Below, piece by piece: positions 1-64,000 of a stretch of DNA of 64,000 nt (position 1 is the stretch's first letter; each line of letters begins with the position of its first letter). Below the pieces are notes generated by a model, which ran no database searches, was not told the DNA's origin, and saw only the letters and a program-made list of their open reading frames with translations. The stretch spans positions 1,419,164 to 1,483,163 of the forward strand of contig NC_069000.1 of the NCBI RefSeq assembly GCF_001194135.2, in the 5' to 3' direction. The translations under genes were made by a program, and so were the position numbers. The DNA comes from Octopus bimaculoides. Its lineage: Eukaryota.

Positions 1-1264
1 ACAAATTGCTTAGCGACGTTTCTTCCGACTCTACGTTTTGCGCTCAAATTCCGCCGAAACTAACTTTGCATTTCATCCATTCGAGATCTCTAAATAAAGA
101 AACAGCCAAGTATTGAGAGATGCAGTATGAACTTATCTCCCCCACCCCCTCGGGATTGCTGGTTAAATAAGTGACCATTATTTTCCTCGTTTCAAAGGTT
201 AGCAGAATCGTTGGATTATCGCAACAAATTCTTTACGGTATTTTGAGGTCAACTATGCATTTCATCTCTCCGAGGTCGATAAAATACTATTCAATTTCAT
301 TCAATTTTAAAAAGGTAAAATCGGACAGAACTTATGGGATGACCTGATATATAATACACACACACACACACATATATATATAATGTATTTATATACATTT
401 ACACAGACACACACACATGCTCACATGTATGTATGCGTGTATGTGTGCGTGTGTTCTTTTCGACTCGTGCTGTTTCTTCTCAAATTGTTTGGAGATTTTT
501 TCATTCAAGCCGTGCACAAAATCTCGACCTTTTCATTGGTTAATAATTCAATGACGTCATCACTCCATTCAGTTCAGTCGTCTCTGAAGGCATCCACTTA
601 CAGTTATACGCCTCCCTGCCTTCCCCGTCTCTCAGCATTCACGCTCCCATTCTCCTCGTTTACTTGGTCGTTTTAATTTTGACCGATGGAATTTATAAAT
701 TTCACTAGACTTTATGGTCATCAGTAGCAAGCTTAGCAGATCTGAAGCACTGATTCAGAAGCACAGCAGGGGGCTTTCTAACCAATCCCTCATTAAGTTC
801 ACAAAAAGAAGAAGAAAAAGAAACGTCTAGGGATTGTAAGGACTGGCATGCTTGTTGCTTGTTTTGTTCCTGGGCCAACCTTCATCGATCAGACCATTGA
901 TCAAAGGAGACCTCCCCGTCGTCCCCGTCTCGCCTTTTATTCATATGTCCCTCAGTTTTTAAGGTCATAGGCACGCCTCCTCCTCCTCCTCCGCCTCACC
1001 AAGTTATTTTATTGAAATAATAAAAAACATTTAATCTAAATACGGATTATTAAGGTTTCTCGTTTACTTCTAGTCACTGGGCTGCGATATTGCTGGAGCA
1101 GCATTTGTTGGGTGAATCGCAGAAATCGACCTCAGGACTTACTCTATCAACGTCTTTTGCCGAACCACTTATTTACGGGGACTTAGAGTTACCGGGCTCT
1201 TAAGCGGGGACGGAGAAACAGAGACAAGGACAAACATTTGCATGCTTGCACCCCCCACACACAC

Positions 1265-1265
<1 letters not shown>

Positions 1266-1305
<40 letters not shown>
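1266..1305. repeat. (TA)n microsatellite
   Basis: Direct reading. Confidence 0.95.
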
Positions 1306-1307
<2 letters not shown>

Positions 1308-3162
1308 CAAATAAAAATTGAAAACAAACGCGGGAAAATATCGGATCTGTTCAGTTTGGCTCACAGATTTTTTTAATTGATTTTTGATTTTAACTAAACA
1401 GTTTGAAACTTCGTTTACTGGTGTAATTTCTCACGCAGAACACGATTTACTTTGAACATTTTTGACTAAATTTCGTATTTTAGAAGTTAACAATACATCT
1501 CATAGTTGTAAAAGAAGGCATTTTGAAACTACATACACGTCAACAACGAAAAAGCTAGATGCGGACCCGTAGTTCTGTAGGTCTTTTGAACACCGAAAAA
1601 CAGCCAAAGCCCCGGGCAGTGTTGTTGAACTGAGCAGCGGATGAAATCTCATACCCTTAGAGCAGAAACGAAGCCTTCAACAGGCTTCTATACAGTTTCC
1701 CCTCTACTGAATTTCACTCACAAGGAATTTGATAGACTTGAGATTATTGTATGACACACTTGCGCTAGGTGCCGCATAGCAGGATTGAACTAGAAACAAC
1801 ATTGCTTGTAAGCGAACTTCTCAAGCAGACAGCTAACATCAGGCCTGGGAATATATAAGCGAGAAAACTATTAAGGTTTATGTTTATTTTATATTTTACT
1901 GCGGCGGTGAGCGACGCATCGTAGGAGGTTTGAAATGACGCAATTAAGAGGAACAATAAGTGAGTGGGCGACTTGCCACCGTCCGACTGACATTGCTGTG
2001 TTTATAGTAAAAAGAAAAAATTAATATTCCTTCCTCTCCGATTTCTCTCTTTTGTTGGTTTCCTCCATAAACTGATTGTTGTTGTTGTTACAGAGAGAGA
2101 TTGGCGCAGTGCCTGCTGGGAAAGTTGAATCAATCAATGGCATGTCTGAATTGAGAATAGACGAAGTCCTGAATAACAAACCGACGAGTGGGCCTCTACG
2201 AGGTCGCTCTCTTTGCTAGAAATATCAGTCAATTCTGCTTCACTGTTTTTTTTAAAAGAAAGGACACATAGGAGCCTGTTGTCATAACTATATAAGATAC
2301 GATACAAACGTAAGTGGAATGACTTTGCTCATGAGTCTACCTGATCAGGGCCGACCCGGGGCTAAACAACTTGCTATACCAGAAACAACAGCCAAATCCC
2401 CCACACAACTGTCTTTGAGAAAAGGGAAGGACATATTGAATAGATGCAGTTTTTGGATAAACTAAGTCTGTATGGTCATGGGTGGAATGCATTAGACTAT
2501 ATACTGATTCAGTCAGAACAAAACTCAAATCGTTCAATGAAGCGTTCAGTTTCCATTTAGCTTACTCTGAAACACTCTCCGACCAAATCCAATGCTATTC
2601 ACCTTTTTTAAAATCTTATACCCACGCATTTATTTCTTTAAATTCACGATTTACTCGTAGTCACGTTAAATACACATCTGTCGCTTGTGGTGATGGCATC
2701 GCGTGTGCATCGTTTTGCATCGATTTCTGATTTCGTACATTTTATTTCCTTATAATGTCCATGGCTGGATTAATGTCAATCGATGATGCCCTGACCACAG
2801 CGCAGTCCAAACAATGGCACCTACTTGACCATTCTATTGTCTAATTGAAGACAAATTAAAGACGTGCTGAATGTGAAATAATAGATTTTAAAACTTCAGG
2901 TCGGTAGAGCGACATTGAATAACAGATATATGGCGCGTTTATTGGTTGGGTAATTACCTGCATGCCATAGGATGGCTGTTTGTGAGAGTCGGTCGGGCCT
3001 ACAAGACAACAACAACAACAACAGTGTTGCCGGATGTTAACAACAGTGATTATTTTCATACTTAATTTCAGAGTTGCCAGACCAGTTTCATAAAAACGAG
3101 CGCTAAATTTTGAAAACGTATCTGAAGTTATTGCAACTAAATTATGTATTTCACACGCGCGC

Positions 3163-3172
<10 letters not shown>

Positions 3173-3232
<60 letters not shown>

Positions 3233-3240
3233 GAGAGAGA
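3173..3240. repeat. (GA)n microsatellite
   Basis: Direct reading. Confidence 0.95.
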
Positions 3241-4754
3241 TCAGGGTGCAATAAAGACGACAAAGGAATTTACGCGAAAAGCAGGTAAAAATTACTACGG
3301 ACGCAGACATGCTCAATCACCCCCTCGTCCGTTATCAGCCAAATATCATTACAATTTCGATACTATCCGACGATATTTATATTAATTTGGCAGTGTCAGC
3401 AGCGTGAACTTCTGGGTTCTAAACAAACGTACCAGGACAGTAAAAAGTTAGACAAGGACAATGACAGAAAAAAGCATACGATCTTTAGACTAAACATAAA
3501 TAACGGACCAAGCAGATTATAAAGATGAGCTTGGAGGAGGTCGAGGAAAACAAAACATACAAATATAGATTTACATAAAATGTCTTTCGACTCAGCGACA
3601 AAATTAAAATAAGTTGTGCAAAGTAACCTTAATAGGAAAAATAGTGTGCATTGGGGGGGAAATATTCAGAAAATAATCAGAATAAATAAATAAATAAACC
3701 AGGAACGGAAAAAGGAAACGACCTCCCAGATGAAGGTTTAGTTCAAAGCATTCGGGTACACATACACATATCCATTCGTACGTACGTATATACATACATA
3801 CATACATACATACAAACATTCGTACGTCTATACATGCATAATGGACCGCATCTGTGGAATCGGCGGTCCGTAGAGCGTTGCGTTTCGTCTGATAGCAAAC
3901 TGACAGAAAGGTTGGCGATGTTCTTTCCGACTCTCTGAGGAGACCTGCATCGAGGGACAACTTGCAAAAGATTTTATCCAAGACTGTATATATGGGGAAC
4001 GCATGATCAATCCTTGGTCGGGGGTAGCCCTACGTCTTAATAAAGTTGTTATGGGGTCAAGAATGTTATGCCTGAACTCAAAGACGGGAATGCTTCTTTT
4101 ATCAAGATAGAGTTTTTCGCTCGATAACTGCAGACACTGTGAGTGTGTGTGTGTGTGTGTGTGCCTTCATGTTTACTTCGAAAAAAGTATATTTAATGAC
4201 TTTGACTAAACAGCGACATCAGATAGCCATATATATTTCCTCTTTTCCCGTCGTTGTATAAAAAAAAAATTTAGGTGACTCAGTTTCAAATCCTGAGTGA
4301 AATAAACAAAACTAGTTTATTTATGCTGTTCCTTTAAGAGGTCAAGGTTTCCATTGCACGTTACACACATAGGCTAAAAGACGTTTCAATCAGTTTTGTG
4401 TCCGATTTTTTTTTAATTCTGAAAGACCAAATCTTTTTATGATCAAAGGCGTCCTAGGCGTGACCATCCCGCTTTTTCATATCTTGAACTTATATTGTCT
4501 TATTTGTTTCAGTCATTGAACTTATTATAGCCATACAGAGATATCACCTCGAAGGGTCTCTTTTGCCGACCCACAAGGCTATGAGGACGTCAACAAACCC
4601 ACATCGGTTGACAAGTGGTAGTGGAAAAGAAACACACACACGCACACATATCGGCGTTCAATGTTTCCGTCAACCAAATTCACTCACACGGTGCCGCGTT
4701 CGTAGCACCTGACACCACGTGGTTGCAAAACAAGCTACATAATCATCACACAGC

Positions 4755-4785
<31 letters not shown>

Positions 4786-5936
4786 TGGGGAAGGCCAGTT
4801 TATGGGATTACCTTAGGCTTCCCGTTCATAAATTTTCACCGGCCATCCGCTTGGCAGCAAGGTTGTGAAGGAAAGTATCTTGTTTATTCATCATCTTTTA
4901 AATCTTAATCTCTTGCAGATTTTTATAGTCCCAGATATCCTGATCATTTGTACCGTATGAATTAAGGATTTGCATTCTCTCCCCAGGAATTCATATTCAG
5001 CGATACTTTGCTCCAGACGGATCGCTATGTATCCTGTTGCTCCAATAATAGGGTCCATGGACGTCTTCTTTCTCTTGTATTTTTTCTAAACGATTCTGCC
5101 GGTTCACCACCTTTAATATAATAAATAATAAACAAGGTAGCGAGTTGGTGTAATCGTTAGCACGCCAGGCAAAATGCTCACCGGAATTTCGTCTGTCTCT
5201 GAGTTCAAATTCCGCCGAGGTCAACTTTACCTTTTATCTTTTTGGGATCAATGAAATAAAGTATATGGGAGAAACTGAAATAGTGTGCAACATGCATTAT
5301 AAAAGTTATCAATAATCTAAACAAAGGTATTAAACTTTATTATCGCCTAACTTTAAAAATTAGCAAGTATTATATGTTTAAACTCCAAAATAAAGAAAGA
5401 AAACCAAAACAAAACGACTCGACATATGAAGTTTATATCAACATTTTAATAGTTGTCATCGTGTTTTTATATATTCGTCACAGAAGCGTCATGACTTATT
5501 TAGGATAGCTTTATACAGAGTACGGCAAAGAAGACTCGCTCATTTGACAGGGTGACAAACATTTTACCAACAAATGCACCGTGTGCTCCTGTCCAAACCA
5601 TATTGATTAAAAAAAACAAACAAACAAGAAAAAGACAATGGAAAAGGCTTAGTGACATGAAGACACCATTATCACCTGCTTAACTTGACTGGCCGTGAAA
5701 AATATGGGAAGCTTTTACGCCGCATGTTATACAAACGTCTGCTACTTTACTACAGAAGTTACAGACGCTAGCAATTCCTCATCCTGAAGATGTGACTGAG
5801 ACAGTCGGGAATTGTTGATAAAGATGATTTAGAGCAACTTTATTGTTCCAAAAACGAACTTAAAGGCTCTGATATACTTTAATAACAATTGTTAAATTAG
5901 AACATCGTAGTGTTTTTCAATATTATGCCGGACTAG

Positions 5937-6135
5937 GGCAGTGAGCTGGCAGAAATTGTTAGCACGCCGGGCAAAAATACTTAGCGGTATTTCGTCCGTG
6001 TTTACGTTCTGTGTTCAAATCCAGGCAAGATCGACTTTACCTGTCATTCCTTCGGAGTCGATAAAATAAGTTGCAGTCGAGGTAATAGACTTTTCCCTTC
6101 CCGAACTCTCTGGCCTTGTGCCAAAATCTGAAACC
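5937..6135 (+). mobile_element. SINE family A copy
   Basis: Head ggcagtgagctggcagaa, B-box-like gttcaaatcc, tail ggccttgtgccaaaatctgaaacc. Confidence 0.8.
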
Positions 6136-6903
6136 GATAATATGCCGGAATGAAAAGCTGTTCCTTATATATACGTGTGTATATATATAATAAATTAACA
6201 ACTATCATATATTATAGCATATTACAGCTATCATATATTTAAACTATTATATATTATAGCATATATTACAACTAACATGTATTTAAACTACTGCAGAAAA
6301 TAAAAATAAATAAATAAAACGACTCAAAGTAGGAATGCAATGCCGATTGCGTAATTTATATATTTAATGTCACGCAGAATGTCATGACCAATTTTGAATA
6401 ACTTTCCATATAAATAAAAGAATCGAAAATTTACATAAGCCTAGAAATTACGAATAGTTTTACTTTTTCTAACGAATAATTCTTCTTACAATATTTAGTA
6501 AACTGACACCCTACAAAACATCGTGTAGAAATCCACAGACTGCATAATCAGGACCGGATTTAAACCATGGAAGGCCCGGGGCACTTCGAGTTCGGTAGGC
6601 CCCTTATACACAAGAATTAAAATCTTAAAAAATTACCAAATTTAAATCTCAAAACCCATCTATTTCATGTAACTGAATTTGATGAGTTAGCACATTATGT
6701 TAATTTCTATAGCGGTCTGAGAGAGTTTTTCGCCAGTCTATCCAACAGTGATAGACTTTACCTACTGACCAATTAAACACGTCTTTGGGCCCCTTTCAGC
6801 CGAAAACCTTTTAGTGCAAGCTTTCGGGCCTTGTCACCAGCAACTTCTTTCTTTTCATTAGTTTTAAAGACCCTCTAAACTCTTCAAAATGCTGAGCTTC
6901 CTC

Positions 6904-7523
6904 GGATCTATTTTAAAACGGGGGCACCAGTTTTCATTTATGTTTTAGGTAGTGTTTTTGGTACCGAAAGACTTTCAAACTTCGTATACTTATCTAATTT
7001 GTGTTATAGAACAGAAAAAAAATGTTTGTATTCGAATTTATTTCGATAATTTCTACTAATCACTGACGTCTATTCAGTTGAAAACAGTTAGCGCTGTAAC
7101 GGTGTATATCGTATTAATCCCCTAACCCTAACCCTAACTAGACTGTTAACCGTAACCCTAACCCTAAAACTAACCCGAACTCTAAAATTGTTACACACAT
7201 AGATACGCACAGCGTAATTTATTATATAAACAATATATGCGTATAAATTACGATTAAACCGGATGAAATATGTCACAGGGAATAACATTTTTATGACCGC
7301 CCAGCAGTAACTCTATTCAGCTGAATAGACGTCAGTGATTGGTTGAAATTACAGAAATACGACAACTTTAACATGGAATAACTTGCGATGTACGTTTTTT
7401 TGTTAAGAAGACTAAGAGTAAAAGATGTTTTATATGACACATTCTACCAGTGTCCCAAGTTTCAAAGTGTTTCGTTAGTGTTTCGTTAAGAAAATACTGG
7501 TGCCCCCGTTTTGAAATAGATCC
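6904..7523. mobile_element. Non-autonomous TIR element (Merlin-like MITE), copy 1
   Basis: TIRs GGATCTATTT(T/C)AAAACGGGGGCACCAGT; perfect 8-bp TSD GCTTCCTC at 6896-6903 and 7524-7531; internal inverted arms (aatcactgacgtctattcag). GG-ended TIR plus 8-bp TSD fits Merlin; no transposase present. Confidence 0.88.
7115..7186 (+). repeat. Degenerate (TAACCC)n telomere-like units inside MITE copy 1
   Basis: cctaaccctaaccctaac and taaccctaaccctaa. Confidence 0.8.
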
Positions 7524-7853
7524 GCTTCCTCATTTGACGAGGCCATGTAAGAAAAATAATTACAATGGGCAAGCGACAGTGAAAAGATTAAATTCAGTTT
7601 GACTCGTCTATTGAAGCTAGTTTTCATCTACCATACCAAATTATATACAACGTGTTGAGAATATGTCACAAAATCATAAACGTTGTGACTCAGAGTTACT
7701 GTACTGAGTTATTCTAAGAGTGTAACGAATATTGTATTGTAATGCTAATGAGCGCGGAGAACAAAAGATTAAAAGAGGGTAAAAATATAACCTTATGTAG
7801 CTACAAAGACACAAATTAGTAAAGGAGTGTTCTAATGTATTAAAAAACTATGC

Positions 7854-8018
7854 CAGTGGTTTCAAACTTTTTCACTACCAAGGACCCCTTTTATTTAAAT
7901 GAGTTTTCCCACGGACCTTAGGATATTGAAAGGTCTGTCAGCTTAACACGTTCACGGACTCCCAGTACTACCTTTGCGAACCACCAAGAGTCTGTGGACC
8001 ACAGGTTGGGAACTCCTG
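7854..8018. mobile_element. Short hAT-like MITE
   Basis: Imperfect TIRs CAGTGGTTTCAAACTT / CAGGAGTTCCCAACCT; 8-bp TSD AACTAT(G/A)C with 7/8 match. Confidence 0.7.
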
Positions 8019-10744
8019 AACTATACACTGGGTAAACTAGATCAATGGACCTTGACGGAAATGACGTAATTGCCGCGAGTTGAAATGACATAACGGCCGA
8101 CAGAGACCATTATAGGTGTACGGTACAACAATTTTCAAGGTTTCTGGCATTAGTTACTCGGGGTCACTCCCAAGGTAAATTAAACTGACTTAATTCGTCG
8201 TTTTATTGTTTATTTTATAAATATAAAACATGATACATCAGAATTCTGGGATTCTAATATTCAGAAAATTTTCACCTTTAGGCTCTATGTATGTGTGTAT
8301 GCATGCATGACACACGCACATACATATGTGTGAGCGTGTGTGTTATATAGACAAACATCGTACTGAATATAGTATTTTATTAAGTTATTAAGCTTATAAG
8401 ATACGATCAATGTTTTTGAAAAATGGCCGAGAAACGCAGCTTATGCTTTATATATATAACTAGAGGTCAGGGTTTTGGCCATGGGCAAATGGTAGCTCAA
8501 GCAGTGAAAGTGATTTGTCTAGTGATTAGGGTGACTGGGCACTCGATCAGTGGGTCGTGGGTTCGAATTTTGGATCAAGCAGGCGGAGTAAAGCACATTA
8601 TTTCACTCAAAAATGTGTGTACTTCGGGATTGCGTCCTATATTCTCAACTTTGGAAACCCAAATAAATTCCAAACAAAATTGAGGTGCGTCAAATAGAGA
8701 CTGTGGTCGCTTGTCTTGCTAGAAGTACTAGTGAAATCTTCCTCAAACGACACCGTCTTATGAGGTACTCCGGCGAACATTATTGCGCACCCCCCCCCCC
8801 CCAAAAAAAACCCAGATGGTCACGTTTGGGATAACTTTGACCACAAGTCTACTCGTGCAAGAAGGGATTAAATTCTGTAGGGAAAAGTAAGGGGAGGGAT
8901 AGGGGGACCGAATAGAGACATTTAGTTCGGCTATTAACTGTTTTTGCCTTCCATCGCTTTGATAATGAAATGTGTGTACATGTATGTATACATTTATATA
9001 TCTGTCAAGATGAAGCAATTATCACACACACACGTATATATAGTTACATAATACGCATATGTATATTATGTAATTGTATACAAATGTGTGTATGCATAAA
9101 CGCACGTGTGTGTGCGCGCGCGCGTAGAGGAGTGAATGGACTAACGAAAGTGGCACTCAACATATTGAGTAGGAGTTGCACGTATTTTGTAACGTTTGAC
9201 TCAGTTCCGTTTGACTTATGGGTGCGTCCTATATACACACACACACACACACACTCATTGTAGGAGGCAGACAACACTTTGCAGGGCCTCCTACACTGTA
9301 ATAGTGGGAGGAAGGAAGTTTAAGAAACTTAGAGAGCATCTTCGCAACAAGAGGCAGGTGATGCTGTTAAAATAAACGAAAGACTAAGTGTACCATTAGC
9401 AAATGTTACATGGTCGCTCCAACTTTTAGAAATAGCAGCCACAATGCTCTCGAATCACACACAGTAGTTAGTGTCTCACAAAAAGTGAAAGATCACAGTC
9501 GTAGATGTACTTTAGATAATCTAATATTTTTTTTACATAATTTGAATAATTTTTGATAATAGATCTGCTCGATCAGGATTGTCTTCGATTTAAAGAACAA
9601 CTGTAAATATAAGATTACCTAAGGATGTTGTAGTCGAATTAAATTATGTTTAGTTAATATACTGCCGTAGGTAAAGGCGACCTCGGCGGGCAAGTGACAT
9701 CGCTAAAATATCAGGATTAAATTGAAATTCACACGATAAGATCTAAAAGTACTATCGCAAAGTGTTTTATATCGTGTTTAAACGATTTTGCCACCCACTT
9801 ACATCTTGCTACAAAGATATTGATAAGAAATATTTCTAACATCGGCATACTGCCACATGGTCGATCAATACTCCGCTGGTAATTATTTCAGAGTCACCGG
9901 AAAATAAAAAGCAGACAGCGAACCGAACCCAGAACATGAACAGCCAATAATAAATACATTCTGTCCAACGCAAAAGCAATTTTGTAAATCCACGCTCGGC
10001 TGATAATAACTAAGAATTCTAAAATTAATCGAGCGACCTAGACATATTCTTTTTACACTATGATGTAAGCGGTTCAAAGTGAATACGATAATGAAAAGCG
10101 CGCGGATGGCTTGATGACTTCCGGGATTCTGCACAATTCTCAGCTGATTATCAAAATATTGCGCCATATATATACATATATATATACACACACACACAAT
10201 TATAAATTATATATACGTGCGTGTTATATATTGCACAATGAATATCTTTGATTCTGAAATACATGCCAAAAATTGTAAAATTATATACGAGTGTTACAAT
10301 CATATTGCACAATCAATGACTTCATTGGAAAGTACATAAAATTAAATATAAACACACACACACACACAAGAAGGTTTTGTTTACATGAAAAGATGTATGC
10401 AGCAAAGTTGCACTTAAATGCAGCTAAATTTTCAACATTAATGGTGTAATATAACAAATATATGTATGTGTTTATGTGTGTGTGTGGGGGTTGTATCTGT
10501 CTAGTGTTGACTGTCAAAAAAAGAGAAAAAAAAGAGTACTCGATACCACAATAGAGAATAATGTTCCCTTTTAGTTGAATCACCCTCTTGTTACTCTACG
10601 GTTTACCCGTGAAAATAAGACTCACAAAAGACTGACTCAGCCAAAATAAAATCTATTATGTATATGGACATGACTGTGTGGCAAAGAAAGTTCACTTTCT
10701 GACCACTGGTTTCAGGTTCAATTGTGTAAGGACTTTCAAGCGAG

Positions 10745-11030
10745 ATCGTTGCCAGTGCCGCTGGACAGGCTCCTGTGCAGGTGGCACGTAAAATATACCA
10801 TTTTGAGCGTGGCCGTTGCCAGTACCGCCTGACTAGCCCTCGTGCCGGTGGCACGTAAAAGCATCCGCTACACCCTTGGAATGGTTGGCGTTAGGAAGGG
10901 CATCCAGTTGTAGAAACTCTGCCAGATCAGATTGGAGCCTGGTGTAGCCATCTGGCTCACCAGTCCTCAGTCAAATCGTCCAACCCATGCCAGCATGGAA
11001 AGCGGACGTTAAACGACGATGATGATGATG
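10745..11030 (+). mobile_element. Retroposon family C (ends gttaaacgacgatgatgatg)
   Basis: ggttggcgttaggaagggcatccag...cagattggagcctgg...ccaacccatgccagcatgg with a (GAT)n tail. Other copies (approximate): 11070-11210, 23430-23640, 27870-28000, 35330-35460(-), 41200-41615, 43510-43722, 47813-47945, 54955-55085. Confidence 0.8.
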
Positions 11031-11499
11031 AATGTCATTTATTTACAATATTCAGTGGAAACAGGTCTGGCCCTGGAGGAAATATTTCCTTACTAGGAAA
11101 CGGGTAAGAGTTGGCGACAGGAAGGGCATCCAGCCGTAGAAAGTCTGCCTCAAACTTCATTCACTCCATCCAAGAACAGAGAAGTGAACGTTAAAACAAC
11201 GAGGATGATGGGCGACGGGGAAGAGAGTAAATCGCGTTAATGATCAAAGTAGGGGAGACAACCCAACCATTATAATTCAGACGCGACACCTCAGCGGGAA
11301 GTAAATCGGTTTCCGCACGAAGACAATGTTTTGGTCATGTGAGTCATTAAAAGTAATACTGAAAGGGTGTAGAGATCAGAGACCAGGGAGTTCCTCCAGT
11401 TGAGCTGCTACTTCTCCCCATTAAGAGGTCACAGTTCCAGTATTGGGGGCATATGGTAGGAATGTAGCAGGAAAGAACTGCAAGACAGATTCTTCAAGT

Positions 11500-11550
11500 G
11501 TGAGACCAGTGGCAGACCAAGAATGAGATGGTTGGATAATATCTGTAGGG
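11500..11550 (+). mobile_element. Possible RTE-type LINE 3' scrap
   Basis: GRPRMRWLDNI resembles the C-terminal GRPxxRWxD motif of RTE ORFs; very short. Confidence 0.35.
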
Positions 11551-11795
11551 TCAGTTGGCCGTGGTTGGGAATCCAGCTGGAAAGCATAATGATGGGGACT
11601 TTAAAAAGGAGCTGCCCGAGGACTCCACACCCACAACTAGTGAGTGGAAAAGATTGGATGGAATTGTTTAAGAGAATTGGAAAAAAAAAAGAAAAAATAC
11701 ACAGAAGATAGAAAAAATGTACATTCATATATTTTAAATCTTAATTGGAAAGCATAAAGTTTACTTCCTAATCATTTCGTTAACAAAGTTCACAT

Positions 11796-11801
11796 TTTAT
11801 T
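11796..11801 (-). terminator. Candidate HPF1 poly(A) signal AATAAA
   Basis: First AATAAA I found on the minus strand downstream of the stop, about 1 kb away and just before repeat-rich DNA resumes. The hexamer is common in AT-rich DNA. Confidence 0.35.
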
Positions 11802-12832
11802 GACAAAAGCGTAATGTATGATGTGATGCTACATTTGGTCAAAAATGTTATTTCTAGACCCAAGATTCACAAAATATCAAGAGATCCATGACATGTGAGA
11901 TGATAAAAAATATGAAAGGTGCTTAAAAAATGACAAAATTTTCAAAGAAACTGAATGTTTACAACTGGATTCCTTTCAAATGTGAAAGAAGAACAAATAG
12001 AGTCCAGTGAGTTTACTTAGAAACAAGATATGTTTATGGACAACATTTGAATTGATGGCTTCAGAATCAATAACTGAATAACATACACACCTATTGCACC
12101 ATACTTGTATATAATGGCGCAGAGGGCCTCAAGCCAGAGATGTTTAAGGAACAACTGAAGACTTCTTGTAGTTTAAGTGGGGACAAAATAAGCTTGGTGG
12201 AACTGATCTCTTTCCAAGCTGTGTTCACAAGAATGGATGGAATATAGAACTACGAGTTCAAGAAACAGTCATGGACTTTGCAATAATGCCATCAGTATTC
12301 CCAGTTACGATACGTATCCTTGAAATAATATAAATTAACAGGAATTGCAATAAGTTCTTAGTTTAGGAAGCTTGAATCAAATGCATATAACCTCTGCTCT
12401 GAGAGTGACAGCTCAAATAAAGAGGAGGAAGATGTGAGGGCCATTTCGAATCATTGTCCTTCATTATAAACATCTCATCAGTTTGATTAAGCCACAAAAC
12501 ATCCATTCAGCTCAAAGCAATATATAAAAGCCAGACCTCGAGGAGGAGGAAGAAAATAATGTCTGTCTGTGTTGGCAAAAATTATTTAATGAAGTTTGAA
12601 AATTTGGATAAGTTGATTTGCCACGGGGAGATGAGAAGACAGATGTTTGGAGCAAAGCCCTTCGTTAGAGTAAAAGAAAACGTTTTTCTTCCTCTCTCTC
12701 TTCCTGCGAAGATGCTAGGTCCATCATCTTACCACACAAATTCTTCAAATTTTTCTAAATAATTTGTATAGATTTGTCTTCTAACGACTTGACATTAGCA
12801 AAATGTTTCTTTTTTTTTTTTTTTTATATCAA

Positions 12833-13146
12833 TTAGTTGAGTTCGTTTAGTTCACGAGGAAGGGCGCTCATTTTCCTGTGCTTCAGATGTTCTGTGATGA
12901 TTTGGCTAAACTGAGGATGTTGTAGTAACTGGTAAGCCAGAGGAAGTAAAAACTGGATGGTGGAATTGAAGATGTCACCACCAAAACAAAAGAGGTTGAT
13001 TCCCAGCTCTAAGCCTTCACCATAATCACATTCATCATTTGCAAATTGAATCAAAGTCATCAGTTCTTGTAATGGCTCAAAATTTTGGTTTCTGTCTTCT
13101 TCAGTTTTACTGTCAAGAATCTTCTGGAACATTCTCTTCAAAGCAG
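12833..13146 (-). CDS. HPF1: HPF1 exon 7 (catalytic C-terminal domain, stop)
   Basis: ttcttcttccAG|; AALKRMFQK...[25 protein letters not shown]...LLPLAYQLL...ELN-TAA. Confidence 0.96.
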
Positions 13147-16100
13147 CTGGAAGAAGAAAAAAAGGAAATAAACATCTGTAAGTTGAAGGATGTGGCAAGG
13201 ATCAAAATAAACATATGTAAAGATATATTTTTATGATGTTCCTCTACAGGAGTCAAACATCAACAACTTCTACACAATCATACTTTTTATTTGAGAGTCA
13301 CTACAGTTCCTGTGGAGTCAGAGGAGGATTCTGAAGACATATTCCAAAACAACTGAGAGTGTCTACTTGTTGTGTGGCTGCTGTGTACTGGGAGACGGGG
13401 AGTTTAGTCAGAGAGAGAGAGAGAGAGAGTCAGTCTTCATACTATAAATATGAAAGTCACCTTCAATGATACAAATAGTTAAAAAAAAAAAGAACAAAAG
13501 AGAAGTTTTTAAGCAAGATCTACCTGGAGTTTCTGGTATTGGACGGTAACCAACTTCATTCTTGTCTAACTTGACCACAATTCCAGCACCATGGAAACCT
13601 TTGCATACTGTTTTCTTGTCTCGTTCCTTCATCGATTTGGTTTTCAACTCCAGATTGAAGTCAAGCTTTTTTGCCCATTCAGTTAAATCTGATTGGAGTT
13701 GAATGGCAGCAGATTGCTTTGGTTTGGCAAGTTTCTTTGATTTAATGCTTTCAGCCAAATAGAAACTGGAATGGGAAGAAAAATACCAAAATGGAATTAT
13801 TTGTCCTAACTTCAGCAAAACATTTCATTATGAAAAAATATATATACAAACACACACACACACATATATACATACATACACATGTATACACACACACACA
13901 CACACACATAAATACATACATACATACACATGCACACACACAATTTTCTCATCTACTCCGAAACCTCTATGTGTCTACTTGAAATGCTAAAAATAGCAAC
14001 CAAGTTGCTCCCTCTCAAATCACACTGAAACAACTTTAACATGGGATACAAAGAAGTAGGTTATCCTATCTCTGAGAAACTTTAATGAGTGTAGATCTGA
14101 TCAATCAGGGTTTATCTAGGCTGGAACTGGTTGGAAACAAAATCAAGAAAAGCCAACAGTTCATGAGGAAATGTCCACTTACAATACCAGTCACAGGTTA
14201 CATTATACAAACATAGATCAACCCTAGCACTTGATGCGAAATGGTTTAGCACAAGGAAATGTTGGTCTTCTAGTAATTCTTGCCCCAGCTAGATTACTTT
14301 ATGTGGACCCTCGTACTTCACTGGTCCTTAATTTTACTGATCCCAGAAGGGAGAACTTCACAACATAGAGAGCTTGCTATTAAATAGCACAATAAATTTT
14401 GTCCAACACTCTACCAATTCTAGTGACAAGTCTAATGTGCAGTATGTTATAAAGGGGTATCTTAGTTTAATAGTACATGGCATTCAGCTAGAATTTGAGA
14501 GGTACAGGGTTCGATCCTCTGTAGAGGCTTGCTGGTCACATATTTCACTGGCAGTGCCCCAGCATGGCCACAGCCTTAAGGCCAAAACATGTAAAAGAGT
14601 AAAGACAGAACACAGTAATATAAAACTATGACAATGCTGTGTTACCTGAGAGCTGCAAAAAGGTTTTCACCACGTGGAATGATGGCAGGACTTTCTTTGG
14701 CAGAATTAGCAGCAACAAAGACTGGTGCCTCTGTCGGGACATCTCTGTAATTCACAAGAAAACCATAAATTCAAAAGGGAGGGTGCTTCTCAAAAAGGCA
14801 GTTTATTTCCACGGAAACATGGAAAGAAAATGATTAAAATTTTCTTACCTGAAATAACCTAAATGGAATTGAGTTGTGTCATCGCCACGAATTACTGTCT
14901 GGAACTCTGGAGGGTCCAGGTAATAGCGCCAGTGAATGAGGTAGTTAGGGTAACGACCCTTGCTGTTTTTGCCATTTAATTGCTTGTGTTTACCAGCCAA
15001 AATATCAAAAGGTCCAACTAACTGGAACCCAAGAACATTACTGAAGCAATCTGGAAAAAGAAAAATTTCTTAAAATTAAAATTAACTGAACAAAAGATAC
15101 ATAATGATAGCAAGACATGGATGATGAATGTAGAGGCTATGTGAAGGCTGGAAAATGCACACTGGACACTCTGTACAGTGGTTGGTCACAGGAAGGGTTA
15201 AACAACGACAGTCTATTTGTCTGTTAAGCCAACAAGGAACATTCTACAGTCATGTGACCTGCTAGAAACAGCAGCTGAGTCTACCTCAAATAATGCTGTT
15301 TAGTTTTTAAGAAACAAAGACACAAAGTAACAATCCTGGATAGATTCAAAGTGGAGCAAAAAAAAGAAACAGGATGGTCATGGCTGGAACATCAAAAGTT
15401 TGTCTAGTTGACCTGTGGTTCAACAACAACACAAAGAATAAATAACAAAAAAAAATACAACAGATCTTACTGGTGGGATTTTCTGGATTAGTTGCTTCAC
15501 AGAACTTCCAGAGTTCATAAAAATCGTCTGGCATGTCAAATAAGAATTTCTCACGAATGTTTTCCTTGATGTCTTCAGGGGAAGGTGGAGGCGTTAAAGT
15601 TAACTCTTCTTCACATTTATCTGAAAAGGATTAAAAAGATAAAAAGTCTTTGTAAAACGAAATGTGATTAAAAAAAAAAAAAAAAGAAACCCTTTTTGAT
15701 ATCCGCCTTTCCTTGCTGAAGCAGATCCCCTGCGACCAAATGCCCTTCCTGTCAGCAACACTCATCTGTTTCAAAGGAAAGTAACATTTATCGTTGATGG
15801 CCAGACACGGAAGAAATGAAAGACACCACTTGTATGACAGTGACACTCATTTACAACTATCGTATGATGTTGAGATCAGGAAACACAATCACACCCCCAC
15901 ACACAGTGGGATTCCTTGCTCAAGTTGCCGTGCGATTGGACTAAACCCGAAGTCTTTTTTAAAATAATGTATATCTATGGGATCGACAGATGTATACAAC
16001 ACAATTTGGCAGAGGACCAGCAATTTCAAGAAAAGGAGTTGGTTACATCGACACCCAGTAACCACCTGGTCCTTTTTGCCCAGTGTGTTAATGATTGTCT

Positions 16101-18132
16101 TTATACAAGATATTAGGAAAATATAATGCTCACCTTGGCTTCCTTTATCCACGGGTTTGCTAGATTCCCCTGATGTTCCAGGGAGGCTCTCATCCTGCAG
16201 CTTTGCATCATCACTTGTCTTTTCAGTCTCCCTTAATACATCAGTGTCATCATCAGATGATGTAGACCCCGTTTTATGTGGATCTAATTTGGGCTTTTTA
16301 GAAAAAGGCTCTGTATTATCCTTTGCAATAGAAGAAAGTTTGCATTTATATATATATACACACACATACATACATATACATAACATATATAACTGGGACG
16401 CTATCAGTTACGAAGACACAGGTTCCAGCTGATAGCCAATCAACAGAACTACCTGCTTCTGATATCAAAATGAGTAAGACAAGATTAGGTAAATTTACCT
16501 CTTCAATTCTCCAGAATTATATTTGGAAAAAGACTCATACACATTAATATCCATCCATAGACATCGGAAAGATAAGGAATTTTGTTTTTAAATATCTCGG
16601 TCAAATGAATGAGGCTCATGTTAAAATGGCATACAGAAACTCGACTAATTAACAAAATAGACGTTAGTATGACAAAAATTGACTCGGAATGCAACACAGA
16701 AAAGAATATTGATTGTTAAACACCCAAAATTATTTAGATACTTTTTATTAGCAATCTCAATTACAATCGGGTCAAATTTGAGAAAAAAATTCTTGGAGAA
16801 AAAAAAAAAAGGTACCTATCACCTCTGCTTCAAACTCTTTCAATTCCAACAACAATGGTGACCAATTTTTATTTCTGAGGATGATGCAATACTTGCAAGG
16901 TAATGGTTTCAAATAGGTAGGGAGACAGTTACGAGGAATCAGAGACTACTCATTTTGTTCGTCGCACCAATAATAATAAACTTTTTGCATAGTGCTCTGG
17001 TGCACTACAACCAGTCGGAAAAAGGTAAAAAAAAAATTTGCGGGTGGTGGGGTGGGGAATAGAAAACAGCAATATGTAAAAAAAGGGGGCAATGATAACC
17101 AAACGTGCATTCGTAATAGAAATATAACCCCAAAAGGGAGAAGATTGAACAGCAAAAGTCATAAAGAGGAAATACATTAGGAGTAGATTGGGGAATTTCG
17201 GGAAACGGAATTTTTGAGAGATGCAGTGTTTTAAAAGAGACGTGGTTAGTTTATTTCGATGGAAGGATTTCTAGAGATGCAATGATCTACCTATGTGCCA
17301 CAAATCCATCAAGAAAGAAATTTTGGCGAAGCTATATTTTAGCGGGCAGTGAAATACTTTTAGTTTGCTTGTTAAGATTTCTTTGTTATACGCAACAAAA
17401 TACCTAAACATGTTTTCATGGAACATCAAAGTTTCATCTTGTTCTTTTTAAATCTGTAAACATTAACCTTTTGTTTTACATTTTCAAATAAAATAACCCA
17501 AACAGTCATTGGATCCCTTTTAATAAACCCCTTTTTCATATAAGAACATGTTGCCGTTTCTATGGTTTCAAAAATAAATAAAAACTTGAAAAGTGATACT
17601 GAGAATTTTTCACGCGCCATAAATATATTCTAGCAGGTATTACAATAAAAATGCAACCAATATATCAGCGACTGCATTATCTAATATATCTTTCCTTTGT
17701 AAAAGACTATAGTAAGGTAATAAAAGAAGTCTGGCTGTTATTTCAAGCAGCTCGAGCTGCGTAGGCAGGAAGTGTCAGAAATTAGAAGGATAACAGAAAA
17801 TACGTGTCGTTTATCTGTTTGGCAAGGAATATTCTAACATATGTGAAACGATTCTGAAGAGAAATTTGTAGGATGAATAAATAAAAAGGGGGTGACATTT
17901 GGCGGGAAACTCGAGTTGTTTACAATATTATTACACGTGCTGAGACAATAGATGAATATGTCAAACTGACCTGGTCATCCTGGCTCTGCTGCTCTTCACT
18001 TTCAGGTTTATTTGGGTGGCGGTATTCCCGCAAGTGATTCGGATTCTTCCTATAACATTTCTCACCATATTTACACATTGGTCGTTTATCTTTATTCGCC
18101 GTGACAACGGTGACGGGATTTACAGCTGCCAT
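12833..18132 (-). CDS. HPF1: Histone PARylation factor 1 with N-terminal PBZ zinc finger, 7 coding exons, 451 aa
   Basis: Hand-spliced join (minus) 18132-17971, 16320-16134, 15620-15471, 15050-14849, 14744-14646, 13765-13524, 13146-12833 = 1356 nt. All introns GT-AG, phases 0,1,1,2,2,1. Translation contains HPF1 family motifs [57 protein letters not shown] and [15 protein letters not shown]. Confidence 0.96.
13524..13765 (-). CDS. HPF1: HPF1 exon 6
   Basis: cccattccAG|; SFYLAES...[29 protein letters not shown]; |GTAGAT. Confidence 0.95.
14646..14744 (-). CDS. HPF1: HPF1 exon 5 (absent from the ORF track)
   Basis: ttacAG|; [33 protein letters not shown]; |GTAACA; phase 2 to 2. Confidence 0.93.
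14849..15050 (-). CDS. HPF1: HPF1 exon 4 (absent from the ORF track)
   Basis: ctttttccAG|; [22 protein letters not shown]...[28 protein letters not shown]; |GTAAGA. Confidence 0.95.
15471..15620 (-). CDS. HPF1: HPF1 exon 3
   Basis: ccttttcAG|; [50 protein letters not shown]; |GTAAGA. Confidence 0.93.
16134..16320 (-). CDS. HPF1: HPF1 exon 2 (acidic linker, KKPK basic patch)
   Basis: Acceptor ctttcttctattgcaaAG (less common AAG), [12 protein letters not shown]...DKGSQ, donor caag|GTGAGC; phase 0 to 1 fits both neighbours. Confidence 0.8.
17898..17909 (-). promoter_or_regulatory. E2F-type site TTTCCCGCCAAA in HPF1 intron 1
   Basis: Plus strand tttggcgggaaa, about 60 nt inside intron 1, within a locally CpG-richer stretch (about 17.0-18.3 kb). 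Confidence 0.45.
17971..18132 (-). CDS. HPF1: HPF1 exon 1 (PBZ zinc finger)
   Basis: MAAVNP...[25 protein letters not shown]...QDDQ has the C-x5-C-x6-H-x5-H PBZ spacing; donor cag|GTCAGT at 17970. Confidence 0.92.
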
Positions 18133-19184
18133 GTTTAAACTAAGAAATTTATCTCCTAGAACGGAGAGTTCGTTGCTCTTTCAACAAGAAGCAATGTTTC
18201 GGGCCAGTAAAGCGACCGGAACCTCTTAATTGCTAACCGTAGCTTTCGTCTTTTATAATTGCATCCTCACCTGAGAAGCTTTGGGACTCGCACACACCTC
18301 TCCACTACTCCCAAGTTGACTGGTATGAGAGGTCATCCTTAGTCGTAAAGCAATTCTTGACACTTTGGAAAGGAAAATCTTTTCCTTCTGTAATTCAAGC
18401 TATCATTTCATTTTGGGCCCTTCTCATTTTCTACTTTTAAATCGGCATATATCTCTCGAGTCATTTTTGTCTGGCAGTACAGGCAACCACTACTTCGCTG
18501 AAAAGGTCTAATAGGACTGAAACATGTCCAAAGTTGTCATCATGCTGCCAAGATCAGACTCATTCTCTACATAATTACCTGCATACTAATTTGGTTGGTC
18601 TGGGGCCATAGTAGAAGACACTTGCCCAAGGTGCCACACAGTGGGACTGAACTTAACATCACATAGTTAGGAAGCAGACTTCTTGATACCCTGGTTTACA
18701 GCATTAAATTACAAGCAACCTGGGAACATTTCCTGCGAGCTGAGTCAAGCTGGTTAAGTCCTTCCAGGGATGGGAAAATTGCAGAACCTTTTTAATTAGA
18801 TGTCTGTTATCTTATTGACTCAGACAACCATGTTCTCTCCCCTCTATCTTTCTCTTCTCCTCCTTCTATCACTCTTCCAAGTGAGCTGTTATTGAATTTC
18901 ACTCTTACATCTTCCTTCGGCTGCTTGAAATAACCATGGTAAACTTCTACATTGCCTTTTAGCCTGTTAGAAATAGCAGCCAAATATCCCTCAAACTACA
19001 TTATACTGCTTAGAAAAAAGAAATGGGGGACTTATTGAGTAATGTAGTGCTAGTATACACCCTGTATGAAAAAATAAGATGAAATGGTCATGGCTGGGAA
19101 GCCTTTATTCATACATCTCCTTACTAAGGGCCAAGATAGGGCTAAACCATCACAATAGCAATAAATATTGTGTGAAGACAGATA

Positions 19185-19217
<33 letters not shown>

Positions 19218-19789
19218 AATTATTGTCTACAGTGCTCAGGTCAACCGTTTAGCATTCAGATTTCTCTGTCAAATCTCATTTATTCAGGCAAAGCAATGTC
19301 CTCATATTAGCCTTGGGATCTTTAGACTTATGAGATGCTCACACAACTGGCCAGTGGGCCCATGCTTTAAGACAAGGAGGAAAAGGGAGCTGCCAGTACT
19401 GCTGATTCTGAGAGAGAGAGAGAGAGGATGATTGATCCCAGTACTCGATTGGTACTTTATTTTATCGACCCAGAAAGGATGAAAGGCAAGGTAGATTTTG
19501 GTGAGGTTTGAACACAGAGTGCAGAAGGTTGAAGTGAATATTGCAGTCTATTTGACAGGCTAACAACTCCACCAATTGGCCACCTTTTATTAATGAAACA
19601 AAAACACCAAATATTTGATAGACAATAGTTTAATAAGTATAAATCACATTCATGGTTTACATAGTTTTACTACAAATATTAACAGCATTATTATTATTAT
19701 CATTATTATTATTACAAAGAATTTGATAGTGAGGGACATATTTTTAACACTTGTTACCAAAAGAAAAGAAAGTGTTACATAAAATATTA

Positions 19790-20002
19790 GGTTCAAATTT
19801 TGGCACAAGGCCAGCAATTTCCAGTGGGGTGGGGTAAGTCGATTATATCGACCCCAGTTTGCAACTGGTACTTATTTTATCATCCCTAAAAGGATGAAAG
19901 GCAAAGTTGACCTCAGTGGAATCAGAACTTAGAATGTAAAGACGTATGAAATGCCACTCAGCGTTCTGTCTGGTGTGCTAACGATTCTGCCAGCTGACCA
20001 CC
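19790..20002 (-). mobile_element. SINE family A copy
   Basis: Reverse complement aligns by eye along the full family A consensus. Confidence 0.8.
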
Positions 20003-21326
20003 CTCCTCTGGTACATAGAGTAATATCTTTTCTTGACAAAAGGACAATTGATGTTTATCAACGAGAAATATAATTTTCATACTTTTAGCCATTTTGTCAC
20101 ATCTGAGGAGATGAAAGGAAAAACTGAGCCTTTATTATTTGAATAGCTTAGTTAAAGGAGGAAATGTAGCATCTCTGACCCTTTTCAGGGACTGCTAGGC
20201 AGGAATTCTCCTCAAACTGGACACCTGGCCCCAAAACTTCCAGCAAAGTGGACATTGCTAAACACTTTCAGAGTGACCAAGTGATGGTGATTATTAAACT
20301 GGATAACAAATTAAACCCCAACAACCTCAAAACAGGATTAGTAATCCCTTCAGTGAGGATTCTTCACAGTTTCTGTCAACCAGATTTTGATTAATCTGAA
20401 GTTTTGGTGAAAGACACTTGTTTAAAGTGCCACACCCGAGATTGAACCTGATGCTATGTAGTTCCAAAGCAAACCGTTTAACCACTGAGTCAAACCCTTG
20501 AAATGGGAAGACAAGAGAAACTAGGGAGATCGATCTAGGTCTGCTCCTCTACTCTTCCTGCCAACTCGATTTGTACTTTATTTCATTTGGTACCCCTAAG
20601 GGTTGAAAGCAAAGTTCTACCCAGTGGATTTGAACCTAGAACGTAAAACCAGAACACGACCAAATATTAGACTTCATCAGTTTGTGCATTGTTCCTGCAG
20701 TTCTTCTAGTCTTCCTGCTACCGTCATAACAGACAAATGCCCAAAGAAAAAAAATCTATATTTTTTTGTAAAAAAACAAAAAAACTTCTTTCCCCATGTT
20801 CATTATTTTATTAAAAATTTTTCAATATTTGAAACACAAAAATATGACACGTCATCATTTACAGTATAAAATTAACAAGGAAAATACATTTTTTCTCTTC
20901 ATACAAAAAGCTTATAACTAAACTCAGTCTGAATTAGTAAATCCTTGATTCTCAGACTACTACTACAAATAATAATAATAATACAAATGACCACACTCTT
21001 AACTTTGGCCTCTCAAGACCAATAGAGACCTACTACTACTACTACTACTATATATATATAAATGGGAGCTAAAATACTTAATATGATGAGCCATGGAAAA
21101 GAATTTTGACTTAATTATAATTACACCCGTAATGAAGAGCAAAAACAATCATTAATTGTTAATGACAAAGTTGTGTATAAAAAAAAAGGGGCAAGGGAGA
21201 CAATTCCGAAATCCAATTATAAAATGCAGTGAAGAGCTTGATCAATGAATGACACAATTCCATTCAGTTATTGCTGGTATGAAATATATTTTACTAAAGA
21301 AAGAAAGAGAGAGAGAGAGTAAAGCG

Positions 21327-21434
21327 TGTTTGCCAACATAACATGGCAGTCCTGGTCTGGAGATGATGTCTCCTGGGGTTAAATTACAGCAACATTCGTC
21401 CTAAACCAGGATTGCCATGTTATGTTGGCAAACA
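21327..21434. other. Long hairpin / inverted repeat
   Basis: TGTTTGCCAACATAACATGGCA (21327-21348) is the exact reverse complement of 21413-21434; pairing continues inward with mismatches. Confidence 0.9.
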
Positions 21435-21852
21435 ATCTTTACTCCAAAGTACTGTTGCTGAATATCTCACGTTCTGAGATTTAAAAATAGTGATTTTTCT
21501 AATTGAAGTGATACTCAACTATTTCTCTAGGGACGTTAACAAGCTACCTCCAAGGTAAACATAGGCACATTCTAGAAAATAGCAATTTTAGGATCTGTAA
21601 ACATTGTTAGTGTATTCTTCCATGAAATATTTTTGCTCATCATAAATATATTTGTTGACGCTGAACATTTTTATTAACCTGACACATTCTCATTAACCTT
21701 GATCATTCCTCGTTAACTGTGAATGCCTCTGCATGTTTCCCATTGTTAACACCCTCGTTTAGCCTGAACACTTCCAGGCATCTTTTCCAAGTTGTCTCTC
21801 CAAATTCTTGTTTTGAAAAAGGAAACTCTTGATGCATTTTTCAAACCATGAC

Positions 21853-21884
<32 letters not shown>

Positions 21885-23967
21885 TAATAATAACAATAAT
21901 AATTGTTTTTAATTTAGACAAAAAGTTTGAAATTTATAGGAGGAAGTTAGTTGATATCATTGACAGGATTTGAACTCACAATCCACAGAATCATTGCTAA
22001 ATACCATAAAATATTCTATCTGATGTTTAACAACTCTGCCAAGCTAGTAATAGTAATAATTCTTTCTACTATAGGCACAAGGCCTGAAATTTGTGGGGAG
22101 GGGCACTAGTTGATTAAATCAACTGCATCACTAGCACTTAATTTATGAACTCCAAAAGGATGAAAGATAAAATCAACTCTGGCAGAATTTGAACTCAGAA
22201 AGACAGGTGAAATGCAGCTGGGCGTGGTCGTGATTCTGCCAGCTCACTGCCTTAATAATAATAATAATAATAATAATAATTTTTTCTGTGTAAGGCAAGA
22301 GGATAGAGACAATGCAATTGACAACTTGTGAATCACTGATTTTTTATTGAACTTCAGTCATTGAACTGTGACCATGCTGGAGCAATGCTTTCAGAATATA
22401 TAAGTAATTACATCAACCACCAGTACTCATTTTATTACCTTCAAGTATGAAAGGATAAGATGGACTTCATTGGGATTTGAACTCAGATTGTAAAAACGCA
22501 TGTTTAAAATACCACAAAATGTATGAGCTAATGAGAAAACTATGTGGTCATTTGACCAGCAAGAAATAGTAGTCAAATTTTCTTCTGGGTTCTTTGTATA
22601 GAGGAAATGGACTTGATGTTCATGGTTGGAATGTCTTTGATCAAAGGTCTGCTTGACCAGGACTGTTCAACGACAACAGCAACTAAAATGTATTTTATCC
22701 AATGTTTTGTGATTTTTGACATTTACTAAAAGAAAAGATCTCTTTTTAAGTGGGTTTTTCTTTTACAAAACCATCATCTACAAGCTTCCACATCTTTCCA
22801 TGTTTTGTGTAATCTTTTCTATGAAGTTCAAGGGTTTCGATGTTGTTGTTTTTTTTTCAAAATCCAGATCTAATAAGAAGGTCCACTATTGCTGTAATTA
22901 ATCTCTTATTCATAACCAACTTGTTCTCTCCACTGCTTCTTCATCCATAAGCTTTGTAAGCACAAACGAGCAGAGTCAGACCTCTAGTGTATAAAACACC
23001 TGTTAATACTCATGAGCATGTTTCTCATTCCATTTGTGCTCTTTCATTTGCATAAATTTGAATTGCACATTCACATTGAGCCTCAACATGGTCTCTTGAC
23101 TTGCTGGAAGTAGAAGCCAAATTTTCGTTACATCTTAAAAGAAATTGATAAGTGTAATATTAGCTGTGTGATACCTACATTTGACAAAATAATCTCAATG
23201 CTAAACGTTTAAATTAATTCTTGAGCTTTTTTCTTTTGCATTTCTTCTTCTTTTATTCACCTTTTTCTAACTTGGAAGATGTCCTCACCAGCATCTTCTC
23301 TCTTCTGTAACTGGAGTAGCCATGTATCTCTCCTACAGCAAGACACCTGTTCCTCCTGGCCCTTCATCAGATTAGAACCTCTCATGCCCGGTATAAAGCC
23401 ACCCCTCTCAATTGGGAGGGGCCTTGCCTTGTGAGTTCCTTTGTGATTTCATGGGTGCCAGTGCCTCATATAAAGCACCTGGGACATTCTGTAGTGATTG
23501 GCAGCATTAGGAAAGGCATCTAAGCTTAGAAACTATGCCAAAGCAGACAACAACAGCTTGCTACTCTTCTCTGGCTCGCCAACGCCTGTCAAACTGTCAA
23601 ACCCATGCCAGCAAGGAAAACGGACACTGAATGGTGATGAAAATGACCTTCCAGTACTTGATTGGTCCTTTATTTCATTTACCCTGCCAGAATTAAAGGC
23701 TAAACTGGCCTTGATGGAATTTGAACTCAGAATGTAAAAGTCCATAACTAAGTACCACAAGGCATTTTGCTTCAATTCTTCAATGATACCAGTTTTCTTT
23801 CTTATTTTATTGTATTTGTTTTTTATCAGCCCCTGACACAATAAAATTGAAACACTGAAACCCTAGGAAATTGGTAAGGGTCTGCACCAGCAAAGTACAA
23901 AAAAGTTCACAAAGTGGAATAAATCAATCTGCAGTGATGAAGTCTTGCACTATAAAGTCAGATAAAA

Positions 23968-24111
23968 GTCACGAATAATTTATGCAGAGGAGTCACGAAT
24001 AATTTATGCAAAGGAGTCACGAATAATTTATGCAGAGGAGTCACGAATAATTTATGCAAAGGAGTTACAAATAACTTATGGAGATGAATCACATATAATT
24101 TACCCAGGGTT
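23968..24111 (+). repeat. 24-bp minisatellite (GTCACGAATAATTTATGCARAGGA)x4 plus 2 degenerate units
   Basis: Units start at 23968, 23992, 24016 and 24040 with G/A alternating; no unique spacers. Confidence 0.92.
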
Positions 24112-24674
24112 TCCAAATAAGAGATGAAACTTAAGCTGTGTAGAAGTCATAACTCAGGCTTAATTCTTTTGATACCAACCTGCCCCTGGTTCTTTAATAC
24201 AAACTTTCATGTTTTAAAGCAATCTGAATTAACAACTTCCATCAAAATTTCATGTTAATATATGTTCAGAACATCAGGTGAATTAATGACAAAAGTCATT
24301 TGATTAAATTTTGCATTTTTGTACAAATTAAGTGACACAAAGGCAGTGTGTTTGAAGAGAAACATAATAAAAAAGGGAGAAAGGTGACACATAAATTATG
24401 CAAAGTAGAGGTGATAAGTTACAAAGTGATCACATAGAAGTTAATGGGAGTTCAGATGTAATTATGTAGTTATGCAGAGGTCATACAATAAATTATGCAG
24501 GATTATGCATAGGAATCTCATCACTCTGTGGCCTACAAGAAAATATTGATTCACAATACTAATAATGACTTAATAAAAACAACATTACTACAACCACCAC
24601 CACCACCACCATCAGTCAACAACAACAACAAAAAACCCAGCAATAACAATGAGCCACAAAGGAAGGCTCAACTT

Positions 24675-24850
24675 CCTAGAAATAGCAACCAAATCCTTCC
24701 CACCATGACACCCTAGCATCTTCATAAGAAGACACAATAGTGTAGTCCTAGATACACTAATGCACTGAATAAAAACACAGGGTGGTCACAGTAGCACTGC
24801 CTCTGATCATGGGCTTTTCTCAGGCACGTCTGACCAGGGGCTAAACAATC
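24675..24850 (+). repeat. Abundant short dispersed repeat of unknown class
   Basis: ctagaaatagcagccaaat...gtagtcctagat...ggtca...ggggctaaacaac. At least a dozen degenerate copies, e.g. near 2200, 13985, 15255, 18960, 22550, 38055, 38240, 40790(-), 49995, 51420, 60060, 60570. Confidence 0.7.
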
Positions 24851-25142
24851 CCAATGTTAACAAACTAACTTTCTGTTTGAAACACTTTTGTAGCTTCTTT
24901 GAATCACTGTTTAAAACCCACATGTAGCATTCAAAAAAATAGGGTCCAGGTAGGGTCTTAAAACCTAAATTTTGCATAGGAACAACACAACCTCGTTAAA
25001 GACAAGATAATCACATCATCGTTAACAACAATAACAAAAATCAAGGTTATTTCTAATGCTGTTTATCACTTAAAAGTTACAAACAAATAAGAATTCAAAC
25101 AAAGAAACATATATACATATACATATATATATNNNNNNNNNN

Positions 25143-25175
<33 letters not shown>

Positions 25176-25559
25176 TGTGTAATAACTAAATTATATATTA
25201 TACACTTTATTGTGTTTCGTTATGTGCGTGATCACTTGGTCTATGGGAAAAATGTCTTGCACGAAACCGGTCGTTCGTGCAAAAAAGCTTGAGAACCGCT
25301 GCCTTACGCGCAGTTTCAGTACCATCACTCCAGCAGCTAACTTGCTCGATAACAATATAATGGCACTTATCATATCATTGAAGTTGGCAGCAAATTAGCA
25401 GGAAGCCAGAAAAGATCGAGCAAGTTAAGATTCACAATGATTCAGGTGTACACAGGTACATTCTTGGAAGAGGTAGTAAACAAGTCATTGGCTTTGAAAT
25501 GATATAGCAAGCTAAGTAAAAACTATGTTATCACTAGTGAAAAACTTGCAACTAATGGA

Positions 25560-25616
25560 GATTTCTCTCTCTCTTTCTCTTTCTCTTTCTCTATCTATCT
25601 ATCTATCTATCTATCC

Positions 25617-25652
<36 letters not shown>

Positions 25653-25745
25653 GTCTGTCTGTCTGTCTATCTAGCTATCTAGCTAGCTCTCTTTCTCTCT
25701 CTCTTCTTCTCTGTATACATACATACATACGTACATACGTATGTA
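25560..25745. repeat. Compound (CT)n/(TCTA)n/(TCTG)n/(TACA)n microsatellite
   Basis: Direct reading. Confidence 0.9.
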
Positions 25746-25798
25746 TAAACAATAACACAAATAGGTTGAGGTTCACTACAGCTGTTTCAGACGTGTTC

Positions 25799-25804
25799 TT
25801 TATT
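25799..25804 (-). terminator. Candidate poly(A) signal of gene 2
   Basis: AATAAA about 370 nt after the stop, followed about 45 nt later by GU/U-rich tttgtgttattgttt. Confidence 0.45.
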
Positions 25805-26172
25805 GATGAACAAAAGAGCTACATCAAGCAGAAAAGAAAAAAAACGTTTTCTTCGGGTGAATTAAGAGCACTTAGGATTTTTCAGAAAAATAAAACATAG
25901 TGTAAGTTGACTCTCCCATGAGAGAGTGGATTGCGGATGTTATTTCAAAGTATGGATTCATGGTAATATATAAATGGACTTGATCAAGCGACTGGAATAA
26001 ATAAAGGAAATAAAGGAAATAGAGATGGAGGGAAAAGGAAAGAGAAAAATAAAAGAAAAAAAATTTACAAAATTCATAAAACAACATATCAAGCAGTGAA
26101 TTCTCAGAAAAATTTGCCCCAAACAATAAAAATAAAAAGTCGTTTTAATATATCTGAGAACAAAACTATGAT

Positions 26173-26384
26173 TTAGCAGTCACTACTCTGTTCTTTTCTA
26201 AGTTTGTCCAATTCCTCTTCAACAAGTTTAGCAAGGTCATATCGCTTCATGTCGTAAAGAATTTTACAGAAGTTTATTGCAGTACTGTTCAACGATGTAT
26301 TATTCCAGTCAACCAATACATTTATACAGGGATCCTGGCTGTTTTCATATCTTCCAACCAAAGAAAGATCACAGTTCAAATGAC
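26173..26384 (-). CDS. Gene 2 exon 9 (Death domain C-half, stop)
   Basis: tttcctcAG|(G)HLNCDLSLVGRYENSQDPCINVLVDWNNTSLNSTAINFCKILYDMKRYDLAKLVEEELDKLRKEQSSDC-TAA. Matches the death-domain pattern W..LA..L / P...L..W / L..M.R.D. Confidence 0.9.
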
Positions 26385-28425
26385 CTGAGGAAAGAAAACA
26401 CAACATCAATCAAGAAATATTTTCATATGTGTGTGTGTGTGTAATAAGCAGAAAACAGGTATGGTATTCAATGCTTTATAGGACAGATCCATGTTTCTTC
26501 AAAATACTAAAAAAATTACATAATTTGGTGAAACATTATGCAACCTTGCACTTTATCTCATCAGTGTCCCACAGTAAATAAAATAACAGCCAAATTATAA
26601 TAATAATTGCATATAGTGCTCAGGTGTGCTACAACTCATTAGAAGAGGTTAAAAGAAGGAACAGAAAGCAGACAGAATAAAAGACGAAAAGACAAAAGTG
26701 AATGGCTTTTATAGGGGACTGGAAGCCAAATTTGAGAATGTTCAAGAAAACCTGTCCCCCACCACCGCTTCACACTGACCAGTCAATAGACTGATCACAT
26801 GGAACATATATGGTGGTTTGCTCCTGATGTCTGACCATGTAACCAGGGATTTGTTTCAAATCTCCACTACATTACAAGGCACAGAAGTCTTAGTAGCAGA
26901 TGTAAAAGTGTCCAGCAGTAGCAGAGCTGGAATTGCTAGGTCCATAGTTCAATTTGCTTGAGTGCCACCAGCAACAAATATCCACTTGTAACTGCATGCC
27001 CAACAGGTTAGACATCCCACAAAAACATAAAACCACCACCTTGTGTTACATACCCAGCCTCTTTCATCCTAGAGCAATTCATAATGTTGGTTGGTGAGGT
27101 TAACATCACAATTGGATTTCAAATGTAAATTTTGAGAGAGAGAGCAAAGATAGAAAACAAGAGCATCAAAGCTCCCTGCATAAAATGTGTGAACACTAGC
27201 TTAGCCAAAAATGCAGAGTCATGCCAGTGATAAAGGATCAATAAACATACACTGAGATTATGCATAAAACTAAGAGACAAATATTCCCCTCTGGGGAAAA
27301 AGTTATATTAACGAAACAACAAACAGATTTTGCATCCGTATGATTTGTCTGCATCACAATTATTCAGAAGTTTTAACAAAAAGATTTAGCAAGGGAGATA
27401 ACTCCAATAAAATCTAGTCGCTCTCCAATGGGAGAGTCATAAGTGGAATGCCTCTGACTACGTGTCTGCTTGATCAGTGCTGAATTTTGGGCTGTCCAAC
27501 ACCAATATTGCCCTTCTCAATCAGTTAGTTGCAATTCTTCAAGAACAAACAACGGAAATGAAAATGTTCGAAAAATAGTTTTCAATGCAACAGTCACAGG
27601 TGTGACAGTGTGGTTAAGAAATTTGCTTCCAAACCAGAAGGTCTTAGTTTCAAACTTACTGCACAGCACTCTGGACAAGTGTGTTCTACTACAGCCTTAC
27701 TTCAACTAAAGATCCTGAAACTGGAATAACCCCATTGTACATACACGTGTGTGTGTGTGTGAATGTCTGTTGACATTGTGTGATAGTTGTAAACGGGTGT
27801 CATTGTAATACAAGCAGTGTCATTCGTTTCCAGTCTTCCTTGGAAACACATTTAATCATGGGGAAATATTACCTTATCTGGAAATAGGTGAGGGTTAATG
27901 AGAGGAAGCACATCAGGCCATGAAAAAGTCAGCTTCGACAAATTCTGGCTGACCCATACAAGCATGGAAAGGAGGACATTAAAACAACGGCAATGGTGAT
28001 GAATGTAGGGAGTAGATTCTCTTACCAGCCAGCATTTTCCAGTTGAGACTTGGGTTAGAATTTAGTTCCAGACAGATGTGAAAGAGAATTTTAGAATTCA
28101 ACTCAAGTACAGACATTTTTTCAACATCGATCACTTTACCCTGAAAATAGAATAAAAACAAAGAAAAAAGATGAAAAGGAACTCGAAATAGCAGGGTTCA
28201 ACATAGCTTCTTCTTAATCTTTTGAAAATAACTTTGGCACAGGCCTGACTTCATGGTTAAGAAGTGTGCTTCCCTGCCATGGGGTTTCAGGTTCAATCCC
28301 ATTGCATGACATTTTGGGCAAGTGCCTTCTACTATAGCCTTGGACAGACCAAAGCCTTATGAGTGAATTTAGTAGACAGAAACCGAAAGAAGCCCGTCGT
28401 GTGTGTGTGTGTTTGTATACATATC

Positions 28426-28465
<40 letters not shown>

Positions 28466-31400
28466 TATATATATATTTATATACATGTTTTACTTAGGCA
28501 TAGCGATAGTAATAACCTGGGGTTAGAACCCCATATATATATGCCTCAGAATAAAGCATTAGTTGAATACAGAGCATAATAAGAGATTAAATAAATGGCG
28601 AGGGAAAAAGAAATTATGCAATGGACTACATTAGCTTACAGCTGTTTCTGCTGTAAGATGCAATGCACTCAACCAAGTGCTTGTGCATCACCTTATAGCT
28701 TCCATAGGAAAGCAATTATATACATGGAAAAGAGCTAACTTTATACCCCATTTCTTATGTATTTTTATATTTTCAATGGTGATCGTTTCCATATATATAT
28801 AAATTAACTCTGACGCATTGCAGTCCAATGATAGCTTAATGACCAAAACACTAAAGAACACACACACACACAGGAATAACTTACAATTTGCTTCACTTGA
28901 GTTTCATTAATGAGATGTGTGCAAAAGATTGGAGATTCATGTTTCCTCTGTGAATGGCAACAATAGATGCATTGTGGGTTGTGGCATCGTCCGTAATACT
29001 TGAAGAAGCTGTATGGAAATACAGCTACGCAGACTTGATGAAGTTGTTGGAATATATGAAATAGTGTTTCTTCATTGGACTGAGTTGTGATTCTAGAGAA
29101 AAATAAAATGAAAATAAAGGCCAGGTTAATATATATATACTATGCACCCCTCCACCATCACCACACGCACACACACACACATTCTTTCAAGCCGAGTGTT
29201 TATTCTGCAGAATGTCAGCTTTCTGAAAATTCCTTCCTTGCATATGTTTCTGTGCAAATATTTCCTCCAAATAGTAATCAAACATGTTGATCTTACAGGT
29301 ATTGTATCAAGTAAAGAGAATGCTAAAGAGTTAACAAGAAAATAAATGAATGGAAAACATAACTCACTCTGAGGTGATTTTGACCTGCTGGGTCGCCCAC
29401 TGGTATTGAAAATGAACCATATGTTTTCTGACCATAATTTTACACTGGGATAATTGGATCTCTTGAGGTAATTCCCAACCGTATAAATTTCCAAAGGAAA
29501 TGACCAGTCTAAGAAAGTCTGTGTGCTGTGCACTGCTGCAGAACTGAATGTAGAGTGAGAAAACATTGTGCATCAAAGGGTTCTGCACTTCCATTTGGTA
29601 ACTGTGTTGCAAACAAGGGATGTAGTATTTCGTGTAGGCGTATTGGCCTGATTCCTTTAAGCTTAATATCACATTGTGGCTCTCGAGTAATGCAAGGACT
29701 GAATGGCTGAAGACATCACTGGGATACAAGTTGTCGACCAGAACCTGTTGGTCCACTATTCCGTTGGGTATTTTATGGTATTGAGAGAAAGTGTGACTTC
29801 TGCTCACTAAAGAAATTGGTTGATATGCAAGCTGAGACATAGAGTTTAAAATGTACTCAATGTTTACATATAAACTATTTCCTTGTGGTAATAGAGCAGA
29901 TTTTCTGGAATTTACTGGAAAATATAAATAAATAAAAAGTTAATATAAATTGAAAAATATGTATATTCTATTTCTTATTGTGTGCTGAAAAGGTCATTAT
30001 GTCAATAATAACACACAGTCAGTGCGTGTGTTATTATTGGTGCAATGACCCTCCCAAAACACAAGATTTGTTTCAACACACAAAATTCACATCAAGAATC
30101 TTGCAAACCAGATACAGAAACAAACGAATATTCTACTGATTTAATTTTCATTTTTACACCATTTTGTGAAGAACAGGTTTCCAGCGGCACCAGTCATGGA
30201 TTCCCTGCATTTTTCACAGTGAGAATAAGAAGGGAGTATATGTGCAACTGTAACAGAACAAATATACAAAGTATTTTGGTCTGGAATCAATGGTTTCATT
30301 GGTTTTCCTCACCAATGTTTACATTTTTCAATGAAATTCAAAGAGAGATGCCTATATATAAATTCAAAAAATGGCTTGCATTGGGTTTCCTATTTTATTT
30401 AGACATATATCTGTATGAAGATAAACACACACACACACACACATATATCATATCTGTTGCCTTGTTTTTATGTTTGCTTTTCCATGCTAGCAAGGGTTAT
30501 ACTAATATAGTATTAAAGCACTATTTTAGCAATGGATACCCCTCACATCACCAAATCTTTCTTGTTTTTCAAGTATGAGATCTCTTATTGAAGGTGTGAA
30601 GTAAGCCAGGGATTTGTTAACAGAAGAAACAACAACCATCACAGTGTCCAAAGCACACACACATACATCTTTATCAACATTTGGCAGAAGCAACAGAACG
30701 ACTCAAGGGTCCGAAGTATTTCTTGTAGGATAAGCAACCACAGAGAGGTTTCCTACATTGGTTTATAAAAGACAGGTAGTTAATAGAGAATGGTAAGCAG
30801 TGGATTGAATGAAATATGATCTGTTGAATGCGCAATGGAAAAATCTGAGCTCAACTGTGGATTTCTTGCATTTTCTGTCTACGAAATCTAATGACAAGGA
30901 TTTGATTGGCCCAAGGTGCCGTATAGTGGGACCGAACCTGAAGCCATCTTAACATCAAGCCTGCACCAATCAATGAAAGATGTAAACCCAATAAACAGAT
31001 GCTTTTAAACAAAAATCCTTGGAGGTATCTATTCCATCCAAATTGTATCAGATGGTCATATTTTGACCCTGAGCATCAAAAATGCTGTGAGTCATTGGCT
31101 GGTTTATTGGAAACTTAGAACCAGCAACCTCAATGTTTACAAATTGATAATGATGATGATGATGATGATGATAGTAATTGCAATCAAGATTTTCATTATT
31201 CTTGCCTTCCTCCTCCTCCTCCTTCCCTTCCTTCATCACCTTCTTCAGTTGTATTAATTTAATCTTTAATATTACAATGATAAAAGTTAATTGATGAAAT
31301 TACAATAGAAATAGTAAATATTTTTCCATTCCAACAAACAACTTACCTCCAATATAATATTTGAAGGAACTCATTTCACGCACTGTTTGATGAAGATCCT

Positions 31401-34400
31401 GCTGGGAAATTTTATCAAAGACTTTGTGAACAGTTTTGAAAAAGTCAGTTGTAATACTTTTACACAGACCAATATGGTGAAGCTTGTGCAGAGCATAAGC
31501 TGCATGGCAACTCATTGAAATTTCCTTTTGTTTAGCGAGTTCAAAGATAGAATTGAAAAACGTGTCACTGTTTTGGTCAGAATTTGAAGGAATAACAATG
31601 GGTTCTACCAGTATTTTGTCAATGAAGAAATTGTGTTGATTGCGACATGGTTCAGTGTTTTCCTGACAGATACATTTCACTTTAATTTGTACCTCTTTTC
31701 CAACACAAGACTGAATCGTATGGACATATCTCTTCAGCATTCGCAGTTCAGCTTGTTGGGATCCTTGTGTAACAGTGGACAGCTGACAATCCAGCATGAT
31801 CAAGAAAATGCTGTTTTTAGTAAACGTAAGTTTCATGCAATGATGAAAGAAAGACTCATCTGAGGAAGCCAGTAACTCAAGTGCTATCAGATGCTTCACG
31901 TCCAAATGGTAAAACCAGGATCGTTTACTCCAGGACTCCACAAAAAATGTCCCCCTCTGAGTCCACACACAGCAAGCTTTGAAAGCAGCTGTATCATTAT
32001 TGAGATTTGTTTCTATCATTGGATAATTTTGAGACGCTTTGTGACGGTTCGATTTCAGTCGGGTCACCAGGAAGTTGTAATGCACCATAGCAGCAGGGCC
32101 ACACAAAAACACTCTTTTTATTGGACAAATCCTCTTCTGTTCAACACACGGATTATTTCTATGCTTGAATTTGACAGGTCTTTGAATAATTAGTCGTAGC
32201 TCTGATTCTGTTTCTATTTTCTGGTCAATAACTTTGTTCTGGAGGATAAAAGAAAAGAATCTTTTTTAAAAAGTGAAGAAAAAAATTAATCGAAAAAAAT
32301 ATTATTTTATCTGGAAAAAAAAAAAAAAAAATTATATCAATGTTTTATTCTAAAATTAAATGTTGCATTTCAGTAAAGTCAAATTAGCCAATTTAGTAAA
32401 CATACACTCCATTAAATTTATCACGTTTATTGAGGCATGGCCTGTACAACTGATTACATTTGTGGGAAATTTCCAAAGTTCAATGACAAATGCATTTATT
32501 TAAGTTTTGTGATTATACAAGATTAGCATAACACCTCATATGTGTACCTAGCTTTAAAAGTTGCTCTCAAAATCATTAAGTTTTATGACAATAATTAAAT
32601 AATGTGTTTGATAGAATTTTCCTCAAACACCAAAGATAAATATGTTAACCACCTTACAATATGTATATTGTAGAGTGGTTAACATTTAATTATTATATAT
32701 ATATCCAGAAATATATACACTCACCACACTTAGGTCTTGACAAGCAATGCCATTGAGAGAAAGAATGAGGTCACCAACTTTTAACTTCCTGGCAGCATCA
32801 TTTGATACACTGGTTATAAGAAAATACTGGGAAAAATAGAAATAAGAAAGAAAAATTGCTTAATTTCAAAACTTCCACTTGTCTTTCTATTTTATTCTCT
32901 ATCAGGTGGATCTGCTTTCTGAACTTTATTTAATTCTAAAAGAGTTCACAGAAAAATTGATGGCGTTTGAACAAAAGACACAGCAGAGCAGCCAGACACT
33001 TGTGGAGAAGGCAACCTCAGACTGTGTCCAGTTTGCTCTGTAAGGTGGTTGACAAATGAAAGCAGAGAATGCAGAGTCAAGAGGGGCCTAAAGTTTGGTT
33101 GAGGACAGGATAAAATAGAAATAAAGATATCACATACAATTATGGACACATGCCCTTAAAAATTCCAACCCAGCTTCATCATCGTAATGAAGAACAATAG
33201 TTTTAAGTCTTTCCTTAAGGAAAATGTATTTTTTGCTTTTCCTTGCCACTTCAACCCCTGATATGGCCAGTTTTATTACCATTTTGGTGTGGGACTGTTC
33301 TACCCTAAGCTTCTCGATTAATTTGGATACGTTAGGGTGATGGATGTTAACTCTTCTACTGAAGGCGTGGTGCCAACCTTCTAGAGAGTTGTTGGTTTCC
33401 AGGAGATCATTGAGAACTCTGTAGTAGCACTACCATAAAGAAATGGCAGATAGTGGTCATCGACATCGACCACATTGCATGATTCCTAGCTAAGTACACT
33501 CAAAATAAGACAGGAATTCCTCCAAAATTTTATCAATTTGAACACTTGGGCCAGATATGGCCAGTTTAAACCAGCCAAAGGGTTAAAATTCAGAACAAGC
33601 TAGAAAGGATTAGGAAACCCACAGGTTTACTCACCATAGAAGTGTTCACCGAGTTTTTAGGAACCAACTGAAAAAAAAAGAAGAAAAGAGATTGGTTAGG
33701 TATCAAATAATATATGAATAACCTTTACTGCTACAGACACAAGGCTTGAAATTTTGGGAACAGGGGTGAGTCAATTACATCAATCCCAGGGTGCAACTGG
33801 TATATTCTATCAATCCTGAAAGGATGAAAGGTAAAGTTGACCTTGACAGAGTTTGAACTCAGAACTTAAAAACAGATGAAATGCCACTAAGCAATTTGCC
33901 CAGCATGCTCTGCTGGTTCACTGCTGTGATGAAAAATATAACAATTTACATAAACATTTAAAGTTATAAAGAAATAAAAGGACATATTGGATAATGGTGT
34001 CCAAATGAAAACCAATGACAGTGGCCACCACTTATGAAAGAAGCCACCTGGGTTCGTTTGTCAATGTGTCAGCACAAGGAGGCCAAGGACTTATTCATTT
34101 CGTCTCTGGAAGGATGCAAAAGTAAAGTAGAACTTGGTGGAATGCAAAATGAGAAATGTGAAGAGAAATAATAATAAGCTTGGCAGTAAAATATTTACCG
34201 AGGAAGGAAGAACTTCATACTGAAATCCAAATTTGCCTGCACTGGATCGTTTCAATATCACAGTTTTTGGTTTGGCATCCCACTGGATGCTATCTGGATT
34301 CTGGAAGACAGCATCTTTCAGTGAGACTGTATCAGTAGCGATGGGTCTTGGCACTGGTTGCGAGTGACAGCTACCATCAGCATCCAGCAGCAGTGAATTC

Positions 34401-35782
34401 ATGCTGTTAGTACTGCTGCTGTTGCTGCTGCAGACACTGGAGTTCAAACTCATCCTCTGAATATTATCATTAGAATCATGATAGAGAGATCGGTACGCTT
34501 CCAAAAGGACAACGGTGCCGGACGAGAGACTCAGGACACTCTCAACCTCCATTGGCGTCTTCAAGTGACGGATGTCAATTTCATCGATTTTTGTAATGTA
34601 GTGGTATTTGGTCAACTCTCGTGACAAGCAGGTGTCTTTCACCTGCGTCACCTTGGCTATGTTTCCACTGGGAAATTTCTGAAGAACAGAAAGAAAAAAT
34701 GGATGAGTGAATTAGAATGTAATTAAAGAATACATCTAGGATACATTCATGCACACACACACACACAAAGGTAATACGTACATATGCATATATTCTTTTC
34801 TTTTATTTGTTTCAGTCATTTGACTGTGGCCATGCCGGGGCAACGCCTTTAGTTGAACAAATCGACCCCAGGACTATCACATAGATAGATAGATAGATAT
34901 ACACACATACAGATAGATAGATATGCACACATACAGATAGATAGATATGCACACATACACACATGCCATGAACACATACAAGGTGGGCCAAAAGTCAAGA
35001 AATATAAAAATACAGTTGGTGTAACAGCTGAAATCGCCAGAGTATATATATCCACAGACTGCAATATTCAGTCACACCTTGTTTATACACACACACACAC
35101 ACACCAAACATACAAAACAGATTTGTAATGCCGGAATCGGTATTATGAGGTGAGTATAAGGGCAGGAGAAGGGACTCCAGGAACTCTCTAATGGGACTAA
35201 ATGCTGCCTAACTTCCATATTTCACTTGTTACATTTTAGAAGTCAGAAAGTGCTCCAGCTGGACCAGTCACAGCCCAATGACTAAGACCAGTAAAAGAAA
35301 AGAATAACAACTGCATCATCACCATCATCATCATCATCATCATCATCATCTAAAGCCAGTTTTCCATTGCACAAGTGCATCAGATTCCAGTGTTAGCTTT
35401 GGCATGGGTTCTGCGGCTGGATGCTGCCCTTCCTAATGCCAACCACTTTACAAAGTGTGGATTGGATGCTTTTATACATCATCACTAGTGAGGTTGTTAT
35501 GCAGCTCACAAGACTAGAAACCCCTAGAGAAGAAGGGATCAGTTTTAGGCTGTGAAATAGGGGGACAGAGTATGAGAGATAGAGTATGAAATAGGGGGTT
35601 AGAGTATGAGAGATAGCGAGAGGCATCAAAGATATGTTAAAAAAAACAATTCTTACTTGAATAATTATGCTGAAACCTAATTTCCCATCAGCTCTTCGTG
35701 GGACAGGAATCTTACATGGTTTACCAGAATCAATAATGTCCTCATCTAGCCTAAAAAGCGGTTCGTCTTCTGCCATGCCCAT
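26173..35782 (-). CDS. Uncharacterised 904-aa protein: PDZ-PDZ-degenerate Roc-like-COR-like-Death, 9 coding exons
   Basis: Join (minus) 35782-35657, 34678-34199, 33667-33635, 32826-32725, 32238-31347, 29914-29368, 29092-28885, 28140-28026, 26384-26173 = 2715 nt, open throughout. All introns GT-AG, phases 0,0,0,0,1,2,0,1. An in-frame TGA upstream of the ATG in the same exon fixes the start. PDZ and Death calls are strong by motif; Roc/COR is weaker. Confidence 0.88.
28026..28140 (-). CDS. Gene 2 exon 8 (Death domain N-half)
   Basis: ctattttcAG|GKVIDVEKMSVLELNSKILFHICLELNSNPSLNWKMLA|GTAAGA. Confidence 0.9.
28885..29092 (-). CDS. Gene 2 exon 7 (Cys/His-rich; absent from the ORF track)
   Basis: tttttctctAG|(E)ITTQSNEETLFHIFQQLHQVCVAVFPYSFFKYYGRCHNPQCIYCCHSQRKHESPIFCTHLINETQVKQI|GTAAGT; phase 2 to 0. 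Confidence 0.88.
29368..29914 (-). CDS. Gene 2 exon 6 (COR-like)
   Basis: tattttccAG|(V)NSRKSALLPQGNSLYVNIEYILNSMSQL...PNGIVDQQVL...LALLESHNVILSL...KYYIPCLQ...KITS|GTGAGT; phase 1 to 2. Confidence 0.85.
31347..32238 (-). CDS. Gene 2 exon 5 (end of PDZ2, Roc-like region, start of COR-like region)
   Basis: tatcctccAG|NKVIDQ...ELRLIIQRP...KRVFLCGPAAMVHY...LELLASSDESFFHHCMKLTFTKNSIFLIMLD...FKYYIG|GTAAGT; 892-nt open exon. Confidence 0.88.
32725..32826 (-). CDS. Gene 2 exon 4 (PDZ2 core; absent from the ORF track)
   Basis: tttttcccAG|YFLITSVSNDAARKLKVGDLILSLNGIACQDLSV|GTGAGT; LKVGDLILSLNG is the typical PDZ L..GD.I..vNG motif. Confidence 0.92.
33130..33471 (-). mobile_element. MULE/Mutator-type transposase C-terminal relic in gene 2 intron 3
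   Basis: Translation GRCR*PLSAISLW*CYYRVLNDLLETNNSLEGWHHAFSRRVNIHHPNVSKLIEKLRVEQ...KSKKY...RLKTIVLHY...EFLRACVHN matches the PLFPxxLWN...RTNNxxEGWH...HPNI...YLRAIAHN tail of animal MULE transposases. Two stops lie upstream in the same frame. Confidence 0.85.
33635..33667 (-). CDS. Gene 2 exon 3, 33-nt microexon LVPKNSVNTSM
   Basis: Acceptor ttttttttcAG and donor atg|GTGAGT are both consensus; symmetric phase 0. Confidence 0.75.
34199..34678 (-). CDS. Gene 2 exon 2 (rest of PDZ1, Ser-rich linker, start of PDZ2 KRSSAGKFGF)
   Basis: gttcttcAG|KFPSGNIAKVTQV...HYITKIDEIDIRHL...TVVLLEAYR...KTVILKRSSAGKFGFQYEVLPSS|GTAAAT. Confidence 0.88.
35657..35782 (-). CDS. Gene 2 coding exon 1 (start; PDZ1 GLGF-type loop RRADGKLGF)
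   Basis: Acceptor ctcctttcAG before 35812, then 30 nt of UTR with an in-frame TGA, MGMAEDEP...GKLGFSIIIQ, donor caa|GTAAGA. Confidence 0.85.
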
Positions 35783-36065
35783 ATCATTAAAGACTTGGTC
35801 AATACATCAAAACTGAAAGGAGAAGAGAAACTTGTTTAATTTTATTAATTTCCAGTTAATTCTCTCTGTTTCCTTATAATTTCATTAAACACACACACAG
35901 AGATTTGTTTGGTAGACAGACAACTTGTATGAATTAAATTCTCAGGGTATTAATTAGTAGCAAATTAATAAGTTAGTGTGAGAAATAGGAGAGATACTGC
36001 ATGTGGCATTGTTAAACATTAAAAAAAATTATTATTTAAAATAATAATAATAATAATAATAATAA

Positions 36066-36310
36066 GGCAAATGGTATAGTGGTTAAGAACACGTGCTACT
36101 AACCCCAAGATTCTGAGTTCGATTCCAGGCAGTGACCTGAATAATAATAATAACAACAACAACATCGTAAAATTCCTTAGGAATTAGAACCCAGGTTCAA
36201 AATTTCCCCAAGACACCTGATGAAGGCTGGAAAGTACATCAGCCGAAACGTTGTGTTAACAACAAACAAGATGAGGACAAATATCCGTCAAATGTAAATA
36301 ATGTAAATAA
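36066..36310 (+). mobile_element. tRNA-head SINE whose tail carries a Penelope-type hammerhead motif
   Basis: A-box-like TGGTATAGTGG, B-box GAGTTCGATTCC, then CTGATGAAGGCTG...CAGCCGAAACGTT; flanked by (TAA)n. Confidence 0.75.
36212..36257 (+). ncRNA. Minimal type I hammerhead ribozyme fold
   Basis: Helix I GACAC/GUGUU, core CUGAUGA plus one extra A, helix II GGCUG/CAGCC, GAA, palindromic ACGU helix III, GUU triplet (U17). Confidence 0.65.
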
Positions 36311-36552
36311 TAATAATAATGAAATTATTGTGTATCGTGCTCAGGTGCACTACAACTGATCAAAGGTGCATGTACATAGAATTATGTACCAACAATTAAT
36401 CATCATAAAACAGACAAGTAGATAACAAGCATATACTTTGACAGTAAATACATTTAAATAGACTTCATTATAATGTAGATACTAAGCACACATTTAAGAT
36501 TAGTAATTTTCCCCAGCACAGAAATGTCCCCAACAGGTTCTTTTGTACTTAC

Positions 36553-36700
36553 AATTCATTCCTGATACTAACAAGTTTCCCCTCTCCTGCTCTCAACATG
36601 CCTGCGTTGATTCCGTTGTTCATTTGTTTACTCTTGAGGAAAACGTCAACGAGGCAAATGACACTCGTTTTGATAAAGGAAATAAACGCTCCTCAGAGAA
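36553..36700 (-). other. Candidate 5' UTR exon of gene 2
   Basis: Consensus donor att|GTAAGT at 36552 with CpG-containing non-repeat sequence upstream. The 5' boundary is a guess. Confidence 0.4.
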
Positions 36701-36754
36701 TTCAGCATTACACAAGAAACAGAAAGAAAGAGTGAGAGAAAGTTGGGGTGAAAG

Positions 36755-36915
36755 AGTACAACAGGGGTCACCCCCCCCCCCCCCCCGCCGGAGCCTCATG
36801 GAGCTTTTAGGTGTTTTCGCTCAATAAACACACGCAACGCCTGGCCTAGGAATCGAAACTGATCCTCTGACCGCGAATCCGCTGCCCTAACCACTGGGCC
36901 CTTGCGCCTCCACAC
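36755..36915 (-). mobile_element. tRNA-head SINE, distinct family
   Basis: gtggaggcgcaagggcccagtggttagggcagcgg...tttcgattcc; no acceptor stem, continues into non-tRNA body. Confidence 0.65.
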
Positions 36916-38499
36916 TTACCCTACAATGCCATTCTAAAAATATACAAACCCAGCACTGAAATTTCGAAACTACAAGATAAAGCATGCTTGACTCAGAACA
37001 ATGTGAATAAATAAGCATTTACGTTTTATAAAATAATCTAAACGTTACCGAGTTAGGATATCCTGACAATCTTATTCATTTAACCAAATGAAGATGAATG
37101 GTGGTCAGCAGCCAAAATGAGATAAAGTGGAGGATAAAAATATAGAAGTGGAAGAAGAATCATCAGCCATTACCTTTAATTCAGGGTTCCAAGACTGTTG
37201 AGAGGAAGGCAGGAAGTGATCCTCTGATTAGAGATTTGTCTCAAATTCTTGACAAGGGAGTGTAATTCTGCTAAAAAGCAGACATAGACCAAATGGTAAT
37301 TTTAAACTGAGCAAGGAATTAAATAAATCCACAAATGGAAACCCTCCTTCCAACAGCCTGCCATGCAATGTTTCAGTTTGTACTGAATTTCACTGACTAA
37401 GGTCTGGTTGTTGTGTGTCTGTAGTAGAAATAGTTTGTGAAAAGTGCCATCACACAGTGTAGAAGGACAAGGGTTAACCTTGGAATTACGTAAATGAAGT
37501 GAACTTGTTAACCACACATTTGAGAAAGAAAGAGAAGAATAACAGGAAAATACTTCTCAGATGAGAAAATGTTATGAAACAAAGCAAAAAACAAGAAAGC
37601 AAAACAAAAAGTCGACCCAGATATTATTGTCAGAGAAGTGGTTTACGTAATTATTTCAAATTGAATCTTCATAAAAACAAAGATTTCAAGAGTCATGGAG
37701 GAAGGAAATATTCATGCAAGAGTTTGAAGTAGTTTGTTTGGTTCAGGTATATCCTGGTGGGGGAGGTGGTGCAGGTGACAGTGGTGGAGGAGGTGCAGAG
37801 GTTATTGGTTGGTTGAACAGCTGACAGACACGCAGGAGGGGGTGTCTGTGATTACTGGTGGCTGCATGAGTGGCAGAGGCAACAAGCTGCAGCAGAATGG
37901 GGAGAAAAAAAAAAAAGGTCACTGGCCAGCTGGAGTAGTTATTCACGACTGGATGCTGGGAAACTCGATTGTTTTAGTTAAAGGATTGCATTCATCCCCC
38001 CTTGTGAGTCATCAATAAGGAACTTATGAGTCAAAGAAGGGATTTCTATACTGCAGTTGTTAGAAATAGCAGCTAATATCCTCCTAATTACACCTTGTTA
38101 TCTTCAAAACAAAGTATTTCAAGTTATATAAACAGATGAGGTGGTCATGCATGGCACACAGATTTGGTCAATCAGGTTTGATCTGAGACTAAATGACAAC
38201 AACAACAGAGTTAATGAAGAGTCACTGTTTAATCCCCCAACCTGAAATAAAATAGCAGCCAAATCTCCCTCTAATCCCATTTTACCATACGGAAAGTAGA
38301 TATAGATATACAGAAAAAGGATGTGATGGTCAAGGCCGAAAATCCTTTGGTTTATAGGTCTACGCAACCAAATATGGCCTGGAGCTAATACAACATTAAA
38401 ATGCAGAAAGGGAGAAAAATTGCTGAAGCCAATACATTTATATATGAAGTTTTGTCTCTTTACTTTCTCATTTCCAGATCATTTAGTTTATTAATATTA

Positions 38500-38695
38500 T
38501 TGTTGTTGTTGTTTGTTTGTTAGAACTCCTGGAGTCTTGCATGCATAGCAGGCTTACTACCAGCGGCCTTACGGTACCATGCTATCTGTTCTTTTCAACT
38601 ATATAATACTCTCCTGAAGATTCTGGTCATGCCAAGGAGGCAAACCTTTTGTAACAGTTCTACTGAACACACTATTCCAATTTCCTTTATACCCC
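38500..38695 (-). mobile_element. Shorter 3' fragment of an RLE-clade (R4/Dong-like) LINE
   Basis: GIKEIGIVCSVELLQKVCLLGMTRIFRRVLYS* (stop 38597-38595), followed by a 3' UTR and a CAA/TAA-rich tail. Confidence 0.65.
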
Positions 38696-40387
38696 CCACA
38701 CCTTGATGCCTTCTGCTACAGTGTGTGTGTGTGTGTGTGTTGAGTGACATAAAATCCGTGAATTCACGGAAACATGATCATAATAAAAAGTTCAAGTACA
38801 ATGACGTAAATATGACAAGTGCTGATTAACAGTGAGGACACACAATAGCACAGCAACAACAACAGTTATACGCTTCCCATGCAATGCTTGAGTGCCAGAC
38901 AGTGCTTAACGATTTTCATGATTATCTGAAAATGCTTTCAGAGTCATTCTCATGCGTAAACGGTAGAAAATCATATAAGAAAACAGGTGAGAAAAAGTCT
39001 GCAATCAGACTTTTAGCTTTAATTTTAAGCTTCCATGTCAGGTTTCTTACCCACTTCCATTCACCCGACACCAAGTACGAACATGTCTTTCTCAAGGGAA
39101 GTGGGAGTGACTGCCATGCTTGGCTTGTGAGTATTTAAGCTTAAACTTCATCTCAGTATCAAATGTCTTGGCGATCGAATGAGTCAGCCATAGTTACAGG
39201 GAGTTGGCAGTTCAAAAAAAAATCCACTAAACCAGCGAAGGTTTAAAAGCTTCAAGCTTCACTTTGTATGGAAACCACAATAATTAATTCTCTTATCTCT
39301 TGTTTAAGATGTGGCCAAATAAAGTGAGAATCTTGAGGTTTTACGTTGTACAAACAGTTGGCAATAATGATGCTGTTTGTTTCTGCCCTTGCAAACATTT
39401 ATGAAAGTTTGAGTAATCACAGAAGGTATCAACCGAATATAATAATCTATAGCATGTGCTGATCGTTAGCAACATGTATATGTGCATGCGCATGCACACA
39501 CACAAAGTGCAGGTGTGGCTGTGTGGTAAGAAGAGTTTGTTTCCCAACCACATGGCTTTGGGTTCAGTCAGATCTGGCCTCTCACACCTATCCCACAATG
39601 TCATTCTAAAAATAAACATTAACATCATTAAAATCACAAAGCTATGAGATGGTATATGATTAATTAAAAACAATTTGAATAAATATGCATTACATTTGAC
39701 AGAGTAATTTGAATGTTAAATGCTTAAAATTGCGTTAATTTGTTAAAAAAAAAGAGAAAAACTAATTAATAATAACAAAGTATTTTTACTAAATTTTCAT
39801 TATTTTAACCGTTAATCGAAATGAAGTTCAATGGGTTTCAACAGGATTATGGCAACACAAAGGATAATCATGTATTTATTAGGTTTCCTACTTTTTTTCC
39901 TGTTCTGGCACATCTTCTGTTGCTCAGACACACCATTGTTTCTAAACTAGTTCTTCACACATTCTTAACTATTTTAAGCCCATATCTAATTGCTCTACTG
40001 CTCTCTCTCTCTCTCTCACAGCGAAGACCTCCTTCTTGTGTTACTTCTGCACCCAACTGCAACAGAAATGCCAACCACAAACACTTGCAGCAGCAGCCAC
40101 ACCCCTATCCTACAAACACATCGGATAACAGACATTGAAACTATGATGATGATGATGATGGTGGTGACGATAAAGATACATTCAGGAACACACACACACA
40201 CATGTGTGTGTGTGTGTGTTTATATATATATATATATATGCATACTTATGTGCATTAATGCAAATATGCATATGTATATATATATGCATTTATGCACAAA
40301 TGCATATTTATACACACATATAAGTGCATACACATAGCTACATCAATCCTGGCATGCATATATATATATATGTGTGTAAATACAATG

Positions 40388-40434
<47 letters not shown>
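40388..40434. repeat. (CA)n microsatellite
   Basis: Direct reading. Confidence 0.95.
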
Positions 40435-40436
<2 letters not shown>

Positions 40437-42830
40437 CCTAATTGTCAAGTTGTTATTCACTGACGGAAGTAANNNNNNNNNNNNNNNNNNNNNNNNNNNN
40501 NNNNNNNNNNNNNNNNNNNNNNNNNNNNNNNNNNNNNNNNNNNNNNNNAAAAAAAAAAAAAAAAAAAAAATGTAAAATCAAATCAAAATGAAAATACATA
40601 GAATATAAAAAAAAACACCATGCATCTCTGTAGTTGTAACCAGTTCTTAGCTTGGTTGACCTACTTCTTCCATTAAATTACAAACATACTGTTAATATTA
40701 AGTGTTAGGTTTCAAATGGAAAATTTAGTTGAGCAGATAAATAAACACATAAACAAATAAACAATCTATGCACATCAAAATTTTGTTTTGTTGTTTAACC
40801 CCAGGTCAGGCTTGACTAAGTGGGTCTTTAAGCATTGATGATCCTTCTCTGTTTTTAAGACTACAATAATATATAAGAGGACAGGGTGTACTTTGAGGGG
40901 GATGTTTGCTTCTATTTTTAGTAGATTCAATGACCATGCAGAAGATCATATATATATATAAGGGCCTTTGGGTTAACCTAGAAAAGAAACAAAGTCTTAG
41001 TAAGTAGGAAGGCAGACAAACCGCAAATCCCTCAGGTAGATGGCCCTGCTCCATCTGTAGAAAAGATGTAGGTAAAAACTCCATAAGATGCACCTGGTGT
41101 AATTTTTGGAACCTGTGATAGAGGTAGACCCAGGAAGACATAGGATGAGGGAGTGAAGCATGATCTTCAAACCTTGGGCCTCACAGAGGTAATGACTTAT
41201 GACTGAGACATTTGGCAATGTGCTGTGAAATCATAGTCATGGCTGACGCTGGTGTCACGTAATTGGCACCCGTGCCAGTGGCATAGAAAAAGCATCTTTC
41301 GAGTGTTGGGCTTCATGGAGGCAAAGTAGCTGAGCCCCTTTCGATTGTTGGGCCTCACAGAGGCAATGACCAAGACCTTTGGCATTATGTTGTGCTTGAG
41401 AAGGAAACCCATCAAAGCAAGTAAAATTGCAGTTGTAGCAAATACCAGTGTCACGCAAATGGCACATAAATGCACCCATTACGCTCTTGGAGTGGTTGGT
41501 GTTAGGAATGGTATCCAGTCATAGAAAGCATGCCAAATCAGACTGGAGTCTGGTGCAGCCCTGGTCAAACTGTCCAACTCATGCCAGCATGGACAATGGA
41601 TGCTAAATGACGATGATACACACGATGGGCTTCTTTCAGTTTCTGCCGACCAAATCCACTGACAAGGCTTTGGATAGCCCAAGGTTATTGTAGAAGACAC
41701 TTATCCAAGGTGACACACAGAGGGATAGAAACTGGAACAATGTGGTTGGGAAGCAAACTTCTTGTCACGGGTAGCATTGGTGAATTTCAAGAAGCATAGA
41801 ATTTATATGGGCGTGTGTGTGTATTTGTCCTTTTCCACTTGACAACTGGTGTTGGTTTGTTTATGTTCCCATAACTAACTTAACAGTGTGGAAAAAAGAA
41901 GCTAGTAGAATAAATCCCATATAATAAGCACTGGGCATGATTTGATCAACTAAAGGCAGTGCTCCAGTATGGCCACAATCCAATGACTGAAACAAGTAGA
42001 AGAATGCAAGAATCAGCAGAAATGAGAAAAAGAAATCCGTTCGTTATCGCAGATATTAAATTACATCCCTGAGGAAGAATAAAATATCAAGAATTTCAAT
42101 ATGGTTTGGTTTCAGTTCTTGCTGCGACAGAAGCATATTGTGGCTGCTGACACAGTACGAGACCAAGCCTGGATCACAAAATACCAGATGTTTGAATGAC
42201 AGTGTTCTAAAATAAATAAATAAGTAGATAAATAAAACGAGCTAAGGGAAGTAACTCAAATGGACATAGGCATGAATTTGGATAAGTTAGAGGAATTATG
42301 TACCAAGCGACAGATAGAACAAGTATTAGGCTTACAAAGTCCTGGAGTTGATTTGTTCGACTAAAGGCAGTGCTCCAGCATGGCCGTAGTCAAATAACTG
42401 AAACAAGTAATAGAATAAAAGAACACACACATTTATATAATGGATTTTGATTCAATATATAATACAACGTGATAAAAACTTCAACACAACTCATCCATGA
42501 AATATTAGCCTTCGTTTTTATTTCCTCCGCCAATTCTGATTGAAATGACAATTATTATACAAGTGTCTATCTAAACCAGTGTGTTTGAGTGTGTTTATAT
42601 TCTTTTCTTTTTTTTTTCCAATCTAAAATCAGTCAAATAGAAAAACAAGGAAGGGACAAGACATCCAGCCAATCAGCCACTTCAGATATTTTCAGTCAAC
42701 ACATTGAGTGCCATGTATACAATATAATATATACACGGCACTTTACAAAGTCAACCATGGTACTGTGCTGTATAATCAAACATGTAACTATGTATTTCTG
42801 AAGCCAATAACCTAATCACATAGCCATACC

Positions 42831-42861
<31 letters not shown>

Positions 42862-44089
42862 CATAGATAGGTTTATGGTTCAGTGTGAATAAACAATAAG
42901 ATTCGTGAAAACTTAAAAAGAAAGACAAAGTAAACAGGAAGTGGATTATTATAGCTTTGAGCCTCTTTAGATTGTATCCCTCTCCACTCCCAAAGTGGAT
43001 TGCAGTTGGTCTGTAAAGTAAGGAGGTATGTAGTCTCAGATTTTGAATTAGGCACAATGCTTATCTGCTCATTAAAAAGTTAGAACAGCACTTAATTAAA
43101 TTAATTACAACCAAGAAATCATGCTAGACGCTGAAGTTTTGAAAATAACCATTATTTATGGAACTTGGGGTAAATCTCACTCACCAATACATGTTGTTGC
43201 TAAGCCCAGGTTTGACCTAATCAAGTAGTTGGACAATATAATCAAAGGTGTTCCTACAGTGACAATCACCTCAGAGTTTTTTTCTGGGTCATGAATCATA
43301 AAGTGACGTTTTCTAATCTTTCCTTTTCTTCTCATTGAGTTCTTAGACAATGAATCGGTAGATTTCTTACAGCATCAAATGGAATGCTCAACAGCATTTG
43401 CTTACACACACTGCGTTCTGAGTTCAATTTCCTGGTGAGGTTTGTCCATCCAGAATTTTTTCAGGCATTCTCAAGGGTAGAGGTTTTTTTTTTTCGTTTA
43501 TTGCTTGTGCTGGTGCCACAGAAAAAGCACTTGTGCCGGTGCCACATAAAAAGCACCCAGTACACTTTGTAAAGTGGTTGGCATTATTAGGAAGGGCATC
43601 CAGCTGTAGAAACCATGCCACAAGAGATACTTGGAGCCTGGGGCAGCTCTCCAGTTTGCCATCTCCAATCAAACTGTCCAACCCATGCCAGGAAAAGGGA
43701 CATTGAATGATGATGATGATGATTTAGTCAGGAGGGCAGGGAATACCTGTGACCTTTTACAGGGTCTATGAGATTGGTGGGAGAAAGGGAAGAAAAAAGG
43801 AAGGTATCGTCACATTGGAAACCTAATCTGAGTGCTTGCAATTGAGTGGACCTGATTGAAGGTACTCAGGGCTAAGGTGATGGGTTAAGTTGTAAGAAGA
43901 AAAGTTCAACACACTGCCTCACCTGCCCCCAGGGGGGCGTAAAAGGGGTGGTGGTGCACAGGTAAGACTTGTCCAGTTTGTAACAAACAGAATATTTTTA
44001 CAATGACAGTCAAACAAAACGATCCAAAGGAGATCATTGTAAACATTATCAATGAAATACAGGATATGTAAACATATATAAGTCTATAT

Positions 44090-44228
44090 ACACACACATA
44101 TATACATATGTATATACATATACATATATATATATATATACATACATGTATATACATACATATATATATATACATACATATACACACATATATATACATA
44201 CATACATAAACATACATATACACACACA
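44090..44228. repeat. Mixed (TA)n/(TACA)n microsatellite
   Basis: Direct reading. Confidence 0.9.
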
Positions 44229-44664
44229 AATGCTTGCATGTTATGGAGCTGCCTGAGGTAAATGAAAGATTACAATGAATATTAATAATCCAGTGACAAT
44301 AGAAAGATTTACATCTATAATAAAATTATGGCTTTATACATACATTAAGAGTTTTTTATGTCCATCACAGCTTTATATATACAGCGTTAACTCTTTTAGC
44401 ATCACCTTACCTCAAATAACCTGTATCAAATTCCTTCCTTCCTTTGTTCAACTAATGTCTGTTTTTCATGCTACGGGGCACAACATTCAAGGCAGGCTCT
44501 GGCAGCTATCTGCCCCTTCCTGCTGCTATCACTCAACCTGTTTTCCAAGCAAGGGATTCTTTTATTTTTTTTTTTAATTCTACAAGCCTTCAAAAGCACA
44601 AAATGATTTGTCATAATGTCAGTAAGCAACTTAAATAGCATTACCATTTCTCTTAGGCAATTCA

Positions 44665-44941
44665 AGTGATTCTGTGTGGTAAGAAGTTTGTTTCCCAGCC
44701 ACATGGTCCCGGGTTCAGTTCCACTGCGTGGCACCTTGGGCAAGTGTCTTTCGCTACTGTAAACTCAGGTTGACTAATGCCTTGTGAGTGGATCTGGTAG
44801 ATGGAAACTGAAAGAAGCCTGTTGTATATATGTGTGTTTCTTTGTGTCCCCCATCAACACTTGACAACGAGTGTTGGTGTGTTTATGTCCCCATAACTTA
44901 GCAGTTCGGCAAAAGGGGCCGATAAAATAAATGCCAAGCTT
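44665..44941 (+). mobile_element. SINE family B copy
   Basis: tgtgtggtaagaag...ggttcagttccactgcgtggcaccttgggcaagtgtc...cttagcagttcggcaaaa. Confidence 0.8.
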
Positions 44942-45343
44942 AATAATAAACAGGGACCACTTTTGGTATGCACTCCTTCTTTACGGGCAATCATTGTTCA
45001 TTATTGACTCACAGTCTATGACAAGGCTGAGCACACAAATGGAGAAATAAGATTTCAGAAATTTCAGCAAATAAAAATTACATAAAAATCTTTCATTCGA
45101 TTTTTTCCTATTGGAATGGCAGAATTTCTTGTGTCCCGAATCTGCAGAACTTGACCCAGACTTCTGTGATTTAGATGTTCGCAAGAACCAAGGCATATCT
45201 GCTAAAGGTTACAAATTATACACACACACATATATATACATGTATTATATATATGTATATACACACACACACACACACATATATGCATAAATATATTTGT
45301 ACATACATACATGCATATTTATAAATATATATATATATATATA

Positions 45344-45497
45344 NNNNNNNNNNNNNNNNNNNNNNNNNNNNNNNNNNNNNNNNNNNNNNNNNNNNNNNNN
45401 NNNNNNNNNNNNNNNNNNNNNNNNNNNNNNNNNNNNNNNNNNNNNNNNNNNNNNNNNNNNNNNNNNNNNNNNNNNNNNNNNNNNNNNNNNNNNNNNN
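45344..45497. other. Assembly gap (N run)
   Basis: N characters. Other gaps at 25133-25142, 40473-40548, 60205-60214 and 60762-60771. Confidence 0.99.
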
Positions 45498-45537
<40 letters not shown>

Positions 45538-46359
45538 TACGTACACACTTGCCATGTGTAGCCATTACTCATGTCAACATTGGCATTTGTTTTTCATTCA
45601 CACACACACACACACATGCACGCAAATTCTTTGTTTTTTTCCCTATATTTACCCCGGGAATAATTCCATTATCTGAATTGGCGAATGGAACTAAACAAAA
45701 GGAATTAATATTTATTGCCCAGTTTTAGCCTGGTTTCATGACAGCAAAGGTAATATACTTAATGGACAGTCAAGAATAAATTATTCATCAACTCATGTTA
45801 TATATACACATGTGTCATCTTGCGTGTGCACACACACACATATATATATACACACACATATATATAATGTATGTGTGTGTGTGTTTGTATTTAGAGTACA
45901 TATCTCTCTGTGTTTATCTCTCTGCATATCTCTAGGTGGACATGTGTACATGCACACATACACACACATGTGTACTATTCAACAATTAGACACCTCTGAA
46001 TACCATTTCCCCTTCTTTCCATTATATATTATATACACATAAACGTATTAATTAGTCTATTTGTAATAAGTTCTTTTACTAAAGCACATAAGAACTGCAA
46101 CACCAGCAGCAGTAGCAACAGTCGCTGCCACCACCACCACTGACCTGGTAGAATTGGTCGCACACCAAAGAAAGTGCATAGTGGCATTTCATCCATCTTA
46201 ATGTACTGAGTTCAAACTCTGTTCAGATTGACTTTTGTCTTTCATCCTTTTGGGGTTAAAATAAGTGCCAGTTGAGCGGGGGGAGGGGGTGGGGTGTAAA
46301 CAGCCAACCCCCTCCCCCAAAAAATGCCAGGCTTTGTGCCTGTAGTAGAACAGATCAAT

Positions 46360-46731
46360 ATCATCATTGTTATTTTCATTTACACACAACAGAGCAGACT
46401 GTTGGAAAAGAAAAAAAATCCTAACAAGTAACCTTAGATGCCAAGAACCCTCCTAAGTATCTTAGCTGTCCTTAATAACACCGTTTTCTGGAACTGTACT
46501 GAACTGGATTTTATGTTCGTTTCCTCTATCCATCTGTTCAGATCTTTAGGAATACTTCCCAATGCACCAATAGCTACTGGGATACATTTTACCTGCACTT
46601 TCCATAGTCTCTGTTATTCAATGGCTAGGTCCTGGTACTTGACTATTTTTTCTGTACCTCTCATATTGATTTTTTTCATCATTTGGGACTGTAAAGTCAA
46701 TTATCTGGCACTTTCTATTCTCTTCCAAATC
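46360..46731 (-). mobile_element. 3' fragment of an R4/Dong-like non-LTR retrotransposon (restriction-like endonuclease tail)
   Basis: With one frameshift and one stop it reads KCQIIDFTVPNDE..EKIVKYQDLAIE*QRLWKVQVKCIPVAIGALGSIPK...FQKTVLLRTAKILRRVLGI*, the typical RLE-clade C-terminus. Confidence 0.85.
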
Positions 46732-48029
46732 CACTCACAAACTTTGGTCAGCCTAAGACTACATTAGAAGACACTTGACAAGGGGGGGGGGAGGTCACAC
46801 AGTGGGCCTGAACCCAGAACCCTGTGGTTGAGAAGCAAGCTTCTTACCACAACAGCCACCACCCATACTTATTCTACTTCACTTATAGTAAGGTTAATGT
46901 TGTGGTAAGTAGTCACTCATGTCAAACTAGTACCCGGAACTAAGCTACTCTGGATTGACTGCTATTATGTATATGTATGTTAAAAATAGGAGGTGGAGAT
47001 GGGGGGGGGGGGCATTGAATTGTAGGAATGGAACGTTGGAAAAAATGTCCAATGCTTTAGCATTCAGATTATTCAGTTAAATGTAATGTTTATTGATTCC
47101 GATTGATTTGAATTGGCCATTCTCCATTAATCTTGTAGCTTTGAGATTTCAATGACAAGATTGTGTATTTATAAAGTCGTAGTAGGGTCAGTATGAGAGG
47201 CCAGATCTGGCTGGTTTGAACATAAAACAGAATATTTGGGCTGGACATAACTGATTTCAATGCCAAAATACACACACACACACATGGTGAGCTTATTCCA
47301 GTTTCCATTTACTGAATCTACTTGCCAGGGTTCTGGACAGCCCAAGACAACAGTAGAAGGTAGGAGGTGGCAAGCAGTAGGATCCAACTGGAAACTATGG
47401 TATTGGGAATTGTTTGAATTGCTCAAGACGAAGAACTAACTTTTTAACAGTCTTGTAAGAGAGACAACACCTATACACACTGTGGGAAAATGTTTGACCA
47501 ACATACTTTAGTGGTGAGACAGATTTACGTAACATTTAAAAATTACTTTTCAAACTCAATTTAATTTGCAGATTTTGTTTCACATAGTTGTTTGACTTGT
47601 TAGAAATAGCAGCCAAATCTTGTGTAAATTGAAGACACATTTGACTGACTGTCTTTAACCCTTTTGTTACCATATTTCTGTTGAGATGCTCTGTGTTTCT
47701 TTCAATTAATTTTAAATAATTTAGTAAAATAACTTAGCTGTCATTAAGCTAGTCTTCAAAGCAGTGCTCCAGCATGGACACATTCTAATGACTGATACAA
47801 GTAAAAGGTAAAAGGTTGGCATTAGGAAGGGCATCCAACTGTAGAAACTTTGCCAGATCAGATTGGAGCCTGATGCAGCCTTCTGGCTTGCCAGTCCCCA
47901 CTCAAAAGTCCAACCCATGCCGGCATGGAAAGCGAACGTTAAACTATGGATACAGATGCACAGCTGTTGTGGTTTTGTATTCTTATTATTTGTCTCTAAG
48001 ACAAAATATGAAGTATATTGGCAACATTA

Positions 48030-48057
48030 GAGAGAGAGAGAGATAGATAGATAGATC

Positions 48058-48105
<48 letters not shown>
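48030..48105. repeat. (GA)n/(GATA)n microsatellite
   Basis: Direct reading. Confidence 0.9.
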
Positions 48106-48111
<6 letters not shown>

Positions 48112-50945
48112 TAGTCAGGGTTTTTAGAAGAATCAAAAGAAGTTTAATGTATGGGAGAGGCTAATGCAATAAATTGAATGGCTGGTGCTAATGACAGAAT
48201 GTATGCAGAAATCTCCTTTGAGAATTGGTTTGTGATGATAACTAGAACAAATAAATGTGTTAGCAGGAAGCCTGCTATTTCTCTCAGCTATGTGGAGAAT
48301 GTAAAGAGAGGAGGAAAAAAGAGCCGGAGAGAGAGAGATAGGTGAGGGAGGCGGGTTCGTGGGGGTGGTTAGAGGGAGAGAGAGAGAGAGAAGGATAGTG
48401 GAAGGGAAGAAGGGAGGTGCAGAAGGATAAAGGAAGAGAAGACAAGAAGTAGTTTAGAGGAAGATAATGCGAAAGTGCTCCCTCCTCTCTCCTGAGAAAT
48501 ACTTTAAAATATAGGATATTAAATATTATCTTGAGAAGCAGCTACGGTGTGTGTGTGTGTGTGTGTGTGCTATTTATTTCCTTTGAAGCTATGGAAAGTG
48601 ATAACGAAGTGTGTTTAAATGACAATGAAATAAAGAGGAGGAATAAAAAAAAAAAGGAACACAGACAAATAGCAAAAGAAAAAAACAAATATTAAAAAAT
48701 AAGTGGTGATTAATGGAGGGGAAAATTATAGCAAGAAAAGTTTAGAGATGAAATAATAATACAAAAACAACAAAACTGGTGAGTCCTGAAGGTGTGGTGG
48801 TGGTGGTGGTGGTAGTGGTGGTTGGAGGTGATGGTAGTGGTAGGGCCACAAAAAAAAAATTAAAAGGAATAAAATGTTCCTTAATGCATTTTTCTTTGGA
48901 ATGTTCTGCTTCCTCCCCCTCCTCCGTCTCCATCTTTTCTTTCTTCCTTTCCTTTTTTCTTTTTCTTCTACTCAAGGTAACTTTGTTAATTGTTGTTATT
49001 GATTCCTTGCCATGAAGCAACAAGGCTGATGATTCCCTGCTCCCAGAGAAAGGGATCCAACCTCTGTCACCAAATTACTAATTCTTTATTGGCAATGGTT
49101 CTACCACCCCACCCCACCCCCACCACCGACACACACGACTGGCTTTCCATGCAGTATCTGGTGGTCAGTACAAGGCAATAGTAGAAGACACTTGCTTTTG
49201 GTGGGATAGAACCTAAGACCTTCTTAACCACATAGCTTTTAAATTCAATACAAAACGGTGAAATTTTGAGAGAAGCTTTAATAGGAACACGTGATATTTG
49301 AAGTGTGTCCCGGGAAGACTGGCATCCAAAACGCTGTCAAGTGGTTCCAGTTGCAAATAGGAACCAGAGTGCAAATTTCTCTGAGCAACAAGTTGTCATA
49401 CATGACATCCTACATGTGACTAATATGAGCAGAGAATTTTGAAGAACTCACACCAATACAAGCCTGGTGTATATTTATTTCAATCAATCTTTAAAAGATT
49501 TGTGGTGGTGGGGAGGTGAACTCGAGATAGAGAGAGAGAGGAAAGAAATATTATCCGGGTATTTATGTCAGTGCACTGCCATTTCATCCCAATGTAAATC
49601 ATTGATAACCCTGGACAACAAAGATTTTACTGCTGGAGTAAAAGCATATGTTTTAGACTAAATCGAGGATGCTGATTCCAAATCCGCACTCAGAATTGTT
49701 CTAGCATGTCAAAATATTGAGTTATGCATATGTGCAAGATTATAACTATACTTTCAGCTAGATATAGGCCGTATTATAAAATTTGCTAAAATGATGGTCA
49801 ACCGGGGTAACCATGCCATAAATGAGAAGATTCTGAGATGAGCAAGATCACAACCACTGTAAGAGACTGTAGCAGAGCATTGTGAAGTTAACTTCTTAAC
49901 CATTTGGCCAAACTTGCTCTACCAAAATCAAAACCCTACAAACCCCTTTCTGTTTCAAACATAATAAGAAACAAAGGAGTCTCTTGGGCCTTTGGTCCAC
50001 TAGAAACAGCAGCCAATCTCCTTCAATAACACTGCACAGTCTGGTCACAGTTAGAATGTCTTTGATCAGAGTCATGCTTGACCATTAACAGACTAAAATA
50101 TTTAGGACATTAAGCCATAGTTTAGAAGTTCAAATCCTACGTAACTCAAACTTGTCTTTCAAAGTACAGCAGTTGATAAATAAAATACCAGTTAAGAGCT
50201 GGTGCTGGTTTAATATTTCTAGAAGACATTCGTCAATGTGAACAGAATTATAATACAGGAACCAGGGCTATCCTCAGGCGAAACAACAATATAATTATCT
50301 CTCTCTCCCTCTCTCCATATTCTCTTTCCTTTTTTATATACATACATAACTTTTTTTTATGCATGGTCTCTCTCTCTCTCTATTTCACTCACTCTCTCCT
50401 TCTTTCTTCCTCTGAAATAAACACATGCCTAATTTCTCCCTCACACCCACAAACTAATGTCCTAATAACATGCACATATACACAAGCAACAGAGCAGCCA
50501 GCTTGTACGTCATTAACATATATTAACATACAAACGGCAACAAACAGTCACAAATAAACACACACACATCAGTCAGAGACTTTTGCCGTGCCACTCCTTA
50601 TTTCTAATACACCAATGATAGGGATTTGTTCGTCAACTTTACAGGAAATTCAACCACTTTTCTTTCCTATTTGCTCTATTTTCGCGTCTTCTTTTTCTAA
50701 TAAATCTAAATGAGAACAAGTAAATACTTGACGCATGAGAAAGTAACTCATGAGAAAGTAACTCAATTCAGTATCCTTGCTCTCACTATTTTTACTCCGC
50801 GTAGATTAGCCCAATTGTTCCTTGTTTGTTACATTCTTTTGTCTTTTGCCTTTTTTTTTATGTCTCCAATATCCTGTATTGTAACCTTGTGGACAGCCCC
50901 TTTCAAAACTGCTGGCCCTTTATCTAAATCAATTCTTATTAAAAC

Positions 50946-51157
50946 GGCAGCGAGTTGGCGGAATCATTTTTGCGCCAGACAAAATGTTTAGCGACACTTC
51001 TCTTTTACGTTCTGAGTTCAAATTCCGCCCAGGTTAACTTTGCATTTCGTAGCTTTGGGTCGATAAAATAAATGCTAATTGAGCACTGGGGGTCGATGTA
51101 ATCGATTATTCCCCTTCGCCAAAAAATTTCAGGCCTTGTGCCTATAGTAGAAAGGAT
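50946..51157 (+). mobile_element. SINE family A copy
   Basis: ggcagcgagttggcggaatc...gagttcaaattccgcc...ggccttgtgcctatagtagaaaggat. Confidence 0.8.
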
Positions 51158-53004
51158 CATCATCATCATTAGGTCCTTGACCGATATAATCGACAATCCA
51201 CCCAAATGTGAAGTTCTTGAAGACAAAAGGACAGCCGTGACATGTATTTCTACTTCAATAGACGTCATCAGCACAGCAACTGCACCACCTTACCTTCAGT
51301 TGACGAGACACTCAAGGCATAAAAAAAAAAAAATTGTAAACATTTATGGGCGAGGTTAATTGGTATAAATGAAGTGAAAATGGGGCAAAGAGAAATAAAC
51401 CACCATTGAATCAAACCCTATCGTCTTGAAAAGCTAAGACAATAGATTGAACAATATAGTCCCGATATTAAAAAGAAGAAATGGGATGGTCATCGCTGGA
51501 ATGCCAATGATTATAGGTATGTCCCATCAGAGCTGGCCTGGGGCTACAATCAACAACTAGGAAAACCATTTGCGCAGTACAACCATTATCCATTAATTCT
51601 CTCTCTCTCTTGTGAAAGTCGTTATCGTTTACACACGCACACACAACTCTTTTACAAAATGCTTCAGCTCAGCTCTGCTAGTGTAATCCAGGGAGAATTA
51701 GTCACGTGTAATAATATACAGTTTCAGGGTACATGTGAGGATAAATACACGGCCCACTAAGCAAACATAACAGCATGATTCAGCATTCTGTCCAGCCAGT
51801 CACTGATACACACGGAAACACACACACACGGATTGGATAGACAGAGTGCTTATCCGTGTGTTACATATTCACCTCATTAATAACAACACTAAAACTGAAA
51901 AAGCACTCTAAAGGGCGGTGTCATCGTTTACGTACAGTTGTCTATCCCGACATGGGGCTGGGGTTTCTTCACAACTCAACCCCTCTTTCCTGTCGCCAAC
52001 CCTTTTAGTCACGCTTATGACAATTAGTGAACCTATTTTAAAGCGAGGATGCACAATGTGTGTGTGCATGAGAGAGAGAGAGAGAGGAGAGAGGGGGAGA
52101 GAGAGAGAGAGAGAGGGAGAGAGAGAGAGAGAGATCATCATCGTTTTAACATCTACTTTTTCATCCTTTTCCCATGTTTGCATGAGTCACACGAAGGTAA
52201 GTTGGGTTTTCTAAGGGCGAATGTTTCCCGATGCCAGTTTATCAAACAACCAACAGTTGGGACATGGTTATGCAGAGAAGAGTTGCAAACAAAAGACACC
52301 AGTTGAACGAAACTTTTGTTTTAAAAAAATCACACTACATGTCGAGATAGGTCAAGAAGTCCGGACATGCTGTCATAGCGGACTGCCGTCAGGCGATACC
52401 ATTCGCTTAAAAAGACACTGTTTACAACCAGCGAACACAACACTTGAATGAATAAAATTTGTGAAGGAAAGACAGTGTCACGAACCATTTCAGGCTTTCC
52501 TAACACTGGTGATAAGAAAGTTGTCCTTAGATTTTCCAGTTGAGACGAAGGACAATGCCAGAATAATTACACTTCAGATGATTCACAGGAAATGACACCT
52601 TACTACTTGACGTCCATTATCCAAGCTGGCATGAGTTGGACAATTCGACAAGGATCCATTGAGCTGCAGGGCTGTGTCAAGCTTCAATTTCAGCTCTGGT
52701 ATGTTTTCTATGGTCAGATGCCCTTCCAAGCGCCAACTACCTCAACAGTGCTGTTTTTCATGCCACCAACACGAGTGAGGTCAGCAAACAAGTTGCAAGA
52801 TAGAAAAGTCCCCCCATGACTATGGAGTGGTGGTGGGGCACAAAATATGTGATTGTATTTAATTATGTATTTTTCTGCACCAGGTTCAAATCCTATTTGC
52901 TTTGCCTCTCATCGTTCTACAGAGAAAAGGGGTCGTTGAAATAAAGTACTAGCCAATAAACACAGCTGTTCATATGACCTTTGTGTCAATCAAGGAAACT
53001 AACA

Positions 53005-53220
53005 GGGTGGCGAGCTGGTAGAATCGGGCGAAATGCTTTGTGGTATTTCGCCTGCCGTTCTGAGTTCAAATTCCGCCGAGGTCGACTTTGCCTTTCATCG
53101 TTTCTGAGTCGATTAAATAAGTACCAGTTATGCGCTGGGGTCGATGTAATCAACTTAATCCCTTTGTCTGTCCTTGTTTGTCCCCTCTATATTTAGACCC
53201 CTGTGGTCAATAAAGAAATA
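53005..53220 (+). mobile_element. tRNA-head SINE family A (well-preserved copy)
   Basis: ggcgagctgg...gagttcaaattccgccgaggtcgactttgcctttcatc...gataaaataagtaccag. Other copies (approximate): 1-290(+), 5136-5263(+), 5937-6135(+), 19435-19575(-), 19790-20002(-), 20560-20720(-), 22060-22255(-), 33730-33925(-), 46140-46345(+), 50946-51157(+), 54855-54950(-), 56962-57165(-), 58250-58400(+). Confidence 0.85.
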
Positions 53221-53320
53221 AATAGAGGAAATCAACAGAATTATAAGCATCCATGTTATCACTAAAAGGAAGGGAGAGATACACAGACACACAGACTGCC
53301 CAGTCAAGTGGTAAATAATG

Positions 53321-53338
53321 TATATATATATATATAAA

Positions 53339-53424
<86 letters not shown>

Positions 53425-53445
53425 TATACATATATATATATATAT
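53321..53445. repeat. Long (TA)n microsatellite
   Basis: Direct reading. Confidence 0.95.
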
Positions 53446-53934
53446 GACAGGCAGATAGAATATGATAGATGAGCCAAAAACTAGCATCTCCTCAGACAAC
53501 CCTGTCTATGTGTGTGCCATATTTGGAGGTTCATACAAATGTCTAAATATACAGATGGAAAGAAGCCAGTCATAAACCATTGTGATTAAGGATTAGCTAA
53601 TTGCACATGCCATTGCCCTCACAGACACACAAAAGAACAGAATGAAAAACTAGAGTTTTAAATATTCTTTGTTATGAAAAGACACCCGACTAATGAGATT
53701 ACATCTGTTTGGAGCTATTAATTAACGATAACAAAAACATAATTCTTTTGACAATAAACAGGTGGCCATCTAGATAATCCAGTTCAGCAGTTTGTGTACC
53801 ACTACACAGTTCTGACACTAGTTTCACTTACTGAACTATGACCATGCTGGAGAAGCAGCTGCACGGATTCACGTGACCATGTCAAACCTCACAATTCATT
53901 TTATTGATTTTATTTGTTGGACTGCTACATTACA

Positions 53935-54252
53935 GACTGGCACTCTGTCGGTTATGACAACAAGTGTTCCAGTTGATATGATCAACCGAACAGCCTCCTC
54001 GTGAAATTAACATGCAAGTGGCTGAGTACTCCACAGACGTGTATTCTCAACATCAATCCTCAGGGAGGTTCAGTGTTACATAGGGCGTGACAAGGCTGGT
54101 CCTTTTGAATTACAGGTACGACTCATTTTTGCCAGCTGAGTGGACTAGAACAACGTGAAATAAACAGTTTTGCTGAAGGACATAAGGTGCCACCAGGAAA
54201 TGAACTCACAGCCTTACAACTGTGAGCCGTATACATGAACCACTCAGCCACA
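53935..54252 (-). mobile_element. tRNA-head SINE with a central CORE-like segment
   Basis: Reverse complement gtgtggctgagtggtt...gtgagttcatttcc...ccactcagctggcaaaaatgagt. The CORE assignment is by resemblance only. Confidence 0.6.
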
Positions 54253-54336
54253 CACCATCACTACATTACAGACCCTAAAACAGACACAACACAAACGACA
54301 CCAGTTTGTCTTTTTGATTGGTGTAAACACAAATAC

Positions 54337-54715
54337 AGGTGCAAGAGTGGCTGTGTGGTAAAGAGCTTGCTTCCCAACCAAATGGTTCTGGGTTCAGTCC
54401 CACTGCATGGCACCTTGGGCAAGCGTCTTGTTCTATAGCCTCAGTCCGACCAAAGCCTTGTGAGTGGATATGGTAGATGGAAACTGAAAGAAGCCCGTCA
54501 TATATACATATGTGTGTGTGTGTGTGTCTGTGCTTGTCCCCACCATCGCTTGACAACTGTTGTATGTTCAAGTCCCCATAACCTAGTGGTTTGGCAAAAG
54601 AGACTGATAGAATAAATACTAGGCTCACAAAGAATAAGTCCTGGGGTCGATTTGCTCGACTAAAGGCGGTGCCCCAGCATGGTCGCAGTCAAATGATTGA
54701 AACAAGTAAAAGAAT
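54337..54715 (+). mobile_element. tRNA-head SINE family B, near full length
   Basis: gtggctgtgtggtaa...ggttcagtcccactgc...ccttgggcaag...gaaactgaaagaagcc-(TG)n-...gactgaaacaagtaaaaga. Partial copies (approximate): 1055-1245(-), 1690-1815(-), 4490-4760(-), 18575-18680(-), 20360-20500(-), 27590-27800(+), 28235-28410(+), 34790-34880(-), 41630-42420, 46725-46860(-), 56655-56760(-), 59260-59440(+). Confidence 0.85.
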
Positions 54716-56823
54716 ATATAAATATATATATATTTATAATTAGTTAATCCGAAAAAAAAAAGTTGGTGATCAAAACAAGTCTTGGACCCCTCAGAAGGTG
54801 TGAAAGCCATGTGTCAGGAGTTTACAGATGCGGACCAAGAGAACACAAGATAGGAACTTGGCAGAATTTGAACTCAGAGTGTAAAGACAGACGAAATGCC
54901 ACTAAGCATTTCGTCTGGCGTGCTAACAATTCTGCCAGCTCGCTGCCTTAGCCATGGGGAAATATTCCCTTGCAGGGAAATAGTGGTGAGGTGGCTGCAA
55001 GAAGGGCACCAGTCATAGAAAATTTGCCTCAACAAGTTCCGCCTGGCCCATGCAAAAATGGAAAAGTGGATATGATGATGATGATAACAAACCATATCTT
55101 CAATGAATAGATAAAGCAAGATTGCTGCTTTAACTTATCCTCACTCACCAAAACTATCAGAGAAAGTACAAACAACACTCAAGCGATAAAAGATAGAACC
55201 CAGCTAACATTAGCTTATCGTTTGCACTAAGACGCTAATTAGCCTGACTGGCCAAACAATATGACTAAGTTTATTTCATTGTGAGGAAGAACTGACTGAC
55301 ATGTCACTGACAGAGTATCTGTTGTTGTTGAGTGAGAGAGCAGTGCATGCCAAAGTGATACTGGGGTACAAATATATGAAGCCCAATATACCCATCATGA
55401 CTGCTTGTCTGATAAGGGTACACCAGGCACATGCATTACAACCATGCATGTCATGGTGGTCTCATATCAAGATAAACAATGGATGACCTTGCAGGTGGGG
55501 ACCAGTTAGAATTTTCTTCAGGTCAAGTAGACCATCCTACTCAAAAGGTCCCTGGATAAGGGTTGTTTAAGGACTGCCTTAACTTAGTCAATGTGGTAAC
55601 AGAGTAGAGTTGGACTTGACTAATACTCTGTGGGTTAGTTTAGCATAGGAGTTCTCAATTGGGGTCCATAAGACCCTTAGGGATTCATGTAAGATTGGGT
55701 TGTTAAAATTTATGTGCAGTAGATAGCTTATAGTCCTACAATACACAAAATATTTTAACAATTTTTTAATATAATTCCTAATATTATTTAATTCCAAAAA
55801 TAGGATTTTAAAAACATCAAATGGCTATGAGGGCCCATCTGAATAAAAGGGGAAATTGTTCAGAACTACGGGTTTAGCATAACGACAACAACAGTCATCA
55901 TTATCATCATCATCATCATTGTTGGTATTTTACATCCATTTTCCATGTTGGAGGCAGCATGTATTCAAGGATATACTGCTCGACTACACGGTTCAGGGGA
56001 CATCATTAGCTTGCATTTCAATTTTGAGGTCCTTAAGACTTAAGGGTTCTCAGCATGTCATTCCAAAACATTGTGGGCTCCCAGGATGTCACTGCACTTG
56101 TCCTTCTCTTTTACTGGCCCTGATATGTGTATGTATATATGTGTATGTATATATGTGTACATGTATGAATGTGGACGCACCAGCCACTAAGTATACTTAT
56201 TCTGCTCCTATGTGTTGTTTGGTTTCAACCCCTTTTTATAGAGTGGAGTTAAAAATAAAGAATTTATGAACAAAGCATAAAAATAACAGATCATGCGATC
56301 AATCTAAAAATAAACAACAGCAAAAACACGTTCAGCCTGTTTCACACGAGGAAAGCGTTTTTAGTAGTAAAGAAAAAAAAATAATAATAATGAACAGTTT
56401 GTGGGAAAATGTGCAGACACTAATCCATTCTGAAACTTTATGTTCAAATGCAGTTGATTATAAAGAAGTAATAATGACTATTAAGTTATTTTATTATCAT
56501 ATTTTTCACGGGAAAATAAATATATACTAATAAAAAAAATTAAAAAAAGATATTAACCGCTTTGTTACCCAATTCCTGTTGAAATAAATTTGCAGTCTTT
56601 GTTTCAATAAATTTTTTAAACAATAGTCAATTCATTTCTTTTCTTTTCTTCTATATATGATGGGATTCTTTCAGTTTCCATCAACCAAATCCACTCACAA
56701 GGCATTGGTCAACCCCAGGCTATAGTGGAAGATACTTACCCAAAGTGTTGCATGCTGGAACCATTTTACCAATGTTGTTTTACAAAGTTCAATATATTTC
56801 CTAACAAATCTTTCATTTTAAAC

Positions 56824-57281
56824 CAGTTGTTCTCAACTGGGGTCAATATCACCCTTAGGGGTCATATATAAGATTTTGTTGTTAAAATTTATGTACAATA
56901 AATTGATCAGACTTCTACAATACACATGATATTTCAATTTTTCTATACAATTCCTAGAAATCATTTCTACTAAAGATACAAGGCCTGAGATTTGTGGGGA
57001 GGGGACTAGTCAATTACACTGGTGTTTCACTGGTATTAAATTTATCGATCCTGAAAGGATGAGGCAAGTCGACCTCGGCGGAAACTGAACTCAGAACATA
57101 GCAATGGGCCAAAATACTGCTAAGTGTTTCATCCTATGCGCTAACGAGTCTGCCAGTTCACTGCTTTATGTACAATCCCTAATATTTAATTAGCAAGATT
57201 TTTTTTTCATACAGTGAATGGCTGTGAGGGTTCACCTAAGTAAAGTAGGAATCATAGGTTAAAAACGGCTGAGAATCACTG
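56824..57281. mobile_element. hAT-like MITE containing a nested SINE (about 56962-57165)
   Basis: Ends CAGTTGTTCTCAAC / CAGTGATTCTCAGC; flanks ttttaaac and cttgaaac (6/8). Related partial copy at about 55660-55830. Confidence 0.55.
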
Positions 57282-57433
57282 CTTGAAACAAACAATTTAG
57301 CCATGTCCCATTGCCAGAGAACCATTGAAAAGTTATCAAAATAACTTTGTGATTATTAAGCTGTTTGGGATGGAAACAAGTATGAAATTTAGATGGAAGG
57401 TTTTAATTAAGATGGTTATCAAAAGGGTTAATT

Positions 57434-58150
57434 GGATCTAGTTCAAAACGGGGGCACCAGTTTTCATTTATGTTTTATGTAGTGTTTTTGGTACCGAAAG
57501 ACTTTCAAACTTCGTATACTTATCTATTTTGTGTTATAGAACAGAAAAACATTTTTGTATTCGAAGTTATTTCATGTAAAAAATTGTCTTATTTCGATAA
57601 TTTCAACCAATCACTGACAAGTATTCAGCTGTTTACAGTTACTCCTTTGGCAGTTTAAGCGGTGTAAAGCGTATTTAATCTCCATTACTTCTGACATTTT
57701 GCAGAGAGGCAACACACGTGTGTCCGTTTTCCTTCGTTTTATTTTTAATATAATTTCGTTAACATCTGCCTGAACTGTATGTATACAACATTTGCCCTAA
57801 CCCTTCCCTCAAAAACCAGCCTTGTGCCTATAATAGAAAGGTTTATTAGCTACTGCCAATATGCTTCAGCCATTTTTTGACAAGGAAATAATAATTTTAT
57901 CACCGCCAGAATCGTTTGACAATCGTTTGTTTACGTAGTCAGCACTTAATGTATTCGGTTGAATGGACGTCAGTCATTAGTTGAAATTACAGAAATACGA
58001 CAACTTTAACATGAAATAAGTTGCAATATAATAATTTTTCTTAAGAAGACTAAGAGAAAAAGATGTTTTATATGACACATTCTACCAGTGTCCCAAGTTT
58101 CAAAGTGTTTCGTTAAGAAAATACTGGCGCCCCCGTTTTGAACTAGATCC
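57434..58150. mobile_element. Merlin-like MITE, copy 2
   Basis: TIRs GGATCTAGTTCAAAACGGGGGC(A/G)CCAGT; perfect 8-bp TSD GGTTAATT at 57426-57433 and 58151-58158; arms similar to copy 1, different core. Confidence 0.88.
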
Positions 58151-58840
58151 GGTTAATTATCTGAGTCACTTTTGTACAATGATGATTGACGGTACTTTTT
58201 ACAAAATAAGCTGTGGCCTAACTAACCAAAGGCCTGGGGGACACATTAACAGGGTGGTTGACTGGCAGAATCATTAGACTGTCAGATAAATGCTTTGTAG
58301 CAACTTACTCTGGGTCTTTGAGCCCCGAGTTCAAATCTTACCAAGATCCACTTTTACCTTTTATCCCTTCAGAGCCAATAAATGAAGTACCAGTGATTTA
58401 CTAGATTCGCCATCATCACCTCCCACCACCACCACCACTCTCTCACTCTCACAGATATGGCTATGTTGTCTGAATCCCCTCAATCATGGCAGAACTCCCT
58501 CCAACAGATAGGTGAAAGGACATGGCACGTTGCCATAACATCAAGCAGTCAAGTATTGGAATAAGGAAGAGGATAAGTTTTTTTTCTCTTGATACAGCTG
58601 AGCGAACAATGCTTGAGTGTGAAAAGGAGTGGCCAGATCACAAATATTTCCCATTTATTAGGTTAGATTAATTACTTAAAATAACCTCTCAACTTAATTA
58701 ACCCATTTTGTCTCGATATTTCTATCTGTTTTAGTTTATTAGGAATATTATAGTGAATCTGATGAAATAATTGTCATTACTAATCTGACGCTTGAAACAA
58801 ATAAACAGGAAATATTTTGAGAGAAGGTTTGCATTTATAT

Positions 58841-59186
58841 TCTTTTACTTGTTTCAGCCATTAAAATTGTGGCCATGCTGGGGCACTGCCTTCAAGAATT
58901 TTCAGTCAAATGAACCAACACCAGAATTTATCATTGTTTTTAAGCTTGGTACTTACCCTGTTGAACTGTTAAGTTACAGGGACATAAACACACCAACACA
59001 GGTTGTCAAGTGGCAATGAATGACAAACACACACGACAAGTTTCTTTTAGTTTCCGTCAGCCAAAACCCCTCACAAAGCTTTGGTCTGCCTAGGGCTATA
59101 GTAGAAGACACTTGCCCAGATGTCACGCAGTGGGACTGAACCTCGAACCATGTGGCTAGAAAGCAAGTTTCCTACCACACAGCCAC
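58841..59186 (-). mobile_element. SINE family B, near full length
   Basis: Reverse complement runs from the head gtggctgtgtggtagg to the tail gaaacaagtaaaaga. Confidence 0.8.
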
Positions 59187-61832
59187 TTTACATCAGGAAG
59201 TTAGTATAACACTGAACCAAGGATGGTTTGAGACAGGTCTGAGATAAAATAATATTTTCCCCCACCACTGCTGTTGGTTTGTTTATGTCTTTGTAACTTA
59301 GCAGTTCTGCAAAAGAGACCGACAGAATAAATATCAAGCTTAAAAAAAAATCAATACTGGGGCCAGTTTGTTTGACTAAAAACTCTTCAAGGCAGTGCCC
59401 CAGCATGGCCACAGTGTAATGACCGAAACAAGAAAAAAAAAAAAAGCCCGTCCCATGAGTTGTTTTAAATGACATTTCTGATGTCGTTAACGGTTTTAAA
59501 AAACTATCAACCACTCTCTTCTCACTATTCAGGTTTTTTTATAGCCCAGGAGCGACACCCAGAAGTCACAAGCATTCTGCCCTGACCCATGGACATGTGC
59601 CTGCACACACACATTTCATAACCACCACACGTTTTACAACCAGCACACAAGGAATTGACAAAAACATTAAAGGTTAATTACCTAAAGTAATTAATATATA
59701 TATAATAATGTGAGAGTGTGCAGCTTAGTGGTTAGGATGTTGCACTCACAATTGTGAGATCGTGGGTTCGATTCCCAGAGCAGAGCTGGGTTCAGTCCCA
59801 CTGCATGGTACCTTCGGCAAGTGTTTTCTACTATCGCCCTGGGTAGACCAAATTTGTTCCACACCAGCAATCAACTATGCTTGAGAAATTCCATAGGTGG
59901 CCGCCTGTGAATATAGTAAAGCCTCTGTACTAAACAGTATGAAAGCTATCTTATCTACTTGAACCAGAAGCTTTCTCATCTCTTCCCATCACTCCCTTCT
60001 CCTCATAGGTCCTACTCTTCCTATGAGAAAACCTCAGTGTGACCACTTGACCTGCTACAAACAACAGTCAAATCTCACTCACAGCATATCCCCTCACCTT
60101 TGAAAGAAAACAAAAAAAATGTATTGGCTATTGTGGATAATAAGAAATGGTGTCTAGTGAAAATACTGAGACGGGAGGGTCGCGATTGGGATGCCTTTGG
60201 TGAANNNNNNNNNNGGGGGGTTGCTTGATCCACTAAAAATAGCAGTCCCCTTCACATTTGACTGTATCATCAAATAAGTAAATATTTCTAAAACAACAAA
60301 ACAAACAAAACACAAACGGATGGTCACGGATGAATTCAATGCTTGCATCTCGCATCAGTGGATCCAGTTGCACATGCATGATCTCTGCTGCTTCAATAAG
60401 CGACAAACCGAGCTTCTATTAAGGTCGCTAGAAACAGCAGCTAAATTTCCATCATATTATACCTCATAATTTATTCATTATTACTATTGCAGGTAAATTT
60501 CTTCCGCACAACGAAACTAAATAACAATAGGAATCAACAAATGTGCCTCTACAAGGTAGCTTGACTTCCTAAAATTAACAGCCAAATTTACCTCAAGTAA
60601 GGATGCACTAGAGAACCTGGTGTCACACACACACACAATTAATAAATAAACGGTAACGTCTCTGTTAGAGTATCTTTGACCATAATAGCAGGTTCTGCTA
60701 GATCAAAACTGACCTGAAATTTAAGCAACATGCTTTTCTTTAAAGAAAAAAAAAAAAAAAANNNNNNNNNNAAAAAAAAAAAAAAAAATACAGCCATCTG
60801 CTTAAAGGTCAAGCTTGCACTTACCGATAATGTCTGATCTGTGACCCATTGTTACGCTGTCCTTTCTCTCTGTCTCGTGTCTCTTTCTGCTGCTACTGCT
60901 GCATTCCAAAGGAATGTAGTTCTAGGAACAACTGCATCCCACTGGAATTCCCCCACCACCACTTCCCTTTCTCTGTCCACGAATTTCTCTCTCTCTCTGG
61001 AATATTTCAAATGAATTCGGTCGACTGAACTTCACGCACTTGCTTTAGCCACTTCACGTGGGTCTAAAAATACCTTAGCAATCTATGGTTTTCACTGACT
61101 TCTCATACACAATTCAATAAAGGGGCATTTTGTTAAATATTTTAAAGAAGCCACACTTAGAAAACAACAAACACAACAAAAAAGTGCCTTTTAAAAAAAA
61201 TATTTATGTCTAAAACTATCAATCAATCGTATTTGTGAAAGAAATCGCTTTTATTCATTTACGGTATATATGCATGCAGAATATAAGTGTGTGTAATATA
61301 TATATTATATACATACACAAATATATATATATATTTATATATATACACGCACACAATTATATATATTTGGTTATTTGTGTATCTTGTTTTTAAAAACGAG
61401 GAAAAACATGATCTAAGGCAATGTACTCAATATGTAAATTAGAGTGGAGGAACTTATTAAAAAAATATATTACTCCTAAAAAAACCCCAAAAAACTAGTC
61501 ACAATTTCATGCCAATGTATGTGATGTGTACGGAATGGTTTAGAAGTGGAAGAAACAAACCCATCCCCCTGGGTAAAGGAGTATGGAGAGGGAGAGAAAG
61601 ATACACATGTATGTAAGTAGATAGATAGAGAGAGAGAGGAGGAGGGAGAGAGAGAGAGAGAGGAGAGGAGGAGAGAGAGAGAATCATTAATTTATGTGTT
61701 CTATATTTAGAAATTTCTATTACTACACGAAGATATTCACTTTTTCGTGCTTAATAAATGTGTATACAGAATGATTTAAAAGTTAGCTTGGAGGAAGAAA
61801 CCAAAAAACCCGGGCAATAGAAGTGTGTAAAA

Positions 61833-61863
<31 letters not shown>

Positions 61864-62849
61864 TCATGAAAACAGCACACGCTGAGAAGTAGTGTGTTTG
61901 TCATCAAATTCACACCCAACATCTTTTTTATTTTATTTTATTTTTTTATCTGTGGCTGATATTTAAACACAGAATAGCAATCAAAAGCAGGGTTAAAAGA
62001 GCCTTTCTAGAACAAACAACAAAAGACTCTGAATTTGTCCACATCAACTTATCTACCAGCATCATCATCAGCCAGTAACATTTCTATTTTCGATAATTTA
62101 CGCATTTTAGTTTGTTGATGGCCTCAGGTCCAACCTTCACTGAACAAATTTTGAAATTAAAAACAATTCCAGCCATGACCCACGTGTCTTTTTACGTCAA
62201 TCTCGGACTACTTTATCAAATGTGTTCGTCTCAGTTGCTGTTTCGCCCCATAAATCTATGACCAATAGGCGTTCCAGTTATGTCCACCATGTCTTAATTG
62301 CAGTCACAGGACTAAGACTGCGGTATCCAATGTGTCCTTTCTCATTTTTTAAAGACGGTCAAACTTTGGATTTGGGGGCAATTTTGGCCCCTATTTCAAA
62401 GCTGGTCGAGCGACCACTTCCTACTTAGGTCACAAGGTCGACGATGAATGCTTTTTTTTTTTTTTTTTAAAGAAAGTAAATCTATTGAATTTCCTTTCCA
62501 ACCCCTAAAATACCCCTCAGCATATTACGATTCTCTCTGCTTTACTGATCTGAGGGCAAAGAAAAAGAAAAGGACGATTAGTGTTTTTGACTCATTATCA
62601 CGAGGTCTTTTCGCCACAGAAGTAGATAAGTCTTCGAGTGCATAGTAATTTGTTACTATTTTAAGAGTAATCCGGGAACTTTCTGACTGGCCCCCAGACC
62701 ACTAATCCTTCTACTACTGGATGAGACATTTCGTTTCCTTTTATAAAGTTGTCTGTCTGGTCTTTTTAAATCCCATAATCGAGGTTTTTTGTAATCTGTC
62801 CTTGTAATGTTCTCATCAGTCGTCGTCTTTGTGACAAATACAGAAATTA

Positions 62850-63270
62850 TCACAACTGGTAGAATTGTCAGAGCGTTGGACGAAATGCAATGCGGTATTT
62901 TCTCCGATTCTTTACGTTCAGGTTTCAAATCCTGCCGCAGTCATCGGCTTTGCCTTTTATTCTTTTGGGGGTCGATAAAATAAAGTACCAGTTGAGCACT
63001 GAAGGCGATGTTATCGGCTGACCATCCCCACCACAAGATTTCAGGCCTTGCACAAAAATTAGAATGAAAAAGATACGGTGAGCTGATAAAATTGTTAGTA
63101 CGTCGGACAAAATGCTCAGCGGAATTTCTTGCGATTCCGAGTTCAAATTCCACTGTGATCGACTTTGCCTTTCATCCTTTAGAGATCGACGAAATAAGTA
63201 CCAGTTGAGGTCGATGTAATCGACTTACCACTTCCCCTAAAAATTGCTGGCTTTGTGCCAAAATCTGAAG
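62850..63270 (+). mobile_element. Two head-to-tail SINE family A copies
   Basis: About 62850-63064 and 63075-63270, each with the gccttttatt/gcctttcatcc...taagtaccagttgag core. Confidence 0.8.
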
Positions 63271-64000
63271 CAATTATTATTATCATTATTATGGTTGTTG
63301 TTTGTTTAGCTCTGGTACAGCCCTAAAGATAACCTGACCACGACCGTAAGGCATCGAAGACTAACAACATAATATAATAATGTCGCTATAAATCACTTGC
63401 CGAAACAAGTACAAACAGCTCTGACAGATATAGCGTGTCCTTCTGTTTTCGAAACAGTTGGGTGTTATGACATTTAGCAGCTGCTTTTAACAGGTCGAGC
63501 AACCACTGTACTTATTCCAATATAGATGCAGGCTTCGCCAACATTTAGAGGAATTTGTTCTTGTAAGAAGAGTCTGGGCCGATGAACTTTACATTCCTAC
63601 AGAAGTAGGTGTGTGTGTACATCAACACACATTAAGAAATATAAGTAACATTGTCTATGGATGTATATGTGTGTGTGTGTTTATGTATACAAAGAAGCTA
63701 CTTGTCCACATGAAAAGGGGAATTTTGTGTGTATATAATAAAGAAGACTATATACATTCCATTTAGAAATGTGGACCCTACATTCTTTATGTATGGCAAT
63801 GTATAAAGAAGAGAATCTTTATACACACAGGTATTTAGAAAATATATAAATTCTATATGGGCGTGTTTGTGTATACAGAAAGGAAGACCAAGTACATCCA
63901 TTTAGGAATATAAACTTACATTTTATGTTTGTATTTGGGCAACCACGAAATGTTTTAGTTTGTGTTTTTATTTATCAAATTTCGAACAAGTTTTCATCAA

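Follow-up and report, generated by a model that had tools for sequence, protein, structure and literature searches.

The locus raises the question of what kind of protein could carry two PDZ domains at its N-terminal end, a death domain at its C-terminal end and about 520 residues between them. The window is the whole stretch of DNA analysed, 64,000 nt of Octopus bimaculoides contig NC_069000.1 (forward-strand positions 1,419,164 to 1,483,163). The initial annotation, made from the sequence alone, described the central part as Roc/COR-like and the layout as possibly lineage-specific. The gene is the octopus member of a mollusc family, and we consider it probable that it encodes a Roc-COR-like pseudoGTPase scaffold linking PDZ-bound partners to death-domain signalling. 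The layout is best read as PDZ1, a linker, PDZ2, a Roc-like pseudoGTPase domain, a COR-like domain, a short Cys/His cluster and the death domain.

Gene structure and transcript evidence

The coding sequence lies on the minus strand (35782-26173) and joins nine exons into 2715 nt, that is 904 codons and a stop; its length and end coordinates are the same as those of the spliced frame first described. Every intron is bounded by GT...AG. The exons and the landmarks within them, in window positions, are as follows.

35657..35782, minus strand: exon 1, aa 1-42; ATG start, conserved N-terminal Met-Gly and donor GTAAGA; first PDZ1 strands, including the carboxylate-binding loop GKLGF
34199..34678, minus strand: exon 2, aa 43-202; remaining PDZ1, Ser/Asn-rich linker and start of PDZ2 (GKFGF loop); AG...GTAAAT
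33635..33667, minus strand: exon 3, 33-nt microexon, aa 203-213 (LVPKNSVNTSM); AG...GTGAGT
32725..32826, minus strand: exon 4, aa 214-247; central part of PDZ2
31347..32238, minus strand: exon 5, aa 248-544; last part of PDZ2, all of the Roc-like putative pseudoGTPase domain and the first COR-A-like helices
32121-31531, minus strand: Roc-like domain, aa ~287-483, all inside exon 5
31789..31860, minus strand: most conserved family motif, D[DE]xFFHxC..(L/M)FT..SIF...(F/L)D, aa 374-397
29368..29914, minus strand: exon 6, aa 545-726; the COR-A-like winged helix, with the greater part of the COR-B-like domain
within exon 6, minus strand: winged-helix strings GIVDQQVL...LALLESHNVIL...YYIPCL, aa 596-646
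28885..29092, minus strand: exon 7, aa 727-796; final part of the COR-B-like domain, with helix ...LHQVCVAVFP
28986-28915, minus strand: conserved Cys/His cluster in exon 7, aa 763-786, defined from family alignments
28026..28140, minus strand: exon 8, aa 797-834; first death domain helices
26173..26384, minus strand: exon 9, aa 835-904 and stop TAA; remaining death domain and C-terminus

The encoded protein shares 96% full-length identity with the Octopus vulgaris RefSeq protein XP_029647517.1 (P0001, 905 aa), which is annotated as 'uncharacterized protein LOC115221472'. A tblastn search with P0001 recovered the octopus exons, exon 1 at 100% identity, except for the microexon, which was too short to give a separate match. 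Its 11 residues form a loop inserted within PDZ2 and are also present in P0001. Because the frame has a conserved homologue and supported domains, it is a conserved gene rather than a chance open frame.

Transcript support comes from the orthologue P0003, a cephalopod sequence of squid type, which is an uninterrupted 993-aa ORF with UTRs on RNA-type contigs of 3.5-4.2 kb from three sequencing runs. P0005 (371 aa, 91% identical) was left out as transcript evidence because it represents genomic sequence running through exon 5 into the introns on both sides. We do not claim N-myristoylation at the conserved Met-Gly, because residue 6 is off the usual consensus in octopus, Haliotis and Aplysia.

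A mollusc-wide family

An exhaustive HMM search with a profile of the central region only recovered proteins from Haliotis, Argopecten, Aplysia and Potamilus, all of which independently carry PDZ and Death domains. Both in this search and in the AlphaFold2 (AF2) modelling below, the first row was P0001, standing in as the 96%-identical orthologue for the spliced 904-aa model. The PDZ-PDZ-X-Death layout is found in independent gastropod and bivalve predictions. This recurrence and the single ORF of P0003 bear out the initial placement of the PDZ and Death exons in one gene. Every named homologue is labelled 'uncharacterized' or 'hypothetical', in keeping with the earlier remark that no named gene with this layout was recognised. 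The family is mollusc-wide and uncharacterised to date; it is not specific to cephalopods. Further word-indexed homologue searches with profiles gave no new relatives. P0016 (DUF6993) was discarded as a spurious low-complexity match, consisting of nine short stretches on a Cys-rich segment.

Tandem PDZ domains and a C-terminal death domain

Both of the PDZ domains first proposed are statistically supported. PDZ2 (Pfam span aa 182-266) matches PF00595 with E=1.5e-4 in the full model (22.5 bits, slightly below the 23.2 cut-off) and with E=3.4e-5 (24.6 bits) in a partial model without the microexon, and a PDZ match is found in five of the five aligned family members. PDZ1 gave no Pfam match in the octopus protein alone; it was identified with a seven-sequence family profile (aa 1-110), which matched solved PDZ domains in the PDB at E=6.6e-9, the best PDB sequence matches being INADL, syntenin and PSD-95. 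Read from the sequence, the X-Phi-G-Phi loops are intact in both domains (KLGF, aa 34-37, and KFGF, aa 190-193).

The death domain, also anticipated at the C-terminus, was located by Pfam at aa 822-892 (PF00531, E=1.4e-5, 25.5 bits against a gathering cut-off of 22.6). Death scores ranged from 25.5 to 28.7 bits across scans, and the C-terminal 177 aa alone gave E=1.4e-6. A profile of this domain matched p75NTR in the PDB at E=5.8e-13, with NRADD, MyD88 and UNC5B also matched, and hhalign aligned it to the death domain of DAPK1 at E=4e-5. By these profile comparisons the C-terminal domain is a death domain nearest to those of p75NTR, NRADD, MyD88, UNC5 and DAPK1. ZU5, a part of the ZU5-UPA-Death supramodule of ankyrin, UNC5 and PIDD, gave no Pfam match even at E<=10, and the segment before the death domain is predicted to be alpha/beta and helical, whereas ZU5/UPA is beta-rich.

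The central region resembles a Roc-COR tandem without GTP-binding motifs

Most likely, the ~520 aa that separate PDZ2 from the death domain descend from the Roc-COR tandem of Roco proteins (LRRK1/2, DAPK1, MFHAS1 and bacterial Roco) and share its fold, as suggested by modest-confidence models together with a weak sequence signal. All nine motif strings quoted in the initial annotation are present in the order given (aa 288-646). Of the Roc/COR-like character assigned to them, the resemblance itself was upheld by Foldseek matches of the AF2 model to Roco proteins and by a colinear hhalign alignment, while the GTP-binding motifs are absent and the Pfam Roc and COR thresholds are not reached.

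An inspection of the Roc-like domain for nucleotide-binding motifs showed that the Walker A motif or P-loop, [AG]x4GK[ST], and NKxD are absent from this domain in 14 of 14 family sequences; the same scan found GHSGSGKT in DAPK1, which served as a control. The DxxG (G3) position reads x-P/S-D-D/E instead, and the loop past strand beta-1 has lost about three residues (VRVFxCGSxA). G1, G3 and G4 are replaced by conserved family residues, namely VRVFxCGxxA, D[DE]xFFHxC and HTI. Since the G motifs are missing from every family member, the Roc-like domain is, as judged from its sequence, a pseudoGTPase. The D[DE]xFFHxC motif lies at the site of the Ras-like switch II/strand beta-4 and is placed by hhalign on LRRK2 E1399-D1420. 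In the 13-sequence alignment A4, columns F100, H101, F108, T109, F114, H142 and T143 are invariant, and columns D96, F99 and C103 are near-invariant. The conserved H-T falls on LRRK2 F1436-N1437 in helix alpha-3 (hhalign). In published LRRK2 structures this helix packs on COR-B, so an intramolecular interface could explain the conservation of H-T.

The main AF2 model was built from 13 mollusc homologues and has a mean pLDDT of 58 and a pTM of 0.40, with 164 residues at pLDDT 70-90 and the COR-A helices largely below 50. Its Roc-like part is predicted to alternate strands and helices. In a Foldseek search of this model against the PDB, the best 13 matches were all Roco proteins (E from 7.5e-11 to 2e-5, about 500-560 aligned columns), including LRRK1 (7.5e-11), the RocCOR of Chlorobium tepidum Roco (CtRoco, 5-6e-10) and LRRK2 (2.6e-8); Rab GTPases came next, with target-normalised TM of 0.55-0.62. 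The COR-only structure 3dpt was matched separately at E=2e-6; the COR-A helices have pLDDT <50. The Roc-like part matched Rab and LRRK2 ROC structures at E of 1e-4 to 2e-6 with target-normalised TM of 0.5-0.62. A second, independent but poor model from four cephalopod sequences only (pLDDT 41), used as a robustness check only, gave the Rab and LRRK2-ROC matches again. The global TM between the main model and Roco structures is 0.21-0.26 with an rmsd of ~15 Å, so the Roco match is to be read as local and domain-wise. Judged from predicted structures alone, the central region appears in its N-terminal part to have a Roc fold, that of a Ras-like G-domain.

At the sequence level, the Pfam models Roc, COR, Ras and NACHT gave no match at E<=10 in the octopus protein, five cephalopod-type sequences and 13 central regions, and the gathering scores of Roc and COR were not attained. 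Profiles of the central region searched against all PDB sequences returned nothing significant and no Roco or Ras match, the best matches being a pyrophosphatase (E=1.1) and a MarR winged helix (E=0.59). When the family profile was aligned by hhalign with the PDB-verified LRRK2 Roc-COR, the score was 29.0 (P=0.0087) over 243 colinear columns, which start at switch II and reach the COR-A winged helix; 200 shuffles all scored lower (mean 15.8, sd 2.5, maximum 24.0). With a profile of LRRK2 and DAPK1, the alignment ran from the winged helix to the end of COR-B, up to LRRK2 ...EEWFP (P=0.02). The hhalign probabilities are low (2-5%), and the P-values are 0.01-0.02. The winged helix is placed on LRRK2 G1624-P1670, with GIISRRD...LLEKFQIAL...YLLVP of LRRK2 paired with GIVDQQV...LLESHNVIL...YYIPC of octopus. 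Nothing meaningful came of aligning the Roc part globally with HRAS or LRRK2 ROC by hhalign. For the human DAPK1 Roc-COR, which had been verified, the alignment fell short of significance (score 19, E=0.21), and the PDB copy searched holds no DAPK1 Roc-COR structure.

These results bear on whether the centre is related to Roco proteins at all. It could instead consist of one or more mollusc-specific domains of independent origin (Rossmann-like alpha/beta, helices and a winged helix), with a Roc-COR likeness that is convergent or an artefact of low-confidence AlphaFold models. The lack of any Pfam or PDB sequence match from single sequences or profiles agrees with such an origin, as do the pLDDT values of 41 and 58, the global TM to Roco of about 0.25 and the loss of all G motifs. 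We nevertheless regard it as unlikely. The best 13 Foldseek matches are Roco only, cover ~500 columns, keep the domain order and include no STAND or other P-loop protein, and the COR-only structure was matched alone. LRRK2 colinearity through switch II, the COR-A winged helix and COR-B was obtained from sequence only and exceeded 200 of 200 shuffles, and in DAPK1, too, Roc-COR precedes a death domain.

If the centre is a Roc-COR-like unit, its conserved Asp/Glu, His and Cys residues (D[DE]xFFHHCC, HTI) might still form a new ligand site, making the domain a non-canonical nucleotide or metal switch that remains active and regulates the adaptor. Across Mollusca, no stretch of the protein is more conserved than the segment equivalent to switch II, and this exceeds purely structural need, as such a switch would lead one to expect. 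However, no known ligand-binding motif was recognised and the intramolecular interface alone could explain the conservation, and we think an active switch improbable. A degenerate STAND NTPase (NACHT or NB-ARC type) with a winged helix can be set aside almost entirely: STAND NTPases with death domains include many invertebrate immune receptors and share the general layout of alpha/beta, helical domain, winged helix and death-fold domain, to which the weak MarR-type match might be added, but the 50 listed Foldseek matches contain none, Walker A and B are missing, Pfam NACHT/NB-ARC gave no match even at E=10, and the N-terminal domain resembles Rab/Roc (target-normalised TM 0.5-0.6).

Proposed mechanism and significance

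For the Roc-COR-like pseudoGTPase scaffold, the dimerisation, partners and biological role that we infer take the following form. The PDZ pair would dock on membrane or junction proteins by way of their C-terminal tails. The pseudo-Roc-COR unit would act as a nucleotide-independent structural module and probably dimerises, by analogy with COR in other Roco proteins, and the death domain would recruit a death-domain partner. With PDZ docking, a nucleotide-independent Roc-COR and death-domain recruitment combined, the whole protein would be a non-enzymatic adaptor coupling PDZ-bound partners to death-domain signalling. We put forward more tentatively, as a possibility we do not favour outright, that the family is a fourth metazoan Roco-type class: a mollusc-wide, GTPase-dead Roc-COR dimeric scaffold that has tandem PDZ domains in place of the kinase and LRR and feeds a p75NTR/MyD88-like death domain.

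Roco proteins are studied intensively, LRRK2 for Parkinson's disease and DAPK1 for cell death. How Roc-COR acts apart from GTP hydrolysis is still under debate (PMC6337361). If our reading is true, the mollusc family would provide a natural 'GTPase-dead' Roc-COR that could reveal what the core does besides hydrolysing GTP. It would also be a candidate for connecting death-domain signalling with membrane complexes organised by PDZ domains in molluscs, a group in which the death-domain repertoires are poorly understood. For annotation, a set of 'uncharacterized protein' entries gains a domain-level description.

Comparison with known systems

The PDZ scaffolds syntenin, INADL/PATJ and PSD-95 share with the octopus protein a PDZ tandem whose Phi-G-Phi loops are intact, but they contain neither Roc-COR nor a death domain. 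In the pseudoGTPases p190RhoGAP pG1/pG2 and CENP-M, the Ras-like fold is kept as a structural or interaction module and the nucleotide-binding motifs are lost, which is how the octopus Roc-like domain appears in the models. No Roc domain joined to a COR is known to us among the described pseudoGTPases, and a full-text literature search found no paper with 'pseudoGTPase' together with 'Roco'.

In structure, the predicted octopus centre is matched best by LRRK1, LRRK2 and Chlorobium tepidum Roco (E 7.5e-11 to 1e-8), and LRRK2 is colinear with it in sequence, beginning at switch II, passing the COR-A winged helix and reaching the end of COR-B. Unlike these proteins, the octopus protein has no LRR, kinase, WD40 or G1/G3/G4 and has additional PDZ and death domains, and the mollusc family falls below the Pfam Roc and COR thresholds.

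DAPK1 is Roco group 3, the sole described group with Roc-COR followed by a C-terminal death domain and without LRR; the metazoan Roco groups reviewed are LRR-RocCOR, LRR-RocCOR-kinase and DAPK1 (PMC6337361), and the mollusc family would extend these architectures by one. The octopus protein has its death domain C-terminal of the Roc-like and COR-like domains, in the same order as DAPK1. The N-terminal Ser/Thr kinase, calmodulin-binding segment and ankyrin repeats of DAPK1 are replaced by two PDZ domains, and neither Pkinase nor Ank gave a Pfam match in the octopus protein. DAPK1 keeps the P-loop GHSGSGKT, whereas the mollusc family has no P-loop, and the sequence similarity between their Roc-COR regions is not significant. 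With a DAPK1-like domain order, no nucleotide motifs and PDZ domains gained, the mollusc family would amount to a natural experiment that could isolate the scaffold role of Roc-COR.

A single gene encodes the PDZ and death domains

The window is AT-rich (about 35–40% GC) with abundant microsatellites, which marks it as eukaryotic DNA. Open segments on the minus strand from 35782 to 26173 can be joined into nine exons, with every intron GT...AG, to give a 2715-nt CDS of 904 codons. This is exactly the length of the spliced frame proposed in the initial annotation, and the motif strings quoted there all occur in the protein in the order given. Comparison with homologues led to the recognition of a 208-nt exon (29092-28885) and of a microexon:

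33667-33635, minus strand: microexon of 33 nt, encoding the 11-residue insertion LVPKNSVNTSM, a loop that interrupts PDZ2

RefSeq XP_029647517.1 (905 aa), named "uncharacterized protein LOC115221472 [Octopus vulgaris]", shares 96% identity with the protein, and the orthologue from Argonauta hians shares 74%; tblastn with the O. vulgaris and A. hians proteins matched the same exons. A more divergent cephalopod orthologue of 993 aa (P0003, 34–37% identical) is coded by a single unbroken ORF with UTRs on either side, on contigs of 3.5-4.2 kb from three independent sequencing runs. As the octopus CDS extends across 9.6 kb, the P0003 contigs are assembled transcripts. Therefore the PDZ and Death parts share one mRNA, and their placement in one gene, as originally proposed, holds.

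Runs of N (assembly gaps) lie at 25133-25142, 40473-40548, 45344-45497, 60205-60214 and 60762-60771, none within the CDS, the closest being ~1 kb downstream of the stop codon. The exons are flanked by many (CA)n, (TA)n and (CTCT)n microsatellites, e.g. at 28214-28486. Intron 3 holds a 99-codon open segment (33133-33429, minus strand) with ...NNSLEGWHHAF..., which recalls transposase-derived sequences; with no Pfam match at E<=0.1, it is probably the decayed remnant of a mobile element. In P0006, a short decapodiform-type product of 199 aa (Logan), a COR-A-like start (...MSQMAYPIL) is joined straight to a COR-B end (PLIKQIRIV...) with ~150 aa missing, which may reflect an isoform made by exon skipping or an artefact of assembly. 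The downstream neighbour on the same strand matches Pfam HPF1 (histone PARylation factor 1, PF10228) across profile positions 95-251, and 15889-16386 is possibly a further segment of it:

12833-13198, minus strand: HPF1-matching ORF segment, E=2.7e-27
13408-13818, minus strand: HPF1-matching ORF segment, E=2.5e-18

Terminal domains

Both PDZ domains and the C-terminal death domain of the initial annotation were recovered. PDZ2 matches PF00595 at about the cut-off, scoring 22.5 bits with the microexon versus 24.6 bits without it; at the microexon position the segment is shorter in gastropod and bivalve homologues. PDZ1 was undetected by Pfam in the octopus sequence alone, and a seven-sequence profile of the family N-terminus matches solved PDZ domains (E=6.6e-9). 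In relatives from gastropods and bivalves, two PDZ stretches are visible to Pfam, and the carboxylate-binding loop is intact in both octopus domains (KLGF, KFGF). All full-length family members, from octopus (aa 1-2, 35777-35782) to scallop and Aplysia, start with Met-Gly, or Met-Met-Gly in Potamilus, which suggests a conserved N-terminal feature. This is possibly N-myristoylation; the downstream residues match the usual consensus in some species only.

Death (PF00531) covers aa 822-892, above the curated Pfam cut-off. The family death-domain profile is closest to p75NTR (E=5.8e-13), followed by NRADD, MyD88, IRAK-M and UNC5B, and its alignment to the death domain of DAPK1 has E=4e-5. A conserved cluster precedes this domain:

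28915-28986, aa 763-786: Cys/His cluster between the COR-B-like and death domains

The pattern is C-x4-C-x2-CC-H...C-x-H in cephalopods and CP-x2-4-C...H...C(C/G) in bivalves and gastropods. The cluster, where AF2 confidence is <50, has no counterpart in LRRK2 or DAPK1, and its residue pattern may form a small zinc knuckle.

A predicted Roc-COR-like central region

For the ~520 aa between PDZ2 and the death domain, neither Pfam (E<=10) nor the PDB sequences gave a match, including when profiles of 5 or 13 sequences were used; sequence libraries offered a single hint, weak similarity to a MarR winged helix on GIIL..L....LLE..gLI...yy.P. A first AF2 model from four cephalopod sequences was poor (pLDDT 41), its initial 200 residues still showing the strand-helix alternation of a G domain. 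From this model, Foldseek independently returned the LRRK2 ROC domain and Rab GTPases, with E-values between about 2e-6 and 5e-6. The second model, built on 13 mollusc sequences, has a pLDDT of 58 and places 164 residues in the 70-90 band. Roco proteins fill the first 13 places among its Foldseek matches in the PDB. LRRK1 leads (7.5e-11 over 545 columns), LRR-Roc-COR and Roc-COR of C. tepidum are matched at 5-6e-10, LRRK2 at 2.6e-8 at best, and 3dpt, a COR domain on its own, at 2e-6. Rab GTPases came next, at about 1e-4 with target-normalised TM 0.55-0.62. Global TM-scores against multi-domain Roco structures were low, about 0.25, as expected if the model misplaces domains relative to each other, so the Foldseek evidence is domain-wise and local.

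Using hhalign, the 13-sequence family profile aligned with LRRK2 Roc-COR (identical to PDB LRRK2 residues 1333-1865) with a score of 29.0 (P=0.0087), versus 15.8 +/- 2.5 and a maximum of 24.0 for 200 composition-preserving shuffles. The alignment is single and colinear; its 243 columns begin at switch II and reach the COR-A winged helix. A two-sequence LRRK2+DAPK1 profile aligned from the winged helix to the last COR-B helix (...EEWFP versus ...vc..v.P, P=0.02), and the two alignments between them span Roc, COR-A and COR-B in the correct order. Against DAPK1 alone (NP_004929.2, exact) the score was not significant, and the family is not assignable as specifically DAPK1-derived.

Resting on models of modest confidence and weak sequence statistics, the centre is best described as probably Roc-COR-like. 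An unrelated mollusc-specific fold, with which the empty Pfam and PDB sequence searches would agree, appears unlikely beside the Roco matches and the colinear LRRK2 alignment.

GTP-binding motifs are lost

Neither Walker A nor NKxD was found inside the Roc-like domain in any of the 14 family sequences, whereas the DAPK1 control gives GHSGSGKT. Strand beta-1 is followed by VRVFxCG(S/P/N)xA, ~3 residues shorter than a P-loop. At the DxxG position of Ras-like proteins the family has x-P/S-D-D/E, then a near-invariant FFHxC..LFT..SIF..FD, and this switch-II-equivalent stretch is the best conserved part of the whole protein. By its motifs, the Roc-like domain is a predicted pseudoGTPase. The Roc/COR reading in the initial annotation is supported, with the correction that the Roc-like domain would be a pseudoGTPase. 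As the motif loss is common to cephalopods, gastropods and bivalves, it is of ancient origin, and the domain remains under constraint. In hhalign, the invariant H-T in helix alpha-3 falls on LRRK2 F1436-N1437, in a region that contacts COR-B in LRRK2 structures; this is a lead only.

The conserved Asp, His and Cys could instead serve a non-canonical ligand or metal switch, a reading we consider improbable. A degenerate STAND NTPase, in a region with Roco structural matches and no Walker A in any of the 14 sequences, can be set aside as highly improbable.

The family is found across molluscs

A central-region profile, free of PDZ and Death sequence except the last PDZ2 strand, was searched exhaustively by HMM against 1.84 billion representative proteins and gave 13 in total at E<=1e-3. 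Distant matches include Haliotis rubra, H. asinina, Argopecten irradians, Aplysia californica and Potamilus streckersoni. Pfam detects PDZ domains in all five long matches and Death in Argopecten and P0012, another homologue; for H. asinina and Aplysia, the C-terminal part can be aligned to the death domain. Over their full length the sequences align colinearly, starting with the conserved Met-Gly and continuing through the death domain. Matches in gastropods and bivalves as well as cephalopods make the family mollusc-wide rather than confined to cephalopods, which refines the "possibly lineage-specific" of the initial annotation.

No distant match carries a functional name: NCBI labels them "uncharacterized" or "hypothetical", and the Potamilus protein is merely a "PDZ domain-containing protein" in UniRef. 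Full-text literature searches returned no paper describing a PDZ-Roc-COR-Death protein or a Roco pseudoGTPase. The gene models are already in RefSeq as "uncharacterized", and the novelty lies in the domain-level interpretation, not in the gene.

Proposed role and relation to Roco proteins

A single conserved polypeptide carries a pair of PDZ domains, a Roc-COR-like core lacking nucleotide-binding motifs, and a death domain. The architecture is previously undescribed and would provide a natural GTPase-dead Roc-COR. Lophotrochozoans commonly show shuffling of the domains that accompany death domains. Because the protein has no catalytic domain, an adaptor is the best reading. The PDZ domains would anchor it on C-terminal tails of membrane or junction proteins, and the death domain would bring in a homotypic partner of the p75NTR, MyD88, UNC5 or DAPK1 type. 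Between them, the pseudo-Roc-COR would be a constitutive structural unit, probably a dimer; COR mediates dimerisation in Roco proteins (PMC6337361).

Roco proteins fall into three groups, LRR-RocCOR, LRR-RocCOR-kinase and the metazoan-only DAPK1 group (kinase-ANK-RocCOR-DD), none of which has PDZ domains (PMC6337361). Since a functional GTPase, the defining Roco feature, is missing here and the Pfam Roc and COR thresholds are unmet, we term the family Roco-like rather than a confirmed Roco member. In its predicted order, Roc-COR-DD, it would match DAPK1, and like DAPK1 it has no LRR.
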